The translations under genes were made by a program, and so were the position numbers. From Akkermansia muciniphila (GTDB lineage Bacteria; Verrucomicrobiota; Verrucomicrobiia; Limisphaerales; UBA9464), in assembly GCA_945861565.1 (NCBI GenBank), contig CAMAUY010000008.1, positions 6,032 to 70,031 on the forward strand: a stretch of 64,000 bases of DNA. The letters are read 5' to 3'. Below, one piece after another: positions 1 to 64,000 of the stretch. The notes under the pieces are model-generated. The model ran no database searches. It was not told the origin of the DNA and saw only the letters and a program-made list of their open reading frames with translations. How positions within the stretch are numbered: position 1 is the first letter of the stretch; each line of letters begins with the position of its first letter.

Positions 1-133
1 GCTACCCGTGCTGAGCATGGGGATGAGCGGAGATATGGAAGTGGCCGTCGAGGAAGGATCGACCCTGATCCGATTGGGTACCGCATTGTTCGGGGAACGC
101 CCTAAACTCCAACGTCAGCCCGATGGAGCCTAG
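1..133 (+). CDS. yggS: YggS family PLP-binding protein, 3' end only (truncated by window edge)
   Basis: Frame from nt 2 reads [33 protein letters not shown], the conserved C-terminal LSMGMSxD...GST.VR.G..IFG motif; TAG at 131-133. Confidence 0.9.
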
Positions 134-184
134 CCCGGCAGTTCCGACTTCTGGACGGGCGTTCCTTAGGCTAGCCTGTCACCC

Positions 185-1036
185 ATGCAACTTCGAAAAC
201 TAACACTCGGGCATTCGCCGGATCCCGACGATGCTTTCATGTTTTTCGGACTGGCCAAGGGTTTGATCGCGACACCCGGCCTCGAGTTTGAGCATATACT
301 CCAGGACATCCAAACTCTCAATGAACGGGCGACCCGCGGCGAGCTCGATATCTCCGCCATCAGCATCCATGCCTATGCCCACGTCTGCGAACAGTACGCT
401 TTGCTCCCCAGCGGGGCCAGCATGGGGGACGGATACGGACCCATGGTGGTCGCCAAAAAACCGTTTTCTCGGGATGAACTTCGCCCGCGGCGCATCGCCA
501 TTCCCGGCACCATGACCAGTGCCTTTCTGGCGCTCCAACTCTGGCTGGATCGCCCGGCGGTCGACTTAAATTATATCGTGGTTCCATTCGATGAAATCTT
601 CACGGCGGTCCGACAGGGGCGGGCGGAGGCCGGCTTGATCATTCACGAAGGGCAGTTGACGTATCAAAATGAAGGGCTAACGGTTTGCGCGGACCTGGGC
701 GTCTGGTGGGGACAGGAAAATGAAGGACTTCCCCTTCCGTTGGGTGGCAATGTCATCCACAAGCGAATCCATCCCCACTTGCGAAAACAGATTTCCGACA
801 TCCTCACCACGAGTATTCAATTTAGTCTGGACCATCGGACGGAAGCGGTCCGTCATGCTCTGCAATACGCCCGGGACATGGGCGTTGAATTGGCGGATCG
901 CTTCGTCGGCATGTACGTAAATCACTGGACCCTCGACTACGGCGAGCGGGGTCGGGAAAGCATTCGCCGTTTCCTGAGTTGTGCCGCCCAACGGGGGATC
1001 ATTCCAAGCGTACCCGCCCTGGAGTTTGTGACCTAG
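185..1036 (+). CDS. mqnD: 1,4-dihydroxy-6-naphthoate synthase (futalosine menaquinone pathway)
   Basis: LGHSPDPDDAFMF N-terminus, LIIHEGQLTY and PLPLGG motifs; 283 aa. Confidence 0.92.
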   Translation: MQLRKLTLGHSPDPDDAFMFFGLAKGLIATPGLEFEHILQDIQTLNERATRGELDISAISIHAYAHVCEQYALLPSGASMGDGYGPMVVAKKPFSRDELRPRRIAIPGTMTSAFLALQLWLDRPAVDLNYIVVPFDEIFTAVRQGRAEAGLIIHEGQLTYQNEGLTVCADLGVWWGQENEGLPLPLGGNVIHKRIHPHLRKQISDILTTSIQFSLDHRTEAVRHALQYARDMGVELADRFVGMYVNHWTLDYGERGRESIRRFLSCAAQRGIIPSVPALEFVT

Positions 1037-1089
1037 ACGCCTGCGTTGGCTTCGTGCGTTGGCTTCGACGCGCACCGCTCACCCATTCG

Positions 1090-2376
1090 TTAAATGCGGT
1101 TGAGAACCCGCTCCGCCGCCCGCACCGTTCGCTCAACGTCGTCGGCAGTGTGGGCTGCGGACAGGAATCCCGCCTCGAATTGCGACGGCGCGAAGTAAAT
1201 TCCCTCGGCCAACATTCCGTGAAAAAATCGCGCGAATCGGTCGCGATCGCTGCGTAATGCATCGGCCAAATTTCGCACCGGCTGACCGCAGAAGTAGCCG
1301 CAAAACATGGACCCGATCGACTGCCATTGTACGTCCACTCGCGCGCGCCGGGCGACCGCGCCCATTCCGGTTCGCAGTTCAGCGCCCAAGGCCTCCAAGC
1401 GTGCGTAGACGGCCCCATCCGCCAACTCGCTCAAGGCCGCCAATCCTGCCGCCATGGCCAGCGGATTCCCGCTCAACGTGCCAGCCTGGTACACCGGACC
1501 TAACGGGGCCAGATAGTCCATGATCTCCGCCCGGCCGCCAACAGCCCCCACCGGCAACCCTCCCCCGATGATCTTTCCGAAACACGACAGGTCCGGTGTC
1601 CACCCAAACCGCCCCTGCGCTCCCGAAAGCCCCAGGCGAAACCCCGTCATCACTTCGTCGATAATGAACACAGTCCCGTGTCGGCGGCAGAGGCATTGTA
1701 GTTCCTCATAAAATCCAGGCTCCGGCAGGAACAAACCGGCATTGGCCGGAATGCCTTCAACGATCACCGCTGCCAACGAGTCGCCTTGCGCCCCAAAAAG
1801 ACTTCGCAGGGCATCGAAATCATTGAACGGCAGCACCATCGTATGCCGGGCAAAATCTGCCGGAACACCCGCACTGTCTGGATTCCCCAGCGTCAATGCC
1901 CCCGACCCGGCCTTCACCAGCAGCGAGTCCGCATGACCGTGATAGCAGCCATCAAACTTCACCAACGTGTCGCGTCCGGTGAACCCACGCGCGAGCCGTA
2001 TGGCGGTCATACAGGCCTCAGTTCCGGAATTACAAAAGCGAACCTTTTCGACCCCCGGAACGTATTCCTTTACTCGCCGCGCCAGATCCACTTCATAGGG
2101 ATTGGGAATTCCAAAACTCGTCCCCTGCTCCGCCGCCGCCTTGACCGCCCCGATGATGGATGGATGCGCGTGACCCAGAATCGCCGGACCCCACGTGCCA
2201 ACGTAGTCCAGGAGTGCATGCCCGTCGATATCGGTGACGTAGGCTCCTTTGGCAGACCGAACGAAGAATGGGTTCCCACCCACACCGCGAAATGCACGCA
2301 CGGGCGAATTCACCCCGCCCGGAATGTGCTTCAAGGCTTCAGTAAACAGGGCTTCCGATAGCGGTCGAGGACTCAT
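1090..2376 (-). CDS. hemL: Glutamate-1-semialdehyde 2,1-aminomutase
   Basis: IPGGVNSPVRAF, DYVGTWGP, SGTEA, DEVMTGFR, FGKIIGGG (PLP Lys), YQAGTLSGNP; start placed at ATG 2376. Confidence 0.96.
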   Translation of the reverse strand: MSPRPLSEALFTEALKHIPGGVNSPVRAFRGVGGNPFFVRSAKGAYVTDIDGHALLDYVGTWGPAILGHAHPSIIGAVKAAAEQGTSFGIPNPYEVDLARRVKEYVPGVEKVRFCNSGTEACMTAIRLARGFTGRDTLVKFDGCYHGHADSLLVKAGSGALTLGNPDSAGVPADFARHTMVLPFNDFDALRSLFGAQGDSLAAVIVEGIPANAGLFLPEPGFYEELQCLCRRHGTVFIIDEVMTGFRLGLSGAQGRFGWTPDLSCFGKIIGGGLPVGAVGGRAEIMDYLAPLGPVYQAGTLSGNPLAMAAGLAALSELADGAVYARLEALGAELRTGMGAVARRARVDVQWQSIGSMFCGYFCGQPVRNLADALRSDRDRFARFFHGMLAEGIYFAPSQFEAGFLSAAHTADDVERTVRAAERVLNRI

Positions 2377-2605
2377 CGTCTGGAACTGTGCCGTGCCGCC
2401 GCGATCGACCGCAATCCGCAACCTCAGCAATTCTCATTTGGCCGAAAAAAAAAGCCCATCCTCACTCACCCCTGCACCCGCCGGTTTGGCAGCGTGTCCC
2501 TCCAGATCTGGAGAAAGACGCGCAGCATCCGCGGGCTCCACCCCCCGAAAAACGCAACAGCCACGGAAAGCCAACACCTTTGCCCGACCCCGACCGCCCG
2601 CAAGC

Positions 2606-3385
2606 TTAGGGACGAACCACCGCGTAATCGCTATTTCGGAGGTGATTTGGCTCCGGGCGCATCACCTTGGAGGCGACGTGACCGTCTACAAACAGCAGAT
2701 TGGCCTCGTAGGTCAGCGGATTGTGCATTTGAAAGGCGCTGTAACTCGGGCTTCGGCCGTGGGTAAAATACTCCACGTAGGCAACGGTTAAATCTCCCGA
2801 CATAATCAAATGGGAGGGTTCTTCGATTTCCTCAGTCCGGCGGTTCCATAGAATCTCGGTGGTTTGGAATTCGAATGCCTTGCTTTTCCCTTTCAGATCG
2901 AGGATGGCCATTTGATAGGAATAACTGCTGCCGTACAGTTTATAGAAACTGCCCTTAAACTGTTTGGGATCGAGTCCGGAATTAGGTCCGTACCCCTTGT
3001 CGAGCGGGCATTCCGCAATGAATTCGCCCATATACTTGGTCAGCAGGCGCTCGCGATGGGTCTTTCCCGACACATCCGTATAAGTTGGCTTTCCTCCCCA
3101 AAGATAATACTTGCAATTCTGAAAAAGCGAATCCTCCATCACCGGCCTGTTGAGGGCGTTGTATTGGGGCAACCGCCCGCCGTGATCGGGCGCGTACAAG
3201 AGAACCCCAAGACCGATTTGATGCAAATTCGAGGTACACTTGATCTTTTTCGCCATCCTCTTGGCCTTGCCTAACGCCGGGAGCAGCATCCCCGCCAAGA
3301 TGGCGATAATGGCGATCACCACCAGAAGTTCGATGAGAGTGAATGCACGGCACCCACTCCCGGCCCTGGATCGTCTTAATTTCAT
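2606..3385 (-). CDS. Prepilin-type N-terminal cleavage/methylation domain protein (PVC DUF1559-like)
   Basis: [25 protein letters not shown], CxSNLHQIG, C-terminal H...NLLFVDGHV; start at ATG 3385. Confidence 0.9.
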
Positions 3386-3411
3386 GGCGTAATAAAGCTC
3401 CGTGAACAGCC

Positions 3412-3440
3412 CCGTTAGCCCGGCTCGCACCGATTGTCAA
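3412..3440 (-). promoter_or_regulatory. Possible sigma70 promoter for the prepilin gene
   Basis: Minus strand TTGACA-N17-TAACGG, ~27 nt upstream of the ATG; the -10 is weak. Confidence 0.3.
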
Positions 3441-3480
3441 TACAGAAAGACGCGTCCCAAAACCGCGGATAAAGGAGAGG

Positions 3481-3557
3481 AGAACCGCGGATGAACACGG
3501 ATTGACGCGGATAGAAGGGCATGGAATCTGCGTCTATCGGCGTTTATCCGTGGTTCT
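3481..3557. repeat. Palindromic interspersed repeat built from 10-bp units (module B, copy 1)
   Basis: aaccgcggat-gaacacggat-tgacgcggat ... atctgcgtct-atcggcgttt-atccgtggtt; related copies at 19981-20094 and 25943-26045. Confidence 0.85.
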
Positions 3558-3835
3558 CATTCCCCAATAGTCGGTGGCGACAAATTCAATTCTCATGGCA
3601 AGCACAGTCTGCGCGGAAATAGCGCTGCGTGCCCGAGTTGGGAAGTGCCCCGAAGGCGGTCTTGGACTGGAGTGGTATGCGCGCGGCGTATTCGTGTTCG
3701 ATACAGCATATATAACATATGCAAGCGAAAAAAGCACAGGAGAGAGTTTTTTCTCTCATTTTCAGATTCCTATCCGCGGATCAGGGACGCCGGCCTTGGG
3801 TTGACCAATTGCCCCTCACCTGATCGGCTCGCGGA

Positions 3836-5848
3836 ATGCACCCGCAAATTGTTCTCGCCGCCTTGCTCGTCTGGACCGGATTCCGACTCGCCGCCGATGG
3901 TCCCGCCGATAATCGCCTCGACAACGTTCGCCGCGTACCTCCGCCGGGTATTCCCATTCCCGCCGCCCTTCACGAAGAAATGGCCGCCGGCGCGCAGCGA
4001 TTGGGCACCGAGTTGCTCTCGCTCCGCCAGTCCCTGTCCAATCAGCCCGCACTGCTGGCACTCCTGCCGGATGTGCAGATTTTTCACAAGTCCGTCGACT
4101 GGGCCTTCCGCTACGAGGAAGTGTTCCGAACCAATGAATTCGACGCCGCGCGCCACCAACTGAACGAGGGTTTTCTCCGCGTGGCCGCTCTCCGCTCCGG
4201 AAAGAGCCCCTGGACAAGCCAGCGCGGCCTGGTGGTCGGCGGTTACCGGTCACGAATTGATGGCTCAATCCAACCCTTCGGGCTCGTTGTCCCCGATTCT
4301 TGGGAACCGGGATCAGGTCGACGCCATCGGCTGGACTTCTGGTTTCACGGCCGCGGGGAACAATTGAGTGAGCTCGCATTCCTTTCGGATCGCATGCGCA
4401 ACCGGGGTGAATTCACGCCCGCCGACAGTTTCGTTCTGCATCTCTATGGCCGCTATTGCAATGGAAGCCGCTTCGCCGGCGAAACGGATTTTTGGGAGGC
4501 GTTCGACGAGGTGCGACGACGGTATCCCATTGATGAAAATCGCTTGGTAGTCCGCGGCTTTTCGCTGGGGGGCGCGTCGTGCTGGCATATGGCGACTCAT
4601 TTTGCCTCGCGGTGGGCCGCCGCCGCACCCGGTGCCGGTTTCAGCGAAACAGCAGATTTTTTGAAAGTATTCCAGAAGGAGACTCTCACTCCAACATCGT
4701 GGGAACAAAAGCTCTGGCGGATGTACGACAGCACGGAACACGCCCTGAACGTCAGCATGGTACCATTGGTCGCCTATAGCGGTGCCGATGACACACAGAT
4801 TCAGGCCGCCCGGGCCATGGAGCGAGCGCTCGCCAACGAAGGGATGCTGCTAACGCACCTGATCGCTCCGAAAACCGGTCACCGCTACGAACCGGCGACC
4901 AAGGCGGAACTCAATCGCCGCATCGACGCGCTGGCCGCTCACGGCCGAAATCCGTTCCCCCGCGACCTCCATTTCGTCACCCACACCCTTCGCTATAATG
5001 AGATGGCGTGGGTCACGTTAGATGCTCTCGTCCAACATTGGGAACCGGCGCGGGTTGAGGGTTATTGTGACCCTGATGCGAGCGCAGTCGAGCTTCGCAC
5101 CACGAATGTGACGGCCATCACCCTGCGTTTCCCCCCGGGCACCGAGCGCCTCGACCCGCGCCGGCCCGTCTCAGTTGAACTCGACGGCGAAGAAATTTCT
5201 GCGGGCAAACCGGGCTCGGATCGGTCTTGGTCCGCATCCTTTCACCGCCGGGGAGCTTCCTGGCAATTGGGTCGGGCTCCGGCCACCTCCCGGATCAAGA
5301 AACATGGTCTGCAGGGCCCGATCGATGATGCATTCATGGATTCTTTTATGCTGGTTCGCCCCACCGGTGTTGCTTTCAACCCAACCGTCGGTGCTTGGGC
5401 GACCCACGAGTTCCAGCACGCTGCCCAGCACTGGCGCAGTCACTATCGGGGCGATCCGGTGATCAAAGACGATGTCACGGTTTCCGACGCGGATATTGCC
5501 AGCTCCAATCTGGTTCTCTTCGGTGATCCTCGGAGCAACCGCCTCCTGCAACGGATCTTGGAGCAACTGCCCATGCAGTGGAATGAATCGGAACTGACCG
5601 CCAACGGGCGGCACTATCCGTCGGCATCCCATGCGCCGGTTCTCATTTTTCCGAATCCATTGAATCCAGAACGTTATATAGTTTTGAATAGCGGATTCAC
5701 ATTCCGCGAGTACGACTACCTCAACAACGCGCGTCAAACTTCCAAACTGCCCGACTGGTGCGTCGTCGACACGACCAAGCCCGTCACGTCCCGCGGACCC
5801 GCCGTGGTCGCAGGCGGATTCTTTGGTGAACATTGGGAGTGGCAGTAA
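3836..5848 (+). CDS. Exported alpha/beta-hydrolase (prolyl oligopeptidase S9 / esterase-like)
   Basis: Signal peptide; GFSLGG nucleophile elbow, GADD and TGH candidates for the rest of the triad; 670 aa. Confidence 0.75.
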   Translation: MHPQIVLAALLVWTGFRLAADGPADNRLDNVRRVPPPGIPIPAALHEEMAAGAQRLGTELLSLRQSLSNQPALLALLPDVQIFHKSVDWAFRYEEVFRTNEFDAARHQLNEGFLRVAALRSGKSPWTSQRGLVVGGYRSRIDGSIQPFGLVVPDSWEPGSGRRHRLDFWFHGRGEQLSELAFLSDRMRNRGEFTPADSFVLHLYGRYCNGSRFAGETDFWEAFDEVRRRYPIDENRLVVRGFSLGGASCWHMATHFASRWAAAAPGAGFSETADFLKVFQKETLTPTSWEQKLWRMYDSTEHALNVSMVPLVAYSGADDTQIQAARAMERALANEGMLLTHLIAPKTGHRYEPATKAELNRRIDALAAHGRNPFPRDLHFVTHTLRYNEMAWVTLDALVQHWEPARVEGYCDPDASAVELRTTNVTAITLRFPPGTERLDPRRPVSVELDGEEISAGKPGSDRSWSASFHRRGASWQLGRAPATSRIKKHGLQGPIDDAFMDSFMLVRPTGVAFNPTVGAWATHEFQHAAQHWRSHYRGDPVIKDDVTVSDADIASSNLVLFGDPRSNRLLQRILEQLPMQWNESELTANGRHYPSASHAPVLIFPNPLNPERYIVLNSGFTFREYDYLNNARQTSKLPDWCVVDTTKPVTSRGPAVVAGGFFGEHWEWQ

Positions 5849-5911
5849 AAAAAATTTGATCGGGGTAGAACACATTCAACTTGCGCCCTCTGGGCTCTCG
5901 GCCAACGTTGC

Positions 5912-6814
5912 TTGTATCCTATGAGTTTTCCCTTCTGCCTCGCCCGTATGCAGGTCTTCTGGGTTGCCGCCATCCTATGCGTTGCGGGTCAGTCCGTGTC
6001 GCAGGCCAAGACGATTCTTTTGATTGCCGGCAAGGCGAGTCACGGGCCGGGCGATCATGAGTTCCGGGCGGGCTCGTTATTGTTGGAAAAGGGCCTGGCC
6101 ACGGTTCCGGGCCTGCATGTCTTGGTGGCCTCGAACGGTTGGCCGACCGATGAGAGCATTTTTGAGCGAGTGGATGCGGTCTTGATCTATGCGGACGGCG
6201 GAGGCGGTCATCCGGCGATTCAGGGCGACCGGATGAAGCGAGTGGATGCGCTGGCGGCGCGGGGGGTCGGCCTTGGGTTTGCCCACTACGGTGTGGAAGT
6301 GCCCGCGGGGGATCCCGGGGCGGCGATGCATCGGTGGGTGGGGGGTCACTATGAACATCAGTTTTCGGTGAACCCCATGTGGAATCCGGATTTCACCGTC
6401 TTACCAGACCATCCGGTGACCCGCGGGGTAAAGCCATTCCAGGTTACCGACGAGTGGTATTTCAACATGCGCTGGGTGCCGGGGCTAAAGAATGTCACAC
6501 CGATTCTCGTGGCGACACCGAGTGATGCGGTACGCAAGGGTCCCTATGTCTATCCAAAGGGTCCCTACGAACACATCGTGGCGGCGTCTGGACGACCCGA
6601 GACGATGATGTGGGTCTTTGAACGTCCGGGCGGCGGGCGTGGAATGGGTTTTACCGGGGGGCATCGGCATGTGAATTGGGGGAATGAAAACTTTCGCAAG
6701 GTGGTATTGAACGGATTGCTATGGCTGGCGCATGTGGAGGTACCTGGCTCCGGCGTCGAGGTATCGTTAACCCCCCAGGATCTACGCCGAGATCTGGACT
6801 TTAAGCCGAAGTGA
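5912..6814 (+). CDS. ThuA (trehalose utilization) domain protein, exported
   Basis: Signal peptide; IAGKASHGPGDHE, YADGGGGHP, DEWYF, GFTGGH, FRKVVLNGLLW. Confidence 0.85.
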   Translation: MYPMSFPFCLARMQVFWVAAILCVAGQSVSQAKTILLIAGKASHGPGDHEFRAGSLLLEKGLATVPGLHVLVASNGWPTDESIFERVDAVLIYADGGGGHPAIQGDRMKRVDALAARGVGLGFAHYGVEVPAGDPGAAMHRWVGGHYEHQFSVNPMWNPDFTVLPDHPVTRGVKPFQVTDEWYFNMRWVPGLKNVTPILVATPSDAVRKGPYVYPKGPYEHIVAASGRPETMMWVFERPGGGRGMGFTGGHRHVNWGNENFRKVVLNGLLWLAHVEVPGSGVEVSLTPQDLRRDLDFKPK

Positions 6815-6938
6815 TCGTAGGGGCTTTTAACAGTACGCTCGGCTGGCTCATGGCAAGGCCCATTCAAACGCTTCGAAATCGAGCGGGTGCAAAGCGTGTC
6901 CCATCAACTCAACGGGTCCCAATTTCTCCCGCCCCCTT

Positions 6939-7802
6939 TTACTCACTGAATTTCGCGGACACTTGGATCGGGCCGCCAGGGAGTCCGTCGTAGCGAACCG
7001 TGAGCGTTTGACCGACTTTCGGTGGCTGCGGGCGGGCAAAGCTGCCCAGACTGATCAAGTCGCCCGGCCTTAGTTGCTCGCCCGTCTCACCGAGGTCTTT
7101 AATCAACCACAGCACGGGGTTCAGGGGGTGACCGAGCAGCGCGTCGCCTTTGGCTTTCGCCAGTTCGGCACCCGTCTGGTCGGTCGCAGTCACCGTCATT
7201 TTCCCCAACGCGGCGACGAATTCGGGGGTGGATTGAATCTTCACCCGCTGGCCCAGCACGCCGAGGCGCGCGCTCGTGTTAATGGCCGTAATCAATGAGC
7301 CATCCATCTTCTCCGTCTCGGCGACGATACGATCTGGCAATTCGATGAAGGCCACGATCTCGCTGAGATGACGCGCGACTTCGAGTGGGGTCGTCGCATG
7401 ATTGATTCCCAAGTCTTTCACGACGACGACGAGGTCGGGTTCCCAGATCGGCCGCGCGCCGAACGTCGCCGACACCGTCGCGCCGTCCGGCAGCATCATG
7501 TCGCGGAGCAATACGCCGCGCACGGGAGCCGTCGCCCCGAGAGACTCCTGCACAGCCTTGCTGGTGAGGCCGACTTTGAAGCCGACACGCGGACCGAGTT
7601 TGGGGGTTAGTCGGCTCACGAAATCTTTTTGGGCGTGCCGGGCTTCATCCAGGCTCAGGCCACTGTGCAGAGTTTGGCTCGGGCGCTTGGCAAAATAGTC
7701 TTCGGTCAGCTGATTGATAACGTCGGCAGTCGGCGCGGCGGCTCGGAGGGCCAGGCCCATGGAAGACAGCGCCACGAAGAGCAACGCTCGGGTAAGGTTC
7801 AT
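6939..7802 (-). CDS. 2-keto-4-pentenoate hydratase-like protein (FAH superfamily) with signal peptide
   Basis: GFKVGLTSKAVQ, FIELPD, GHPLNPVLWL, PGDLISLGS; hydrophobic N-terminus ending in ALRA-AA. Confidence 0.8.
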   Translation of the reverse strand: MNLTRALLFVALSSMGLALRAAAPTADVINQLTEDYFAKRPSQTLHSGLSLDEARHAQKDFVSRLTPKLGPRVGFKVGLTSKAVQESLGATAPVRGVLLRDMMLPDGATVSATFGARPIWEPDLVVVVKDLGINHATTPLEVARHLSEIVAFIELPDRIVAETEKMDGSLITAINTSARLGVLGQRVKIQSTPEFVAALGKMTVTATDQTGAELAKAKGDALLGHPLNPVLWLIKDLGETGEQLRPGDLISLGSFARPQPPKVGQTLTVRYDGLPGGPIQVSAKFSE

Positions 7803-7847
7803 AAAGGATTTAAAGGGTTGAGGATAATCGGCTGCTCGGCAATCCCA

Positions 7848-9182
7848 TCACGCCGTCTGGGGGGCCGGCTTCTCCGGCGGTGCCGGCTCAGTTTCCGATT
7901 TCTCCAGCGGCGTCACCGAGTCGATCCCCATCCAGCACAGCGCGCCGAGAAGGTAAATGGCGGCCGAGACCCAGAAGGTCGCGGACCAGTTGTTATTGGA
8001 GAACTTCAAAATATAGCCGACCGCAACCGGCGCGATGCCGCCGGCGATGTTACCTGCCATGTTCATGCTGCCCGAGAGCGTCCCAGCGTATTTGCCGCCC
8101 ACGTCCATGCAGCCGCCCCAGCTTCCGGCGAGGGTGAGATCGAGGAGGAAACTGGCGATGCCCATCAAGATCATTGCCCCGACGGGGCTCTGGAGAGACA
8201 TTGAGGCGATCAACATGCCGGCGGCCGTGGTAAAGCCGAAGTAAGCAAGGTAGCGGCGCGCGCGACCAAGATCTTTGAGCAGTCCCGCCAGCCGGTTGGC
8301 CACGATGCCGCCCATCAACGAACCCAGTCCGCCGAAAAACAGCGGGAACCCCGCCAGCAGCGCACTCTTCTGCAGATCCAGGCCGCGCGCTTCCTTTAAG
8401 TATGTCGGCAGCCACGTAATGTAAAAATACCAGCCGTAGGCAAAACAAAAGTATTGCAGCCACAGCATCCAGACCGTGCGCGAGCGCAGCATCTTTCCCC
8501 ACGGTACGTTGGCGTGCCCGGCGGAGTTGATCTGCGTTTCTTTGAGCAGTTCAAGTTCGGCAGCGTTGACCCCCCGGTGATCACGCGGATTATCCCGAAA
8601 CCAGCGGTAGAAAAAAAACGCCCAGACGACGCCAAGGACGCCAAAGACCACAAAGGCACGGCGCCACGACATCAGCGTAAACACCCACACCACCAACATG
8701 GGCGTAAACGCGCCGCCCCAACGAGCGGTTAGCCACATCACACCCACTGCGCGACTGCGCTCGCTCTGCGGCAGCCAATTCGTGAACATCTTGGCCAAGT
8801 TTGGAAAACAGCCGGCCTCGCCCGCGCCGAACAAAAAGCGCATCACCACGAGCGACGAAAGATTCCACGCCCAGCCGGTGGCCGCTGTGAAGAACGACCA
8901 CCAGACCACGACGCGCATCAGCACCTTGCGCGGTCCAATCTTGTCACCCAGCCAACCCCCGGGAATTTCAAATAACGCGTAGGCCCAGGCGAACGACGCA
9001 AACGCCCAGCTCATCTCCACTTTCGTCAGGCCGAGATCCCGCTGAATGTCCGGCGCGGCCTGGGAAATACAGACTCGGTCAATGTACGTGACGATGGCGA
9101 GCGTGGCCGCAAAAGCCAAAATCCAATGTCGCGTGCGCGATGGACGCAACGGGGGCGCTGTGGGATCGGTCGCAGTCGGCAT
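7848..9182 (-). CDS. MFS transporter, anion:cation symporter (galactonate/glucarate/hexuronate type)
   Basis: TYIDRVCIS, GWLGDKIGPRK motif A, RFLFGAGEAGCFP; ~12 TM segments. Confidence 0.9.
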   Translation of the reverse strand: MPTATDPTAPPLRPSRTRHWILAFAATLAIVTYIDRVCISQAAPDIQRDLGLTKVEMSWAFASFAWAYALFEIPGGWLGDKIGPRKVLMRVVVWWSFFTAATGWAWNLSSLVVMRFLFGAGEAGCFPNLAKMFTNWLPQSERSRAVGVMWLTARWGGAFTPMLVVWVFTLMSWRRAFVVFGVLGVVWAFFFYRWFRDNPRDHRGVNAAELELLKETQINSAGHANVPWGKMLRSRTVWMLWLQYFCFAYGWYFYITWLPTYLKEARGLDLQKSALLAGFPLFFGGLGSLMGGIVANRLAGLLKDLGRARRYLAYFGFTTAAGMLIASMSLQSPVGAMILMGIASFLLDLTLAGSWGGCMDVGGKYAGTLSGSMNMAGNIAGGIAPVAVGYILKFSNNNWSATFWVSAAIYLLGALCWMGIDSVTPLEKSETEPAPPEKPAPQTA

Positions 9183-9306
9183 AGTGGTGGCCCCGAAGAA
9201 TATCTAGGCCCCTCCGCAGTTCCATCTTTCTTTTCTCGCCCCGCTCGGATCAGCCTTCGGCGATCCCGCTGGCATTCTGCTTATGAAATCCAATCACTCA
9301 TTTCCC

Positions 9307-10605
9307 ATGAAACCTCTCGACCGTCGCTCATTTCTCACCCGGGCCTTGGGTGCCGCGGGAGTGTCTGCAACCGGCTCATTGAATCTGACCGCCGCCGAGT
9401 CGCCCTCGGAAAAGGGCGCAGCGTTTTTGAAGGAAGTCGCCGAGAACGAACGCATCGCTCGGAGCAAGAACGCCAAGCCAATGATCGGTCTCGGCGACAA
9501 ACTCAAGATCACCAAGGTCGAAACTATTTTCGTCAAGCCCCGCTGGCTGTTCCTCAAGATTCATACGAACGCCGGGATCACCGGGCTGGGCGAGCCAATC
9601 GTCGAAGGGCGCGCGAAAACGGTCGCCACCGCGATTGAGGAATTAATTCCCTACCTCTTGGGCAAGGATCCGCGTCCGGTCGCCCATCACTGGCAGGCGA
9701 TGTATCGGCATGCTTTCTATCGGGGTGGACCCATTCTCACGAGCGCAATTAGCGGGGTGGATCAGGCGCTGTGGGACATCAAAGGGAAGGCGCTCGGCAT
9801 ACCGGTGTACGAATTGCTCGGCGGCCCCACCCGGTCACGCGTGCGCACGTATGCCCACGCTGGAACCGTGGAGCAAATCAGAAGGCGGAAGGCGGAAGGA
9901 TTCACCGCATTCAAGACCGGACCCTACAAGGAGCGCCCAGCCCGCATCGTCGAGAACAAGGCGTTCATCGATAAGGCCGCCCAACGCTTCGCCGAACTTC
10001 GCGCGGCAGTTGGGGATGAATGCGACATCGGCATCGACTTCCACGGCGCCCTCAGCCAGCAGACCGCCCGGCTGCTCATCAAGGCACTGGAACCCTATCA
10101 GCCCATGTTCATCGAAGAGCCCGTCAACTGCCAGGAGGTCGATGTCATGGCCGACATTGCACGCGGCACGCACCTGCCGATTGCAACCGGGGAGCGAATC
10201 TTCACCAAGTGGGGCTTCCGCGAAATCTTGGAGAAGAAGGCCGCGACGATCTTGCAACCCGACCTTTGCCATGCCGGTGGCATCACCGAGTGCCGTTTAA
10301 TTGCCGGCATGGCCGAAGCGCATTACGCCGCCATCGCGCCGCACAATCCCCTCGGGCCGATTTCACTGGCGGCGGGAATCCATCTCGCCGCTTCGATTCC
10401 AAATTTTCTTTGCCAGGAGCAATCCAGCCTCGGCGTGGGCTACATCAAGAAACCATTCGAAATTCGCGACGGTTACATCGACATCCCGACTGCGCCGGGC
10501 TTGGGCGTCGAACTCGATGAAGAATTACTCGCGAGCAAAATCAATCACGACTGGCGCAACCAGGAAACGTACGACCCGGAGGATGGCTCGGTGGTGGACT
10601 GGTAA
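9307..10605 (+). CDS. dgoD: Galactonate dehydratase (enolase superfamily) with twin-arginine signal
   Basis: DRRSFL Tat motif; PRWLFLKIHT, GLGEP, FYRGGPILTSAISGVDQALWDIKGK, DFHG, FIEEP, ATGER, APHNPLGP. Confidence 0.88.
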   Translation: MKPLDRRSFLTRALGAAGVSATGSLNLTAAESPSEKGAAFLKEVAENERIARSKNAKPMIGLGDKLKITKVETIFVKPRWLFLKIHTNAGITGLGEPIVEGRAKTVATAIEELIPYLLGKDPRPVAHHWQAMYRHAFYRGGPILTSAISGVDQALWDIKGKALGIPVYELLGGPTRSRVRTYAHAGTVEQIRRRKAEGFTAFKTGPYKERPARIVENKAFIDKAAQRFAELRAAVGDECDIGIDFHGALSQQTARLLIKALEPYQPMFIEEPVNCQEVDVMADIARGTHLPIATGERIFTKWGFREILEKKAATILQPDLCHAGGITECRLIAGMAEAHYAAIAPHNPLGPISLAAGIHLAASIPNFLCQEQSSLGVGYIKKPFEIRDGYIDIPTAPGLGVELDEELLASKINHDWRNQETYDPEDGSVVDW

Positions 10606-10608
10606 TTC

Positions 10609-13600
10609 GTGCGTTCAGAATTATGCCCGCTCCCTTGGGATAGTAACTTCCTCTTCCGCTCGCTGAATTTCTCCGTACCATCGGCTTCCGTGTTTAGCAT
10701 CCCTGCTTCCTGCCCGCTTCTCGATGGCCTTGTTGCGGTTGCCGCTTGTTCGATGGTGTTTCGCGCCGCCCTCGGGGCGGAGGACCCGTTCGCGGCGGGA
10801 GTCCGTCCCACCGACCCTCTCACTCCCTCCGAGCAGACGGCGAAATTCAGGCTCCCGCCAGGTTTCGAGATCCAGCTCGTCGCGAATGAGCCGGACATTA
10901 ACAAACCCATGAACCTCGCTTTCGACGCGACCGGCCGGCTTTGGGTGACCACCAGCATCGAGTATCCCTGGGCCGCCCCGACCGATCGGCCGGCGCGGGA
11001 TCGACTGATGATCTTCGAGGATTTCGGGCCCGACGGCCGTGCTCGCAAGGTGACCCAGTTCGCCGACGGCCTCAATATTCCCACCGGCGTCTATCCATTC
11101 CGGACGGCGGACAAGCACTGGAAGGCGGTCGTGTGGTCGATCCCCAACATCTGGTTGCTGGAGGACACCGACGGCGATGGCAAGGCCGACAAGCAGGATC
11201 GGCTTTACGGTCCGTTCGATTCCACCCGCGACACCCACGGTAATCAGTCCTCGTTTCGGCGCGGCTTTGACGGCTGGTTGTATTGCACGCATGGATATAA
11301 CAACGACTCGCACGTCACCGCTGGCGATGGTAGTCACGTCGATCTCAATTCCGGCAACACCTATCGTATCCGGCTCGAATCATCGCGCATCGAGCACCAC
11401 ACGCACGGACAAGTAAACCCGTTTGGCGCCGCCTTTGATCCGCGCGGGAATATTTACACTTCCGACTGCCATAGCGCCCCGATTTATCAGCTCATCGCGG
11501 GCGGGTGGTACCCTAGCTTCGGCAAACCTCACGACGGCCTTGGCTATGCCCCGGTTCTGATGGAACACGCCCACGGTTCCACTGCCATCGACGGCTTGAG
11601 CTACTACTCCGACGACCTCTGGCCGGCCGAGTTCAAAGACAACATATTCATCGGAAATGTCATGACGAGCCGCTTGAACCGCGACCGTCTCGAATTTCAT
11701 GGTTCAACCCCGAAGGCGATCGAACAGGAGGATCTTCTGAAGACTGAAGATCCATGGTTCCGGCCGGTGGACACCTGTCTCGGCCCCGACGGCGCTCTTT
11801 ACATTGCTGACTTCTATAACCGCATTATCGGTCACTACGAAGTGCCGCTCACTCATCCAGGCCGCGACCGCGAGCGCGGGCGGATTTGGCGCATTGCCTA
11901 CCGAGGCACCGATGGAAAGGCCGCGCTGCGAATCCCGCGATTGCCGGACGACCTGGCTGGATTGATCGGCGAGCTCGCATCCCCGAGCCAGCCGCGCCGG
12001 ATGCTGGCAATGAATGAAATCCAGGACCGCTTCGGCGCGGCGGCGAAAGACCCGTTGCATCGGGCGCTGGCCCGGCCTGCCAATGCCTACCAGCACGCGC
12101 ACGCACTCTGGCTCGTGCACCGGCTCGGGGGCCTCCACCTTGCCGAACTCAGCGATGCCATGACTTCCAACGACTCCCTCGTGCGCAATCATGCCCAGCG
12201 CGTTGGAGGCGACCTGCTCTATCAGGCGGCTCGCCGGGGGACCGTGCCGGAGGACCTGGTCCAGGGAGCTCAGAGGGCCGCGATGGACGGATTGACGGAC
12301 CGGGATGCACATGTGCGGCGCGCGGCGGCCGAGGCGCTGGGTCATTTGCCTCACCAGAACACGGTCCGCCCATTGCTCAACCTGATCGCCAGGATCGAAA
12401 CGGAAGACACGCATCAGATCTATGTCGCCCGGAAGTCCCTGCGCGATCAACTCGTGGATCGCAATATCTTTAGTTGGGTGCTCGGGCAAGACAACTGGTC
12501 CGCGACTGATATTCAGGCACTGGCCGATGTGGCGCTCGCAGTCAAGTCAGAGATCGCGGGGACTTTTCTCCTGCGTCAGCTGCCTGCCCTGGGGCCGAAC
12601 CGGAAGCTACTCTCTTCCGCGTTGAAACACGCCGCGCAATACGCACCTCCCTCGGAGCTCGAAGCCATCGCCCTCTTCGCGCGCCAAGAATTCTCCGGCG
12701 AGCTCGACTTCCAGCTCGATCTGTTTACGAGCGTGGAACAGGGCGCCAGCCAGCGTGGCGTGACGTTGAGCGATTCCCTGCGGACCTGGGGAACAGAGCT
12801 TTGCGGACAAGCCTTGTCGGCAACACTCGATTCCGTCTGGTACAACACGCCGCTCGAAAACACGATCGACATTGGCAACCCGTGGACCTTTCAGGAGCGC
12901 CGCTGTGCCGACGGCCAGGCGGCAACGCTTCTTTCCAGCCATCCGCGCGGTGAAACATTTACGGGCCGCCTGCGCTCCAGGCCCTTCACCCTGCCGGCCC
13001 GTCTGAGTTTCTACCTGTCCGGACACGACGGTGAACCGGATCGTTCGCCCGCGGGACGCAACGTCGTCCGCCTGCGCGACGCGACGAGCGGCGCCGTCCT
13101 CGCTGAGGCCGCGCCTCCCCGGAACGATACCGCCCAGAAGATTACCTGGGAGCTCGCCGCTCCTGTGGGCAGGCAGGGCATCTTCGAGGCGATTGATGGT
13201 GATAGTTCCGACGCCTGGGCGTGGGTTGCATTCGGGCGCTTCGACCCACCCGTCCTTGCACTGCCATCACGGGCTCCCGGTGCCATCGCCCGCCGGCAGC
13301 AAATCGCCGGTGACCTCGCCGGGCGGCTGCGGCTTCCGGTTGGACCGCAGGCCCAAGCCATTGCTTTCGGACAGGAATTTGATATCGAGGCGCGGGCTTC
13401 CGCGATTCGTGCCTTCGCCGCGCTCGACCGAGCCGCGGCCACACCGACCCTGGCACCGCTGCTGCAGGACAGCGCCCAACCGCTCCGATTGCGTGAGGCG
13501 GTTGGACTCGCGCTGCTCGATTCGGAACAAGGCGGGGCGCGGGCCGATGTGATCGCCGCGATGAAATCTGTGCCGTACCGGCTGCAAGTGAGCTGGGCGC

Positions 13601-14247
13601 AAACGCTCGCGGCTTCCACGGCGGGTTCCACGGCTCTTCTCGACGCCATCGCCAGCGGCGTGGTCCCACCGCGGATTCTTCTCGAACGCGCCGTAAAGGA
13701 TCGCCTGGCGACGGGCAAGTCGACCGAAATCGGCACGCGGATCGCAAAGCTGACCCAAGACTTGCCGCCGACCGATCGCGAGCGAGACCGCTTGATCAAT
13801 CGCCGCCGGGACGCCTATTCCACTGCGAAGACAAGACCGGGAGTCGGCGAACAAATCTTCCTGAAGAACTGCGCCGTCTGCCACCAAATGGAGGGCAAGG
13901 GCGCATTGGTCGGGCCACAACTCACCGGCATCGGCACGCGCGGCCTCGAACGTCTCTGCGAGGATATCCTCGATCCGAACCGCAACGTGGATGTGAATTT
14001 CCGCACCACGGTCCTAACCCTGAAGGACGGTGACACCGTGAGTGGTTTGTTCCGTCGCTCGGAGGGGGAACTTCTCGTCCTCGCCGATGCTGCCGGCAAG
14101 GAGTTTACCGTGCCGACACCGACCGTTCGTGAGCGGACCCAGACCGAGTCCTCGTTGATGCCCGACAACTTTGGCGACGTAATCACTCCCGAGGATTTCA
14201 ACGCACTGCTCACGTTCCTGCAGGCGAAACAGGGTGATGCAAAATGA
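10609..14247 (+). CDS. PVC-type heme-binding CxxCH protein (sorbosone dehydrogenase-like propeller + HEAT repeats + cytochrome c)
   Basis: FRLPPGFEIQLVANEPDINKPMNLAFD, DGDGKAD repeats, FRPVD..GPDGALYIADFYN, CAVCH, GPQLTGIG; true start probably downstream of 10609. Confidence 0.9.
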   Translation: MRSELCPLPWDSNFLFRSLNFSVPSASVFSIPASCPLLDGLVAVAACSMVFRAALGAEDPFAAGVRPTDPLTPSEQTAKFRLPPGFEIQLVANEPDINKPMNLAFDATGRLWVTTSIEYPWAAPTDRPARDRLMIFEDFGPDGRARKVTQFADGLNIPTGVYPFRTADKHWKAVVWSIPNIWLLEDTDGDGKADKQDRLYGPFDSTRDTHGNQSSFRRGFDGWLYCTHGYNNDSHVTAGDGSHVDLNSGNTYRIRLESSRIEHHTHGQVNPFGAAFDPRGNIYTSDCHSAPIYQLIAGGWYPSFGKPHDGLGYAPVLMEHAHGSTAIDGLSYYSDDLWPAEFKDNIFIGNVMTSRLNRDRLEFHGSTPKAIEQEDLLKTEDPWFRPVDTCLGPDGALYIADFYNRIIGHYEVPLTHPGRDRERGRIWRIAYRGTDGKAALRIPRLPDDLAGLIGELASPSQPRRMLAMNEIQDRFGAAAKDPLHRALARPANAYQHAHALWLVHRLGGLHLAELSDAMTSNDSLVRNHAQRVGGDLLYQAARRGTVPEDLVQGAQRAAMDGLTDRDAHVRRAAAEALGHLPHQNTVRPLLNLIARIETEDTHQIYVARKSLRDQLVDRNIFSWVLGQDNWSATDIQALADVALAVKSEIAGTFLLRQLPALGPNRKLLSSALKHAAQYAPPSELEAIALFARQEFSGELDFQLDLFTSVEQGASQRGVTLSDSLRTWGTELCGQALSATLDSVWYNTPLENTIDIGNPWTFQERRCADGQAATLLSSHPRGETFTGRLRSRPFTLPARLSFYLSGHDGEPDRSPAGRNVVRLRDATSGAVLAEAAPPRNDTAQKITWELAAPVGRQGIFEAIDGDSSDAWAWVAFGRFDPPVLALPSRAPGAIARRQQIAGDLAGRLRLPVGPQAQAIAFGQEFDIEARASAIRAFAALDRAAATPTLAPLLQDSAQPLRLREAVGLALLDSEQGGARADVIAAMKSVPYRLQVSWAQTLAASTAGSTALLDAIASGVVPPRILLERAVKDRLATGKSTEIGTRIAKLTQDLPPTDRERDRLINRRRDAYSTAKTRPGVGEQIFLKNCAVCHQMEGKGALVGPQLTGIGTRGLERLCEDILDPNRNVDVNFRTTVLTLKDGDTVSGLFRRSEGELLVLADAAGKEFTVPTPTVRERTQTESSLMPDNFGDVITPEDFNALLTFLQAKQGDAK

Positions 14248-16196
14248 GAGTTGACCGTTTCGTCCTCATCGCCTGGTTGGGGTGGCTCTTGGTCACACAT
14301 TCGCTGGCCCAGGAACCCGCATCCGTATCGACCCCGCCCGGTCGCGAAGCGAAAATCGGCGACCTCCGACCAGAGGTCGTCGTCCTGCCCAAATCGGTTC
14401 CCGACCCAATCGAACCCTTTAATCGAATCGTTTATAGCATTAACAATGGGATTATGGCCGTGTTGATCAAGCCGACCGCCAATCTTTACCGGCACATCGT
14501 CATCAAGCCGGTCAGGACGGGGATTAGCCATTTCGGCAGGAATCTCTCGTTTCCAGGTCGGCTCCTCAACAACTTGCTGCAGGGAAAGTGGAGCGGAGCC
14601 CGCGATGAAACCACCCGGTTTGTTTGCAACACGACCGTCGGGTTGGCGGGGGTGTGGGATGTGGCGACCCGATGGAAGGTTCCGAAATCGGACGCCGACT
14701 TTGGTGAGACTTTCGGCCAATGGGGCTGGAAGCCGTGCTGCTTTCTGATGCTGCCTCTTTTTGGCCCGAGCAATGAACGCGATTCACTCGGTCTCGCGAT
14801 GGACACGATGGCACACCCTCTGATGTATTTCGCTCCCTACCAGTTCAATTCGGTCAATCCGCTGACCTACATTGGCCCCTATACTTATTTCAGCTACGCA
14901 AACACGTACAATACTCTTGCTGACAGCATTGACGAATATGTCCGCTTTAGTCAGGCCGAAATGGATCCGTATTCGGAGATCCAGTATGCCTGGACCTTCG
15001 CGCGGGAGAATCGAGTGGCGGATTTTAAGGTTAAGGGCAGTCAAGACACCGCACTCCTGGAAACTCTCCAATCGGTCTTTTTTACCTTCAAGGACCCCGG
15101 TTTTCCAGATCGCGGCAAGACTCGTTCGGTCCTGATTCCGGCGACGGGCCGGAAGTTGCCATTTACCTTTTGGTTGCAATCCAGCAATGCTCCGGTGGTC
15201 TATATTGTTCCAGGTCTGGGCTCGCATCGACTGGCTCAGCCCTCGCTGGCTCTGGCCGAACTGGCCTACAAGAACGGCTTCTCGGCCGTTTGTGTCAGCA
15301 GCACGTTCAATTCCGAGTTCATGGAACGGGCCTCCACCGCCGCCCTGCCAGCCTATCTGCCGGTCGATGGACACGATATGCATGTCGCGCTGACAGAAAT
15401 GGATAGGCACCTCAATGCGATGTACCCGAATCGATTGGGTCGTAGGGGGCTCCTGGGCTATTCCATGGGCGGACTACACACCCTGTTCATCGCGGCCACC
15501 TCTCCGACGAATGCCTTGCCCTTGCTACCGTTTGACCGATTCGTCGCCGTCCATACTCCGGTGCGATTGCTTCATGGAGTAGCCAAGCTGGATGAATTTT
15601 ACCAGGCACCCTTGGGTTGGCCGGCCGCCGAGAGGATCGACAACCTCGAAAATGCCTTCCTGAAGGTCGCCGCGTTGAGCAAGGGCACACTCACACCGCA
15701 TACCTCGCTGCCTTTCGATGCGATCGAGTCGAAGTTTCTTATCGGATTGACGTTCCGGTTGATGCTCCGTGACATTATTTTCAGCAGTCAGCGACGGATC
15801 AATCAGGGAGTCCTCAAACACACCGTCAATAACTTGAAGCGCACCCCCGTCTACCAGGAGATCCTTGAAAATTCCTACCGGGACTATTTTGAGAAGTTTG
15901 TCATTCCCTATTACGCGACCAGGGGTCTGACGACTGGAACCGCCGAGGCTCTAGAGCAAGCCGATGATTTGCGAACGTATGAAGCCGCCCTGCGTGGCAA
16001 CTCCGATATTCGTGTCATCGTTAATCGCAACGATTTTCTTTTGGCGGCAGAGGATCTGGCCTGGTTGCACACCACGTTTGGACCGGAACGATTGTCTGTT
16101 TTCGAACAGGGCGGGCATCTGGGAAATCTCTTTAGTCCGGCGGTGCAGGAGACAATTCTGGAGGCTCTGTCCGGGTTGAAATCAGCGCCACCGTGA
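14244..16196 (+). CDS. MlaA/VacJ-family domain fused to a C-terminal alpha/beta hydrolase (lipase-like)
   Basis: DPIEPFNR, NTTVGLAGVWDVA, DFGETFGQWG, LMLPLFGPSNERD (VacJ); then VPGLGSH, GYSMGG, NDFLL, GGHLG (hydrolase triad). Confidence 0.85.
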   Translation: MRVDRFVLIAWLGWLLVTHSLAQEPASVSTPPGREAKIGDLRPEVVVLPKSVPDPIEPFNRIVYSINNGIMAVLIKPTANLYRHIVIKPVRTGISHFGRNLSFPGRLLNNLLQGKWSGARDETTRFVCNTTVGLAGVWDVATRWKVPKSDADFGETFGQWGWKPCCFLMLPLFGPSNERDSLGLAMDTMAHPLMYFAPYQFNSVNPLTYIGPYTYFSYANTYNTLADSIDEYVRFSQAEMDPYSEIQYAWTFARENRVADFKVKGSQDTALLETLQSVFFTFKDPGFPDRGKTRSVLIPATGRKLPFTFWLQSSNAPVVYIVPGLGSHRLAQPSLALAELAYKNGFSAVCVSSTFNSEFMERASTAALPAYLPVDGHDMHVALTEMDRHLNAMYPNRLGRRGLLGYSMGGLHTLFIAATSPTNALPLLPFDRFVAVHTPVRLLHGVAKLDEFYQAPLGWPAAERIDNLENAFLKVAALSKGTLTPHTSLPFDAIESKFLIGLTFRLMLRDIIFSSQRRINQGVLKHTVNNLKRTPVYQEILENSYRDYFEKFVIPYYATRGLTTGTAEALEQADDLRTYEAALRGNSDIRVIVNRNDFLLAAEDLAWLHTTFGPERLSVFEQGGHLGNLFSPAVQETILEALSGLKSAPP

Positions 16197-16218
16197 GCCC
16201 AGGCAGAAGAGAATCGTG

Positions 16219-17400
16219 TCAGATCGTCAAGGGCTTGGCGCGGTATTTCTTCAGCGCATCGATGTCGAGATCGATGCCGAGTCCGGGCTTCGTCGGCGGC
16301 AGTAAAACGCCGTCTTTGAATGTAAGGCCGTCGTCGCAGAGGTCACGACGCAGCGCCGAATCGCAGAGGGACGCCGGCAGGTATTCAATGAACGGACAAT
16401 GCGGGATCGCGAACGCGAGGTGCGCCGTCGCGGCGATGCCGATACCGGTTTTCCAGCAATGCGGCACAATCTGTCTGCCGCGGTCCTCTGCCATGTGACA
16501 GACTCGCATCGACTCGGTGAATCCACCGCAGCGCCCCACATCCGGTTGCGCCACGTCGACCCGGCCGACATCCAGGAGTTGCCGAAACTCGTGCCGACTA
16601 TTGAGCCATTCGCCGGCGGCAATCCGCATCGGAGCTTCCCGCGCCAACTGCGCGTAACCCTCCAGATTGTCCACCCGGAGCGGCGTTTCAAGGAAGTAGA
16701 TGTCGAGATCCGCCCATTGACTCACTGTCCGCAGGCACGTCGGTGCGTCGCGCCAGAGATATTGCACGTCGACCATCAGCGCAAAATCTTTCCCCACCGC
16801 TTCCCGCACTGCGCGGACAACTTCTGTCGCCTGCTCGTCGGTGCCACGCAGGCTTTGGTGACGATACGGTCCATTCAAAGTACACTCCATTTTTCCCGCC
16901 CGGAATCCCGCCTTTTTTGCCTTCTTCGCCCACGACACCAACGTCTGGGTGTACGTCTTAACGTTCGTCCCCTCCGGTTGGAGTGACGCATACGGTGTGA
17001 TGGTTTTTTGCACGGCTCCCCCGAGCAATTTGTACACCGGCTTGCCCACCGCCTTTCCTTTGATGTCCCACAGTGCCATGTCGATCGCGCCCATCGCGCA
17101 GAGCACCGGCCCGCTGCGTCCGGACATGCATGTCGCTTCGTACGCCCGGTCCCAAAGTGCGGTGGTCTCGAAAGGATCCTGACCGAGGTAAACGTCCTTC
17201 AGGCTCATCGCCATCGAGTGACTGCCCGGTGCTTCGATCGCAGCCCGTGCGAGCCACGGACCCGTATCGGTTTCGCCCACGCCGGTAATCCCGTCATCGG
17301 TCTGCACGAGGACAACGAGATTATCCTGCGACGAGCTGGTGGCATCTTCTTTGAGGTCGGGCACGACGAGCACATGGCATTCGATGGCGGTTATTGTCAT
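16219..17400 (-). CDS. Mandelate racemase/muconate lactonizing enzyme family protein
   Basis: TDDGITGVGE, AIDMALWDIKGK, LMVDVQ, FLETP, AAGEW, QPDVGRCGG, VPHCW. Confidence 0.9.
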   Translation of the reverse strand: MTITAIECHVLVVPDLKEDATSSSQDNLVVLVQTDDGITGVGETDTGPWLARAAIEAPGSHSMAMSLKDVYLGQDPFETTALWDRAYEATCMSGRSGPVLCAMGAIDMALWDIKGKAVGKPVYKLLGGAVQKTITPYASLQPEGTNVKTYTQTLVSWAKKAKKAGFRAGKMECTLNGPYRHQSLRGTDEQATEVVRAVREAVGKDFALMVDVQYLWRDAPTCLRTVSQWADLDIYFLETPLRVDNLEGYAQLAREAPMRIAAGEWLNSRHEFRQLLDVGRVDVAQPDVGRCGGFTESMRVCHMAEDRGRQIVPHCWKTGIGIAATAHLAFAIPHCPFIEYLPASLCDSALRRDLCDDGLTFKDGVLLPPTKPGLGIDLDIDALKKYRAKPLTI

Positions 17401-17414
17401 GGGCGTAACAAGTT

Positions 17415-18374
17415 TCAATACCATTTCCGAGGTCGAACGTCTATTTCCAGGTCAAACCCGACCAACTGCTTGAAGGTATTGAGATCCGAATTGCGAAAGT
17501 GATAAGGATAAATTACGCGCGGACGGAAGCTCCGGGTCGCATTTGCCGCGTCGCCCACGGACATGGTGAAGGGGAGGTTCATGCACAGAAAGGCTACGTC
17601 GATGTTTTGCAGGGCTCGCATTTCGGGGATATTGCCGGTGTCGCCGCTGATGTAAAATTGGCGGTCGCCCATCGTGACCACATAACCGTTCCCTGTCCCT
17701 TGGGGGTGATTGAGATTGTACGCGGGAATCGCCTCCACGGGCAGGCCGAGGACATTGGTCGATCCGCCATTTGCCAGGGGAATGGTCTGCGCCTTCAATG
17801 TCGATGAGAGGCTGCTATAAATCGCAGCCGGTGCAATCAGGATGGTTTCGGCCTGCTTGACCGCCGTGAGCGTCGCACTATCAAAGTGATCACTGTGGCT
17901 GTGACTGACGAGGATCAGATTGGCCCTAGGCAATCCTTGATAAGGCGTGGCCCCGTTCACGGGATCATTATAAATAACAACGTTGTTCCAGCGCATTAAG
18001 AAGCTTGCGTGATTCACGGGTTGGATTACCACGTCGCCCGCTGCTGTCTGCACGTGGTCGCCGACAAAAACGCCCGGGTCCGACACTGCGACTGCCCGGT
18101 AAAATCGGGCACTAGCGAAGCGGGCACCACCGTCGGTAAACGGATTGGTGCCAAGGCTCTTGGCCGTTACGAGTGTACGCCATGACGGCAGTTCTTCAGT
18201 TGTTTCCAGGCGAAAATGGCGTCCTGGTGTGACGGCGATTTTCAAGGCCACTTCTCCGTTGGTCTGCCGGAGTACCTCGGTGAAACGAGGGATCTCTTGG
18301 GCGCGGAGGGCCGCCCCAATCGTCAACCCAGCCGCCGCCACCCCCAGAATAATCCGCCCGGTCAAATCCTTCAT
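17415..18374 (-). CDS. MBL-fold metallo-hydrolase (Lactamase_B_3/UlaG-like) with N-terminal beta-rich module
   Basis: SHSHSDHFD metal motif, HASF, GNGYVV, YISGDT, AFLCMNLPFTM, PYHF; signal peptide. Confidence 0.85.
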   Translation of the reverse strand: MKDLTGRIILGVAAAGLTIGAALRAQEIPRFTEVLRQTNGEVALKIAVTPGRHFRLETTEELPSWRTLVTAKSLGTNPFTDGGARFASARFYRAVAVSDPGVFVGDHVQTAAGDVVIQPVNHASFLMRWNNVVIYNDPVNGATPYQGLPRANLILVSHSHSDHFDSATLTAVKQAETILIAPAAIYSSLSSTLKAQTIPLANGGSTNVLGLPVEAIPAYNLNHPQGTGNGYVVTMGDRQFYISGDTGNIPEMRALQNIDVAFLCMNLPFTMSVGDAANATRSFRPRVIYPYHFRNSDLNTFKQLVGFDLEIDVRPRKWY

Positions 18375-18377
18375 ACG

Positions 18378-19733
18378 TCATTGTCCTGCATCGAGCAGCT
18401 TTCGAAGTGCACTCATCAGAATTAATTCAGATCCAGGCCCGACATACGTCGCGTCCGGGCTGGTTTCGTACCCGCCCTCTGAATAAGCCACCGCCGTACC
18501 GATATATGCCGTACCGTAGTCGCCATACGCTGCCATGGCGACGTTGAGGTCCGGTCGGAGTTTTTGCGCGGCCAGTTGATATTCGACGAACAATTCTCCG
18601 GGCAGGTTCAGTATTCGCGTGCTGCCAAGTTGTAGACAGGATACCTCGATCGCCAGTCCGGTCTCCCGACGTTCCATCCAGGCAAGCATCGGGGCGACGG
18701 TGTAGAGTGCGGGCGTCTTGAGTCGCGCTTCAATCTTGTCCCGATCCAGCTGGCCTCCCACAGGGATCGACACCCGCTCGACTCCCCATTTCAAGTCTTC
18801 GGATTGGACGCGAGTTCGGCGGGTAGCAGCCCAGGCACGCGCCATGCCATCGGCGAGGCGGCCGGCGAGCACCGCACGGTTGGTGACGGCTCCGTTGTTG
18901 TACTTTCCGGCCCCCAGATTGCCACCCGCGCCATTGAAATGGACATGTTTCACCCCGGGAAGCGCCTGGTCACGGAGGAATCGGGCGATGCCTGGAAAAT
19001 CGGGATTCGCAATCCCTGTGCGATAGTAACTCTGCGGATGGCACGCATAGTAACTCAAAACCGCGATAGGACGATCGCTGTCCCAAAAGCTGACCAGCGT
19101 CACGAAGGGATCGATGACTCCCTCCGGCTCCGCCCGCAACGCGGGATCCCTGGTGGCTGTGTAACGCACCGCTTTGATTTTTCCGTCCGGCCCGGGAATC
19201 CGCCGATTGGAGGCAATCTCCTTCACTTCCGCCCGGCCCCACCCGACTTGATTGAACGCATGGGTATTTGTCATCGCACCCGACAGGGCCGCGGCGGCGC
19301 GGGCAATCGTCGGTCGCCCCCAGGCGGCATCAAACGAACCTGGCGGAAGTTTCCTCTGCCGCAGCACACGCTCCGTTGTGGTGTCGAACACGGGGGCGTC
19401 ATGCTGATGAATCGCGTGCACACTGACCCGGCTACGGGAGGTTCCGGCCGCTGCCGCCAGTGCCTCCCGAAACTCGTCATGCCCGCCATTGGCAATGCCA
19501 ATCCAGTCCACCGAGCAAAGCACCACAGGTTCTCCCATCCCTGTGATGACCACACCTCGACAGCGCAGTCCAAGTTCGCCGACCGCTTTCATCGGATCGT
19601 ACATCAACTGGCTGCCGGTTGGCGGGGTGGCGTCGACATCAAAGGTCCCGATGTGCAAGGCGGCGCCAGACACCAATTGGGCGGACAGACCTCCACAGAC
19701 CAGGAGGACGAGAAATCGGACGAGGGCAGGCAT
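18378..19733 (-). CDS. Neutral/alkaline ceramidase-like exported protein
   Basis: Signal peptide; HAIHQHDAP, NRR, YYACHP, FNGAGGN, LPGELFVEYQL, GYE motifs; start placed at ATG 19733. Confidence 0.65.
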   Translation of the reverse strand: MPALVRFLVLLVCGGLSAQLVSGAALHIGTFDVDATPPTGSQLMYDPMKAVGELGLRCRGVVITGMGEPVVLCSVDWIGIANGGHDEFREALAAAAGTSRSRVSVHAIHQHDAPVFDTTTERVLRQRKLPPGSFDAAWGRPTIARAAAALSGAMTNTHAFNQVGWGRAEVKEIASNRRIPGPDGKIKAVRYTATRDPALRAEPEGVIDPFVTLVSFWDSDRPIAVLSYYACHPQSYYRTGIANPDFPGIARFLRDQALPGVKHVHFNGAGGNLGAGKYNNGAVTNRAVLAGRLADGMARAWAATRRTRVQSEDLKWGVERVSIPVGGQLDRDKIEARLKTPALYTVAPMLAWMERRETGLAIEVSCLQLGSTRILNLPGELFVEYQLAAQKLRPDLNVAMAAYGDYGTAYIGTAVAYSEGGYETSPDATYVGPGSELILMSALRKLLDAGQ

Positions 19734-19787
19734 TGCGAAACGATTATCCGTGGGACGACAATCAGCAACCGGATTTCCGGCCCGACC

Positions 19788-20190
19788 GGGGTGGATGACC
19801 AAAATCTTCAGGAGTTCCCGCATCACCCCCGTTACTCCTGCAAACGGGTCGATGCCTTGATCGGGCTCTTCCCGACCGGAGCCACGCGTTAGGATTCGCA
19901 CGCGAAGCCGCGAAGCAGAGCAGGCTCGGACGACAACGTCGGCATGGATCTAACTCGATGCGGATATTGCGGGGGGGAAGAACCGCGGATTCAGTCGGAT
20001 TGACACGGATAAAGAGGAAGCCGTTGCCTCTCACCTTGTGAGTGAGCGCCCGGAATCAGCGTTTATCGGCGTTCATCCGTGGTTCCACACTCCGGTTCAT
20101 TGGATTACTGGAATATCCAGGCAGACGGCCTGGTCGAAATTCATCAAAAATCGCCGAAAATTTAATCTTTTCAGATTTTTGTCTCAAACC
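19788..20190 (+). repeat. ~400-bp composite repeat, left copy (inverted relative to 25837-26243)
   Basis: Aligns with the reverse complement of 25837-26243: first ~135 nt with 6 mismatches, ~50 nt divergent, last ~220 nt about 90% identical. Confidence 0.95.
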
Positions 20191-20256
20191 CGCCCCGATC
20201 CGAGAAAAAATCTGAGGCTGGCGTAGGTCTCGGTTTGGTGCCAATGTCGCTTCCTC

Positions 20257-20922
20257 ATGAATGCAATGAACTTCGTAATGGTTGTGGGGCTGGGGCTTGG
20301 ACTGGCCTCCTCGTTGTCCGCGGGTACCAATGGTTTTGTAGTGCCATCCTTTCGCGGCACTCCCAATGCCCAGTTTGCGGGTTGGGAGTCGTTTACGGTC
20401 GCCACGGATAATGGTGTCGGGAATTCGCCGGACTTACCTGGCAGCGGGGCGATCGGTGCCTTGATTCAACGCGAGCCCCACGCCGTTGTTTTGGGCTCTG
20501 GAAACATTTACAATCAGGACTTCAAGAGCGAGTTCGAGGTGCGCTACTCTGCCAGCGAGAACCCCTCGCTCGTCGTGCTCCAGGTCCGAACCGCGGGCAA
20601 TGAGCTCGCCTACGATTCCGTCAAACTCACCTACGCGGGTGGCTCCGAATCGGCCACTCGCACCGAACTTGATCGCGTGTCCTTCGGCGGCCCCCCGGGA
20701 GCCCCCGGTAGCGGTGCCTTCGTATCCTCAAAATGGGAATGGGATGTCACCGGGAAGAATGCCGGCAATTTTTCGATCCTTTTCAACGCAGCCGACGTTA
20801 GCGTGAGCTTGGATTCATTGACATTGGACGTGCAATCCGTACCTGAACCGTCCGGATGGGCCCTAGTCCTGGGCGGCATCGGCGTGCTCGGATGGACTGC
20901 CCGCCGCCGCGGATCTTGCTGA
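20257..20922 (+). CDS. PEP-CTERM sorting domain protein
   Basis: Signal peptide; C-terminal VPEPSGWALVLGGIGVLGWTARRR. Confidence 0.92.
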   Translation: MNAMNFVMVVGLGLGLASSLSAGTNGFVVPSFRGTPNAQFAGWESFTVATDNGVGNSPDLPGSGAIGALIQREPHAVVLGSGNIYNQDFKSEFEVRYSASENPSLVVLQVRTAGNELAYDSVKLTYAGGSESATRTELDRVSFGGPPGAPGSGAFVSSKWEWDVTGKNAGNFSILFNAADVSVSLDSLTLDVQSVPEPSGWALVLGGIGVLGWTARRRGSC

Positions 20923-21151
20923 TCTATGGGGCGGACCAAAGATCTCTTGCGCTCAGCATGAATCGGCAAGCCGGAGCGCGGGATTTATCCCGAAGGACCG
21001 TCAGAAAGCCGAGAGGCTATGGAGTTTTTGAGTCACGTCGTGCCGTTGGAGCCTCCCGCAGACTAAAGTCCGCGCTCCGACCGCGGTTTGTGGTCCTTAT
21101 GCCTTCCATGTCTTGGGTATCTTCCCGCTCCGTAAACCGGTTGGGCGAAAT

Positions 21152-22477
21152 ATGAGTGTACCCTGGCCACTGCGGTGGCAAGCCACCGCAGTCCAAGAGG
21201 CTGGCGCACCCGCCGGAATCCGCAGGTGCTGGATCGTTCTCTGCCTGCTGCTCACCGGGTTCGGTATTGTGCGATCCGCTGCCACGGATATCTCAGGCGA
21301 ATTGGCGTCACCCAGCCTCGATCGTTGGGTATATCCATTTGGTGATTTTGACGGACAACGCCCGGTTGCAAATACGTGGGGGTCCTTTGACCCACGATTC
21401 GACACTCGCGATGGTCAATTCCTCCTGGGTTGGAATCTGACAGGCGGACTGACCAACCAGGGTCCGCGTAATTATTTATTCCGATCCGTTCGCGTCATTC
21501 TCGCCGTCGCTGCGGATAAGGGCTTCCAATACGACCCCACGCCCGACCGCTACGAAACGTACCTCGGGACGAACGAACCCGCTTTCCGGCCCGATGAGGA
21601 TGTGGGACGTCCCGTGGAACTGTACGGGGCCGGCTACCGTGGCGGTTACACGGCCGAATCCTTTCTCGAAGCATCGCCCTTTGGCGTTATCGGCCCGATT
21701 ACCGGAACCAATATCGCTATCGGCACTCGTAACGTATACGCCGCGATGTTTGATACGAACGGGGTGCTCGTAGACGTGAGCAACAACGTTGGCCAGCCCG
21801 GTTACGCCCCGTTTGAGACAGCTCCATGGACGATTGGAACCACGACCAATGTGGCCCCCGGCGAGTTAGTGCCGTCTGAAGCGCTTTTTTCCTTTGACGT
21901 CGATCTGCGCCATCCCCTCGTCCTTGGGTATATTCGCGACGCTTTTCATGTTGGGCAACTCCGCTTGGTGGCGAGCTCACTCCACCGCGCCATGCAAATT
22001 GGAATTGGTGGCGGAGGCTCGTATCCCCAATGGCATACGAAGGAAAAGATTCTGGGCATTCCCCCCAGACTGCAGTGGGACGCCGTGGCGATTCGGCTGG
22101 ATGTGGACACGGACATCGACGGTCTTCCCGATGATTGGGAGGTCTACTATTTCGACAATCTCGATAAGGGGCCGGAGGATGATCCGGACGGAGACGGCGC
22201 TTCCGACGCATTTGAACTCGCTTCGGGAACAGATCCGACGAACCCCGCGAGCCGGTTCTGGATTCGGGCTCACCGGGAATTGAGCGATGGGCGGACCCAG
22301 ATCGAGTTTCCGATTGAGGCAAATTATCGATATAAGGTGCAGGTCTCGAATGACCTGCAGAACTGGCCCGCGGTGCCAGGCTTGATTTCGTACCGGCCGG
22401 GAGGAATCGCCGTCTGGGAGGAAAGTCAGGTTGCGCCGACCGTTTCCGTGCGATTTTTCCGGGTCGTCATCGAGTAG
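21152..22477 (+). CDS. Exported hypothetical protein with TSP3-like Ca-binding repeats and a verrucomicrobial-type C-terminal beta module
   Basis: Signal peptide; DTDIDGLPDDWE, DPDGDGASDAFE...GTDP; YKVQVSNDLQNW...RFFRV at the C-terminus. Confidence 0.7.
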   Translation: MSVPWPLRWQATAVQEAGAPAGIRRCWIVLCLLLTGFGIVRSAATDISGELASPSLDRWVYPFGDFDGQRPVANTWGSFDPRFDTRDGQFLLGWNLTGGLTNQGPRNYLFRSVRVILAVAADKGFQYDPTPDRYETYLGTNEPAFRPDEDVGRPVELYGAGYRGGYTAESFLEASPFGVIGPITGTNIAIGTRNVYAAMFDTNGVLVDVSNNVGQPGYAPFETAPWTIGTTTNVAPGELVPSEALFSFDVDLRHPLVLGYIRDAFHVGQLRLVASSLHRAMQIGIGGGGSYPQWHTKEKILGIPPRLQWDAVAIRLDVDTDIDGLPDDWEVYYFDNLDKGPEDDPDGDGASDAFELASGTDPTNPASRFWIRAHRELSDGRTQIEFPIEANYRYKVQVSNDLQNWPAVPGLISYRPGGIAVWEESQVAPTVSVRFFRVVIE

Positions 22478-23429
22478 AATCCGAAGGTATCCGCAAGGCG
22501 GCTACCCCGGATCGAAAATCTTCCGGCAAGGGCGCATTGAATTCCATCCGCTGGCCTGTTCGCGGATGAGGGAAAGCGAGCGTGCGCGCGTGCAACAATT
22601 GCCGCGGGGCCAGGTAGCCGGTCACTTCGTGCAATCGTTTCGTTTGTCGCTGGCCGTAGGTGTCGTCTCCGAGGACAGGAAAACCGAGATGTTGAAAATG
22701 GACTCGGATCTGATGCGTGCGTCCCGTATGGAGGACTGCTTCGACGAACGTGGCGCCCTCCAACCGTTCCAGCAGCCGGTAGGTTGTCCGGGCCGAACGA
22801 CCCTTCGACGCTGGAACGACGGCCATCTGCTGCCGGCGTGTCGGATGCCGGGCGATCGCAGCACGAATGTCTCCGGCCGGCGGGGTTAAGTTGCCGCACA
22901 CCACCGTTTGATAGATTTTTTCAACGCGGCGCTCAGCGAAATGCTCGCTGAGTTGGAGATGAGCCGGGTCATTTTTTGCCACCGCGAGACAGCCGCTCGT
23001 TCCCAGGTCCAGGCGGTGCACAATCCCAGGCCGAATCACGCCACCGATCCCGCTCAACTCACCTCGGCAATGGTGGAGGACGGCGTTGACGATGGTGCCG
23101 GTTTTGTGTCCGGCACTGGGATGCACCACGAGATCGGCGGGCTTGTTGATCACTAGCAGGTCCTCGTCCTCAAAAAGTATTTCCAGGGGCATTTCCTCGG
23201 GTAGCACTTCGGAGGATTCTGGCGCCGGCCAGTGAATGGTAATTGCGTCCCCGGCTCGGGGTCGGTGGTTGGGTTTAGTGGGGAGCCCATTCACCAGGAG
23301 ATGGTGGTCCCCGATCAGCCGTTGAAACGTGCTGCGAGAAATCTCGGGCATTCGCTCGACCAGGTACCGGTCCAGACGGTCGGTCGAAGGAGATCCCTCG
23401 ATCCGCAGGGTGTCGTTACCCGTTTTCAC
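22467..23429 (-). CDS. rluD: RluA-family pseudouridine synthase (RluD-like, with S4 domain)
   Basis: RLDRYL S4 domain, INKPADLVVHP, GIVHRLDLGTSG, TGRTHQIRVH, LHA; GTG start overlaps the lgt stop (GTGA). Confidence 0.92.
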   Translation of the reverse strand: MKTGNDTLRIEGSPSTDRLDRYLVERMPEISRSTFQRLIGDHHLLVNGLPTKPNHRPRAGDAITIHWPAPESSEVLPEEMPLEILFEDEDLLVINKPADLVVHPSAGHKTGTIVNAVLHHCRGELSGIGGVIRPGIVHRLDLGTSGCLAVAKNDPAHLQLSEHFAERRVEKIYQTVVCGNLTPPAGDIRAAIARHPTRRQQMAVVPASKGRSARTTYRLLERLEGATFVEAVLHTGRTHQIRVHFQHLGFPVLGDDTYGQRQTKRLHEVTGYLAPRQLLHARTLAFPHPRTGQRMEFNAPLPEDFRSGVAALRIPSDSTR

Positions 23430-24217
23430 GGGACGAGGGTCCGCACGGTGGATCGAGCGGGCCGGAGGTAGGAATAAAGAATCACTCCGGACAATAGTAT
23501 GGGAACACTGACCCATTGTCCCGGAGTGAAGACGCCTGCTGCCGGCGCAGAAATACGAGAATAATCTCCGCGGAAATACTCGGTGAAACTGCGGATGACG
23601 GCGTACCCGATCAGGTATCCGGCAAAGATTTGACCATCGAACCGTCGGCGATTGAACCACCCGCTCAAAACACCATACAGGATCAGATTGAGCGCCGCCT
23701 CATACAACTGCGTGGGATGCACGGGGCCATCCCCGGGCAAACCGGACGCGGACGGAAACCGGACGCCCCAGGGTTGGAGCGTCGGCTGCCCGAAGCAACA
23801 GCCATTAAAAAAACATCCGAACCGTCCAAACACGTGACCGAGAGCAATGCTGGGAGCGGAACAATCCGCCACAGCCCACAGCGGCAATCCCGTCGTCTTG
23901 ACTCGCCAGATACCGACGAAAATTGCGAGAACGAGGCCCCCGTAAAATACGAGGCCACCATTCCAAACCTGAAAGGCCTCGATCCATGGACGGCCGCTGA
24001 AGTCCTTCTCCCAATAATTCAGAACGTACATCGCACGAGCACCGAGGAGACCGGCACCGAGCAACCAGGGACCGAGGTCGAGGATCTTTTCTGGACGAAT
24101 CGACAGGCGGGCAGCCCGCCGGGCGGCGGTCCACATTCCGAAGACAAAGCCGAGCGCCACGAGAATTCCGAAGGCCCGCACCGGAAAGGTTCCGAGATAA
24201 AATAGGACGGGTTTCAC
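23426..24217 (-). CDS. lgt: Prolipoprotein diacylglyceryl transferase
   Basis: GGLVFYGG, GRFGCFFNGCCFG, HPTQLYE, RSFTEYFRGD. Confidence 0.93.
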   Translation of the reverse strand: MKPVLFYLGTFPVRAFGILVALGFVFGMWTAARRAARLSIRPEKILDLGPWLLGAGLLGARAMYVLNYWEKDFSGRPWIEAFQVWNGGLVFYGGLVLAIFVGIWRVKTTGLPLWAVADCSAPSIALGHVFGRFGCFFNGCCFGQPTLQPWGVRFPSASGLPGDGPVHPTQLYEAALNLILYGVLSGWFNRRRFDGQIFAGYLIGYAVIRSFTEYFRGDYSRISAPAAGVFTPGQWVSVPILLSGVILYSYLRPARSTVRTLVP

Positions 24218-24358
24218 CGTTCGGGAATCCTAGCTGAAAAGCAGGTGACCGCGCATCTCGAAGTTGCTGGTAAACGAGAAAAATAAACAAATCCCGTTGG
24301 CCCGGCAGAGACCGCCGGAGGCTCCACCGGGCTCCGCAGGACCCGCAGCATCCGGAAT

Positions 24359-25126
24359 TCATCCGACGGATTGATCCCGATCTCCCGTCACCGAGGCGAC
24401 GGCGAGGGGTCGATTCCTCCGGCGCCGCCACCAGGCGAATACACCCAGGCTCCCAGCAAACATCGCCGCGTATTCCTCCGGTTCCGGTACCGGTGAGATC
24501 GCTCCGCTGATCGCGACGTTGTCCACGCCGAAGGTCCCTCCGGCTTGTTCAGCCCCATACGCGTAAATGCGGAAGGTCACGGGTTGGGCAACCGGCCCAA
24601 ACTCTGTCCCGAGACTAACCGTGCTACCGTTGACATCGGCCGGCTGCGTTGCGGAGTTGTCGTTAACAAAGTGAAAGACATTCTGTGATGCCTGGAGTTC
24701 CCCGTTATCGGGTGATATGCCCGCCGGGAGATTCGCCGCAAAATTGTCCAAACTCGACCGGACAACAAAGTCCCGCGGACCGGTGCCAGAGCGGCGGACC
24801 CCGAAAGTGATGGTCTCGAAGTTCACTTGGGACCCGGGAGCGGGGGTGAGAGTCGTTTCGTAGAATTTCCCCGCATCAAGTTCGGCGGCGGTCGTCCACC
24901 CGGAAAAGGTGAAAAGGGTGCTCGCCCGGGGATTGGCTCCGAGACCCGTGGCATTAAAGCTGCCGAAAGTGAGTTCCGGCACCGTGGGGGGCGGGGTGGG
25001 GTCGATGGTTCCGCCCGCATTTGCGGTGACGAGATCGAAGGTGAAGGTGCCCAAAACGTCGGCCTGGGTGATCGACGGTCCGGTGGCGAGAGCGCCGATG
25101 AGCAAGAGCTGTTGTGAGATGCACAT
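24359..25126 (-). CDS. PEP-CTERM sorting domain protein
   Basis: Signal peptide; VPEPEEYAAMFAGSLGVFAWWRRRR. Confidence 0.9.
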   Translation of the reverse strand: MCISQQLLLIGALATGPSITQADVLGTFTFDLVTANAGGTIDPTPPPTVPELTFGSFNATGLGANPRASTLFTFSGWTTAAELDAGKFYETTLTPAPGSQVNFETITFGVRRSGTGPRDFVVRSSLDNFAANLPAGISPDNGELQASQNVFHFVNDNSATQPADVNGSTVSLGTEFGPVAQPVTFRIYAYGAEQAGGTFGVDNVAISGAISPVPEPEEYAAMFAGSLGVFAWWRRRRNRPLAVASVTGDRDQSVG

Positions 25127-25321
25127 AATGTATTCCTTTATGAGAGTTTCCGTTGTGAGGTTTTCCGTTCACGGGATGAAGAACCGTCCGAGTTGTGCGA
25201 TTTCGGGGAAAAGAGATGAATCGGCGGAGGTGCGCTTTTGGGAGCGGATCGGGAGGGTGGGCTGCCGTTCAACGTGCAACGGGTCTTCCCTTCGCCGTCG
25301 GGTTGATTCATGGTCCCGGTC

Positions 25322-25828
25322 ATGGCGTGGCGCATTCATGACTCCGTGGTCCAGGGTGTAATCGACAACCGGGTGCGCGGTGCGGTGACAGGCCAACTAT
25401 GGTTGGTCGGACGGGCTGCCCCGTTGCAGTTGCGCTTGCGTGGGAACGCGTGCGGCGATCTAGCCGGGTGCGAGCTGTCGTTCGAGCGGGTTCAACCCGA
25501 CACGCTGATTGCAACCTCACTAGCCATGATCCAGGAGGGGGTGGTCGGGGAGATGACCGCTTCCAGGAAGGCCCGCCTCCACGTCGTGTCAACGGCCGAT
25601 CCCGGCGGTGCCGCGGTACCATTGGAGCGGATCCCACGACCGCGACTGGCCAACGTTCTCTCTCTGGAATGGTACAGTGAGCGGAACGGGCGGGTGGTGC
25701 TCGAAAGCGCTGATTTCAATATGCGCGTCTCCGAGCACGCCTGGTCGCTCTCAGCCATAGAGGAAGAGGAGCAGCGCAGGGTGAATGCCGCGGCTCTCCG
25801 GGAGTTCCTGCGTCGACTGGCCGAGTAG
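25322..25828 (+). CDS. Conserved hypothetical protein (MAWRI...GxIDNR type), possibly C-terminally truncated
   Basis: MAWRIHDSVVQGVIDNR...GEMTASRK...SLEWYSERNGRVVLES; the stop lies ~9 nt before the right repeat copy. Confidence 0.6.
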   Translation: MAWRIHDSVVQGVIDNRVRGAVTGQLWLVGRAAPLQLRLRGNACGDLAGCELSFERVQPDTLIATSLAMIQEGVVGEMTASRKARLHVVSTADPGGAAVPLERIPRPRLANVLSLEWYSERNGRVVLESADFNMRVSEHAWSLSAIEEEEQRRVNAAALREFLRRLAE

Positions 25829-25836
25829 CGGCGCTG

Positions 25837-26243
25837 GGGTGTGAGACAAAAATCTGAAAAGATTCAGTTTTCAGCCGTTTTTGATGAATTTTGACCAGGC
25901 CGTCTGCCTGGATATTCCAGTAATCCACTGAACCGGAGTTGGAACCACGGATGAACGCCGATAAACGCTGATTCTAGGCGGTCACTCAGAAGGTGAGCGG
26001 CAACGGCTTCCCCTTTTCCGCGTCCATCCGTGTGAATCCGCGGTTCTTCCCCCCGGCACTTTGCGTTTCGACTCGAACGTTGTCCGGGGACGTTTTGACC
26101 AAGCCCTCTGCTTTGCTTCGCGGCTTCGCGTGCGAATCCTACCGCGTGGCTCCGGTCGGGAAGAGCCCGATCAAGCCATCGACCCGTTTGCACGAGTAAC
26201 GGGGGTGATGCGGGAACTCGTGAAGATTTTTGTCATCCACCCG
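25837..26243 (-). repeat. ~400-bp composite repeat, right copy
   Basis: Reverse complement of 19788-20190 (see left copy). Confidence 0.95.
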
Positions 26244-26316
26244 CGGCGCTGTTCTCCGCCAGTTTCTGCTTCGCAGAAGCGACGGTTTCGGGCAATGTCT
26301 CCCAACGCTTTTCACC

Positions 26317-27162
26317 ATGAGACTTGGCATCAATACTTTTCTGTTCACCTCCCCGTTCACCACCGCGAGCGTTAAGCTCTTCCCCACCTTTAAAAAATGG
26401 GGATTTCAGACGATTGAAATCCCGGTCGAAGATCCGAGTCACATTGACCCGGCCAAGGTCCGCGCGGCACTCGACAAACACGGGTTGGCCTGCGGATCCG
26501 TGTGCGCCTGCATGGGGCCGGGACGCGATTTTCGGGGCTCGGAAGCCGAACAAAAGACTGCGATGGTCTACTGCAAAAATTTGATCGATCAGATGGTCGT
26601 TCTCGGTTGCCCTTCGCTGATCGGCCCCGTGTACAGCGTGGTCGGCAAAGCAGACGCGGTTGAACCCTCCGCGCAAAAGAAGGAATGGGCCCTCGTAGTA
26701 AAGAACCTGAAGGTGCTCGCAAAATACGCCCAGTCAAAAGGAGTTCAGATCTGTGTGGAACCGCTCAACCGGTTTGAGACGGATTTCCTGAACACCTGCG
26801 ATCAGGGGCTTAAGCTCGTCAAAGCCGTCGGAAACCCCGCCTTCAGACTCCATCTCGACACGTTCCATATGAACATCGAGGAAAAGAATCAGGCCGCTGC
26901 CATTCGCAAGGCCGGAAAGTACCTTGGCCACTTCCATGCCTGCGGCAGTGACCGTGGCACTCCCGGCAACGATCACATCGACTGGAAACCCATTGCCAAG
27001 GCGCTCAAGGAAATCCGCTATCAGGGCGATGTTGTGATCGAAAGTTTTACGACTGACGTAAAGGTCATCGCTCGTGCGGCGGCCATCTGGCGTCGGATGG
27101 AGCCCACGCGTAATGAAATTGCCACCAAGGGCATCGTGTTCCTCAAAAAGGCCCTCCGCTAA
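26317..27162 (+). CDS. Sugar phosphate isomerase/epimerase (D-psicose/D-tagatose 3-epimerase family, TIM barrel)
   Basis: CVEPLNRFETD, HLDTFHMNIEE, HFHACGSDRGTPG, VIESF. Confidence 0.9.
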   Translation: MRLGINTFLFTSPFTTASVKLFPTFKKWGFQTIEIPVEDPSHIDPAKVRAALDKHGLACGSVCACMGPGRDFRGSEAEQKTAMVYCKNLIDQMVVLGCPSLIGPVYSVVGKADAVEPSAQKKEWALVVKNLKVLAKYAQSKGVQICVEPLNRFETDFLNTCDQGLKLVKAVGNPAFRLHLDTFHMNIEEKNQAAAIRKAGKYLGHFHACGSDRGTPGNDHIDWKPIAKALKEIRYQGDVVIESFTTDVKVIARAAAIWRRMEPTRNEIATKGIVFLKKALR

Positions 27163-27265
27163 CGTGCCCCCGTCGCGCGGATGCACCATTCCTCGGCACC
27201 CCCGTACCCGGTATCGCTCTGAAAACCCTGACTCGATCTGTCCTCTGTTCGCTTATCTTAAACTT

Positions 27266-27982
27266 ATGAAACGATCATCCCTACTCGCGCTGGCGGCCGT
27301 CGCCTCGTTTGCCTTGACCGCGTGCCATTCAGTCCGACCTCAGGAGGAGAAAGGGTTTGTCAGCCTGTTTGATGGCAAGACTCTGAAAGGCTGGAACGGC
27401 CGGTCGGATCTTTGGAGCGTGCGCGACGGCACCATCACCGGGGAAACCCACGCGATTAACCCCCTCAAGGGCAATACATTTCTCGTCTGGACCAACGGTG
27501 TGGTCGATAATTTTGAACTGCGTTTCGACTACAAAATCCTCAATGGCAATTCCGGGATACAATACCGCAGCCAGTTGCTCGATCCCGAAGCATTTGTGGT
27601 GGGCGGCTATCAAGCCGACTTTGAAGCCGGGAAGACCTATTCTGGAATTTTATATGAGGAGCGCCAACGCGGCATTCTCGCGCAACGGGGGCAACGGACC
27701 GTTGTGCGCGACGTTGCCGGCAAAACCCAAGTGGACGTCGTCGGCAGTGTCGGTGATTCGGCTGCCATTCAGGCATTGATCCATGATCGCGACTGGAATA
27801 GCTACGTCGTGATCGCCAATGACAATCATCTGATGCATTTTATCAACTCCAAGATGACGGTGGATGTCGTCGATCACCAGGCCGCGAAGGCGGCTAAGTC
27901 CGGCATCCTCGCATTCCAGATCCATGCCGGTCCGCCGATGCTGGTGCAATTCCGCAATGTCCGGCTGCGGCGCCTGCCCTGA
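27266..27982 (+). CDS. DUF1080 (3-keto-disaccharide hydrolase-like) protein, probable lipoprotein
   Basis: Lipobox LTAC; LFDGKTLKGW, NSGIQYRS, GYQAD, WNSY, LAFQIHAG. Confidence 0.9.
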   Translation: MKRSSLLALAAVASFALTACHSVRPQEEKGFVSLFDGKTLKGWNGRSDLWSVRDGTITGETHAINPLKGNTFLVWTNGVVDNFELRFDYKILNGNSGIQYRSQLLDPEAFVVGGYQADFEAGKTYSGILYEERQRGILAQRGQRTVVRDVAGKTQVDVVGSVGDSAAIQALIHDRDWNSYVVIANDNHLMHFINSKMTVDVVDHQAAKAAKSGILAFQIHAGPPMLVQFRNVRLRRLP

Positions 27983-28072
27983 GCCGCTAGCCGGCCCAGA
28001 TCACCGCAGTGCTGCCGAAGAAACGGGGCCCGCTCGCGGGGCGTCGTCTTCCGCGGGATGGCGACTGCCCCG

Positions 28073-29494
28073 TCAGTTGATCTGCGTGGTTAGCTTCACT
28101 CCCAGCGTAAGCAGCGCCTGCGCTTTTTTCTCCGAATCCGCCTCGGCATAGATGCGGAGGATGGGCTCCGTTCCTGAGCCGCGAAGCATCAGCCACGATC
28201 CATCCTCCGCTGAGTACTTCACGCCATCAATACTCTTTACATCCGTGACCGCGGACTGCAAGAGACGGGATGGCGCTTCGGTCTTGCAGTGCTCCATCAA
28301 AGCCGCCCGTTTCTCAACCGGAAACCGCGTATCGATTCGCGCAAAGTGATGCGGCCCGTATTCCTTCTCCAGTCCGGCCAACAGTTTGCCCAAAGGTTTG
28401 CCTTCCACCGCCAGCATCTCCAAGAGAAGGAGCCCGGCAGCGATGCCATCGCGCTCGGGGATATGCCTCGGAAACCCGATGCCACCACTTTCCTCAAATC
28501 CCAACAGCACTCCGCCCTTCAGCATCTCCGCCGCAATATACTTAAAGCCCACACCCGTCTCAACCACCGGCAATCCGAATCGTTTGCACATCTTATCTAC
28601 CCTCCCGGTCACGGTCAGGGACCGGACCACACGCCCCGTCTCCCCACGGTTGCGGACATAATGCTGTAAGAGAAGGCAATTGATGTCGTGCGTCGATAAG
28701 TACGTGCCATCCCCGCGCATCCCTCCCACGCGGTCGGCGTCACCATCCGTCACGACACAGATGTCTTGAGGATGGCGCTTCAGCCAGGCTGCGCTCTTCA
28801 CGTAATTAACCGCAATCGGCTCGGGATTAATTCCATTGAAGCCCGGGTTGTATTCCCCATTCAAGGTGGTAACCCGGCAGGTGGTGTCTTTTAGAAGGTC
28901 GTCGAAACATCCGGCACCGACTCCATAAAGGGCATCATGGGCGAACCGGATCTCAGAATTTGAAATCAAGTCGAAATCGACCAGTTTGCGCAGGGCCGTG
29001 AGGTGGGGTTTCCGAAGGTTCTTGACGACGATTCTTCCGGACCTTCGGCACACCGCCAGGGGCGTGGCTTGGACGGGATTCTTGTCCAATTGCGCCTCGA
29101 CACCCTGGCAAAGGGACGGTTCGGCAGAGCCTCCATACCAAGCCTTGAGTTTGAATCCATTGAATGCCGGGGGATTATGGCTGGCAGTGATCATGACGCC
29201 GCCAATCGCCTTCTGCTGCTTCACCGCCAGAGACACCGCTGGCGTTGGCGTCGGCGAATCGGTGAGCGTTACGTGGAATCCATTGCCCGCGAGAATCTCA
29301 GCGACGCGTGCGGCAAACTGATCCGAGAGGAAGCGCCGGTCGTAGCCAACCACGGTCCTGCGGGTGGCCGCGGGATTGGGATGGGCCTTCCAGAAGTCCG
29401 CCGTCGCCTGCGCAACACGATCCAGGTTCGCAAAGGTGAAGTCTTCGGCGATAATCGCCCGCCAGCCATCGGTACCAAATTTGATTGCAGCCAT
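28073..29494 (-). CDS. Phosphoglucomutase/phosphomannomutase family protein
   Basis: IKFGTDGWR, ITASHNP (phospho-Ser), DGDADR metal loop, GFKY, GFEESGG, RGSGTEP. Confidence 0.95.
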   Translation of the reverse strand: MAAIKFGTDGWRAIIAEDFTFANLDRVAQATADFWKAHPNPAATRRTVVGYDRRFLSDQFAARVAEILAGNGFHVTLTDSPTPTPAVSLAVKQQKAIGGVMITASHNPPAFNGFKLKAWYGGSAEPSLCQGVEAQLDKNPVQATPLAVCRRSGRIVVKNLRKPHLTALRKLVDFDLISNSEIRFAHDALYGVGAGCFDDLLKDTTCRVTTLNGEYNPGFNGINPEPIAVNYVKSAAWLKRHPQDICVVTDGDADRVGGMRGDGTYLSTHDINCLLLQHYVRNRGETGRVVRSLTVTGRVDKMCKRFGLPVVETGVGFKYIAAEMLKGGVLLGFEESGGIGFPRHIPERDGIAAGLLLLEMLAVEGKPLGKLLAGLEKEYGPHHFARIDTRFPVEKRAALMEHCKTEAPSRLLQSAVTDVKSIDGVKYSAEDGSWLMLRGSGTEPILRIYAEADSEKKAQALLTLGVKLTTQIN

Positions 29495-29561
29495 AGATTC
29501 GGGCTGCATGAAACACGGAGCCACCCCGGACCGCGAGCACAGAAGCGACGGGCCACCCCGG

Positions 29562-30383
29562 TTAGATTCCCCTCGGCTTGGCTGAGACGGAAGATTCGCC
29601 GCCCAGAGCGGGGTTCAGCCAGGGCGTGAAGTGATAATACCACTGCCGGGACTTCAGAGTGGTCGCATGCCCATCCAAGAATCCAACGTTGCTTTTTTGT
29701 CCGTGACGAACGCTGGGGCCGGCCCAATTGGGATCGTCCCCGGTCACGTAGCTTCCTCCGAATCCGGCGGGATCCTCAAGAACCCAGGATTGGGCCTTCT
29801 CCGGCGAAGCGAGCGTGACACATTTCAATGGATCGGTGGTATCGACTGCCCTCGTTCCCGAATCCGCCAAATAGACCGTGGAGGCAGGGTTTGCCACACC
29901 CGTATCCTTGAGGGGCTGCACCAGCCAGTTGCCGGCCGGGAAGCTACACCCTCCAATCTGGAAATTCGCCCCGTAGCCCGAAACAGTCCGATCGTCCGCG
30001 AAGATGTACGTGGAGGTGAACTTCCGAGCCTGCCGCTCCTTCGTGGGGCAAAGGAGGACGTTCGTGTTCTGTAGGAAAGGCTGGATGAAATTAAACCAGG
30101 CGATCCCCGCGCCGCCCACGGCCGCAGTGAAGGTCCACGGATAAACGTCCCGGCCCTGGCCGACGTACATCATGCTGGCGAGGCTCATCTGACGCACATT
30201 GCTGAGACATCGGGTACCGAGCGCTTTTTGCTTGGCCTGACTGAGGGCTGGCAACAGCAGACCCGCAAGAATCGCGATGATCGCGATGACCACCAACAGT
30301 TCTATCAGAGTGAAGCCAGCGAGAACCGCTCGGCTTTGGCCAAGCCGGCAACGGCAACTTAATCGAAAGTCAACAGGGCTCAT
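29562..30383 (-). CDS. Prepilin-type N-terminal cleavage/methylation and H-X9-DG domain protein
   Basis: [47 protein letters not shown] (canonical H-X9-DG). Confidence 0.92.
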
Positions 30384-30841
30384 AGATAGGGACTATCGAG
30401 GCGCTCTCACGATCTGGCTTCACGAAAAAAAACCCAGGTTCAAGAGCGGCTCGGTGATGGGTTCGCACCGTGAGCCCCAGGGCTAAATATTCAAGCAGTA
30501 TTTCACCCGTCGCAGCCTTCCCTCAGCTCACAAGCAATGCCTGAGGACAGTCGGAAAGCCCTCCATTTGAGGGGACAGGCAACGCGCTTTTTATATACGA
30601 CGGAATGAGAGCACGAGATTATCTGGCCCGCGAGGGGCCCTTCCGGGCAACGCATGTGTTGGCAGAATGGCTATGGTTCTGAGTGGGCAGAATGCAGGGC
30701 AACGGAATTCGATCTTGACTGCGCCGCACCGTGGGAAAGGGTGGATCGGATCGACACTCAAACGAAACCGCATCGCCCAAGTCGTCGCGGAATGGCAATC
30801 GCAACGTCCTGGCCGGCTACCGAGACGCCCTTATCCTGCCC

Positions 30842-31957
30842 ATGAAATATCAAATGACTCACCGCCCGCTGCTCCTCGCATTCCTTGCGGCCTGGGTGTC
30901 GGTCGATGGCGGCCGCGCCGCCGAGGCCCTCCCGACTCCGCGTTTACCGCGCGACAAGCTGTTGTTGTTTCGGGGACCAAACAACGAGCTGCTGCCGGTG
31001 AAAACGACAGCCGATTGGCTCCAGCGCCGCGGCGAAATCGTCCGCGGCATGGAAGCCGTCATGGGACCGTTGCCAGGTCGCGAGAAAAGGTGTCCTCTCG
31101 ACCTGCGGCTCGAAGAGGAAGTGGACTGCGGCAGCTACGTGCGACGATTGATCACGTATGCCTCGGAACCCGATTGCCGCGTGCCGGCGTACCTCTGTGT
31201 CCCGAAGTCGGCGCTGGGGGCGAGTGGCGCGCGAGTTCCGGCGGTGCTGTGTTTGCACGGCACCGACAAAGTTGTTGGGCACGGCGTCGTGGTAGGCTTG
31301 GGGAACAAGCCGAATCGCAAATACGCCAGTGAGTTGGCGGAACGCGGCTTCGTGACGCTATCCCCCAACTACCCGCTGCTGGCCAAGTATAACCCGGACA
31401 TTACGGCTCTCGGCTGGCAGAGTGGTACACTCAAGGCTGTGTGGGACAACATCCGCGGACTCGACCTCCTGACGTCGCAGCCTTTTGTGAAGCCAGGACC
31501 CTTTGGCGCGATCGGGCATTCACTCGGCGGGCATAATGCCGTTTACACCAGCGTCTTTGATGACCGCATCCAGGCGGTTGTCTCCAGTTGCGGCCTGGAT
31601 TCGTTCCTCGATTATTATGGGGGCGATGAAAAGAATTGGTTCCCGGAAAAGGGTTGGTGCCAAACTCGCTACATGCTCCGACTGGCGGACTATCGTGGCC
31701 ATTTGCAAGACATCCCGTTTGACTTCCACGAGCTGATCGGTGCCCTGGCTCCGCGCAACGTGCTAATCGTCGCCCCGCTCCATGATCGCAATTTTCAATC
31801 CGCCAGCGTTGATCGTATCGCCGCGGCCGCCAGCGAGGTCTACGAATTATATGGCGCTCCTACACGCTTACGCATCGAACACCCCGACAGTGAGCACGAT
31901 TTCCCGCCCGCGATGCTGCAAAAAGCGTACGGACTCTTCGACACCGTGCTGCGCTGA
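30842..31957 (+). CDS. Exported alpha/beta hydrolase (dienelactone hydrolase / acetyl xylan esterase-like)
   Basis: Signal peptide; VPAYL, VLCLHG, GHSLGGH nucleophile, HDF. Confidence 0.85.
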   Translation: MKYQMTHRPLLLAFLAAWVSVDGGRAAEALPTPRLPRDKLLLFRGPNNELLPVKTTADWLQRRGEIVRGMEAVMGPLPGREKRCPLDLRLEEEVDCGSYVRRLITYASEPDCRVPAYLCVPKSALGASGARVPAVLCLHGTDKVVGHGVVVGLGNKPNRKYASELAERGFVTLSPNYPLLAKYNPDITALGWQSGTLKAVWDNIRGLDLLTSQPFVKPGPFGAIGHSLGGHNAVYTSVFDDRIQAVVSSCGLDSFLDYYGGDEKNWFPEKGWCQTRYMLRLADYRGHLQDIPFDFHELIGALAPRNVLIVAPLHDRNFQSASVDRIAAAASEVYELYGAPTRLRIEHPDSEHDFPPAMLQKAYGLFDTVLR

Positions 31958-32065
31958 CAATTCCTGGATGTGTTTTTTGCTCTGCGTGGATGGAATGGAC
32001 TGATGCCCAATTGCCAGTCTGCGCGCTTCTCTACAGCTTGCCAGCGCGCCCGCGTTGCGCATCGA

Positions 32066-32100
32066 TGTTGTGGAGTCAGGACTCCGGCCTGACACTGGAG
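32066..32100 (+). repeat. Short REP-like hairpin unit (direct-repeat partner of 36671-36703)
   Basis: tgttgtggagtcaggactccggcctgacactggag vs tgttgtgggtcaggctccggcctgaccctggag; gtcagg/cctgac stem. Confidence 0.75.
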
Positions 32101-32258
32101 ATTGGCCATTCTGGGAAGACAAAATGGACGCTCTTCCAACAGCTGTGGCGTACTCCGGAGGCGCGGAGCGCCGTCAGATCGTAGCCCATGGCGTCAGCCG
32201 TGGGTTCCCGGGTGCGCCGCACGCAAGCCCCGGAGGGGCGAAAGAGAATTTGGCACAA
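32094..32258 (+). repeat. REP-like element arm (inverted partner of 38170-38333)
   Basis: 165 nt, about 94% identical to the reverse complement of 38170-38333; contains gtagcccatggcgtcagccgtggg and agccccggaggggcga palindromic units. Confidence 0.92.
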
Positions 32259-32299
32259 ATAGTGCTGCACCGGCTTTACCAAGGTGGTTTGCCAGTATT

Positions 32300-33217
32300 A
32301 TGAAGACAGGTTATTTGATCGATATGGATGGCGTTATTTACCGGGAGAATCACCTGATTCCTGGAGCACTGGAATTCGTGCAGGCACTGCTGGCGACGGG
32401 AACGCCGTTTCTGTTTCTCACCAACAATTCCGCACCGACGCCGGAGGATCTTGCGGTTCGGTTGAAACATCTTGGGGTGCTTGGGTTGTCCGCCCGGCAT
32501 TTTTATACCTCGGCATTGAACACGGCGGATTTCCTTTGTGAAACGCATCCTAACTGCACGGCGTTCGTGATTGGCGAGGGCGGACTGCTCTCAGCATTTC
32601 ACCAACGCCAGATTGCCAATGATTCCATCCGCCCGGACTATGTGGTCGTAGGCGAGGGGGCGGCCACGACCGAGAAGCTCACCAAGGCCCATGAATGCAT
32701 CGAGCGGGGCGCCCGACTCATGGCGACGAATCCCGACAATTGGTGTCCGGTGGGCCACGAGCGGACACGGCCCGGGGCAGGCGCTACGGCGGCCTACCTG
32801 GAAGCCAGTAGCGGCCGGCGCGCCTACTATCTCGGCAAGCCCAACGGCTACATGTTTCATCGCGCCCGGAAGAAGCTTGCCGAAGCCGCCCATGGAGCCC
32901 CGGAGGAAGTCGTGATGATCGGGGATACAATGGAAACCGATATCCGCGGCGCTGTGGAAAGCGGGATGCTTTCGTACCTCGTACTCTCCGGCTCCACCAC
33001 CGTGGATCTCGTCGGCGACTATGTTTATCAACCGACCCGGGTGCTGCAATCGGTGGCCGAACTGGTGGAGGAGATCCGCTCGGGCGTTCCTTCGGACTGC
33101 CGTAACTTCCTGGCCGAGGAACGCGCGGGCTTCCGCATCGGCAAGGCCGGCAGCCGCCATCAAACCGACGTCCTCGCGCTCCACAAGCCGCGGCCCCGAC
33201 CAGCGATGACAAAGTAA
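32300..33217 (+). CDS. HAD-superfamily subfamily IIA hydrolase (NagD-like)
   Basis: YLIDMDGVIY, LTNN, GKP, MIGDTMETDI, VLSG. Confidence 0.92.
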   Translation: MKTGYLIDMDGVIYRENHLIPGALEFVQALLATGTPFLFLTNNSAPTPEDLAVRLKHLGVLGLSARHFYTSALNTADFLCETHPNCTAFVIGEGGLLSAFHQRQIANDSIRPDYVVVGEGAATTEKLTKAHECIERGARLMATNPDNWCPVGHERTRPGAGATAAYLEASSGRRAYYLGKPNGYMFHRARKKLAEAAHGAPEEVVMIGDTMETDIRGAVESGMLSYLVLSGSTTVDLVGDYVYQPTRVLQSVAELVEEIRSGVPSDCRNFLAEERAGFRIGKAGSRHQTDVLALHKPRPRPAMTK

Positions 33218-33225
33218 TTGCGGTT

Positions 33226-34641
33226 CTACGCAATAATCTCCCGCACGACGTGTCCGTGCACATCGGTCAGGCGGAAATCCCGGCCGGCGTACCGGTACGT
33301 GAGCCGCTCGTGATGGAGTCCCATCAGATGTAGGAGGGTTGCGTGCAGGTCGTGGATGTGAACGGGTTTCTCCGCAACGTTCATACCGTGTTCGTCCGAG
33401 GCGCCGTGAACCATTCCTCCGCGAACGCCACCGCCCGCAAGCAGCATCGAGAAAGCGGTATGATGATGGTCGCGGCCCGGCTTTTTGTCTTTTTCGTTTT
33501 GTGCGTACGGCGTCCGCCCAAACTCACCGCCCCAGACTACCAGCGTGTCATCGAGTAGACCGCGCTGGCGCAGGTCGGCGATCAACGCGGCGCTCGGTCG
33601 GTCGGCATCAGCACAGAGACGCTTGTGGCCTTCGTCATGATTGGAGTGGGTGTCCCACGGCTGGTTGCCGTCATTGACGTAGTAGACGGATACGCAACGC
33701 ACACCGGCTTCGATCAGTCGCCGGGCGAGCAGGCACGAGTGGGCGAAGGGGGAATCGCCGTACGCGCGGCGGACATGCTCGGGCTCACGACTGATATCGA
33801 AGGTGTCCATGGCTTCCCGCTGCATGCGAAACGCGGTTTCCATCGATCGGATCTGGCCTTCGAGCTCCGAATCGTTGTCGCGCTCCGTGCTGTGCCGGCG
33901 GTTCAATTGCTGCAGCAGGTCCAACTGCTCGCGTTGCTCAGCGGGGGGAAGGAGGGAATTTCGGATGTTGGCGACCAGCCGATCGACCTTCATATCAGAA
34001 GTGATCACGCTGGTCGCCTGGTATTCGGCCGGGAGAAAGCTATTCGACCAGAGCGCGGGGCCGACCACGATCTTGGGCGTGGGCCGCAGGACGACGTAGC
34101 CGGGCAGGTTCTCGTTTTCGCTGCCCAGGCCATACTGTAACCAGGCCCCAAGCGAGGGACGAACGGGTTGTTGATGGCCGCAGTGCATGAGCAGAAGACC
34201 CGGCTCATGATTGGGAACATCGGTGTGCATCGAACGGATGACGGCGCATTCGTCAATCACGGAGCCGAGATGCGGGAGCGTTTCGCTCACTTCGATGCCA
34301 CTTCGCCCGCAGCGGTTGAACGTTAACGGCGACGGCAAAAAACCGGACCCCTTGCTCTTCTTGAAAAGATCTCCACCGGGCTGCTGTCCCATGTTTTTGA
34401 GGAGGGCGGGCTTCGGATCGAACGTGTCCACGTGGGAGGGTCCGCCGTTCATGAAAAGAAAAATGACTCGTTTTGCGCGCGGAGCAAAATGAGGTCCGCG
34501 GATTGGATTGCCGCTAGCCTGAGCTTGCTGGGAGGCGATGAGGTTTGCCATGCCGAGCATGCCGAATCCTCCCGTCATGCGGCGAAGCATCTGGCGGCGG
34601 GACAGAATTCCCGCCGGTATAGTTTGGGGGTTAGTCGACAT
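33226..34641 (-). CDS. DUF1501 domain protein with Tat-like leader
   Basis: SRRQML, AKRVIFLFMNGGPSHVDTFDPKP, WDTHSNH, VVWGGEFGRTP, GRDH, RLTDVHG. Confidence 0.93.
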   Translation of the reverse strand: MSTNPQTIPAGILSRRQMLRRMTGGFGMLGMANLIASQQAQASGNPIRGPHFAPRAKRVIFLFMNGGPSHVDTFDPKPALLKNMGQQPGGDLFKKSKGSGFLPSPLTFNRCGRSGIEVSETLPHLGSVIDECAVIRSMHTDVPNHEPGLLLMHCGHQQPVRPSLGAWLQYGLGSENENLPGYVVLRPTPKIVVGPALWSNSFLPAEYQATSVITSDMKVDRLVANIRNSLLPPAEQREQLDLLQQLNRRHSTERDNDSELEGQIRSMETAFRMQREAMDTFDISREPEHVRRAYGDSPFAHSCLLARRLIEAGVRCVSVYYVNDGNQPWDTHSNHDEGHKRLCADADRPSAALIADLRQRGLLDDTLVVWGGEFGRTPYAQNEKDKKPGRDHHHTAFSMLLAGGGVRGGMVHGASDEHGMNVAEKPVHIHDLHATLLHLMGLHHERLTYRYAGRDFRLTDVHGHVVREIIA

Positions 34642-36595
34642 AAAACATTTCATTCGCAGCGAGGAGCAGGTGGGAATACTGTTCCCATCGTGTCATCGTT
34701 CCGGTGGCAGTTTTTTTCAGGAAGTCGGTCGCAAGAGCTGTTTCCTCCGGCTCGGGTGCACGGCTATAGAGAAGTTGATACGCGCGGACGACTCGGCGAG
34801 TCGTGTCGGCACCGGCGTCGCGGATCAGCCGGTTGTTCAACGCCTTTGCGCGACTCATCATGAATGGGCTGTTGAGCACAAAAAGTTTTTGCAACGCGGT
34901 CGTGGTATTACTGCGTTTCTCGGCGTGGACATTGGCATCGGGGTAGTCAAACTGCATTAGCAGGTCGTTCAACTTAAACCGACTGATGTGTGCGTAGACG
35001 GTGCGGAGATGGTTGGTCGGAGCGTCCACGTCGGCGGACTGCCCATCGCCCGTTTCCAACTCGCCGGTGACCGATAGCAGTGCGTCCCGCCATTGCTCGA
35101 CCGTCAGACGGTGCCGTGGCATCGGGCTCGGAGCCGACGCGTCGACTTGGATTGCTCCGGTACTGGCGGATGCCCCCGGTAGGTCCGTCGGGCGTCGTGA
35201 GGACTGCCGGTAGGTCGAGGAAAGGACGAATTCCCGGACGAGCTTTTTAATCGACCAACCCTTTTCAACGAATCGGACGGCGAGATCATCGAGCAGTTCC
35301 TGAGATACCGGTCTGCTACCCGAGTGCCCAAAGTTGCTTGGAGTGCTGACCAGGTTTTGACCGAAGAACGACCCCCAAAGCCGATTCACCAGGACGCGGG
35401 CGGTGAGCGGATTGTCGCGACTGGCAATGGCGATGGCGAGTTCGCGACGACCGCTGCCCGCGGTAAATTCGTTCGACCTTTCGTCGGAAAGAATTTGGAT
35501 GAACCGGCGTTTGGCCACGGGGCCTTCCCGCTCGACATTCCCGCGCAGAAAGACATTCAGGTCCTTCGACGGTCCTTCGGTCACGATGTGCAGGGTGTCG
35601 CGCTGCATTTTCGATCCCGGCGTGCCGTCTTTTTCCACATACCCATTCGCCGTCATATTCACCATGCGAGTGCTCGCGAAGATGCCGGCCATTGCGTAAT
35701 AGTCGGCGGTCGTGATGGGCTCGAATTTGTGGTCATGGCAACGCGCGCAGGCGACCGTCAGACCGAGCATCGACCGGCAGACGGTGTCGACACGGTCCTC
35801 CCATTCCTCCGACATCACGGCGAGTCGGCCGCGATCGTAGTATTTGGGCCCGAGGCCGAGAAAGCCCAGCGCCGCCAAGTCGTCGTCGGTAGCGGCCGAC
35901 ATGCGATCAGCGGCGAGTTGGAACATCAGGAACTTGTCATAGGGTAGGTCGCGATTGAACGCCTGGATCACCCATTCCCGATACCGCCATGCGTTTGGAT
36001 AGAAGAACGTCGTGTCATCGCCCACCTGATGGGCCTGATCCTCGGCGAATCGCGCCAAGGGAAGCCAAAGACTCGCGAAATGTTCACCGAGGCGCGGCGA
36101 CGTCAGCAGGCGGTCGACGGCATATTCGTAGGCATTAGGACGGGTGTCTGCGAGAAACGCGCTGACATCTTCGGGCGTCGGTGGGAGTCCAACGAGGTCG
36201 AACGTGACACGGCGCAATAGGACGGATCGCGACGCCTCGGGTCCGGGTGATTTTCCGGACGCTTCGATCCGATTGAGGACAAAGTCGTCGAGCGGCTGGC
36301 GCGGCCAGGTGGAACGTTTTGTGGGGGGGCGTAACTGCGGCTCAGGTTTACGGAACGCCCAGAACTGGCGTTCTTTGGCCCAGTCAATGGCAGGTGCGTG
36401 GGAAGCACTTTCCGGTTTGTTTTCGGCCGGTGCGAGAGTTGATGCCGCGCCGTCCTGCGCAGCCGTCAAATTCCCTGAGAGGAAGAGCGAGCCGATCAGT
36501 GCCCCGGCCCGAGCTGCGGCTGTGAACCGATCCACCGGAAGGCAGAGGACTGACCAATTCTGAGCGGAGAACATCATGACCCAATGGATTGACAT
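34631..36595 (-). CDS. DUF1549/DUF1553 (PSD1) protein
   Basis: WAFRKP, LRRVTFDLVGLPPT, CARCHDHKFEPI, NPLTARVLVNRLW, HPxLLD-like QELLDDLA, QKLFVLNSPF. Confidence 0.92.
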   Translation of the reverse strand: MSIHWVMMFSAQNWSVLCLPVDRFTAAARAGALIGSLFLSGNLTAAQDGAASTLAPAENKPESASHAPAIDWAKERQFWAFRKPEPQLRPPTKRSTWPRQPLDDFVLNRIEASGKSPGPEASRSVLLRRVTFDLVGLPPTPEDVSAFLADTRPNAYEYAVDRLLTSPRLGEHFASLWLPLARFAEDQAHQVGDDTTFFYPNAWRYREWVIQAFNRDLPYDKFLMFQLAADRMSAATDDDLAALGFLGLGPKYYDRGRLAVMSEEWEDRVDTVCRSMLGLTVACARCHDHKFEPITTADYYAMAGIFASTRMVNMTANGYVEKDGTPGSKMQRDTLHIVTEGPSKDLNVFLRGNVEREGPVAKRRFIQILSDERSNEFTAGSGRRELAIAIASRDNPLTARVLVNRLWGSFFGQNLVSTPSNFGHSGSRPVSQELLDDLAVRFVEKGWSIKKLVREFVLSSTYRQSSRRPTDLPGASASTGAIQVDASAPSPMPRHRLTVEQWRDALLSVTGELETGDGQSADVDAPTNHLRTVYAHISRFKLNDLLMQFDYPDANVHAEKRSNTTTALQKLFVLNSPFMMSRAKALNNRLIRDAGADTTRRVVRAYQLLYSRAPEPEETALATDFLKKTATGTMTRWEQYSHLLLAANEMFYVD

Positions 36596-36670
36596 TGCAC
36601 AGTACCCTTCCACCGGTCCGTTCAGCAACACCGGTTTCTGGCATGGCTGGGGGCGAGGGGCGCATCCCCG

Positions 36671-36703
36671 TGTTGTGGGTCAGGCTCCGGCCTGACCCTG
36701 GAG
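36671..36703 (+). repeat. Short REP-like hairpin unit at the ATPase truncation point
   Basis: Direct repeat of 32066-32100. Confidence 0.75.
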
Positions 36704-36711
36704 TCGTGAGT

Positions 36712-36816
36712 CAGCGTGGTCTTGCCGACCCGTCTTGGCCCCAGCACGGAAACCACTGGAAAGCTTTTCAGCCGTTCGCGGATTAGCTCAGCGCTTGTGG
36801 AGGAGGTCGGCAACAT
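36712..36816 (-). pseudogene. N-terminal stub of an AAA_14/DUF4143-type ATP-binding protein
   Basis: ELIRERLKSFPVVSVLGPRRVGKTTL (Walker A GxxxxGKT); family-like sequence stops at the REP unit and the ORF is only 64 aa. Confidence 0.7.
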
Positions 36817-37930
36817 CGAATATTCGACCGTTGGTGCTCCGATAGCTGCTGCTGCGCCCGCCCCCGGCGTCTCGGACCAGAAGGCCGCGCTCCACCAGTT
36901 CCAGAATGTCCCGGAGCGCCGTGTCCTGCGAGCACTTGGCGAGCTTCCCCCACTTCGAGGAAGTCAGCTTGCCTTCAAAGCCGTCCAGCAACCGGTTCAA
37001 CAGCAGGCGTTGCCGCTCGTTGAACGGCTCCGTCCCGTGCATCTGCCAGAACCTCGCCTTGCGCAGCACGTCGCCAAGCGTCCCCTCCGCGCTGTCAATC
37101 GCCCGGCCCAGACATTCCAGAAACCATTCCAGCCACGGCGTAAGGTCAAGGCCGCCCTTCTGCGTGCGCTCCAGCAGGTCGTAGTAGGCTTTGCGCTCCA
37201 GCCGGATTTGCGCGGACAAGCTGTAGAAGCGCTGAGGACTTTGCTCGGAACGCGCGAGCGTCAGGTCCGCAATCGCGCGGGCGATACGTCCGTTGCCGTC
37301 GTCGAACGGATGCAGCGTGACGAACCACAGGTGGGCGACTCCCGCCTTGAGCACGGCATCCAACCTGTCCTTCGCATTGAACCATTTCAGGAAGGTGGTC
37401 GTTTCCTTTTTCAGCCGCTTGGCGGCGGGCGCTTCAAAATGCACCCGCTCCTTTCCAAACCCGCCGGAGACGACCTGCATCGGTCCCTTCGCGTCGTCGC
37501 GCCACTGCCCGACGAGAATCTTGTGGATTCCGCCGTAGCCGGTCGGGAACAGCGCCGCGTGCCAGCCGAACAGGCGGGTGGCGCTGAGCGGCTTTGCATG
37601 GTTCTGCGTGGCGTCGAGCATCATCTCGACGACCCCGTCCACATGGCGGTCGGCGGGGGCCAGCGCCCCGATGTCCATACCCAACCGTCGGGCGATGGAC
37701 GAACGGACCTGGGCGCGGTCGAGCAACTCGCCTTCAATCTCGGAAGACTTCAGCACGTCGAGCGTCAGGGTTTGCAACGTGGCTTCCGCCTTCAGCGGAA
37801 AGCCCAGAGCTTCCATCCGTCCCAAGAGCCGGCCCTGCCGATGCCGCACGGACGCGAGCAGCCCGGCCAGTCTTTCATGGTTCCAGACAAACTCCGGCCA
37901 GTCCGGCAATTCATGGATGTAACGAGCCAT
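36788..37930 (-). CDS. Fic family protein (N-terminal DUF4172, C-terminal HTH)
   Basis: YIHELPDWP N-terminus; HPFDDGNGRIAR Fic motif; DTALRDI...GGGRSSSY tail. Confidence 0.95.
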   Translation of the reverse strand: MARYIHELPDWPEFVWNHERLAGLLASVRHRQGRLLGRMEALGFPLKAEATLQTLTLDVLKSSEIEGELLDRAQVRSSIARRLGMDIGALAPADRHVDGVVEMMLDATQNHAKPLSATRLFGWHAALFPTGYGGIHKILVGQWRDDAKGPMQVVSGGFGKERVHFEAPAAKRLKKETTTFLKWFNAKDRLDAVLKAGVAHLWFVTLHPFDDGNGRIARAIADLTLARSEQSPQRFYSLSAQIRLERKAYYDLLERTQKGGLDLTPWLEWFLECLGRAIDSAEGTLGDVLRKARFWQMHGTEPFNERQRLLLNRLLDGFEGKLTSSKWGKLAKCSQDTALRDILELVERGLLVRDAGGGRSSSYRSTNGRIFDVADLLHKR

Positions 37931-37986
37931 CTTCGCACCTCAGAGCGGAACGGTAACGCGGATTGACCACCTCCGGCAATCCTGTT

Positions 37987-38352
37987 CGCCGCACTTCGTG
38001 CGGTGATTGGAGATTGGACATTTTCTGGCAGGTGTGTCCCCGATGGACAATCGGCATTTAGAAAAGCCGCGGAGCGGCGGCAGACCGTAGCCCACGGCGC
38101 GAGCCGTGGGTATGACGTTTGAACCAAACGGAAGCCCCGGCAGGGGCGACAGAGCTGAAGGATAGCGGCTTGTGCCAAATTCTCTGTCGCCCCTCCGGGG
38201 CTTGCGTGCGGCGCACCGGGGAACCCACGGCTGACGCCATGGGCTACGATCTGACGGCGCTCCGCGCCTCCGGAGTGCGCCTCAGCTGTAAGCAGAGCGT
38301 CCTTTTGTATTCCCAGAATGGCCAATCTCCAGTCACCGCACTTAGTGCGGTG
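37987..38352. repeat. Large imperfect palindrome of two REP-like arms (REPIN/BIME-like)
   Basis: Arm 1 (37987-~38150): gccgcacttcgtgcggtg...gtagcccacggcgcgagccgtggg...agccccggcaggggcgacag; arm 2 (38170-38352) is its diverged reverse complement. Confidence 0.88.
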
Positions 38353-38545
38353 ATTAAAGGGGCTATTCGCCGCACACAATCCGAAAACTTACCGCGAGCA
38401 GCCCGTTCCAAAGCCAGATAAATCCTGCTAAGCTGGCTGGCTTCCAGCGGCCATTCAGCACGGCCGGGAAGGGGCAACTTCAGCGAGCAGGTGAGGTGAG
38501 CAAGCGAGGCCAAGCCGTTGCAAGCATTCAGGATTTAATTCGAAC

Positions 38546-38562
38546 CCCCGCTCCGTGCGGGG
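38546..38562 (-). terminator. GC-rich hairpin downstream of the fumarase beta gene
   Basis: ccccgc-tccgt-gcgggg about 20 nt after the stop; no clear U-tract. Confidence 0.3.
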
Positions 38563-38580
38563 ATGCTCGGAAGCCTCCAC

Positions 38581-39186
38581 TCAAAGTCGGCGGGCCAGCT
38601 CCGCTTGGCTGTGGGCGAAAACGTCTCGATGGAGCGAATTCCCATTACTATCCATAGTAACTACGGCGGGAAACGCTTCGACGTCCAGTTCCCAGATCGC
38701 CTCCGGAGCTCCGAACTGCTCGAGGAAATGGACGCTACGAACACGCTTCACGCATTCCGCCAGCACCTGAGCCGCACCCCCAATTGCGTGAAGATAGACG
38801 CAGCCAAATTCCCGACAGGCCGCCAGCGTCTTCTCGCCCATGCCACCTTTACCAATCACCGCTCGAATACCGAAATCACGGATAATCTCCGCTTGATAGG
38901 GTTCCTCGCGACTCGACGTTGTCGGTCCGGCAGCCGTCACTTTCCAGTGTCCCTGGTCATCTTTCAACGTCACCGGTCCGCAATGGTAGAGGATACCGTC
39001 CCGCAGATTGACATCCGGTGGAAGTTTGCCGCCGTCGTGCAGGTATTTGTGTACGGCGTCACGACCTGTGAAGACGATGCCGGTGAGGTGGACTTCGTCC
39101 CCAACCTTCAGGGCGCGAATCTTTGCCTCGGTGAATGGAGCAACAAGCGGGAGCATGGCACGAAAGCGCGAGGAGTCGGAACTCAA
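38581..39186 (-). CDS. Class I fumarate hydratase / L-tartrate dehydratase, beta subunit
   Basis: LKVGDEVHLTG, TGRDAVH, AAGPTTSSRE, IGKGG, EAIW, MDSNGNSL. Confidence 0.92.
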   Translation of the reverse strand: MSSDSSRFRAMLPLVAPFTEAKIRALKVGDEVHLTGIVFTGRDAVHKYLHDGGKLPPDVNLRDGILYHCGPVTLKDDQGHWKVTAAGPTTSSREEPYQAEIIRDFGIRAVIGKGGMGEKTLAACREFGCVYLHAIGGAAQVLAECVKRVRSVHFLEQFGAPEAIWELDVEAFPAVVTMDSNGNSLHRDVFAHSQAELARRL

Positions 39187-40061
39187 TAAAGCCAGCGGGA
39201 GATTCGAGATGCGGCATCGAGTTCAATGCCCTGACGGCGAAACGCCCAGCACATGTAACTCACGCTGACAAAGTAGGAGGCCGGCACACGATTCGCCGCG
39301 CAGATTTTGACTCCCAGAAGCGTCGTGCGCCCGCCAAAACCCATTGGACCGATTCCCAGATCATTGGCGGTTTTAAGTATATCCTGTTCCAGGGCATCCA
39401 GCGTCGGATTCGGGTTGCGGTCGCCGAGCAGCCGGAGGAACTGTTGCTTGCTGAATTCGTAACCCGTCGCCCGATCACCGCCAATGCACACACCCAAGAC
39501 TCCGGGACCACAGCCTTTCCCCTGCGCCTGCAAGACCGCGTCCAGGATCACCCGGCGACACCCGTCCAAATCCCGGTTCGCGTGCAGTGTCTCCTGAGGC
39601 AGCGAATACTGGGCTCCCACATTCTCGCAGCCGCCGCCCTTGAGCACGAGGCGCACCTCGGTTGCCGCCCCCCGATGTTGATGAAAATGGACCGTGGGCG
39701 AACCCGGACCAAGATTTGTCCCGTCGTTTTTGCCCGTGATGGAGTCGACTGAATTCTGCCGGAGGAATCCCTTCCGCGTTGCCTCCTTCACCGCCTCCCG
39801 GGCGACTTCCTCGAACGTCACCGTGTCGAAGTGGACGGGACACGTGACATAGAAGATGACAGACCCGGTGTCCTGGCAGATGGGCTGTGACTTCCGCTTC
39901 GCCAGTTCGATGTTCCGTTCGATGATCCGCATCGCACTCTCGGCGATCGTTCCCTTCTTCTCGGATTCCAGCGAACGCACCAGGGCTTCGTTCACATCAT
40001 CGGGGATCTCCGCCGAAGACCGTCGGATCAGTTCGATCAAGGATTCTAGCAGTACGGACAT
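39183..40061 (-). CDS. Class I fumarate hydratase / L-tartrate dehydratase, alpha subunit
   Basis: PICQDTG, KGGGCEN, GCGPG..GVCIGG, GIGPMGFGG, CWAFRR (Fe-S Cys residues). Confidence 0.92.
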   Translation of the reverse strand: MSVLLESLIELIRRSSAEIPDDVNEALVRSLESEKKGTIAESAMRIIERNIELAKRKSQPICQDTGSVIFYVTCPVHFDTVTFEEVAREAVKEATRKGFLRQNSVDSITGKNDGTNLGPGSPTVHFHQHRGAATEVRLVLKGGGCENVGAQYSLPQETLHANRDLDGCRRVILDAVLQAQGKGCGPGVLGVCIGGDRATGYEFSKQQFLRLLGDRNPNPTLDALEQDILKTANDLGIGPMGFGGRTTLLGVKICAANRVPASYFVSVSYMCWAFRRQGIELDAASRISRWLY

Positions 40062-40097
40062 TTCAGACCCCCACTGTGTAAACGCAGGTGCGGCCTG

Positions 40098-41342
40098 TCA
40101 ATGTTGCGTCTGAACATCGAAACACGACACGAGTTCCTGATCACGGAGGAATAATTTTCCACCGCTGACCACGGGATGGGTCCAAATGCGTCCCTGCGGC
40201 TTTCGTTGAGTTGTTGGGGGCGTGAGTTTGAATCGCCCCTTTTCGGACCAGCCCTTGGGTGAGGCGTCGATCATCACCACCGTCCCATCCCCCTCAGAAA
40301 TCAAGTAGAGCATGCCGTCCGCGCAGGTCACGGCCCCTTTGCCGAGATTCTTCGAGGACCAGACTTGTTCACCGGTCTTAAAATCCTGGCAAACCCAGCC
40401 AATCTCGTCCGAATAGCCATAGAGGTGGTCCCCGTATAAAATGACGCCTCCATGGTGGTTTTTCATGACCTTATTTTCATAGAGGAGGACGGGCTGCCCG
40501 TCTTCGCCGAGTCTGACGGATTTGCACCCGGTACCATAGCCGGCACTCACATAGACCTGATCTCCAGCAACGATCGGCGTGGGGATCACCGCGACCCGAC
40601 CTGAGAAGCCCGTCTTCCAAAGTACCTTGCCATCGGTCGGACCCACGCCGACGATGCTATTCGCCGTCAGCTGCACATATTGAGGTGCACCTCGAATCGT
40701 GGCCGGCACAATGGATGGATAGTGGGCTCCATCGGTAAATCCTGTCGTTTGCCAGCGGACTTTGCCGGTCCGCTTGTCGAGAGCGGCGATGGCTCCTTTG
40801 TCGCCGCCCGGAGTGCAGACGACTTGATCCCCGTCCACTAGGGGAGACTCGCAATATCCCCATCCGGGAATTTTGCCTCCCAGCTCGACCATCGAGGCCT
40901 GCCAGACTTGTTTTCCATCCGCGGACTGGAAACATGCCAGGGTGCCTTTTGCGCCCAAAGCGAAGACGTAGTCCCCGTCCACGGTCGGGGTACTCCGCGG
41001 TCCATCTCCCCAGTTGTTCGGATAGCGCTCGCCCAAAGGAGTCGCCCACACCTCCCGGCCGGTCTGGATATCGATGGCTATGACCATTTCGGTCGTGTCC
41101 CGTGCTCCGCAGGTGTAGAGCCGGCCATTGACCACGGAATATCCGGCATAACCCATTCCGGCGTTCTCAAACTGCCAGAGCTTGCGGGGACCCGACGTGG
41201 GCCAGGTTTTCAGCAGTCCCTTTTCGGCGGACACATCGTTGCGAAGCGGACCGCGCCATTGTGGCCAATCCAGCGCCGGAGTGGATGACGACCCCAGAAG
41301 AGCGGCGGCAATCGTGAGTAGGAGAAAGGGAAACACGTTCAT
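40098..41342 (-). CDS. PQQ-like beta-propeller repeat protein (BamB-like, PVC family)
   Basis: Signal peptide; DWPQWRGP, GPRSTPTVDG, YCESPLVDG, WTHPVVSGGKLFLR. Confidence 0.9.
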   Translation of the reverse strand: MNVFPFLLLTIAAALLGSSSTPALDWPQWRGPLRNDVSAEKGLLKTWPTSGPRKLWQFENAGMGYAGYSVVNGRLYTCGARDTTEMVIAIDIQTGREVWATPLGERYPNNWGDGPRSTPTVDGDYVFALGAKGTLACFQSADGKQVWQASMVELGGKIPGWGYCESPLVDGDQVVCTPGGDKGAIAALDKRTGKVRWQTTGFTDGAHYPSIVPATIRGAPQYVQLTANSIVGVGPTDGKVLWKTGFSGRVAVIPTPIVAGDQVYVSAGYGTGCKSVRLGEDGQPVLLYENKVMKNHHGGVILYGDHLYGYSDEIGWVCQDFKTGEQVWSSKNLGKGAVTCADGMLYLISEGDGTVVMIDASPKGWSEKGRFKLTPPTTQRKPQGRIWTHPVVSGGKLFLRDQELVSCFDVQTQH

Positions 41343-41511
41343 GACGAGTACGGGGGCAGACTGGATCAAACTGGGATAATTGCAAGATGGCAGGAGCAGC
41401 CCTGCCGGCGGGTTTAGGTGGGACAATAATTTCGGCATGGATACAACGCACCGACGAACTTGGGTGTCGAAGAGACTTGCTGGTTTTGAGCGAACTCGTT
41501 GCAGTGTTCCC

Positions 41512-43422
41512 ATGTGTTGCGGCTTTCCAAGAGTTCTCGTTGCCACCGTCCTCCTGCTTTGGGTCCGGCCTGGCTTCGGAGCGAATGCAGGCGGCAGTCC
41601 CACCGAGGCGCTGGCGGCAATGCTGCAACGGGTGGCAGGACTATTCGACCCGACGAACAATCAGACGCTAACGACGATTCTCGAAGTCGTCCGGCAGGAG
41701 GGGTTACCGGTGGAACTAGCCGGTCGCCGGGCCGAAGTTATGATGCAGGTTCCGGATTTGCTTCGAATCAAAGCCGAGATCGAGAAGGAAACGTTTGAGA
41801 TTGGCCGCGAACACCAGGAGATTTGGATCTGGGAACCGGGGAAAAACTTCGGGCTTCGCGGTGTTCCAGGAATGGCCCTTTATAGGACTGCTCCCGGCAA
41901 GATCGACAAGAGCCTCCTCGATCCGATCAGCCTGTTGATACCGCGGGAGCAGTTGGCGATGGTGCCATTGTTATTTCAGGTGGAGGCGATGCCCGGGACG
42001 GAGATAGCGGGCGAACGATGCGCAGTGTTGCGCGCCGAGGTTATACCCCAGGCGCGGGCCCTCATCAAGGAACTGCCGGCGGGATCGATTACTTTTTGGG
42101 TCCGCGAACGGGACGGTCTTCCGGTTCAAATCGGCTATGCGGACGGCAAGGGTATCGACGCCGCCGTGGCGTTTCGAAACCTCCGATTGCAACCGGCGGT
42201 GCCGGTGGAGGCCTGGCATCTTTCGACGCCAACCGGAGCAAAGGTTGAACGGGTCGCCCTGTCTCATCTCAAGAAGTTTTTTCCCGCCGCGCTGTCGGTG
42301 TTGACCACCCGGGTGAAACCCCTGGGGCCCGCTACGGGGGTGCGCACTGTGGTGGCTTCGCACGGTCTCGGGCGCCTGGAAAATCACGATGGAACTCGTG
42401 TGTTGTTTCTAAAGGGCACCCCGGAGGAGATGGGGGAGCAGCACGGAAAGCTCTTGAAGCGGGAGGTGAAAGACCTCGTAAGCCGGGTTCTATATGGAGT
42501 CGGCGTGGGCAGTTCTTTCGCAAAGGGCCGCTGGTTCTTTGGAGAAATCGAGGATTGTCAGGCCCGCATTCAACCGTTCGTCGGCGACCGGTTTCTGCGC
42601 GAAATGGATTCGCTCGCAAAGGCGAGCGGTCACGATCGCGAGGAATTGCGTTTGGCCAACTTTTTCCCCGAACTTTTCCACTGCTCTGGTTTTTGTCTCT
42701 TTGGCGATGCAACCGAAGGTGGACACATGTATCATGGGCGCGTCCTGGATTATATGAAGGGGATCGGGCTTGAACCCAATGCCACCGTGATTGTCCATCA
42801 ACCCGACCAGGGAAATGCCTGGGTCAACATCAGCTACGCCGGCTTCGTGGGAAGTGTCACGGCGATGAACGAGAAACACCTCTCGATGGGCGAGATGGGG
42901 GGTCGGGGTGAGGGTCAGTGGGACGGCAAACCGATGGCGCAGTTGGTCCGGGAAGTGATGGAGAGTGCCTCCACCCTCGACGAAGCGATCGCGATCCTTC
43001 GCCAGGGGCCCCGGACCTGTGAGTACTACTATGTGATCGCCGACGGGAACAAAAAAACGGCCGTGGGCATCGCCGCGACACCCACGACCTTTGCGGTGAT
43101 CCGCCCAGGCGAAAGCTATCAGGGTCTGCCGCAGGCAATTCACGACGCCTTACTGCTCAGCGCCGGCAACCGCTATCAGGAACTCGCCAAACGCGTGCAG
43201 GCCAGCCACGGAAAGTTTACCGCCGCGTCGGCCCGCGAACTGATGACACGCCCGGTCTGCATGACCTCGAACATCCATAGCGTCCTGTTTTGTCCGGACA
43301 CGCTTGATTTTTGGGTTGCGAATGCGGATGAGGCGAATCCAGCCAGCCACTGCCGATACACTCAATACAACCTTGCGGCGCTCCTCATGGGGGGGGCGAA
43401 GTCCGGACCAAGGCCAAAGTAG
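41512..43422 (+). CDS. C45-family Ntn-hydrolase (AAT/acid ceramidase-like) with N-terminal LolA-like domain
   Basis: GTPEEMGEQHG, FH-CSGF autocleavage Cys, GRVLDY, GSVTAMNEK; N-terminal beta-rich region (MQVPDLLRIK...IWIWEP...TFWVRERDGLP). Confidence 0.75.
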   Translation: MCCGFPRVLVATVLLLWVRPGFGANAGGSPTEALAAMLQRVAGLFDPTNNQTLTTILEVVRQEGLPVELAGRRAEVMMQVPDLLRIKAEIEKETFEIGREHQEIWIWEPGKNFGLRGVPGMALYRTAPGKIDKSLLDPISLLIPREQLAMVPLLFQVEAMPGTEIAGERCAVLRAEVIPQARALIKELPAGSITFWVRERDGLPVQIGYADGKGIDAAVAFRNLRLQPAVPVEAWHLSTPTGAKVERVALSHLKKFFPAALSVLTTRVKPLGPATGVRTVVASHGLGRLENHDGTRVLFLKGTPEEMGEQHGKLLKREVKDLVSRVLYGVGVGSSFAKGRWFFGEIEDCQARIQPFVGDRFLREMDSLAKASGHDREELRLANFFPELFHCSGFCLFGDATEGGHMYHGRVLDYMKGIGLEPNATVIVHQPDQGNAWVNISYAGFVGSVTAMNEKHLSMGEMGGRGEGQWDGKPMAQLVREVMESASTLDEAIAILRQGPRTCEYYYVIADGNKKTAVGIAATPTTFAVIRPGESYQGLPQAIHDALLLSAGNRYQELAKRVQASHGKFTAASARELMTRPVCMTSNIHSVLFCPDTLDFWVANADEANPASHCRYTQYNLAALLMGGAKSGPRPK

Positions 43423-43455
43423 GCGCTCACCGAAGAATCTCCCGGCCCCGCATCC

Positions 43456-44361
43456 TCAAGTCGGCGAAAATTCGTCGGCGTGATACGAGCTCCGCACCAG
43501 CGGTCCGCTGGCGACGCGCATAAATCCCAATTTCTCCCCCAGCCGACGCCAGCGTTCGAATTGTTCCGGTCGAATGAATTCGACCACGGGCAGATGTTTT
43601 AGCGTGGGCTGAAGGTACTGGCCCAGCGTGAGCATTTCGCAGCCCACCGCGCGCAAATCCTGCAGGGCTTCGAGGACCTCCTCCTCCTTTTCACCCAACC
43701 CCAGCATCAGCCCGGATTTCGTGTGCAATCCAGAACCTCCCCGCGCCCGGGCTTTGCCCAAAACGCGTAAGGATCGGTTGTAGGTTGCCCGGTGACGAAC
43801 CGAAGGCGTCAGACGGCGGACGGTCTCGAGGTTGTGATTAAAAATATGGGGGTGAGCGTCGAGGACAAGATCGAGCGCCTCGTCGTTGTCGAGAAAGTCC
43901 GGAGTCAAAACTTCGATGATGATGCCCGGGTTCGCCGCGCGCACCGCATGAATCGTCGCTTGGAAATGGCGAGCACCTCCGTCGCCAAGATCATCCCGGG
44001 CCACCGCTGTGATCACGACGTGCTTTAGTCCCATGCGGCGGGTGGCTTCGGCGACTCGGCTTGGCTCGTCTAGATCGAGAGGCAGAGGTTTGGCGGTCGC
44101 GACGGCGCAGAACCCGCAGGCCCGCGTGCAGCGATCCCCCGCAATCATGAACGTCGCGGTTCCCCGGCTCCAGCATTCCCATTGGTTCGGGCAGCGGGCG
44201 CTTTCGCAGACCGAGTGCAGGCGGAGGTCGTCGAGCAGCGTTCGGGTGCGGGTGAAGCTGCTGCTGCTGGGCAGATTCACTTTTAACCACTCAGGAAGCC
44301 GCGGCCGCTGGGTCACGGTGACGGCTGCCACGAAGGGCGTTGAACTGGTGCAAGAACTCAT
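43456..44361 (-). CDS. lipA: Lipoyl synthase
   Basis: CESARCPNQWEC, CTRACGFC, HNLETV, TKSGLMLGLGE, GPLVRSSYHA. Confidence 0.97.
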   Translation of the reverse strand: MSSCTSSTPFVAAVTVTQRPRLPEWLKVNLPSSSSFTRTRTLLDDLRLHSVCESARCPNQWECWSRGTATFMIAGDRCTRACGFCAVATAKPLPLDLDEPSRVAEATRRMGLKHVVITAVARDDLGDGGARHFQATIHAVRAANPGIIIEVLTPDFLDNDEALDLVLDAHPHIFNHNLETVRRLTPSVRHRATYNRSLRVLGKARARGGSGLHTKSGLMLGLGEKEEEVLEALQDLRAVGCEMLTLGQYLQPTLKHLPVVEFIRPEQFERWRRLGEKLGFMRVASGPLVRSSYHADEFSPT

Positions 44362-44541
44362 CGCGGGCGTCTGTTTGTCGTCGTCCAGCGATGTTGGCAA
44401 TGAGATTGTGAGGCAATTGCTCGGTCGCCGCGGTGCCGATGGCACTGTTTGTGACCCGCACTTTCCCGGGAGCGAAACCGCGAGATATTCCATCTCGGAC
44501 TTCCCACTCGCGGGGCTTAGCCACTAACATCCGGCCCGCCG

Positions 44542-45756
44542 ATGCCAATCGAAGCACCCCTAGAACCACGCCGAGTCCTTTTCGTCGACCACGTCAGCAA
44601 GGTGCTGGGTGGCGCGGAAGTGAATCTCGTGGAATTGCTCGGTCTGCCGGCGGCGCGGGAGCGGTGGCAGGTGGCGGTTGCCTGCTCCCCGGGGAGTGTG
44701 CTCGCGGCAACTCTCGAGAAAATCGGTGTTCGCTGTTTCACGTATGGACTCGCTCCGGCCTTGAACGAACTGCGCGTCATCGGACGAGGGTTCCAACCGC
44801 TCGCCAAACTACGCGGGTGGCGTGAAATTCGGAACGCCGAGGCCCGACTCAGCGAGATTCTTCGCGAATTCCGGCCGCACGCCGTAATTTCGTGCACCAA
44901 CAAGGATCATTTCGCCGCTGGGGCGGCGGCGAAAGCTGTCGGAATTCCCAGTCTCTGGTGGGTCAATGACTTGATGACCCATGACTTCTTTTCCTGGGCG
45001 GTCCGGAAGGTTTTTGTCCGGCGGGCCGAAAACACTGCCACCCGGCTCCTTCCCGTATCCGACGCCGCACGCCAAGCGCTGCTGGAGGGCGGACTTTCCT
45101 CGGCACGCATCACTACAATCCCCAACGGAATCCCCCTCGACCGTTATCAGCAGTCGCGGTCGCGACTTCTCCGCGAGCAATTGCGGCTAGGCGACAAGGA
45201 ACCGCTGTTCGGCATCGTCGGTCGGATCACGCCGTGGAAGGGGCAGGACTTCTTTGTGCAGATCGCCCGACAGTGGATGGAGGCGGGTCGGGCCGGCCAT
45301 TTCGCCATTATTGGGCGGGCGTTCAATGAAGACGCTCCATTTGAAGCGTCGCTGAAGGAAGAAATCCGCCGGGCCAAACTCGGCAACCGTGTCTCGTTCG
45401 TGCCATTCCAAAACGACATCGCGACCGCGCTTTCAAATCTCGACGTCCTCCTGCATTGCTCCGTTCGGCCGGAGCCCTTTGGCCGGGTGATCATCGAGGC
45501 GATGGCCGTAGGTGTCCCGGTGATTGCGGCTCGTGCGGGGGGAGTGCCGGAGATTATCACGGAGAATGTGGACGGATCCATGGTGACCCCGGGTCATATC
45601 GCGGACTATGTGCAGGAGTTGAACACACTCATGACGATCGCTGGACGGCGCCAGTCATGGATCCGGGCGGGACGCAAGAAAGTGGCTACCCGTTTCACGT
45701 TAGACCGGGTATTTGGGGATTTTGAACGTGTCCTGAGAGAAGTGACGGCCGGTTGA
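44542..45756 (+). CDS. Glycosyltransferase family 4
   Basis: LGGAE, IPNGI, VGRITPWKG, EPFGRVIIEAMAVG. Confidence 0.92.
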   Translation: MPIEAPLEPRRVLFVDHVSKVLGGAEVNLVELLGLPAARERWQVAVACSPGSVLAATLEKIGVRCFTYGLAPALNELRVIGRGFQPLAKLRGWREIRNAEARLSEILREFRPHAVISCTNKDHFAAGAAAKAVGIPSLWWVNDLMTHDFFSWAVRKVFVRRAENTATRLLPVSDAARQALLEGGLSSARITTIPNGIPLDRYQQSRSRLLREQLRLGDKEPLFGIVGRITPWKGQDFFVQIARQWMEAGRAGHFAIIGRAFNEDAPFEASLKEEIRRAKLGNRVSFVPFQNDIATALSNLDVLLHCSVRPEPFGRVIIEAMAVGVPVIAARAGGVPEIITENVDGSMVTPGHIADYVQELNTLMTIAGRRQSWIRAGRKKVATRFTLDRVFGDFERVLREVTAG

Positions 45757-46964
45757 TGCGCTTCCTATTTCTAACGCTCGGCTATTCGCCTGATATCGAT
45801 GGGGGTGGCTACCGGTACGCGACCGAGGTGGCTGAGCTGCTAGCCCGGCGCGGCCACGAAGTCCATGCCGTGTTTCCCAACCCCGGCAATTTGTTCCCGG
45901 CCCGGGAAATCCGAAAGAACGTCTCGCTTCACCGCCTCGCGAAGGTGGGAGGTGGATTCCTCCGGAATTTCCGCACGACCAATAAGGCGGCGCGCGCGCG
46001 TGTCCGGGAATTACTCGAGGCGAGCTCGGTGCCGACCCTGATATTTTCCCATCACGCCTATCTGGATCCTGCGCTGGTCGGCATCCCGTTCGTAATGATT
46101 CTTCAAGGTCCCTGGGCTCTGGAACATCGGTATTCGGTGAGCTCCCGCCCGCGATCCTTGCCTCGCCGGATCGTGGATCATTTCGCATGCTTGCAGATGC
46201 AGCGCATCGAGCGAAAAGCGTTACAAACCGCCCGCCACATTTGCGTGGCCAGCGAGTACTCACGCGGACGCATCCCCACCTGGCATCCGGGCGTCCATCG
46301 GAACGCCGAAGTGATCGGTGGCGGAGCAGACTTCCAGCGTTTCTGCCCGCTCCCTCGGCGCGTGGCCGTCCGCCAGGAGCTCGGTCTGTCGGAGGGCGAT
46401 TTCCTCTTCTTGGCGGTCCGTCGCCTCGACCCTCGCATGGGTCTCGTCCACCTGGTGGATGGCTTCGCCAGTGTCGCCGGCCGACATCCGAATGCCCGTC
46501 TTTGGATCGCGGGCAAGGGGAATCAAAGGGCGGAATTGGAGTCCCGAATCATGGCAGCGGGAATGTCCCAACAGATCCGGCTGCTCGGTTTTGTGACGGA
46601 GGAAGAGCTGCCACGGCTCTATGGCGCAGCGGATGCCGTCCTCATGCCGTCTTTGGATCTGGAGGGATTTGGGCTCGCCACGGCCGAGGCGCTTGCCTGC
46701 GGAACCCCTGTCTTGGCCTCCGCGGCGGGTGCCAATCCCGAGCTGGTCCGCCCGCTCGGCGAGTGCCTGTTGTTTGAACCCGCCAGCACGGCAGCGCTGG
46801 CCCGTTCGCTGGCAGCGGTGCTGAGCGGTGAAATCCAATTGCCCGCCCGTCCGATTTGTGCAGACTACGCCCGCCGTGAGTTCCGCTGGGATCGGCCCGT
46901 AGATGCCATCGAGCGGGCTTATGCAAACTATGCCATCCCTGGATGGCCTCCCCGCTCCGTGTGA
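45756..46964 (+). CDS. Glycosyltransferase family 4
   Basis: VRRLDPRMG, EGFGLATAEALACG; overlaps the upstream stop (TGATG). Confidence 0.92.
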   Translation: MRFLFLTLGYSPDIDGGGYRYATEVAELLARRGHEVHAVFPNPGNLFPAREIRKNVSLHRLAKVGGGFLRNFRTTNKAARARVRELLEASSVPTLIFSHHAYLDPALVGIPFVMILQGPWALEHRYSVSSRPRSLPRRIVDHFACLQMQRIERKALQTARHICVASEYSRGRIPTWHPGVHRNAEVIGGGADFQRFCPLPRRVAVRQELGLSEGDFLFLAVRRLDPRMGLVHLVDGFASVAGRHPNARLWIAGKGNQRAELESRIMAAGMSQQIRLLGFVTEEELPRLYGAADAVLMPSLDLEGFGLATAEALACGTPVLASAAGANPELVRPLGECLLFEPASTAALARSLAAVLSGEIQLPARPICADYARREFRWDRPVDAIERAYANYAIPGWPPRSV

Positions 46965-48091
46965 AGATTCTTGAACTCGGGAAATTCTATGCCCCCGAGC
47001 GGGGTGGCATCGAGACTTTGCTCCGCAGTCTATGCGAAGGTTTCGTGCGACTGGGAGCCGAAGTCGATTGTGTCGTGGCGAACCGGACCCCACGCACGGT
47101 TAACGAGACGCTGGCCGGCGTTCGGGTGCACCGACTGGCGAGCTGGCGTGAGGCGATGTCCATTTCCCTCACCCCGCGCTATCCTTTCGCCACCCGGCGT
47201 TATCATGCCGATCTGTGGCATGCGCATTTTCCGAATCCGCTGGCGGATCTGGCCGCGATACTCGGGCCGCGTCAAACGCCTCTTATCCTTTCCTGGCACA
47301 GCGACATCGTTCGCCAGACGGCAGCACTCCGATTCTATCTACCCCTTCAGAGGGCGCTCCTGCGCCGGGCGACCCGGATCGTGGTTGCCACTCCCTACCA
47401 CCTAAAATACTCTCCCTACCTGCCGGAATTCGAGAGTAAGTGCGTGATTATTCCCTTTGGGCTGAATCTCGACCGGTTCCAACTGGATGCCGAAGGGCGC
47501 GCCCGCGTCGAATATCTCCGCAGGGAGGCGCAGGGCCGCCGGATTCTGCTCAACGTGGGCCGCCTTGTTGGCTACAAGGGGCAGCGGTATGCACTCCTAG
47601 CGTTACGACGTCTCCCCGGGGCTGTCCTCTGGCTCGTTGGGACCGGTCCCTTGGAATCCGAACTGAAGCGTCTTGCGGGCGAATTCGGAGTCGCCGATCG
47701 TGTCCGCTTCTGGGGTGACATTACGGACGAGGACTTGCCGCGGTTCTTCCATGCCTGCGACGTTTTCATTTTCCCGTCGATCAGCCCGAATGAAGCGTTT
47801 GGCCTAGTGCAAGTTGAAGCGATGGCTTGCAGCAAGCCGGTGGTTGCTTGCCAACTCCGTTCCGGCGTGCCATATGTCTGCGGTGACGGAGTATCCGGTC
47901 TCACGGTGCCTCCCGCAGACGCAGATTCCTTGGCCGACGCCGTCAACGGGTTGCTTTCGAATGACTCGTACCGTCTTCAAATGGGTGCTTCCGGGCGGCA
48001 GCGAGCGCTTTCGGAATTCTCGGAGCCAGTTATGGTTCAGCGTTATTGGGAATTGATCCAGGAGCTGGTGGTGGAACGGATTTCTTCATGA
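46961..48091 (+). CDS. Glycosyltransferase family 4
   Basis: KFY..GGIE, HFPNP, VGRLVGYKG, EAFGLVQVEAMAC; GTGA overlap with the upstream stop. Confidence 0.92.
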   Translation: MKILELGKFYAPERGGIETLLRSLCEGFVRLGAEVDCVVANRTPRTVNETLAGVRVHRLASWREAMSISLTPRYPFATRRYHADLWHAHFPNPLADLAAILGPRQTPLILSWHSDIVRQTAALRFYLPLQRALLRRATRIVVATPYHLKYSPYLPEFESKCVIIPFGLNLDRFQLDAEGRARVEYLRREAQGRRILLNVGRLVGYKGQRYALLALRRLPGAVLWLVGTGPLESELKRLAGEFGVADRVRFWGDITDEDLPRFFHACDVFIFPSISPNEAFGLVQVEAMACSKPVVACQLRSGVPYVCGDGVSGLTVPPADADSLADAVNGLLSNDSYRLQMGASGRQRALSEFSEPVMVQRYWELIQELVVERISS

Positions 48092-49188
48092 ATTCCTATC
48101 GGACCTACCTCGCAGTGCTCGTCCTTTCGACGGCAGGGTCCTACCTGCTGACCCCGCTGGCAATTCGTTTGGCTCATGCCTGGGGTGCCGTCGACTTGCC
48201 GGCTGCCCGCAAGATTCACACCCAACCGATGCCCCGGCTTGGGGGTATTGCTGTATTCTTCGGATTCTGCCTCCCGTGGAGCGGGCTTTACCTGCTGCAC
48301 AATCCAGTTTCGCACATGTTTCAGAACTATGAGGTTCTGTTTTTTTCCCTGATGCTGGGAGCAACCCTGATGCTGGGATTAGGAATCTACGACGACATCC
48401 ACGGTGCTGATGCAACCCAGAAGTTCCTTTTCCAGATCGCAACCGCCTGCCTGCTCTGGAGTTTTGGGTACCGAATTTCGCAGTTCAGCATCCCCTTCGG
48501 ACTTCCCATCGTCTTGCATCCCGCATTGTCACTGGGGGTGACCGTCCTCTGGATTGTCGGCGTAACGAACGCCATTAACCTGCTCGATGGCATCGATGGC
48601 CTCGTGTCGGGAGTGACCGCAGTCATCGCCTTATCGCTCGCGATCATTAACATCTTTTCGAACAATATCCTTCTGGCCCTTCTCACCCTGGCCCTGGCGG
48701 GTGCCTGCCTGGGCTTTCTGCCCTACAACTATTCGCCCGCCCGCATCTTTCTCGGAGACTCCGGCAGCCTGACCATCGGACTGGTTCTGGCCTGCATCGG
48801 TGTGTTATCTTTGTTCAACGATCAAGGCGGCGGCGCGAGCCCATTCATTTCGGTGCCTCTCATCCTATTCGGACTGCCCCTCTTCGACACCGCCCGCGTC
48901 ATGGTCACCCGGCTGCTCTCGGGCGTCCCGATTTTCCAGGCGGACAAAAGCCACGTGCACCATCGACTGCTGGAAATGGGCCTCACTCAGAAACAAGCCG
49001 CGTGGACGTTGTATGGAGTTGCCGCGTTGACCGGCTTCGTCTCCGTAGTCTTGACGACGGTGGAAACGGGTCGACAGCTGTTGCTAAGTGTCCTGTTCGC
49101 CATCCTCAGTGTCGTCACCTTCTTCGTCTGGAAATTCTCCCTGCGCCAGGGAATATCCAAAGCGGCCGAAAAACCGGCCGAAAGCTGA
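48088..49188 (+). CDS. wecA: Undecaprenyl-phosphate GlcNAc-1-phosphate transferase (WecA/MraY family)
   Basis: RKIHTQPMPRLGG, GIYDD, NAINLLDGIDG, FLGDSGS, HVHHRL. Confidence 0.88.
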   Translation: MNSYRTYLAVLVLSTAGSYLLTPLAIRLAHAWGAVDLPAARKIHTQPMPRLGGIAVFFGFCLPWSGLYLLHNPVSHMFQNYEVLFFSLMLGATLMLGLGIYDDIHGADATQKFLFQIATACLLWSFGYRISQFSIPFGLPIVLHPALSLGVTVLWIVGVTNAINLLDGIDGLVSGVTAVIALSLAIINIFSNNILLALLTLALAGACLGFLPYNYSPARIFLGDSGSLTIGLVLACIGVLSLFNDQGGGASPFISVPLILFGLPLFDTARVMVTRLLSGVPIFQADKSHVHHRLLEMGLTQKQAAWTLYGVAALTGFVSVVLTTVETGRQLLLSVLFAILSVVTFFVWKFSLRQGISKAAEKPAES

Positions 49189-50393
49189 TGTGGAGCTTGG
49201 AGGAGGCGCGGAGCCGGTTGCTGGCGGATCTGCCGCGACTGCCTCAGGAATCGGTCCTGTTGGCGGCTGCGGTCGGACAGTTCATCCCCGCCGAACTCAC
49301 CGCCGCGATCGACCTCCCCCCCTTCAATAATTCTGCAATGGACGGGTATGCGGTCCGGGCCGAGGACACGCGGGACGCCAGCCCCGAAAAACCCGTGCGG
49401 CTCCGGCGAATGGGTGCGGCGGCTGCGGGGACCGTTTTCACCGGACGTGCCGAGGTCGGAGATTGCGTTCGAGTTTTTACCGGATCGCCCCTCCCCGCGG
49501 GTACGGACTCCGTGATCATGCAGGAGGATGTGGACGCGACGGACTCCGATATCCTCGTTCGGGAGGCCGCTCGGCCCTGGGAGTTTGTTCGGTTTCGTGG
49601 GGAGGACGTTGCGGCCGGCTCAACGGTGTTATCCTGCGGCACTCGCATCAGCCCCGCCGCCATCGGATTGCTCGCCGCGTTGGGTAGGTCCCATGTCACG
49701 GTCCGCCGTAAGCCTCGGGTCGCAATTATCGCCACCGGATCCGAATTGCAGCCAGCGGGAACGCCCCTGGAACTGGGAAGGATATACGAGAGCAATTCCC
49801 TAATGCTCGAAGCTCTCCTGAGAACTGCGGGTGCCCAGATTACCCACCGCCTTTGGGTCCCCGACGATCCGCGGATGACGGCTGAGGCACTAGCCGAAAC
49901 CCTGTCATCCGCCGACCTCGTTGTAACGGCCGGTGGTGTTTCGGTGGGAGAACACGACCTTGTGCGATCGGCTTTTATCGGATTGGGCGGGTCCGTCGAG
50001 TTCTGGCGGATAGCGATGAAACCCGGCAAACCATTTTTCTATGGTCGCCTCGGGGAACAATTTCTGCTCGGCGTTCCCGGAAATCCGGTTTCCGCGTTCG
50101 TTACCGCGGTGTTGCTCGTGCTTCCAGCCCTGCTGAGTTTGCAGGGAGCGGCGGATCCACTGCCCCCCGATACAGCCGGCTTTCTCGCGGAGGAGATCTC
50201 CAACCCGGATACCCGCCGTCATTTTGTCCGGGTCATTCTTGACCGCGCCGGACAGGTCCATCGAGCGGGAGTGCAGGCCTCCCATGCCCTGTCGCCTCTG
50301 GCCACTGCGACCGGCTTGGTCGATGTTCCGCCGCGCACCACTCTAGCCGCAGGGGACGCGGTTCGAGTCATATGCATACCGGGCGGAGGATAG
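49188..50393 (+). CDS. moeA: Molybdopterin molybdotransferase
   Basis: PPFNNSAMDGYAV, TGSPLP, GEDV, TGSEL, IYESN, GGVSVG, MKPGKP, PGNPVS. Confidence 0.95.
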   Translation: MWSLEEARSRLLADLPRLPQESVLLAAAVGQFIPAELTAAIDLPPFNNSAMDGYAVRAEDTRDASPEKPVRLRRMGAAAAGTVFTGRAEVGDCVRVFTGSPLPAGTDSVIMQEDVDATDSDILVREAARPWEFVRFRGEDVAAGSTVLSCGTRISPAAIGLLAALGRSHVTVRRKPRVAIIATGSELQPAGTPLELGRIYESNSLMLEALLRTAGAQITHRLWVPDDPRMTAEALAETLSSADLVVTAGGVSVGEHDLVRSAFIGLGGSVEFWRIAMKPGKPFFYGRLGEQFLLGVPGNPVSAFVTAVLLVLPALLSLQGAADPLPPDTAGFLAEEISNPDTRRHFVRVILDRAGQVHRAGVQASHALSPLATATGLVDVPPRTTLAAGDAVRVICIPGGG

Positions 50394-50395
50394 CC

Positions 50396-51916
50396 TCAGG
50401 TTGCGGCCTTCATTCGAGAAAGCAGATTGGCGGTGATGCGTTGCACGCGCGGATCGGGCCCTTCCGGCTTCGTATACACCATCGGACGAACATAACCGGG
50501 CGGCTCGCTCAATCCGTCCCCCCACCAGATCGTCGACGCATTGAAAACAAAGTTTCCCCGCGGGCCGGGATAGACGGTTGCGGTATAGATTCCCCCATTC
50601 GGCTTGCCCGGCGCATCCTGAGTCGGACCGGTGGCAACGATCTCCAGGCCCGGAATGGGAGCGGGATCCCCGTGCCATTCCCAGCCCACTAAACCGGGGA
50701 TACCGTCGCCTGTCTTCATCCCCGTCCCCGCAAACACCCAATGATTCGGTTTCGCACACGTCCAAGCGGCCCCTCCGGTCACCCATCCCGTGCTGTGGGC
50801 GCCGACCAGTTCGTTCGCATAGGGCCGGACGTGGGGCAACGACTGCATCGCCACGAATTCTCGTGTGCCGCCCGGCGGACCGAAGACACCCACCCTCTCA
50901 AACACCCGATCCCGTCCACCCCGAGCGTCCGGCGAGAGGAGGATCCGGCCGCAACACGTGTTCCCGGAAAGGAACGCCACGTTCAAGCCATTGGCGATCG
51001 CCCGTTGGACGTTCTGAAACATGTCCAGCGACCAGTACTCGTCATGTCCAACCGACAACATTCCCCGGGCTCGCCCCAACCCGGCCGGGTCCGCGTGCGT
51101 GTCGTGATTGGAGATATACGTTACATCGTAACCCTGTTGTTCCAGCCAGAAGGCCGTCGGAAACTCCCACAAGAGAAACTCTCCTGATCCGGTCGAAAGG
51201 GGCGCGTCAAAGATCTGACAGTACTTTCCATACGGACGATTGAATCCCACCTCAACACCGCCACCCCAATACCAGGAATCCTTGCCGTTGTCGTAAAGGG
51301 CGAAATTGTCGGGCCAGCGGTTGTACGCTTGCCACGTATTATCGCTGACCTGGAATAGAAAATCCGCCTTCCGATCGTCCCGGACGACGAATACCACATA
51401 GCTTTGCAAACCACCCACGTCCGCCGTGAGTTTGCCGAGATACACGCCGCTGACCCAATCCGAGGGAATCACCAGCTCCACCGCGGCCGGCCAGTCGCAG
51501 TCCCGCAACCGCTTCTTGCCCACGCCTGGATCCGGCTGGGCGATTCCCTGGAACGGCCCAAGCTGCTTCACGAGCCGTCCGCCCATACCGCCGTACCAAC
51601 CCATGCGGTAGAGATCGATGCGGAAGGAGGATGCCGGACGCGTGCTGACATGGAACCGCACTGATTCTCCGGCCCGGACGCTCTGGCGGGAACAATAGCC
51701 CTCAATCCAGGGACACCGGTATCGAGTGGGCGGATCGATCCGAGTGGTTGTCAGCATCCAATCTCGGGTTCCCTCCCGGGCATTTTCCCGGGAGATGCGG
51801 TCGGGCTTCGCGGCGGTGAACCCGGCGGGAAGGGTGTTACAACCGGACAAGACCGCACCGGCGCCCGCCGAGAGCGCAGTCTTGAGGATGTCACGACGTG
51901 AAAGAGGAGAAGCCAT
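50396..51916 (-). CDS. N,N-dimethylformamidase beta-subunit-like protein with Tat signal
   Basis: SRRDILK; IEGYCS, YRMGWYGG, NTWQAYN, VSFNRPY-like GFNRPY, LSVGHDEYWS, FLSGN, FNASTIWW. Confidence 0.85.
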   Translation of the reverse strand: MASPLSRRDILKTALSAGAGAVLSGCNTLPAGFTAAKPDRISRENAREGTRDWMLTTTRIDPPTRYRCPWIEGYCSRQSVRAGESVRFHVSTRPASSFRIDLYRMGWYGGMGGRLVKQLGPFQGIAQPDPGVGKKRLRDCDWPAAVELVIPSDWVSGVYLGKLTADVGGLQSYVVFVVRDDRKADFLFQVSDNTWQAYNRWPDNFALYDNGKDSWYWGGGVEVGFNRPYGKYCQIFDAPLSTGSGEFLLWEFPTAFWLEQQGYDVTYISNHDTHADPAGLGRARGMLSVGHDEYWSLDMFQNVQRAIANGLNVAFLSGNTCCGRILLSPDARGGRDRVFERVGVFGPPGGTREFVAMQSLPHVRPYANELVGAHSTGWVTGGAAWTCAKPNHWVFAGTGMKTGDGIPGLVGWEWHGDPAPIPGLEIVATGPTQDAPGKPNGGIYTATVYPGPRGNFVFNASTIWWGDGLSEPPGYVRPMVYTKPEGPDPRVQRITANLLSRMKAAT

Positions 51917-52016
51917 GGCAATGTCGAGACGCTCCGGCGAATTCACCGCGTTTTCAATCAGGAAATGGGAATAGGCTTGGAGCCATTTCACGAAATCGCT
52001 AGAATAACGGCCGAAT

Positions 52017-52829
52017 TTGCTCAGCATGGATTTGCCCATTATTTACGGCCCGGGTTTGAAGCCGAATTCGCCCGAGGCTGTCGAGTCAGTAAAGTACGAA
52101 ACCGGTGCCGCCGAAGCGGACGCGCGGTCGGTGGCTGGGCGGCACGAGGAGCCCTGGATGAACGTACTCGAAAAGTACGAGCCTGGGTCACCGCCGGCCG
52201 TCGACTTCGCTCTTCGGCACCCGGTTTTTGGCGCCAGAATTCAGGGCAAGATCATCGATTTCGGCGCCGGCACATGCTGGGTAACCTCCCGCTTGTCCTC
52301 ATTACCCGCGGTGAAAGAGGTAGTGGCACTCGACCTCTCGGAGGTTTTTTTTAGAACGGCGGGCGTCCGCATGATCCGACACTGGAAAGGGGATCCTTCC
52401 AAGATTCGCTTCGCGGTGGCGTCATTCAACCAAGTGCCGGTCGAAGATGGTTATTTCGATTGTGGATTCTTTGTCGCTTCACTCCACCACTCAACGGCTC
52501 CGATCCTAAGCCTTTTGGAAGCGCGCCGGGTCCTCAAACCCGGTGGCTTGCTCGTGCTCGTGGAAATTGCGATCTCGATCCGGCAGATCGACGCCGCCAG
52601 AACGCAAGCGCTGCTCGAGACGCGGACGACGAATGACACGGAAATGCGCTACACCAAAGGTGAGTGGAAATACATGCTGGAACACGCTCGGTTCAAAAAT
52701 ATCGAGTTCCACGTTGTCGATGCATTGACGCGTAATCCAGCCGTGCTGCTCGTCCGAAAACTGCTAAGGAAATTCGACTTGGAGCGTGTCATTTTTACCA
52801 ACCTGGTCGTCATCACAGCCCAAACCTAG
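52017..52829 (+). CDS. Class I SAM-dependent methyltransferase
   Basis: IIDFGAGTCW, ALDLS, ASLHH, RRVLKPGG; start uncertain. Confidence 0.85.
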   Translation: MLSMDLPIIYGPGLKPNSPEAVESVKYETGAAEADARSVAGRHEEPWMNVLEKYEPGSPPAVDFALRHPVFGARIQGKIIDFGAGTCWVTSRLSSLPAVKEVVALDLSEVFFRTAGVRMIRHWKGDPSKIRFAVASFNQVPVEDGYFDCGFFVASLHHSTAPILSLLEARRVLKPGGLLVLVEIAISIRQIDAARTQALLETRTTNDTEMRYTKGEWKYMLEHARFKNIEFHVVDALTRNPAVLLVRKLLRKFDLERVIFTNLVVITAQT

Positions 52830-52893
52830 CCGATATATTTCACCCGTGTATTCCTCAAGGTGTGGACCATGATCGCCGGGGACTGACTCGGCC

Positions 52894-53850
52894 ATGCAGC
52901 GTGTTACCATCATTGACTCCCACACCGGAGGCGAACCGACCCGGGTCGTCACGGCGGGCGGACCCGACCTGGGCTCCGGTTCCATGGCCGATCGACTCAT
53001 CCGATTTCGCTCGGAGCACGACCCTTTTCGCTCGGCCGTCGTCAATGAACCCCGTGGATCCGACGTTATGGTGGGTGCCCTGCTCTGCGAACCATCGGAT
53101 CCCTCGTGCGCAATGGGAGTCCTTTTTTTTAACAACGTCGGTACCCTCGGCATGTGTGGCCATGGCACCATCGGCCTCATTGTCACCCTCGCCCACCTGG
53201 GTAACATTGGCCCTGGGGATCATCGCATCGAGACTCCGGTCGGCATCGTAACGGCTACGTTGCATCGGGACGGTTCCGTCTCCGTTGCCAATGTGCCCAG
53301 CTACCGATCTCTACGATCCGTGCGGGTCGAGGTGCCGGGAATCGGCCCAATACACGGCGATGTGGCCTGGGGCGGAAACTGGTTTTTTCTCGTGGAAGAC
53401 CACGGGCAATGGCTCGACCGGATCAACCTTCCAAATCTTATCGACGGGTGCGGTAGAATTCGACAGGCGATTAACCGGCAGGGTCACCCGGAGATTGATC
53501 ATGTCGAGTTGATGGGCCCGGCACAGGGGGTTGGAGCTCAGTCGAGAAATTTTGTGTTGTGCCCGGGTGGAGCCTATGACCGCTCTCCGTGCGGCACGGG
53601 GACAAGCGCCAAGCTGGCGTGCCTCGCGGCGGACGGCGTGTTGGCCGAGGATGAACTTTGGGTGCAGGAAGGCATTCTGGGTTCGATTTTTACCGGCCGC
53701 TATCGCTGGCTCGATCGCACGAAGGGACACATCGCCCCGGTTATAACCGGAACCGCTTCGGTCATGGCGGAAGGGACGCTGCTGCTGGACGATCGGGACC
53801 CGTTTTGTTGGGGAATACCGTTACCAAACCGAGATATACCTGCCACATGA
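52894..53850 (+). CDS. 4-hydroxyproline 2-epimerase (proline racemase family)
   Basis: IDSHTGGEPTR, GMCGHG and DRSPCGTG (both catalytic Cys), WGGNWF. Confidence 0.9.
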   Translation: MQRVTIIDSHTGGEPTRVVTAGGPDLGSGSMADRLIRFRSEHDPFRSAVVNEPRGSDVMVGALLCEPSDPSCAMGVLFFNNVGTLGMCGHGTIGLIVTLAHLGNIGPGDHRIETPVGIVTATLHRDGSVSVANVPSYRSLRSVRVEVPGIGPIHGDVAWGGNWFFLVEDHGQWLDRINLPNLIDGCGRIRQAINRQGHPEIDHVELMGPAQGVGAQSRNFVLCPGGAYDRSPCGTGTSAKLACLAADGVLAEDELWVQEGILGSIFTGRYRWLDRTKGHIAPVITGTASVMAEGTLLLDDRDPFCWGIPLPNRDIPAT

Positions 53851-56800
53851 TTCCGCACTACTTGCCCACGTTTGCAATCACCCTCAGCCTGCTCACGGGG
53901 TCATTCGCCAGACTAACCTCCGAGGACCTGAAAGCTCGCACTGGCCTGCCTCCGTTCCGCTATTCGCCCGCGGAACATCCCCTCCCCAACTATCTCGTCG
54001 GAGAAAAATGGGGTACCGAGGGCAAAAAGATCCGCACGATGCAGGAGCCGTTGTCGCCGGTGGAATCCGCTCGGCATATTGTCGTGCCCGATGGATTTGA
54101 GGTCCGTCTCTTCGCGGCCGAGCCCGACATCGTCAAGCCCATCACCCTGGCATGGGATGAGCGAGGACGATTGTGGATCGCCGAATCCATAGACTACCCG
54201 AACGAACAACAGCCGCAGGGCCTCGGCCGCGACCGGATCAAGATTTGTGAGGACACCGACGGAGACGGCAGGGCGGACACGTTTATCGTCTTCGCGGATA
54301 AGCTGACGATTCCCACCGGAATGGTTTTTGCGAATGGTGGTTTAATTGTGATTGAAGGGGGACGAACCCTCTTTCTGAAGGATACGGACGGCGACGGGCG
54401 GGCCGACGAGCGGCAGGTGTTATTCCAAGGCTGGGGAATGAGGGACACCCATGCGACGGCGAGCAATCTCCGCTACGGCTTCGACAATTGGATCTGGGGT
54501 GTCGTGGGTTACAGCGGCTTCGAGGGTGATGTGGGCGGCCGGCAGATCAAGTTCGGCATGGGTGTCTTCCGGTTCAAAGCCGACGGTTCAGCGCTTGAGT
54601 TTGTGCGTTCGAGCAACAACAACACGTGGGGGTTGGGGCTCAGCGAGGACGGCACGGTGTTCGGCTCAACCGCCAACAACAACGCGTCGTGGTACATGGC
54701 CATTCCCAATCGTTACTACGAGCAGGTCCAGGGTTGGTCTGCCGCCCGCATGGAAACGATCGCCGATGATCAGCGCTTTTATCCCATCACCGAAAAAGTG
54801 CGGCAGGTCGATGTCCACGGTCGCTATACAGCGGGTGCGGGCCATGCGCTGTACACCGCGCGCAGCTTTCCGCGGGAATACTGGAACCAAGTTGCGCTGG
54901 TTACGGAGCCGACTGGCCATTTGGTCGGCAAATTCCGCCTGGAATCCAAGGGAGCCGATTATGCAGCGCGAAATGAGCACACATTCCTCGCCAGCGATGA
55001 TGAATGGTTTGCGCCCATACTGGCGGAAGTCGGTCCGGACGGCGCCGTGTGGATGATCGATTGGTACAATTATATTATTCAGCACAATCCCGTCCCGGTG
55101 GGCTTCCAGAACGGCAAGGGTAATGCCTACGAAACCCCGCTCCGGGACAAGCGGCATGGTCGCATTTACCAGATCCGCCATTTGGAAAGCTCTCCGACGG
55201 CCCGACCGACGCTTCACGGGGCCGACCCCGTCGCCTGGGTGGCCGCACTCCGAAGTGAGAATCTTCTCTGGCGCATGCATGCCCAACGGATGTTGGTTGA
55301 AAAAGGCGGCAGTTCGGCGGTGCCGGCGCTCGCGGCTCTGGTGCAATCCCCCGGCCCGGCGCAACCCGAATCCAAAACCGAATTGTCCCCCGCCACCCTC
55401 GGATCGATCCATGCCTTGTGGACCTTGCATGGCCTAGGGGCACTCAACGGACGGAACAGTGCCGCCCTGGAGGCCGTCCGCTCCGCGTTACGTCATTCGA
55501 ATCCGGCCGTTCGACGAGCCGCCGTCCAGATACTATCACCCTCACCCGAAACCAGCGACGCACTGATGGCCGGTCGATTGCTTGCCGACACCGACGCGCA
55601 AGTGCGGCTCGCCACTTTCCTGGCCCTGGCGCAGACACCGTCGTCTGCCGCCGTCGGAGACGCCGTCTACCAAGCACTCGCGCTGGAAGGCAACTGGCGC
55701 GATCGCTGGTTGCGCGAGGCGGCCCTCTGCGCGGCGGCCCGCCATGAGGATGGCTTCCTATCCGTTTTAATGGGGGACGCTTCGACGCTGTCCGACGAAC
55801 GGCTTGACGTTGTTCGCATTCTCGCGGGCCACTACGCAAGCCGAGGTCCCGCCGATATGGTGACGACGCTGACGCGGCTGTCCGGCGTAGCACCTGCAAC
55901 TGCCGGGGCGTTTCTCGCTGGGACGGCACTGCGTTGGCCGGAGGGTCGACGCCCGCAGTCAGGAGGTGGGGAACAGAAATTGCTTCGAGAACTAGCCTCA
56001 AAGCTCAATGATGATGCGCGCAGCACGCTGATCGGACTTGTCACCCGCTGGGGTCTTCGAGCGGCCTTCTCCGTAGAGAGTGACGAACTCGCGGGGCGGC
56101 TCCGCAGCCAAATCAGCAACACAACCCTTTCCGATGAGTCCCGGGTGAATGCGGCCAGGCGGCTCGTCGTGGTGGACGATTCCGTGGAGTCGATTTCCGC
56201 CACCCTCGGTTCGATTCGGACCGTTTCGTCGCCCCGTCTGATGAACGGACTCCTGCTGGCTGCCGGCGAGAGTCGCCGACCCGAGACCGGAAGCGGCTTG
56301 CTCAAAACGTTGCCGGAGCTCACTCCGAGTGCACGCCGGACCGCCATCGCTGTGCTGCTGCGTCGTTCGGAATGGGCCGATGCACTTTTGACCGCAGTGG
56401 AGCAGGGGGTCCTGCAAAAGGCGGACTTGGCTCGGGATCAGTGGAATCAACTGCGGGACCATCCCGACCGAGAGATTTCAAGGCGCGCCCGCGAGTTCGA
56501 GGGTCGGGGCGGAAACCAGACTACCGCGGAAATGAAAAAAACCATCCTCCGATTGATGCCCGTGGCAGACCGGATCGGTGATCCGAAACTGGGACAACAA
56601 GTCTTCGAGAAGATCTGCCAGGTGTGCCACGCTATCGCTGGCACCGGCGGCCGGATTGGCCCCGACCTCACCGGCATCGGCGTCCGGCCCAAGTCGGAAA
56701 TTCTCAACGAAATCTTGGACCCCAATCGCTCGGTTGAAGCGAATTACCGACTCTGGACAGCAACGACCCGTTCCGGGGATGTCTTTGCGGGCCGCCTCGA

Positions 56801-56984
56801 TGGCGAGACGGAGACTTCCGTGGAAATACTCGACACGACCGGGCAAAAACATGTCGTCCAGCGGAAGGAGATCGCCACCTTGAATTCTTCAAACCTATCC
56901 ATCATGCCGGGTGGATTCGATCAATTACCAGAGGCGGAGCTGGCTTCTTTACTCGAATTCCTGGCGGGATCAACCCGGCTTTAG
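53847..56984 (+). CDS. PVC-type heme-binding CxxCH protein
   Basis: LFAAEPDIVKPI..AWDERGRLW, DTHAT, SSNNNTWG, GPDGAVWMIDWYN, CQVCH, GPDLTG; ATGA overlap with the epimerase. Confidence 0.92.
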   Translation: MIPHYLPTFAITLSLLTGSFARLTSEDLKARTGLPPFRYSPAEHPLPNYLVGEKWGTEGKKIRTMQEPLSPVESARHIVVPDGFEVRLFAAEPDIVKPITLAWDERGRLWIAESIDYPNEQQPQGLGRDRIKICEDTDGDGRADTFIVFADKLTIPTGMVFANGGLIVIEGGRTLFLKDTDGDGRADERQVLFQGWGMRDTHATASNLRYGFDNWIWGVVGYSGFEGDVGGRQIKFGMGVFRFKADGSALEFVRSSNNNTWGLGLSEDGTVFGSTANNNASWYMAIPNRYYEQVQGWSAARMETIADDQRFYPITEKVRQVDVHGRYTAGAGHALYTARSFPREYWNQVALVTEPTGHLVGKFRLESKGADYAARNEHTFLASDDEWFAPILAEVGPDGAVWMIDWYNYIIQHNPVPVGFQNGKGNAYETPLRDKRHGRIYQIRHLESSPTARPTLHGADPVAWVAALRSENLLWRMHAQRMLVEKGGSSAVPALAALVQSPGPAQPESKTELSPATLGSIHALWTLHGLGALNGRNSAALEAVRSALRHSNPAVRRAAVQILSPSPETSDALMAGRLLADTDAQVRLATFLALAQTPSSAAVGDAVYQALALEGNWRDRWLREAALCAAARHEDGFLSVLMGDASTLSDERLDVVRILAGHYASRGPADMVTTLTRLSGVAPATAGAFLAGTALRWPEGRRPQSGGGEQKLLRELASKLNDDARSTLIGLVTRWGLRAAFSVESDELAGRLRSQISNTTLSDESRVNAARRLVVVDDSVESISATLGSIRTVSSPRLMNGLLLAAGESRRPETGSGLLKTLPELTPSARRTAIAVLLRRSEWADALLTAVEQGVLQKADLARDQWNQLRDHPDREISRRAREFEGRGGNQTTAEMKKTILRLMPVADRIGDPKLGQQVFEKICQVCHAIAGTGGRIGPDLTGIGVRPKSEILNEILDPNRSVEANYRLWTATTRSGDVFAGRLDGETETSVEILDTTGQKHVVQRKEIATLNSSNLSIMPGGFDQLPEAELASLLEFLAGSTRL

Positions 56985-57400
56985 GCGCTCAAGCCCTGCA
57001 TATCGAGATAACTTTGCAGCAACACCGCCGCGGCAATGCCATCGACCTTTTTTCGACGATCGTCGCGACGAGTCTTGTTCTGACTGAGCACCCGATTGGC
57101 CTGAACTGATGTCAACCGCTCGTCCCAGGTTCGAATGGGGACGGACACCGCTTCCTGCAGAGCCCTGACAAATTCGCGTACCCGGGCGGCGGCGTCACCG
57201 TAAGTTCCATCCATATTCCGGGGCATGCCGACGATCACTAGATCAACCTCCTTTTCGCGGAGGAGATCCTTAAACCGCTGAAGAAATCCGGCGAAGGGCT
57301 CCGCGGGAATGTGCTCCAGAGGTGACGCCAGGAGTTTCAGTTCGTCGCTCAGGGCGACCCCGATCCGAACGCTGCCGGGATCCAGGGCGAGAACACGCAT
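56981..57400 (-). CDS. ruvX: Holliday junction resolvase-like / pre-16S rRNA nuclease (YqgF)
   Basis: LALDPG..RIGVA.SD, VGMP, WDERLTS, VDGIAA..LLQSYL. Confidence 0.95.
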   Translation of the reverse strand: MRVLALDPGSVRIGVALSDELKLLASPLEHIPAEPFAGFLQRFKDLLREKEVDLVIVGMPRNMDGTYGDAAARVREFVRALQEAVSVPIRTWDERLTSVQANRVLSQNKTRRDDRRKKVDGIAAAVLLQSYLDMQGLSA

Positions 57401-57412
57401 GAGAATGACAAA

Positions 57413-58204
57413 TTAGGGCAGCGTGAGCAGCGAGGCCGAGTCCTCGTCGAGCAGCAGGTCGCAATGTTTCTGCCGTCGCAAAATCGACGCCGGGCACGCG
57501 GTGCTGATCGGTCCCTGGAGCGCATTCCTCACCGGCAGGGCCTTTCGTTTCTCGGGTGCCACACAGATCATGTGGCGTGGGGAACAGAGTGCGGGAATGG
57601 TCAGAGTGTAAGCGTAAGGCGGAACCGCTTCCAGGGATGGGAAGTGCCCCTCCTTCAGTTGCTGCGTCTTGCAGGCGTCATCCAGCTTGACCAGCTTGAC
57701 CCAATGCGGCTCCTCGAATCGGCAGACAGGCGGATCATTAAAAGCAATATGGCCATTCTCCCCGATCCCGAGGCACACCAAGTCGATTGGCTGCGCCTTG
57801 AGAAGAGCCGTGTACCGATCACATTCATCCAGCGGCAGATCGGCATCTCCCGCCAGATAATGAAAAGCCCGTGGGTGAACCAACTGTTCCACACGCTCAT
57901 GCATGTAGCGGCGAAATGATGCCGGATGCGTGGCCGAAATTCCCAGATATTCATCCATGTGGAAAAGTGTTACCCGCGCCCAATCAACTCCCCCTGCCGA
58001 CACCAGACGTTCAAGAAACCGAATTTGCGAATTGCCGGTGGCCAAAATCGCCGCCACGGATCCCTGGCGGGCAATCGCTGCGATCAGCAGTTCCCGTACC
58101 CGGTCTGCGACGTAACGGGAAAGGTCATCCTGACTCAAAAAGATGCGAACCGAAAGATCGTCGACACGGAACGATCGAGTGGGAACGGGACTGGGAGTGG
58201 ACAT
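57413..58204 (-). CDS. nagB: Glucosamine-6-phosphate deaminase-like protein
   Basis: ILATGNSQ, FHMDEY, GIGENGHIAFNDP, TLTIP, CPASILR. Confidence 0.8.
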   Translation of the reverse strand: MSTPSPVPTRSFRVDDLSVRIFLSQDDLSRYVADRVRELLIAAIARQGSVAAILATGNSQIRFLERLVSAGGVDWARVTLFHMDEYLGISATHPASFRRYMHERVEQLVHPRAFHYLAGDADLPLDECDRYTALLKAQPIDLVCLGIGENGHIAFNDPPVCRFEEPHWVKLVKLDDACKTQQLKEGHFPSLEAVPPYAYTLTIPALCSPRHMICVAPEKRKALPVRNALQGPISTACPASILRRQKHCDLLLDEDSASLLTLP

Positions 58205-58353
58205 AGAATTTTAATTGCTCGGCAGAGTGTACTCCAACCCGATTGTAAAATCCAAGCGGTCAAATCGGTCCACACCAACCGATCTGCTCACGGCCCGAAT
58301 CTGCGGCCAACGCAGAGGTACTTTCGCCCCGCTATGGGGCCGCAGGGAGTCCC

Positions 58354-59796
58354 CTACCGGAAGAAACAAAACCAAACCACCACCAGGGTTGGCAACATGA
58401 AGGGAAATGAAAAGCGGACCACGTATCCAAAGAAACTCGGCGTATGAACACCCTGCTGATCCGCCATGGATTTCACCATGAAGTTGGGGCCGTTCCCAAT
58501 GTACGTGTTCGCACCAAAAAAAACGGCACCGGTGCTGATCGCAGTGATAAAGTGACTGAACTGGGCGTTTCCGATCAGAAAGGCAATTCCGAGTTCTTCG
58601 TCGGAAATGGTGCGAGCGGCCAATTGCTCGGGGTGAAACCTCTGGAGCGCGGCGAATGTTTCGCGGATCCCCTGCGCATTGGGACCATGAATGAACGTGG
58701 CAAGATCCCGGCCGCCGGTTTCCACCAGGTGCCGAAGCTGGCTGACTGTGTCCGGCTCGATATAGGTCCCCAGAATCGCCTGCAGGAAGCACAGATAGGT
58801 GGGCGCGTTGTCGAGAACACTGCTCAAAATGCCGCTGCCCCAATAGAACATCGCGGGGCCGGGGTGTCCCAGATCACCGGCCCTGGCCGCCAACATCTGC
58901 AGTGCCGGCATCATCGTGGCAAAAATTCCAATGAATAAAATGGCCACTTCCGTAACCGGGTGCCAGTTGAAGGCGTTGGCCTCATGGATTCGCTTCGGGG
59001 TCAGAAAATAGGAAAGTGCGGCCGCGCCCACGATCAGCCCTTCACGCAGGAATAGCGATTGATTCGCGAACAGCACGGCCGCCAGGATCACTCCCAGCAG
59101 AAACACATTGGCGCCACCGTCGAACTGAAACCAGTCACCTTTCCGCGTGTGCTCCCTCTGCACCGGCGCGGGTGCGCGACGAAAATTGATCGTATCCACG
59201 ATCAGGAACATGAGAAGGAGAAGACCGAGAGCCACCGCCCACATCGGCCAGCAGTGTTCCGCCACCCACCAGAACGGCACCCCTTTCAAATAGCCTAGAT
59301 AAAGCGGAGGATCACCCATGGGCGTCAAACAGCCACCGACATTGGATACAATGAATATGAAAAAGACCACGTGATGGGCCGTCACCCGGTACTTGTTCGA
59401 TCGGAGCCAAGGACGAATCAGGAGCATCGATGCACCCGTCGTTCCGAGAACGTTGGCGAGAAGCGCACCCACGAATAGGAAAATCGTATTCGCCAACGGA
59501 GTGGCCTCGCCCCGCACATTGATATGAATCCCACCGCTGACAACGTACAGCGAGCCGATCACCGCAATAAAACTGAGGTACTCTTGCCCGGTATGCAGGA
59601 TCATGTGCGCGTCCTGTCGAACAAAAAAATAATAGAGCGATATAAGGCTGCCGAAGCCCAGGGCCACCTTGGGATAGTGCTTCGCCCACCACGCTCCGAA
59701 ATACAAGGGGGCCAACGCAATCAGCCCGAGCAATACCACAAAGGGCGTGATCGTCCAAAGAGCCGGAGGGGCTTGGGCCGTGGCGGCAAGCATCAT
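58354..59796 (-). CDS. Putative Na+/H+ antiporter (IT superfamily)
   Basis: GTTGASMLLIRP, SNVGGCLTPMGDPPL, SSVLDNAPTYL, AISTGAVFFGANTYIGNGPNFMVK. Confidence 0.88.
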   Translation of the reverse strand: MMLAATAQAPPALWTITPFVVLLGLIALAPLYFGAWWAKHYPKVALGFGSLISLYYFFVRQDAHMILHTGQEYLSFIAVIGSLYVVSGGIHINVRGEATPLANTIFLFVGALLANVLGTTGASMLLIRPWLRSNKYRVTAHHVVFFIFIVSNVGGCLTPMGDPPLYLGYLKGVPFWWVAEHCWPMWAVALGLLLLMFLIVDTINFRRAPAPVQREHTRKGDWFQFDGGANVFLLGVILAAVLFANQSLFLREGLIVGAAALSYFLTPKRIHEANAFNWHPVTEVAILFIGIFATMMPALQMLAARAGDLGHPGPAMFYWGSGILSSVLDNAPTYLCFLQAILGTYIEPDTVSQLRHLVETGGRDLATFIHGPNAQGIRETFAALQRFHPEQLAARTISDEELGIAFLIGNAQFSHFITAISTGAVFFGANTYIGNGPNFMVKSMADQQGVHTPSFFGYVVRFSFPFMLPTLVVVWFCFFR

Positions 59797-59858
59797 GGGG
59801 AGACGGTATCGACGGGCCCGGCCGAGTCAATTGCCTGGGCCCACCCTCCGACCCGGCT

Positions 59859-61031
59859 TCACTTGGCCCGTTTCAATCCGATGCCGCTCGATCGTTTCGC
59901 CACCTTGCGACTCGTGGTGACTTTGGAAACCGTGCCGGTTTTTAGATACCGACTGCGCACCGCTTCGAGAATCGCATCCCGCCGATCATAGAGCCGCTTA
60001 AGCTTGCGAGGCGTGGCACGACTCAGCATGTAGGCACTGAGCAAGGGCAATGAAATCGTGCAGTCCGTATAACAGACCACGGAGTCGGGAAGTTTTTCGG
60101 GATCCACCTTGCCCCAACTGACGGCTTCCGCCGGCGTGGCGCCGCTGAGACCGCCGGTGTCTGGACGGGCGTCCGTGCATTGCAGAAAGTAGTCGTGTCC
60201 CTTCTCCTGGATCCCCATGACCTCCTGGATCTGTGGTTCCGTCTGAAGGATGAAATTTTTTGGACTGCCCCCGCCGAGAATGAAGACGCTACTGATCAGG
60301 CCGGATGCCTTAGCGTGATAAACGATGCCCGCGGTTTGGTTGACATCGCGCAGGGTGTCGAATGTCAATTGCGATCCTCGCAAGGCCATCGCGGCCACAT
60401 TCATGCCGATCGAAGAATCCCCGGGACTGGAGGTGAAGATGGGAATCCCACACTCGTATGCGGTAGCGAGAACGGAGCTGTCTTTTAAGCCGAGCCGGCG
60501 GCCGCGTTCCGCCACGTATCGACCGAGGTGGTGGTGAAATTCATCCGTCCCCATGGGCCGTTGGAACTCGGGCCCCTGAATCACCTCCCGCACAAACGCA
60601 TCCGTATCCAGCAGCACATTATAATCAAATAAAACGTCGTAAATCCGGATAACTCCCTCGGTATGCAATTCCACATCGTCGAGGAACGGAGATCCGCTGT
60701 GCAGATGCATGTCCAACCCGAAATGCAGGTCATGATACAAATTGGCGCCGGTCGAAACGATCCAGTCGATGAACCCAGCCTTCATGAGCGGAATCAGGCA
60801 GGACTTGCCGAGGCCGGCCGGGGTGAGTGCTCCCGTGAGGGAAAGGCCGACACAACCGTCATTCGGCAGCATTTTTTTGGTCAACAGATGGGCCGCTTCG
60901 CGGAGGCGGCCGCCATTGTAGGCGAGGAAGACCTGGTCGATGAGGTCGGCGGCGGAAATGTCGTGGCCCACCCCGAGAGGGTTCAGGCGGGGATACCCGG
61001 CGAATTTCTTGGAGAGCGGATGTTGACTCAT
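59859..61031 (-). CDS. Deoxyhypusine synthase-like protein (probable homospermidine synthesis)
   Basis: [41 protein letters not shown]. Confidence 0.88.
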
Positions 61032-61047
61032 GAAAAAACGAGGGCAA

Positions 61048-63285
61048 CTAGACCTTGGCTATCGGCTTCTTTTCGACGGCGGTCGGGCTGCTCGCTTTCT
61101 TCGGCTCCGATCCAGCGGTGCGGTAGTGGGTGGCATAATATTGGTTCTGATAGTAGTAATAGCTATAGTAATAGGAATCCTTGCCCTCGAAATCGATGTC
61201 GTTCATGACCACGCCGATCAGGTTGATGCCTGCGTCCTGCAAGCGCTGAACGGAACGGCGGGCATGTTCCCGCCGGATCTTATTAAACTTGGTCACGTAG
61301 ACCATGCCGTCGCACATGGCACCGACGATTAGCGGATCGGCAACAGCGGATACCGGAGGGCAGTCCACGACCACCCGGTCATAGCGGCTGGACACCTCCT
61401 CGAGGAACTGCTCCATGCGCCGGGAGCCCACAAGTTCGGAAGGATTGCCCGGAGTGGCACCGCAACAGACGACATCAAGGTTTGGCACATCGGTGGAATG
61501 AATGATTTCGCCGACGTTGTTGATCTTTTCACCCAGAAAGGCGGAAAGACCGACCGGGCTTTGGAGCTGGAATGCCTTGTGAATAGACGGCCGCCGAAGG
61601 TCTGCATCGACCAACAGCGTGCGCAGTCCGGTCTGGGCGGTGACGATGGCATAATTCGAAGCCACCAGGGATTTCCCTTCGGAAGGGATGGTACTCGTGA
61701 CCGCAACGACCCGAAGCTTATCCGCGTTGCGGGAGAGGGACACGGCAGCACGAAAGGTCCGGAACGCCTCGGCAGCACTCGACGATGGGAACACGTGGGA
61801 TTGAAGGTCCCGCTCCACGACGCTGGACGATTTGATATTCGTGATATAACCCAGAAAAGGCAGTCGAAGAAAATTCTCCACATCCTCCTGACTCTTCACG
61901 GAGTCGTCGAAGTAATTGACAAAGAAGGCGAGGAGGATCGCAGCGGCCAGTCCACCGATCAAGCCGGCGAGCAAAATGAGAGGCCGGTTGGGACGGACAA
62001 ACTTGGCCTGAGGAATCGCGGGATCGACAATGCGCATGTTTTGCACTGTGTCGCGGGAGTTGAAGTCATATTCCTTCAACCGCTGGAGCACCGTGTCATA
62101 CATTAATTTCGCCCGGTCCGCCCTGCTCTGAAGCGCGTCATAGTCCACCTGCAACAAATTGACGCGGCCGATGTCCCGTTCCCGTTTCTGGAATTCTTCT
62201 TTGGCGCTGGCCATCTGTTTTTCGAGCCGCTCGGCATCGGCAAAAATATTTTCGTACACCCGATTGACCTGCTTATCAAGGTCGAGCTGGACGTTGGCGA
62301 TCCGCTGCTTAGCCTCCTTCACCTGGGGATGAAGTTCCTTGTACTTCGTATAAAGCCCCTTCAAATCTGTCTCCAGAGTGGAAAGATTGCCCTGCAGCTC
62401 CGTCACGAGCCGGTCTTGAGACATCTGCGGAAGGTCGGCCTTCGGCTTCTTGTCATCCACCCACCGTTTAGCTTCGTCCGCGGTCTTGCGAGCGTTGTTA
62501 TAGGCCGTCGCCGCGGCATCGTAGACCATCTGGTTCTGGCGGAAGCTTTGCAGCGCCATGTTTTGATCCTCCTTGAGGGAAGGCATTTGATTTGTTTCCC
62601 GATAAATCTGCAAAAACCGTCGTGAATTGATGTATTCGGTTTCCAGCTTCTCGGATTCCATCCGCAGCATATTGAATACGGCCAATGATCGCTGCCGCTT
62701 CTGGTCGATATTGTTGTCGAGAAATCGGGAGGCCAAAGTGTTGACAATTTTCGCAGCCTTCTCGCTGTCGGGATGGTAAGCTCGTACGCTCACCAACCGT
62801 GACATGCGGGTGGGGACCACTTCGATCATGTTGAATAGTGTCGCCGGAATGTTCGGATCGCCCGCGAAGACAGGATCCTTATCCAGCTTGAGCTGGAAGG
62901 CCACGTCTTGAAGCAGCGTCCGGCTGACGAGATTCTTGAATTGGGTGTTGAGGTAATCTTGCTCGCGAGGATCATAAAGCATCACCTGGGAACCGCTCAG
63001 GATGCCGGAGTTCTCGCGATCGATCTGCAAGACGGCAAATGCCTGGTAAATCGGGGTGGCCCGAAACGCATAAATGACGGCCAGAGCGAAGAGGATGCTA
63101 AGGGTGGATAGAATCAGCCATCGCCGCTCGAGGACAATGCTCCAGTAGTGGCGAAGCACAAACCCATCTTCGACGGATTGGTTCAGTTGAATCGCATTTG
63201 TTTCTTCCATACGGAGAGTGGAGGTAGACAGGTTGGACAGATTGGGGGCGCCGGTTGGGAGTTCAGAAGAATTTTTCAGGGACAT
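61048..63285 (-). CDS. wzc: Polysaccharide co-polymerase / tyrosine autokinase (Wzc/GumC)
   Basis: Two TM segments, coiled-coil periplasmic region, [10 protein letters not shown] Walker [18 protein letters not shown]-terminal Tyr cluster [13 protein letters not shown]. Confidence 0.92.
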
Positions 63286-63865
63286 AAATCACGTCCCCTG
63301 CTTTTACGAAAATTCGCCGCGCCGGATCGGTGGCTCCCTTGAGCTCGTCGTACCGAAGAATCTTCACCTCATTGCCCCGGCGCAGCTCGATCTTGTCCTT
63401 CTTCGCGAGCGCGGTTAAATCTCCCGCCCTCGCGATCGCCTCAATCACATCGATCTCCCGATCCGGGGGTAGTTCGACCGAGCCAGCGCGGGCGACCTTG
63501 CCCAGCACGGAAATCGTCTGCACCACGAAGCTGGTGATATTGGCGACTACTTCAGGCTTCACATAGTAACCGTCGAGTAACTTTTCGCGGACGGTGCGCT
63601 CAACGTCCGAAATGGTCTTTCCCTTCACGGAAATGTCCCCGATGTAGGGGAAATTGATCAGGCCATCCTCGGGCACCCGCTTGTTGACGATCCAGGTTGG
63701 CTCACCAACGAGATGAACATCGAGCACATCGCCCGCCATGATCTTGCGGGTTTCTCGGAGTGAATCCGCCTCCGGTTCGGCCGCGGCGAGGAGGGGGATG
63801 GTGCAGCCAATCATCCCAAAGATGGCCAGAATCAGCGCGGTATGGATCTTGGAAAGGATTTTCAT
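63263..63865 (-). CDS. wza: Polysaccharide export protein (Wza/Poly_export + SLBB)
   Basis: GDVLDV, DGLINFPYIG, VSVLG-like [21 protein letters not shown]. Confidence 0.85.
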   Translation of the reverse strand: MKILSKIHTALILAIFGMIGCTIPLLAAAEPEADSLRETRKIMAGDVLDVHLVGEPTWIVNKRVPEDGLINFPYIGDISVKGKTISDVERTVREKLLDGYYVKPEVVANITSFVVQTISVLGKVARAGSVELPPDREIDVIEAIARAGDLTALAKKDKIELRRGNEVKILRYDELKGATDPARRIFVKAGDVIYVPEKFF

Positions 63866-63867
63866 GT

Positions 63868-64000
63868 CTAGTAACCAATCGCCACCTGGAGCATAAAACG
63901 GTGGTTGTTGTAGTCAATCAGGTAAACCTGGGGAATGCCATTGGGGTCCGAGCCAACGATCTGGACACCGTCGGAGTTAAAACGATCAAACTCGTAGCTT
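63868..64000 (-). CDS. Outer-membrane beta-barrel protein of the polysaccharide locus, 3' end only
   Basis: Reads SYEFDRFNS...DYNNHRFMLQVAIGY*: alternating hydrophobic last strand with a terminal aromatic residue; directly upstream of wza. Confidence 0.6.
   Translation of the reverse strand, partial: SYEFDRFNSDGVQIVGSDPNGIPQVYLIDYNNHRFMLQVAIGY

Follow-up and report, generated by a model that had tools for sequence, protein, structure and literature searches.

Can one polypeptide both extract stray phospholipids from the outer membrane and degrade them? The question is raised by a gene on the forward strand (14244..16196) of the 64,000-nucleotide stretch of Akkermansia muciniphila assembly GCA_945861565.1 that was analyzed here, which we call the window. 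The gene encodes an MlaA-domain/alpha/beta-hydrolase fusion of 650 amino acids plus the stop codon, and an earlier note, made from the sequence alone, had described it as a VacJ part and a hydrolase part in one chain. The open reading frame, the domain matches, and the homologs bear this out. More than 1,742 homologs were found, the best 120 being ~70% identical from end to end; thus, the fusion is not an assembly artifact. The obvious reference point is MlaYZ of Pseudomonas aeruginosa, which comprises MlaZ (PA3239) and MlaY (PA3238, UniProt Q9HZ02) and was described, along with one natural fusion, by Guest, Lee, Wang & Silhavy (PNAS 2023; PMC10374164).

An MlaA ring at the N terminus

Residues 53-256 (14400..15011, +) form an MlaA/VacJ domain, as shown by Pfam, PDB sequence matches, and Foldseek. 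The match to PF04333 covers profile positions 2-194 of 195 (E 7.8e-54; 182.7 bits versus a cut-off of 25), which upholds the VacJ motifs that the note had read in this part of the protein. MlaA itself was retrieved from the PDB by sequence (8i8r_D and 5nuq_G, E about 1e-17). An AlphaFold model of the whole chain, built with 86 diverse homolog sequences, reached a pLDDT of 88.6 and a pTM of 0.88, with pLDDT >90 across the MlaA domain. When compared with 5nur_B, 5nuo, and 8i8r_D, the modeled domain gave TM scores of 0.75-0.85 and rmsd values of 3.1-4.8 over ~210 residues, the best match being 5nur_B (TM 0.85, rmsd 3.2). The domain is predicted on this basis to have the MlaA ring fold of the solved structures.

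The model, which the note had proposed as a check, confidently predicts a fixed two-domain architecture. Low confidence is confined to the flanks of the MlaA domain: a Pro/Ser/Thr-rich linker (residues 23-52; 14310..14399, +), variable among homologs and ending in a conserved VVLPKSVPDP lead-in, lies partly within the region of pLDDT <50 (residues 1-40), and in the inter-domain connector (residues 257-289; 15012..15110, +) pLDDT falls to 56 at residues 261-270.

The C-terminal hydrolase is related to MlaY-type proteins

The remainder of the chain (residues 290-650; 15111..16193, +) is a putative alpha/beta-hydrolase domain of the MlaY-like type that carries a large helical cap, as judged from its relatives, its homology to Geobacter proteins, and Foldseek. 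The three motifs named in the note, GYSMGG, NDFLL, and GGHLG, are present at residues 405, 596, and 623, respectively. They hold a candidate catalytic triad consisting of the nucleophile Ser407 (codon 15462..15464, +) in G-Y-S-M-G, the acid Asp597 (16032..16034, +) in N-D-F-L-L, and the base His625 (16116..16118, +) in G-G-H-L-G. None of the three varies in 53 close or in 86 diverse homologs, and the triad is conserved in nearly all database representatives of the hydrolase family. The Ser-to-Asp and Asp-to-His spacings are 190 and 28 residues, versus 201 and 27 in MlaY (S187/D388/H415), which makes His625 the counterpart of MlaY H415, a residue needed for function in P. aeruginosa (PMC10374164).

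When the C-terminal domain alone was searched against Pfam, alpha/beta-hydrolase matches were obtained at sub-threshold scores only (E 0.02). It is because of the triad, the homologs, and the fold that we identify the domain as a hydrolase. Its Foldseek neighbors include monoacylglycerol lipases (ABHD6, Rv0183), esterases, and lipase A, as well as thioesterases and acetyltransferases (deacetylcephalosporin C acetyltransferase, 2vat).

An exhaustive search of 1.84 billion representatives yielded 1,023 relatives of the hydrolase (clusters at 50% identity). A scan of named genomes returned Lentisphaerota, Verrucomicrobiota, and a small number of 'delta' MAGs only, and a homolog search extended to Geobacteraceae; neither returned Pseudomonas. 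In Geobacter sp. AOG1, an MlaY-type hydrolase (P0396) is 28% identical to the window domain over 337 amino acids (E 7e-33), the triad motifs of the two align, and 17 nt separate its gene from the PF04333 gene directly downstream. Four further hydrolase–PF04333 gene pairs encode hydrolases that match the window domain at E 1e-23 to 1e-31 and have the spacings of MlaY (Ser-to-Asp 200-201, Asp-to-His 27). By sequence, then, the window hydrolase is homologous to the Geobacter MlaY-type hydrolases encoded beside MlaA genes; its 26-28% identity to MlaY-type proteins refers to these Geobacter-type stand-ins, not to PA3238 itself. In the hydrolase tree, a long branch with 100/100 support and a total length of about 2.2 lies between the Geobacter MlaY-type proteins and every fused or split member, which places the window hydrolase outside the MlaY clade and argues against orthology to MlaY.

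The MlaA domains show a similar split in the free tree, where the Geobacter MlaZ-type domains cluster with canonical MlaA, including that of E. coli, apart from the fused family (100/99). When all hydrolase-linked MlaA domains were constrained to join, the AU test retained the constraint (p-AU 0.173). The free trees thus hint that the fusion originated independently of MlaYZ, but the AU test does not prove it.

The hydrolase occurs next to MlaA and apart from MlaC

An MlaA domain was found in the same frame or in an abutting upstream gene at 76 of 80 hydrolase loci, and the other four are cut by contig ends; in all 76 testable loci, then, the hydrolase is fused to or abuts MlaA. In these loci, physical linkage of the hydrolase family to MlaA is obligate. 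Every fused protein among the best 150 representatives has the order MlaA then hydrolase. We considered whether 'standalone' hydrolases of 430-450 amino acids could be free-standing MlaY orthologs and rejected the idea, as they are the downstream halves of split pairs from Victivallales. In the trees, these MlaA-then-hydrolase pairs are nested inside the fused clade. The split halves have their own signal peptides and so are genuine separate genes rather than frameshift artifacts.

The genome that contains the window (93% complete) encodes one MlaA-family protein, the fusion. MlaC was not found in it with PF05494, a profile that recovers MlaC from 18 genomes elsewhere in the phylum; PldA (PF02253) had no match in the genome, and MlaE is absent from the window's contig. 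The absence of mlaCDEF genes from the neighborhood, pointed out in the note, thus extends for MlaC to the available genome. Of 121 genomes sampled from the phylum, 36 encode the hydrolase and none of these has MlaC (0/36), while the 18 genomes with MlaC all have MlaA that is not hydrolase-linked. Hydrolase-linked MlaA and MlaC are mutually exclusive in this sample. One apparent exception, a 774-amino acid MlaA frame in an MlaC-bearing genome (G033), was rejected as a fusion, having no hydrolase match and a different architecture. In the source organism, the fusion seems to stand in for the MlaC shuttle as well as for PldA.

The leader lacks a lipobox

A predicted signal peptide occupies residues 1-22 (14244..14309, +; MRVDRFVLIAWLGWLLVTHSLA, followed by QEP). 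It has no Cys and no lipobox, the first Cys of the protein coming not before residue 128, and it ends in a signal-peptidase-I-type S-L-A|Q site; leaders of homologs in the clade end in SLA|Q or AHG|Q. Signal type was judged by eye and with a simple rule. The Cys-free, signal-peptidase-I-like leader described in the note is therefore confirmed by the sequence, and the protein is probably processed by signal peptidase I without lipidation.

This leader is less exceptional than the note had implied. A lipobox is absent from 113 of 118 close homologs (by a crude rule) and from 24 of 66 family representatives, being present in the other 42; in this phylum, it is also missing from several MlaA proteins of the canonical, MlaC-linked kind. 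Sister orthologs from Verrucomicrobiaceae carry it, and so does the ortholog of Luteolibacter pohnpeiensis. Judged from these leader sequences, lipobox loss is clade-specific and affects roughly a third of family members. A crude scan of the window for lipoboxes picked out other proteins of the organism that have one, for example that of 27266..27982, which makes the absence a property of the fusion protein itself.

Proposed function and alternatives

We propose that the protein is a secreted single chain that serves outer-membrane lipid asymmetry. Its N-terminal MlaA-type ring would sit in the inner leaflet of the outer membrane, where stray outer-leaflet glycerophospholipids could slide through it towards the periplasm. 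Instead of being given to the carrier MlaC, these lipids would pass to the covalently attached Ser407-Asp597-His625 hydrolase and be cleaved, as proposed for MlaZ and MlaY of P. aeruginosa. The outer-membrane location, the phospholipid substrate, and the hand-over through the MlaA channel are each inferred. As a whole, we give this extract-and-degrade explanation a probability of roughly 70%. It was the central suggestion of the note, which saw a one-chain, non-lipidated equivalent of MlaZ plus MlaY working without MlaCDEF, and the MlaY-type homology, the linkage to MlaA, the exclusivity with MlaC, and the predicted two-domain model all speak for it.

Alpha/beta-hydrolases with a Ser-Asp-His triad also include acyltransferases and enzymes that act on other esters. 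The attached domain might thus remodel envelope lipids or act on another ester rather than dispose of phospholipid, for instance as a PagP-like acyltransferase with extracted phospholipid as the donor, as a lysophospholipase, or as a deacylase of another envelope lipid. The acetyltransferases (2vat) and thioesterases that accompany lipases among the Foldseek neighbors would fit such a role, the sequence by itself does not specify a substrate, and the Pfam matches are sub-threshold. We nonetheless regard it as unlikely: the nearest functionally tested relative, MlaY, although itself termed a 'putative lipase' in the literature, genetically resembles the phospholipase PldA (PMC10374164), and strict exclusivity with MlaC is what would be expected if lipid removal had been replaced, not if remodeling had been added.

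A different doubt concerns location. Having no anchor, the protein may not be an integral outer-membrane component at all, but may reside in the periplasm or, through an uncleaved signal anchor, in the inner membrane, or may harvest exogenous lipid as a nutrient, with no part in policing asymmetry. The leader without Cys or lipobox, almost uniform in the window's clade and specific to this protein, is compatible with this, as is the position of the gene after sugar-acid/dehydrogenase genes. That metabolic neighborhood is not conserved, however, and the highly conserved MlaA domain superposes on the membrane-embedded MlaA ring. Moreover, the lipobox of the sister Verrucomicrobiaceae orthologs and of two-thirds of the family points to a common outer-membrane location, and the phylum also has several canonical MlaA proteins, linked to MlaC, that do without one. 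We consider a location elsewhere slightly less probable still than a remodeling role. Decay of an accessory gene with no present function in the source genome is very improbable. Among close relatives the gene is patchy, with 7 of 24 having it within the family and 1 of 16 in the order outside the family, and copies in three of these relatives (G121, G125, and G141) have in-frame stops; thus, it is dispensable. In the window, in contrast, the 650-residue frame is intact with all catalytic residues, and the intact same-genus ortholog is 92% identical and hundreds of others ~70%, identities that indicate purifying selection.

Comparison with known systems

The extract-and-degrade scheme that we favor is closest to MlaYZ. 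Both systems combine an MlaA-family channel with an alpha/beta-hydrolase bearing a Ser/Asp/His triad of close Asp-to-His spacing (27 and 28), both involve proposed extraction followed by degradation in the periplasm, and both are independent of MlaC-MlaBDEF and occur where PldA is missing. They differ in that MlaY and MlaZ are two separate lipoproteins, encoded in the order mlaY then mlaZ, whereas the window protein is one chain, MlaA then hydrolase, without a lipobox. In the free trees, both domains of the window protein belong to separate, strongly supported clades, with the hydrolase about 28% identical to the Geobacter MlaY-type proteins. P. aeruginosa, moreover, retains the canonical Mla pathway alongside MlaYZ, whereas the search of the genome containing the window gave no MlaC.

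The published fusion, A0A3A4W9L3 from an unclassified member of the Desulfobacteraceae (PMC10374164), likewise carries MlaA and an MlaY-related alpha/beta-hydrolase in one polypeptide, and its predicted structure has the MlaA domain seated on the hydrolase (PMC10374164). Its order is hydrolase (107-454) then MlaA (529-741); the window protein, with MlaA at 53-256 and the hydrolase at about 290-650, is arranged the other way round. With 40% identity to MlaY, as against 26-28% to MlaY-type proteins for ours, the hydrolase of the published fusion is much nearer to MlaY. The canonical E. coli system, MlaA-OmpC/F with MlaC and MlaFEDB (PDB 5nup, 8i8r), shares a homologous MlaA ring (E about 1e-17, TM 0.85), but its MlaA is a roughly 250-amino acid lipoprotein that hands lipid to MlaC, whereas the window protein has an attached hydrolase and no lipobox in a genome where MlaC was not found. 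In the phylum sample, neither type of MlaA was ever found with the other's partner. PldA (OMPLA), the outer-membrane phospholipase A, would likely achieve the same outcome, destruction of outer-leaflet phospholipids, but is an unrelated beta-barrel enzyme acting within the outer leaflet.

Novelty and implications

The note had asked whether such a fusion was already characterized, and in part it was: MlaYZ and one fusion appear in Guest et al. 2023 (PMC10374164), so the arrangement is not new in principle. What differs from that work is the reverse domain order, the placement of both domains, in the free trees, in clades apart from MlaY and MlaZ, and the missing lipobox. The 2023 idea, until then tied to a single pathogen and a single cited fusion, is widened to a large, strongly conserved family. 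The phylum-wide exclusivity of hydrolase-linked MlaA and the MlaC shuttle is comparative evidence absent from the original MlaYZ paper, and it supports 'degrade' and 'return' as alternative solutions to one problem.

Tentatively, we would go further and suggest that MlaA-then-hydrolase proteins are an old separate lineage, not a rearranged MlaYZ, and the sole asymmetry system that replaces MlaC-MlaFEDB in many PVC bacteria (Verrucomicrobiae, Lentisphaeria) and others, with the window's clade embedding in the outer membrane without lipidation and independently of Lgt/Lsp/Lol; this is possible, but we would not yet rely on it. If it is true, 'mlaA present' could not be used as a marker of outer-membrane lipoproteins in comparative surveys. 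Caution is in any case warranted when mlaA serves as a proxy for such lipoproteins, a use made in PMC11784454, and when lipobox-free genes are annotated 'VacJ/MlaA family lipoprotein'. The lipobox-free members also pose the question of how an alpha-helical protein embedded in the inner leaflet would reach the outer membrane without Lol. As a single chain with a predicted fixed architecture, the fusion is a handy object on which to prove, by structural and biochemical means, lipid hand-over between an MlaA pore and the active site of a lipase.

Genomic neighborhood

The upstream gene (10609..14247, +) encodes a PVC-type heme-binding CxxCH protein (DUF7133, HEAT, and cytochrome c domains; Pfam, NCBIfam), which we place outside the system. 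The ATGA overlap taken in the note as translational coupling is present, the ATG of the fusion gene overlapping the upstream TGA at 14244..14247 (+), but it is kept only in the same-genus relative and indicates no functional link. In six other relatives the heme-protein gene does not adjoin the fusion gene, and a functional tie between the two was rejected for lack of a conserved neighborhood. Sugar-acid/dehydrogenase genes precede the fusion gene in the window.

A conserved two-domain protein

The gene at 14244..16196 (+) encodes a 650-aa protein in which residues 53-256 match the Pfam MlaA/VacJ profile (E 7.8e-54), and a PDB sequence search with the protein returned the MlaA chains 8i8r_D, 5nuq_G, and 5nuo_D at E values of about 1e-17. 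The earlier note had named two profiles, VacJ and alpha/beta-hydrolase; the first was plainly found, and the second gave only sub-threshold Pfam matches (E 0.02) over the C-terminal 360 residues. The motifs GYSMGG, NDFLL, and GGHLG lie at 405, 596, and 623 in this region, and Ser407, Asp597, and His625 are invariant across 53 close homologs and across 86 diverse homologs. The leader, which reads MRVDRFVLIAWLGWLLVTHSLA followed by QEP, has no cysteine, and the start codon overlaps the stop codon of the upstream PVC-type haem-binding gene (ATGA). Thus, everything the earlier note reported seeing in this gene is present.

An AlphaFold2 model built from the diverse 86-sequence alignment has a mean pLDDT of 88.6 and a pTM of 0.88 for the whole chain, with pLDDT below 50 at residues 1-40 only and a dip at 261-270. 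Such a pTM for a two-domain chain implies that the domains would be held in a fixed mutual arrangement, as is likewise described for the published fusion discussed below. The top Foldseek matches of the model are MlaA crystal structures (TM 0.85); matches to the C-terminal domain are lipases (the monoacylglycerol lipases ABHD6 and Rv0183, and lipase A), esterases, thioesterases, and some acetyltransferases. The C-terminal domain is therefore predicted to have a capped lipase/esterase-type fold, which leaves the substrate undefined.

A word-indexed search produced more than 1,742 homologs of the fusion protein, the best 120 of which are full-length, about 70% identical to it, and named Verrucomicrobiota, Limisphaerales, or JGI 'MlaA / pimeloyl-ACP methyl ester carboxylesterase'. 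An exhaustive HMMER search of 1.84 billion cluster representatives with the C-terminal domain alone gave 1,023 matches, 253 of them below 1e-30. Among the best 150 representatives, the fused proteins have the window protein's domain order without exception, the hydrolase match covers about residues 270-640 of 600-680 aa, and the triad motifs are retained in essentially all. The MlaA/hydrolase fusion is genuine and frequent, and its conservation is strong.

Seemingly standalone representatives of 430-450 aa were used as queries in a scan of named genomes, which yielded 80 loci from Lentisphaerota, Verrucomicrobiales (Luteolibacter pohnpeiensis, Roseibacillus), Oligosphaeraceae, and one 'Deltaproteobacteria' MAG. 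At 76 of these, an MlaA domain lies in the hydrolase's own reading frame or in the same-strand gene that directly abuts it upstream, and a contig end interrupts the other four; the hydrolase-MlaA partnership is obligate. Given this linkage, we rejected the idea that the 430-450-aa proteins are free-standing hydrolases: each is the hydrolase half of a split MlaA-then-hydrolase pair from the Victivallales (loci L012-L018, L021, L024, L025, L027, L029, L031, L035, and L107-L109). The two genes of a pair abut or overlap, with the MlaA-like gene first, opposite to the mlaY-then-mlaZ order. Because the split hydrolases carry their own signal peptides and nest inside the fused clade in trees, the pairs fit an origin by gene fission.

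Relation to MlaY and MlaZ

The concept of an MlaA/hydrolase module has been known since 2023. In P. aeruginosa, the MlaA paralog MlaZ is partnered by MlaY, an alpha/beta-hydrolase lipoprotein with catalytic residues S187/D388/H415, and the two act independently of the MlaA-MlaC-MlaBDEF route (Guest et al., PNAS 2023, PMC10374164). The same paper (Methods) gives a fusion from an unclassified Desulfobacteraceae, A0A3A4W9L3, with the hydrolase at 107-454 and MlaA at 529-741, whereas in the window protein MlaA comes before the hydrolase.

MlaY-type hydrolases were chosen for comparison by the synteny criterion of PMC10374164. When the window's C-terminal domain was searched against 151 genomes from the phylum of a 'Deltaproteobacteria' MAG, four standalone hydrolases were found (open frames of 439-470 aa), each directly abutting a downstream MlaA-family gene (260-311-aa frame) whose product has a canonical lipobox. 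Their triads, counted from the start codons, are S178/D378-379/H405-406, and the spacings of 200-201 and 27 are exactly those of MlaY. Their closest named relatives are 'alpha/beta hydrolase' proteins of Geobacter, Geomonas, Geomobilimonas, and Oryzomonas. In Geobacter sp. AOG1, a 423-aa hydrolase gene is followed, after a 17 nt gap, by a 266-aa PF04333 gene. Aligned with this hydrolase over 337 residues, the window domain is 28% identical to it (E 7e-33); the alignment spans all three catalytic motifs, which shows, at the level of sequence, homology to the synteny-defined MlaY-type set, short of orthology.

In an unrooted MlaA-domain tree, the 40 fused and split domains form one side of a 100/99 branch, beyond which lie canonical MlaC-linked MlaA, E. 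coli MlaA, and Geobacter MlaZ-type proteins; in the unrooted hydrolase tree, a long 100/100 branch parts the Geobacter MlaY-type from all fused and split members. Together with the reversed domain order, these branches suggest that the MlaA-then-hydrolase family is a lineage distinct from MlaYZ. A single ancient origin of hydrolase-linked MlaA is possible, since the trees are unrooted and an AU test constraining all such MlaA domains together did not reject that topology (p 0.173). The window gene represents a distinct variant: its domains are in reverse order, each of them falls in a separate clade, no lipid anchor is predicted, and its product is the only MlaA of a genome in which MlaC was not found.

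MlaA and MlaC across the phylum

MlaA and MlaC were tallied across the window's phylum in a sample of 121 high-quality genomes. MlaC occurs in none of the 36 genomes with hydrolase-linked MlaA (33 fused, including the window's genome, and 3 split), in all 18 whose MlaA is not hydrolase-linked, usually adjacent to it, and in none of the 67 in which no MlaA was found; the genomes are mutually related, so the pattern represents about a dozen families, not 54 independent events. MlaA is single-copy in every genome that has it. The fusion protein is the sole MlaA of the window's genome (93% complete), in which MlaC and PldA were not found and four to five MlaE homologs are located elsewhere. The earlier note had proposed a one-chain module that extracts and degrades lipid; this reading, with degradation instead of an MlaC shuttle, is supported by these genome counts, and MlaC exclusivity is its strongest new support.

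A different MlaA architecture occurs in genome G033, which has MlaC: a 774-aa open frame (L110:2060-4381) carries a C-terminal MlaA domain (about residues 519-658), and the roughly 500 residues before it have no hydrolase match.

The missing lipobox

Leaders in the window's clade end in SLA/Q or AHG/Q, any cysteine present falls after Leu within the hydrophobic core, and a simple rule recognises no lipobox in 113 of 118 close homologs. Sister Verrucomicrobiaceae orthologs have lipoboxes (L-S-A-C and F-S-S-C), and lipobox-like leaders occur in 42 of the 66 family representatives whose N-termini are complete. Two window ORFs have clear lipoprotein-type leaders, one at 27266-27982 (+; ...SFALTAC/HS) and one, twin-arginine-like, at 50396-51916 (-; SRRDILK...VLSGC/NT), which shows that the organism uses lipoboxes and that their absence is a property of the fusion protein itself. 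It is also not unique to this protein: the split Victivallales forms and several canonical MlaC-linked MlaA of the phylum lack a lipobox, and the absence has arisen repeatedly within the MlaA family. Canonical MlaA proteins encoded beside MlaC in several Verrucomicrobiota (L097, L100, L101) have lipobox-free, SPase-I-like leaders, and the rule that MlaA is a lipoprotein is thus not general in this phylum.

Genomic context and distribution

The ATGA overlap with the PVC haem-protein gene, to which the earlier note drew attention, is real but shared only with a 92%-identical same-genus ortholog; in six other relatives the neighbours differ. Mandelate racemase/enolase-superfamily genes at 9283-10605 (+) and 16219-17424 (-) flank this pair, and the same bracketing is found in a same-genus relative (L112). 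Within this sugar-acid dehydratase/dehydrogenase locus, the fusion gene has the look of a passenger. In several relatives it lies beside a small cluster of AMPK1_CBM, DUF883 (ElaB/YqjD-like), and Phage_holin_3_6-like genes (L007:10867-11952, L008:5032-6117, L115:7200-8684, L011:6914-7697), and two-component genes of the NarL type are often found upstream. A BON-domain gene (L111:2279-2593) immediately precedes Geobacter mlaY, and one is also located near the fused gene in L011. The cluster and the BON genes may mark a neighbourhood that recurs and is related to envelope or stationary-phase stress.

The fusion gene is present in 7 of 24 genomes in the family and in 1 of 16 from elsewhere in the order; with just 7 of 24 family members retaining it, it is undergoing repeated loss among relatives. 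In-frame stops interrupt the orthologs of one same-genus and two same-family relatives (G121:C107:30128-32054, with at least six stops; G125:C59:10621-12438; G141:C554:1080-2930). This patchiness and these stops indicate an accessory, dispensable function, much as P. aeruginosa tolerates loss of a single Mla pathway. Outside the window, the same genome carries a fragment of about 35 aa (G000:C5:87552-87653), 59% identical to residues 613-647, the C-terminal helix of the fusion protein, within a 79-aa frame that contains a TAG; the fragment also occurs in the same-genus genome G122.

Follow-up and report, generated by a model that had tools for sequence, protein, structure and literature searches.

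Two inverted repeats around a PEP-CTERM gene block are probably independent insertions of a MITE with ISKra4-type ends

Do two inverted repeats that bracket a group of genes act on that group, or did they arrive there separately? The question is raised by the window, a stretch of 64,000 nucleotides in which two copies of a ~400-bp element lie in opposite orientations on either side of a ~5.6-kb block (20192-25836) that includes two PEP-CTERM genes. The original prediction offered two readings: a non-autonomous mobile element that had inserted twice, or the ends of an invertible surface-protein block. We put the probability at roughly 90% that a MITE with ISKra4-type ends inserted here on two separate occasions and that the bracketing of the block is coincidental.

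The inverted copies and their ends

Alignment with MAFFT and BLASTN bore out the predicted inverted pair (19789-20191 and 25837-26242), with 88% identity across ~406-410 nt. This match is far beyond chance. A repeat search divided the pair into three arms at 92-96% identity, and a ~50-nt stretch between arms is more divergent than the arms themselves. Both predicted hairpins (ctgga-ata-tccag and ccaggc-agacg-gcctgg) were found in the copies, and the predicted palindrome of module B is present (Table 1). The statement that the element has no terminal inverted repeat (TIR) was wrong, because a 19-bp TIR bounds both ends of each copy. The left copy is bounded by GGGTGGATGACCAAAATCT ... AGATTTTTGTCTCAAACCC and the right copy, read on the plus strand, by GGGTGTGAGACAAAAATCT ... 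AGATTTTTGTCATCCACCC. GGGTGTGAGACAAAAATCT is also the 19-bp TIR consensus of the family, with a terminal ...CACCC. The right copy lies within a perfect target site duplication (TSD) of 9 bp. The 9-mers that flank the left copy are a degenerate or mismatched target duplication. ORFs within both copies are shorter than 110 aa and have no family match, and a transposase ORF is absent.

Pfam matches and translations confirmed the gene content that had been claimed for the block. Both copies are intergenic, 55-74 nt upstream of gene starts. Because the genome has 59% G+C, neither a stop-free frame across the restored junction nor the outward-ORF test was informative about intergenic insertion.

Table 1. 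Features of the inverted pair, the block, and the adjoining genes
Feature	Position	Strand	Details
Exported-protein gene	18378-19733	-	ATG at 19733, 55 nt from outer end of left copy
Left candidate -35-like box	19756-19761	-	TTGTCG; 27 nt beyond A-end; family-typical position
Left copy, flanking 9-mers	19780-19788; 20192-20200		GCCCGACCG; GCCCCGATC
Left MITE copy	19789-20191	+	403 bp; TIR-bounded; aligns end to end with ~20 other genomic copies
Left copy, ends	19789; 20191		module A, IRR-like, at 19789; module C, IRL-like, at 20191
Left copy, outer TIR	19789-19807	+	19 bp, GGGTGGATGACCAAAATCT
Left copy, inner TIR	20173-20191	-	19 bp; minus-strand reading GGGTTTGAGACAAAAATCT
Pair arm 1	19789-19923 / 26108-26242		135 nt, 96%
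Pair arm 2	20011-20087 / 25940-26016		92%
Pair arm 3	20089-20191 / 25837-25939		92%
Module B palindrome	19977-20085		arms 19977-20011 and 20052-20085; long, imperfect
PEP-CTERM protein (PF07589)	20257-20922	+	Pfam
TSP3-repeat protein	21113-22477	+	Pfam; exported according to the original prediction
rluD-like (PseudoU_synth_2 and S4)	22467-23660	-	Pfam
lgt	23426-24217	-	Pfam
PEP-CTERM-like protein	24359-25126	-	C terminus with VPEP, hydrophobic stretch, and RRRR
Conserved hypothetical	25310-25828	+	
Right copy, TSD copy 1	25828-25836		GCGGCGCTG; overlaps last stop-codon base of gene 25310-25828
Right MITE copy	25837-26242	-	406 bp; orientation opposite to left copy
Right copy, ends	25837; 26242		module C end at 25837; module A end at 26242
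Right copy, TSD copy 2	26243-26251		GCGGCGCTG; perfect 9-bp duplication
Right candidate -35-like box	26270-26275	+	TTCGCA; 27 nt beyond A-end; weak; CAATGT after 17 nt
TIM-barrel (AP_endonuc_2) gene	26317 (ATG)		right of right copy

A dispersed family and a probable transposase source

Pieces of the element occur at ~135 loci in the genome, of which 71 are at least 120 bp long. With up to two mismatches allowed, the TIR matched 85 sites, and a reversed-pattern control matched none. The same search found 40 sites in G002 and 16 in G001, which are sister-species genomes, and 29 in G005, from a sister genus. Sharp common ends, TIRs, and 9-bp duplications are visible in an alignment of 21 TIR-bounded copies. 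Nine of these (the right copy and eight others) have perfect 9/9 duplications, and in several more the duplication is off by one base or shifted by one base in register.

A full-length IS with the same TIRs was found in G005 (C39:2548-4290, 1,743 bp), with a perfect 9-bp duplication, AGCTGCTGA. Its 572-aa ORF matches the NCBIfam model of the ISKra4 family transposase, NF033572, with 225 bits (E = 1.5e-66; the cutoff is 205 bits). The interior of the MITE resembles this IS only in the ~35-55 nt next to each TIR, and the remainder is mosaic. The window copies are dependants of the ISKra4 family rather than ISs of it, because they do not encode a transposase. In the present genome, two TIR-bounded elements (C39:32356-32947 and C171:4035-4526) retain a small ORF, to which the 5' small ORF (DUF6788) of the G005 element is homologous (E = 6e-10). 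We found no intact ISKra4-type transposase in the 262-contig, 93%-complete assembly, only a weak remnant at C129:11034-11390. Therefore, current mobility in this genome is unproven.

Other candidate sources were rejected. The transposase C terminus of an ISAs1-like IS (NF033564 match, E = 3e-12), located at the ends of contig C186, overlaps a TIR-like site with four mismatches. Alignment of 11 ends of this IS from three genomes ruled it out, since the true end is 45 nt further out (...CGCGTCCTG); the TIR-like match is internal and a chance one. Two in-contig TIR pairs at IS-like distances (C1:119873-122730 and C19:44259-47962) enclose ordinary genes and no transposase.

TIRs at both ends, a target duplication of fixed length (9 bp), small size, dispersed polymorphic copies, and a full-length IS with matching ends identify the element as a MITE. 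It shares with other bacterial IS-derived MITEs (Correia elements of Neisseria, and IS630- and IS256-derived elements) a size of 200-600 bp, the lack of a transposase, the TIRs of a full-length IS, a fixed-length duplication, and many dispersed, partly decayed, mostly intergenic copies. However, the interior here is mosaic, the hairpin of module B is common to another repeat family of the same genome, and several unrelated interiors carry the same TIRs. We also compared the element with REP/REPIN sequences, which are short palindromic units that lack TIRs and a TSD and are associated with a RAYT (IS200-like) gene; because TIRs and a TSD are present, the whole element is probably not a REPIN. 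We found nothing specific on ISKra4 MITEs in the literature.

Probable independence of the two copies

Copies on contigs C48 and C6 match the right copy at 92-94% identity, compared with 88% for the left copy, which is itself 84-91% identical to copies on other contigs. Their spacer variants also differ, with the left copy in subfamily 1 and the right copy in subfamily 2. The site orthologous to that of the right copy is empty in both sister-species genomes (G002:C121 and G001:C139), which shows the right copy to be a recent lineage-specific insertion. The left flank of the left copy is homologous to G002:C16 exactly up to 19788, and its two flanks are not adjacent in either congener, so that this copy sits at a synteny breakpoint. 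The history of the left copy is more than a simple insertion, because it has no clean target duplication and its flanks are not neighbors in the congeners.

The original prediction had itself named dozens of dispersed, not preferentially paired copies among the findings that would make the bracketing coincidental, and such copies are present in the genome. Seven pairs of neighboring copies lie no more than 7 kb apart, compared with 5.0 ± 2.1 under random placement, and three of them are inverted and four direct. The suggested synteny check gave a similar answer. The block is collinear with G001:C139:5465-12005, and the order of block and right flank is kept in this congener, which lacks the right copy. 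The genes at 20257-25828 are bystanders rather than cargo, and lgt and rluD simply reside there.

We considered whether the element is instead retained as a regulatory or structured-RNA cassette that supplies a promoter, a terminator, or a structured leader. Both copies are near gene starts, module B forms a long hairpin, module C is AT rich, and the left copy has one predicted sigma-70-like site that reads inward (20187-20159). However, Rfam gave no match at E ≤ 1 in the 19.0- to 27.0-kb region, the fold of the whole element is no more stable than those of shuffled sequences (z = -0.5), and promoter- or terminator-like sites are no more frequent around the two copies than in shuffled controls. 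Furthermore, truncation and mosaicism take many forms among the family copies, either end may face a promoter-like box, and orthologous genes in relatives function without the element. We therefore regard this role as improbable. A sigma-54 promoter ahead of the PEP-CTERM gene, considered by eye, was dropped because the spacing does not fit.

The repeats could also be recombination sites at which the 5.6-kb block, with its two PEP-CTERM genes, is flipped. In known invertons the repeats are nearly identical and span roughly 10-30 bp, and a dedicated recombinase gene lies next to or in the segment. The present locus resembles Hin/Gin/Fim-type invertons in having inverted repeats around genes for surface or exported proteins, and the copies have stretches in common, up to ~35 nt long and without a mismatch, on which RecA could act. 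It differs in that the repeats are ~400-bp transposon copies, 12% diverged and from different subfamilies, and in that the segment includes the housekeeping genes lgt and rluD. A Pfam scan of the major ORFs from 17.4 to 28.0 kb found no recombinase or invertase in the block or its surroundings. On both sides, the right copy still has an intact target duplication of its own. Therefore, recombination between the copies has produced no net inversion since the right copy inserted. G001, without that copy, has the block in the same orientation relative to the right flank, and family copies show no preference for inverted pairs. We consider a switch very improbable. The copies may be occasional substrates for homologous recombination, and nothing indicates a programmed inversion.

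Least credible of all is a composite transposon, in which the two MITEs would mobilize the block jointly through their outer ends: each of these is an IRR-like TIR, and their inverted orientation is the correct one, but the 9-mers outside them are unlike (GCCCGACCG versus GCGGCGCTG), the right copy has a duplication of its own in place of a single outer one, G001 and G002 lack the right MITE and yet have the block beside the same right-flank gene, and the pair (19789-26242) is absent from all relatives (40 genomes).

Thus, one half of the original prediction stands and the other does not. A non-autonomous mobile element is borne out by the TIRs, the 9-bp duplications, the transposase-less copies, and the dispersed loci. 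An invertible surface-protein block is not supported, in view of the unpaired dispersal, the conserved right-flank synteny, and the intact duplication of the right copy. Under independent insertion, the MITEs would have been moved in trans by an ISKra4-type (Mutator-like DDE) transposase. The relatives IS256 and TnGBS suggest, by analogy, a copy-out/paste-in route through a circular intermediate. The transposase would place elements next to sigma-70-type promoters, and the inverted arrangement would be a coincidence of two insertions near outward-facing genes.

Insertion sites beside candidate promoters

The flanks of the family point to such a site preference. Of 88 non-redundant flanks, 32 have a TTG that starts 27-29 nt beyond the inverted repeat (IR) (p = 2e-19), and the signal recurs in 11 of 40 flanks taken from three further genomes. 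The box at 27 nt from the IR-genome junction is 18 nt beyond the duplicated 9 bp. A -10-like nAnnnT follows the TTGnnn box at a 17-nt spacing, and the stricter TAnnnT is found in 7 of 32 box flanks compared with 4 of 419 control sites (p = 1e-6). The two ends of the element show no bias in this respect (21/51 versus 11/37). The boxes beside the two window copies are themselves weak (Table 1). We infer from these flanks that the transposase selects sites beside predicted sigma-70-type promoters. Such a choice would leave both window copies where they are, between genes and shortly upstream of gene starts.

In p-MULT elements, the IRs span 18-39 bp and carry a terminal C, the direct repeats (DRs) span 8-9 bp, and ISKra4-group ISs insert beside sigmaA promoters, on either side, with a spacing of 13-17 bp (PMC3942029). 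The present elements agree with ISKra4/p-MULT 4 (Guérillot et al. 2014) in their IR (19 bp, terminal C), their 9-bp DR, and their insertion at a fixed distance upstream of candidate sigma-70-type promoters, which may lie beside either end. They differ in the distance to the -35-like box, which is 27 nt here and 13-17 bp in the published elements (PMC3942029). The p-MULT 4 hosts listed there do not include Verrucomicrobiota, and the present host belongs to a Verrucomicrobiota-labelled lineage. TnGBS and ISLre2 have in common with our elements a transposase of the Mutator-like superfamily, duplications of the 9-bp class, and insertion just upstream of sigmaA promoters. However, they insert in one orientation, with IRr beside the promoter and 15-17 bp from the -35 box, whereas the spacing here is longer and neither end is favored. 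We tentatively suggest, at somewhat less than even odds, a distinct promoter-guided mode in which an ISKra4-type transposase sets the element down at exactly 27 nt from the -35 box, whichever end is turned towards the promoter, and which the mosaic MITEs have inherited.

For this locus, the finding removes the reading of an invertible or mobile surface-protein block and leaves two unrelated transposon insertions. For the lineage, a mosaic family with ~135 loci accounts for many of the repeats between genes and for some contig breaks or rearrangements. The insertion signature would extend promoter-proximal targeting, as in TnGBS, ISLre2, and ISKra4, to non-autonomous elements with a different fixed spacing. 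If the distinct mode is real, its spacing is about one helical turn longer than that of TnGBS, ISLre2, and the published ISKra4 elements, and it would offer a second spacing class for testing how Mutator-like transposases read promoter-bound RNA polymerase. The ~85 element ends would then mark out, as a natural map, where sigma-70-type promoters lie in this uncultured lineage of Verrucomicrobiota.

Ends and copy number of the element family

A repeat search of the window linked the left and right copies through four collinear inverted segments, and pairwise alignment gave ~88% identity over ~406 nt, with module A (135 nt) conserved, the spacer divergent, and modules B and C conserved. Therefore, the inverted ~400-bp pair claimed in the original prediction is real, and the genes between the copies are also as described there. 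The RluD-like open reading frame (ORF) overlaps the lgt ORF by ~235 nt on the same strand, and the true start of rluD is probably further downstream than the listed GTG.

Features of the element pair, the bracketed block, and other repeat families
Feature	Position	Remark
Left copy	19789-20191
Right copy	25837-26242	opposite orientation
Block gene		PEP-CTERM protein
Block gene		TSP3-repeat protein
Block gene	22467-23660	RluD-like pseudouridine synthase; GTG start
Block gene	23426-24217	Lgt
Block gene		second protein, with C-terminal VPEP, hydrophobic stretch, and RRRR
Block gene		hypothetical; conserved among congeners
Left copy box	19756-19761	TTGTCG; canonical position; weak
Right copy box	26270-26275	TTCGCA, then CAATGT after 17 nt; weak
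Module B hairpin repeat family	3481-3556 (C8:9512-9587)	~12 other genomic loci
ISAs1-family IS	C186:1-495, C186:8028-8477, C45:1-600, C63:1-150; L025, L026, L032-L040	outside the window

BLASTN searches of the 5.9-Mb, 262-contig assembly with either copy found whole or partial elements at ~135 loci. Approximately eight are full length; at many others, modules A, B, and C are cut short or recombined into mosaics. Element ends were defined by aligning 21 copies and their flanks with MAFFT. This revealed a sharp common 5′ end, GGGTG(G/T)(A/G)(T/A)GACAAAAATCT, and a sharp common 3′ end, AGATTTTTGTC(T/C)CACACCC. The elements have 19-bp terminal inverted repeats (TIRs; consensus GGGTGTGAGACAAAAATCT), so the earlier statement that there were none was wrong. 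At ≤2 mismatches, the genome contains 85 matches to the TIR and 0 to a reversed control pattern. Immediately outside the ends are 9-bp direct repeats, which are perfect (9/9) in 9 of the 21 TIR-bounded elements and off by one base, or shifted in register by one base, in several more. The right copy has GCGGCGCTG on both flanks (25828-25836 and 26243-26251), and the 9-mers flanking the left copy are unequal (GCCCGACCG versus GCCCCGATC). The same TIRs also bound 200- to 600-bp elements with unrelated interiors. The common ends, TIRs, 9-bp repeats, copy number, and sharing of TIRs by other interiors identify this as a MITE family.

The hairpin of module B (GAGAACCGCGGATGAACACGGATTGACGCGGAT...ATCGGCGTTTATCCGTGGTTCTC; stem, ~35 bp) also forms the core of another repeat family, one that is highly conserved, and its arm sequence is present in other genera of the same taxonomic family (genomes G014, G021, and G028). 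Repeat families appear to share this hairpin as a module that moves from one to another. Separately, ~8 TIR flanks abut the same repeated palindromic sequence, GCGCATCCCGAAGTTGTTGGTAGAGGTTGTCGCGCTGCGACAACCCCGCC (e.g., at C1:7230, C110:11686, C127:10939, C183:1681, and C104:11638). This points either to a favored target or to a composite involving another repeat family.

Relationship to ISKra4-family transposases

ISKra4 insertion sequences (ISs) have a transposase, whereas the window elements do not and so are not ISKra4 ISs. This assembly contained no TIR pair at IS-like spacing that enclosed a transposase. One candidate source, a fragment of an ISAs1-like transposase located at contig ends and overlapping a TIR-like site, was rejected: the true terminus of that IS is 45 nt further out (11 aligned ends), and the TIR-like match is internal and fortuitous. 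This ISAs1-family IS, the end of which reads ...GGCGCGTCCTG, is a second multicopy IS and breaks contigs in all three congeners. Several of its copies are deletion derivatives, with a DruA-like (DUF4338) N-terminal piece fused to the transposase C terminus.

When 40 related genomes were scanned for the TIR, a single pair with 1743-bp spacing turned up (G005:C39:2548-4290), in a genome that belongs to a different genus within the same family. Its TIRs (GGGTGTGGGACAAATATCT and GGGTGTGAGACAAAATTCT) are flanked by a perfect 9-bp duplication, AGCTGCTGA. A 572-amino-acid transposase ORF in this element matched NF033572, "ISKra4 family transposase," at 225 bits (cutoff, 205 bits; E = 1.5e-66) and UPF0236 in Pfam, and a small 5′ ORF (L041:1676-2011) encodes a DUF6788 (PF20586) protein. 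The latter is 32% identical (E = 6e-10) to an ORF in two TIR-bounded elements of ~490 to 590 bp outside the window in its own genome (C39:32356-32947 and C171:4035-4526), which are internally deleted ISs. Module C matches the IRL-side subterminal sequence of both, and the first ~35 nt of module A match the IRR-side subterminal sequence. DUF6788 is a family of unknown function. Its place as the small 5′ ORF of an ISKra4-type IS, and its survival in deleted TIR-bounded elements, suggest that transposons encode it as an accessory or N-terminal module of the transposase.

The only transposase remnant found in the window's genome was weak (C129:11034-11390, E = 4e-6). ISKra4-type transposase copies in one congener genome, G001, were degraded or at contig ends, and none were found in another, G002. 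The window family agrees with what has been published on Mutator-like elements of prokaryotes (IRs of 18 to 39 bp with a terminal C, DRs of 8 to 9 bp; PMC3942029). The window elements are probably not REPINs, since the whole element has TIRs and a target duplication. We conclude that they behave as MITEs and belong to that class, and that they probably depend on a transposase of the ISKra4 family (p-MULT 4, Mutator-like).

Independence of the two copies

The pair had been proposed to be either a nonautonomous mobile element inserted twice or the ends of an invertible block. The TIRs, 9-bp repeats, ~135 loci, and independence of the copies bear out the first proposal. Four lines of evidence support this independence. 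The right-copy site is empty in both G002:C121, where homologues of 25257-25834 and 26246-27300 lie 9 nt apart in the matches (24-nt intergenic spacer), and G001:C139, where homologues of both flanks are ~85 nt apart; the genes flanking the site are conserved and collinear in both. The right copy is 92 to 94% identical to copies on C48 and C6 but only 88% identical to the left copy, and the left and right copies have different spacer variants. The duplication belonging to the right copy survives whole on either side of it, which excludes a net inversion by recombination between the copies since the right insertion, and the outer 9-mers of the pair differ, which excludes joint transposition as a composite. 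G001:C139:5465-12005 is collinear with window positions 20255-27300; thus, even where the right copy is missing, the orientation of the block with respect to its right flank is unchanged. At the left copy, homology of the left flank to G002:C16 (L018) ends exactly at the element end. The upstream neighbor of the PEP-CTERM gene differs in each of the three congeners, and a 507-amino-acid exported-protein gene adjoins it only in the window's genome, both genes having other neighbors in G001 (L019 and L021) and G002 (L018, on C16, and L020, on C88). Upstream of the PEP-CTERM gene in G002, only ~10 nt resembling the element end remain. This flank evidence puts the left copy (flanks 19734-19788 and 20192-20256) at a synteny breakpoint. 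Possible reasons are a greater age of this copy or its involvement in a rearrangement; the breakpoint may mark a MITE-associated rearrangement.

The 71 family loci that reach 120 bp included 7 pairs of neighbors <7 kb apart (3 inverted and 4 direct), and random placement on the same contigs gave 5.0 ± 2.1 pairs, with 21% of simulations reaching 7. Because the pair count is near random and both orientations occur, bracketing of the block has no meaning, and such dispersal of copies without pairing preference tells against the invertible-block proposal. Pfam scans of the major ORFs at 17.4 to 28.0 kb found no recombinase in or near the block. The pair is very unlikely to be an inverton, and with unequal outer 9-mers it is not a composite transposon either. 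As for a regulatory or structured-RNA cassette, there was no sign of one: no Rfam match, fold stability not above expectation, and no excess of promoter- or terminator-like sites. We put the probability that the two copies are MITEs and their bracketing a coincidence at about 0.9.

Target choice

Guérillot et al. 2014 (PMC3942029) showed that the insertion sites of TnGBS, ISLre2, and several ISs of the ISKra4 group lie upstream of sigmaA promoters at a constant distance, and that ISs with nearly perfect IRs adjoin promoters on either side. Across the outward flanks of every TIR end in this genome, TTG was sharply position specific, at 28 to 30 past the IR (T, 51/92; T, 49/92; G, 45/92). With flanks sharing a 14-mer removed (n = 88), TTG started at position 27 to 29 in 32 flanks (binomial p = 2e-19). 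When these were aligned on TTG, position +24 was enriched in A (15/32) and position +28 in T (16/32), giving an nAnnnT −10 box spaced by 17 nt. TAnnnT was present in 7/32 box flanks versus 4/419 control TTGs (p = 1e-6). The signal was replicated in flanks from G005, G001, and G002, with TTG at position 27 or 28 in 11/40. The −35/−10-like boxes are predicted from sequence to be active promoters.

The box is usually on one side only of an element. It is present at 21/51 IRR-like ends and 11/37 IRL-like ends (p = 0.37). With no end bias, the inverted orientation of the window pair is best taken as a 50:50 outcome. The A end of both window copies faces a gene start, with an ATG at 19733 for the left copy (55 nt from the element end) and a downstream ATG at 26317 for the right copy.

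The family inserts 27 nt from a −35-like box, which is 18 nt past the duplicated 9 bp. Promoter-proximal insertion is shared with the ISKra4/TnGBS/ISLre2 group, but the spacing reported for that group is 13 to 17 bp. What stands out is this promoter-proximal signature of insertion, with its new spacing, in a lineage that has a congener labeled Verrucomicrobiota.
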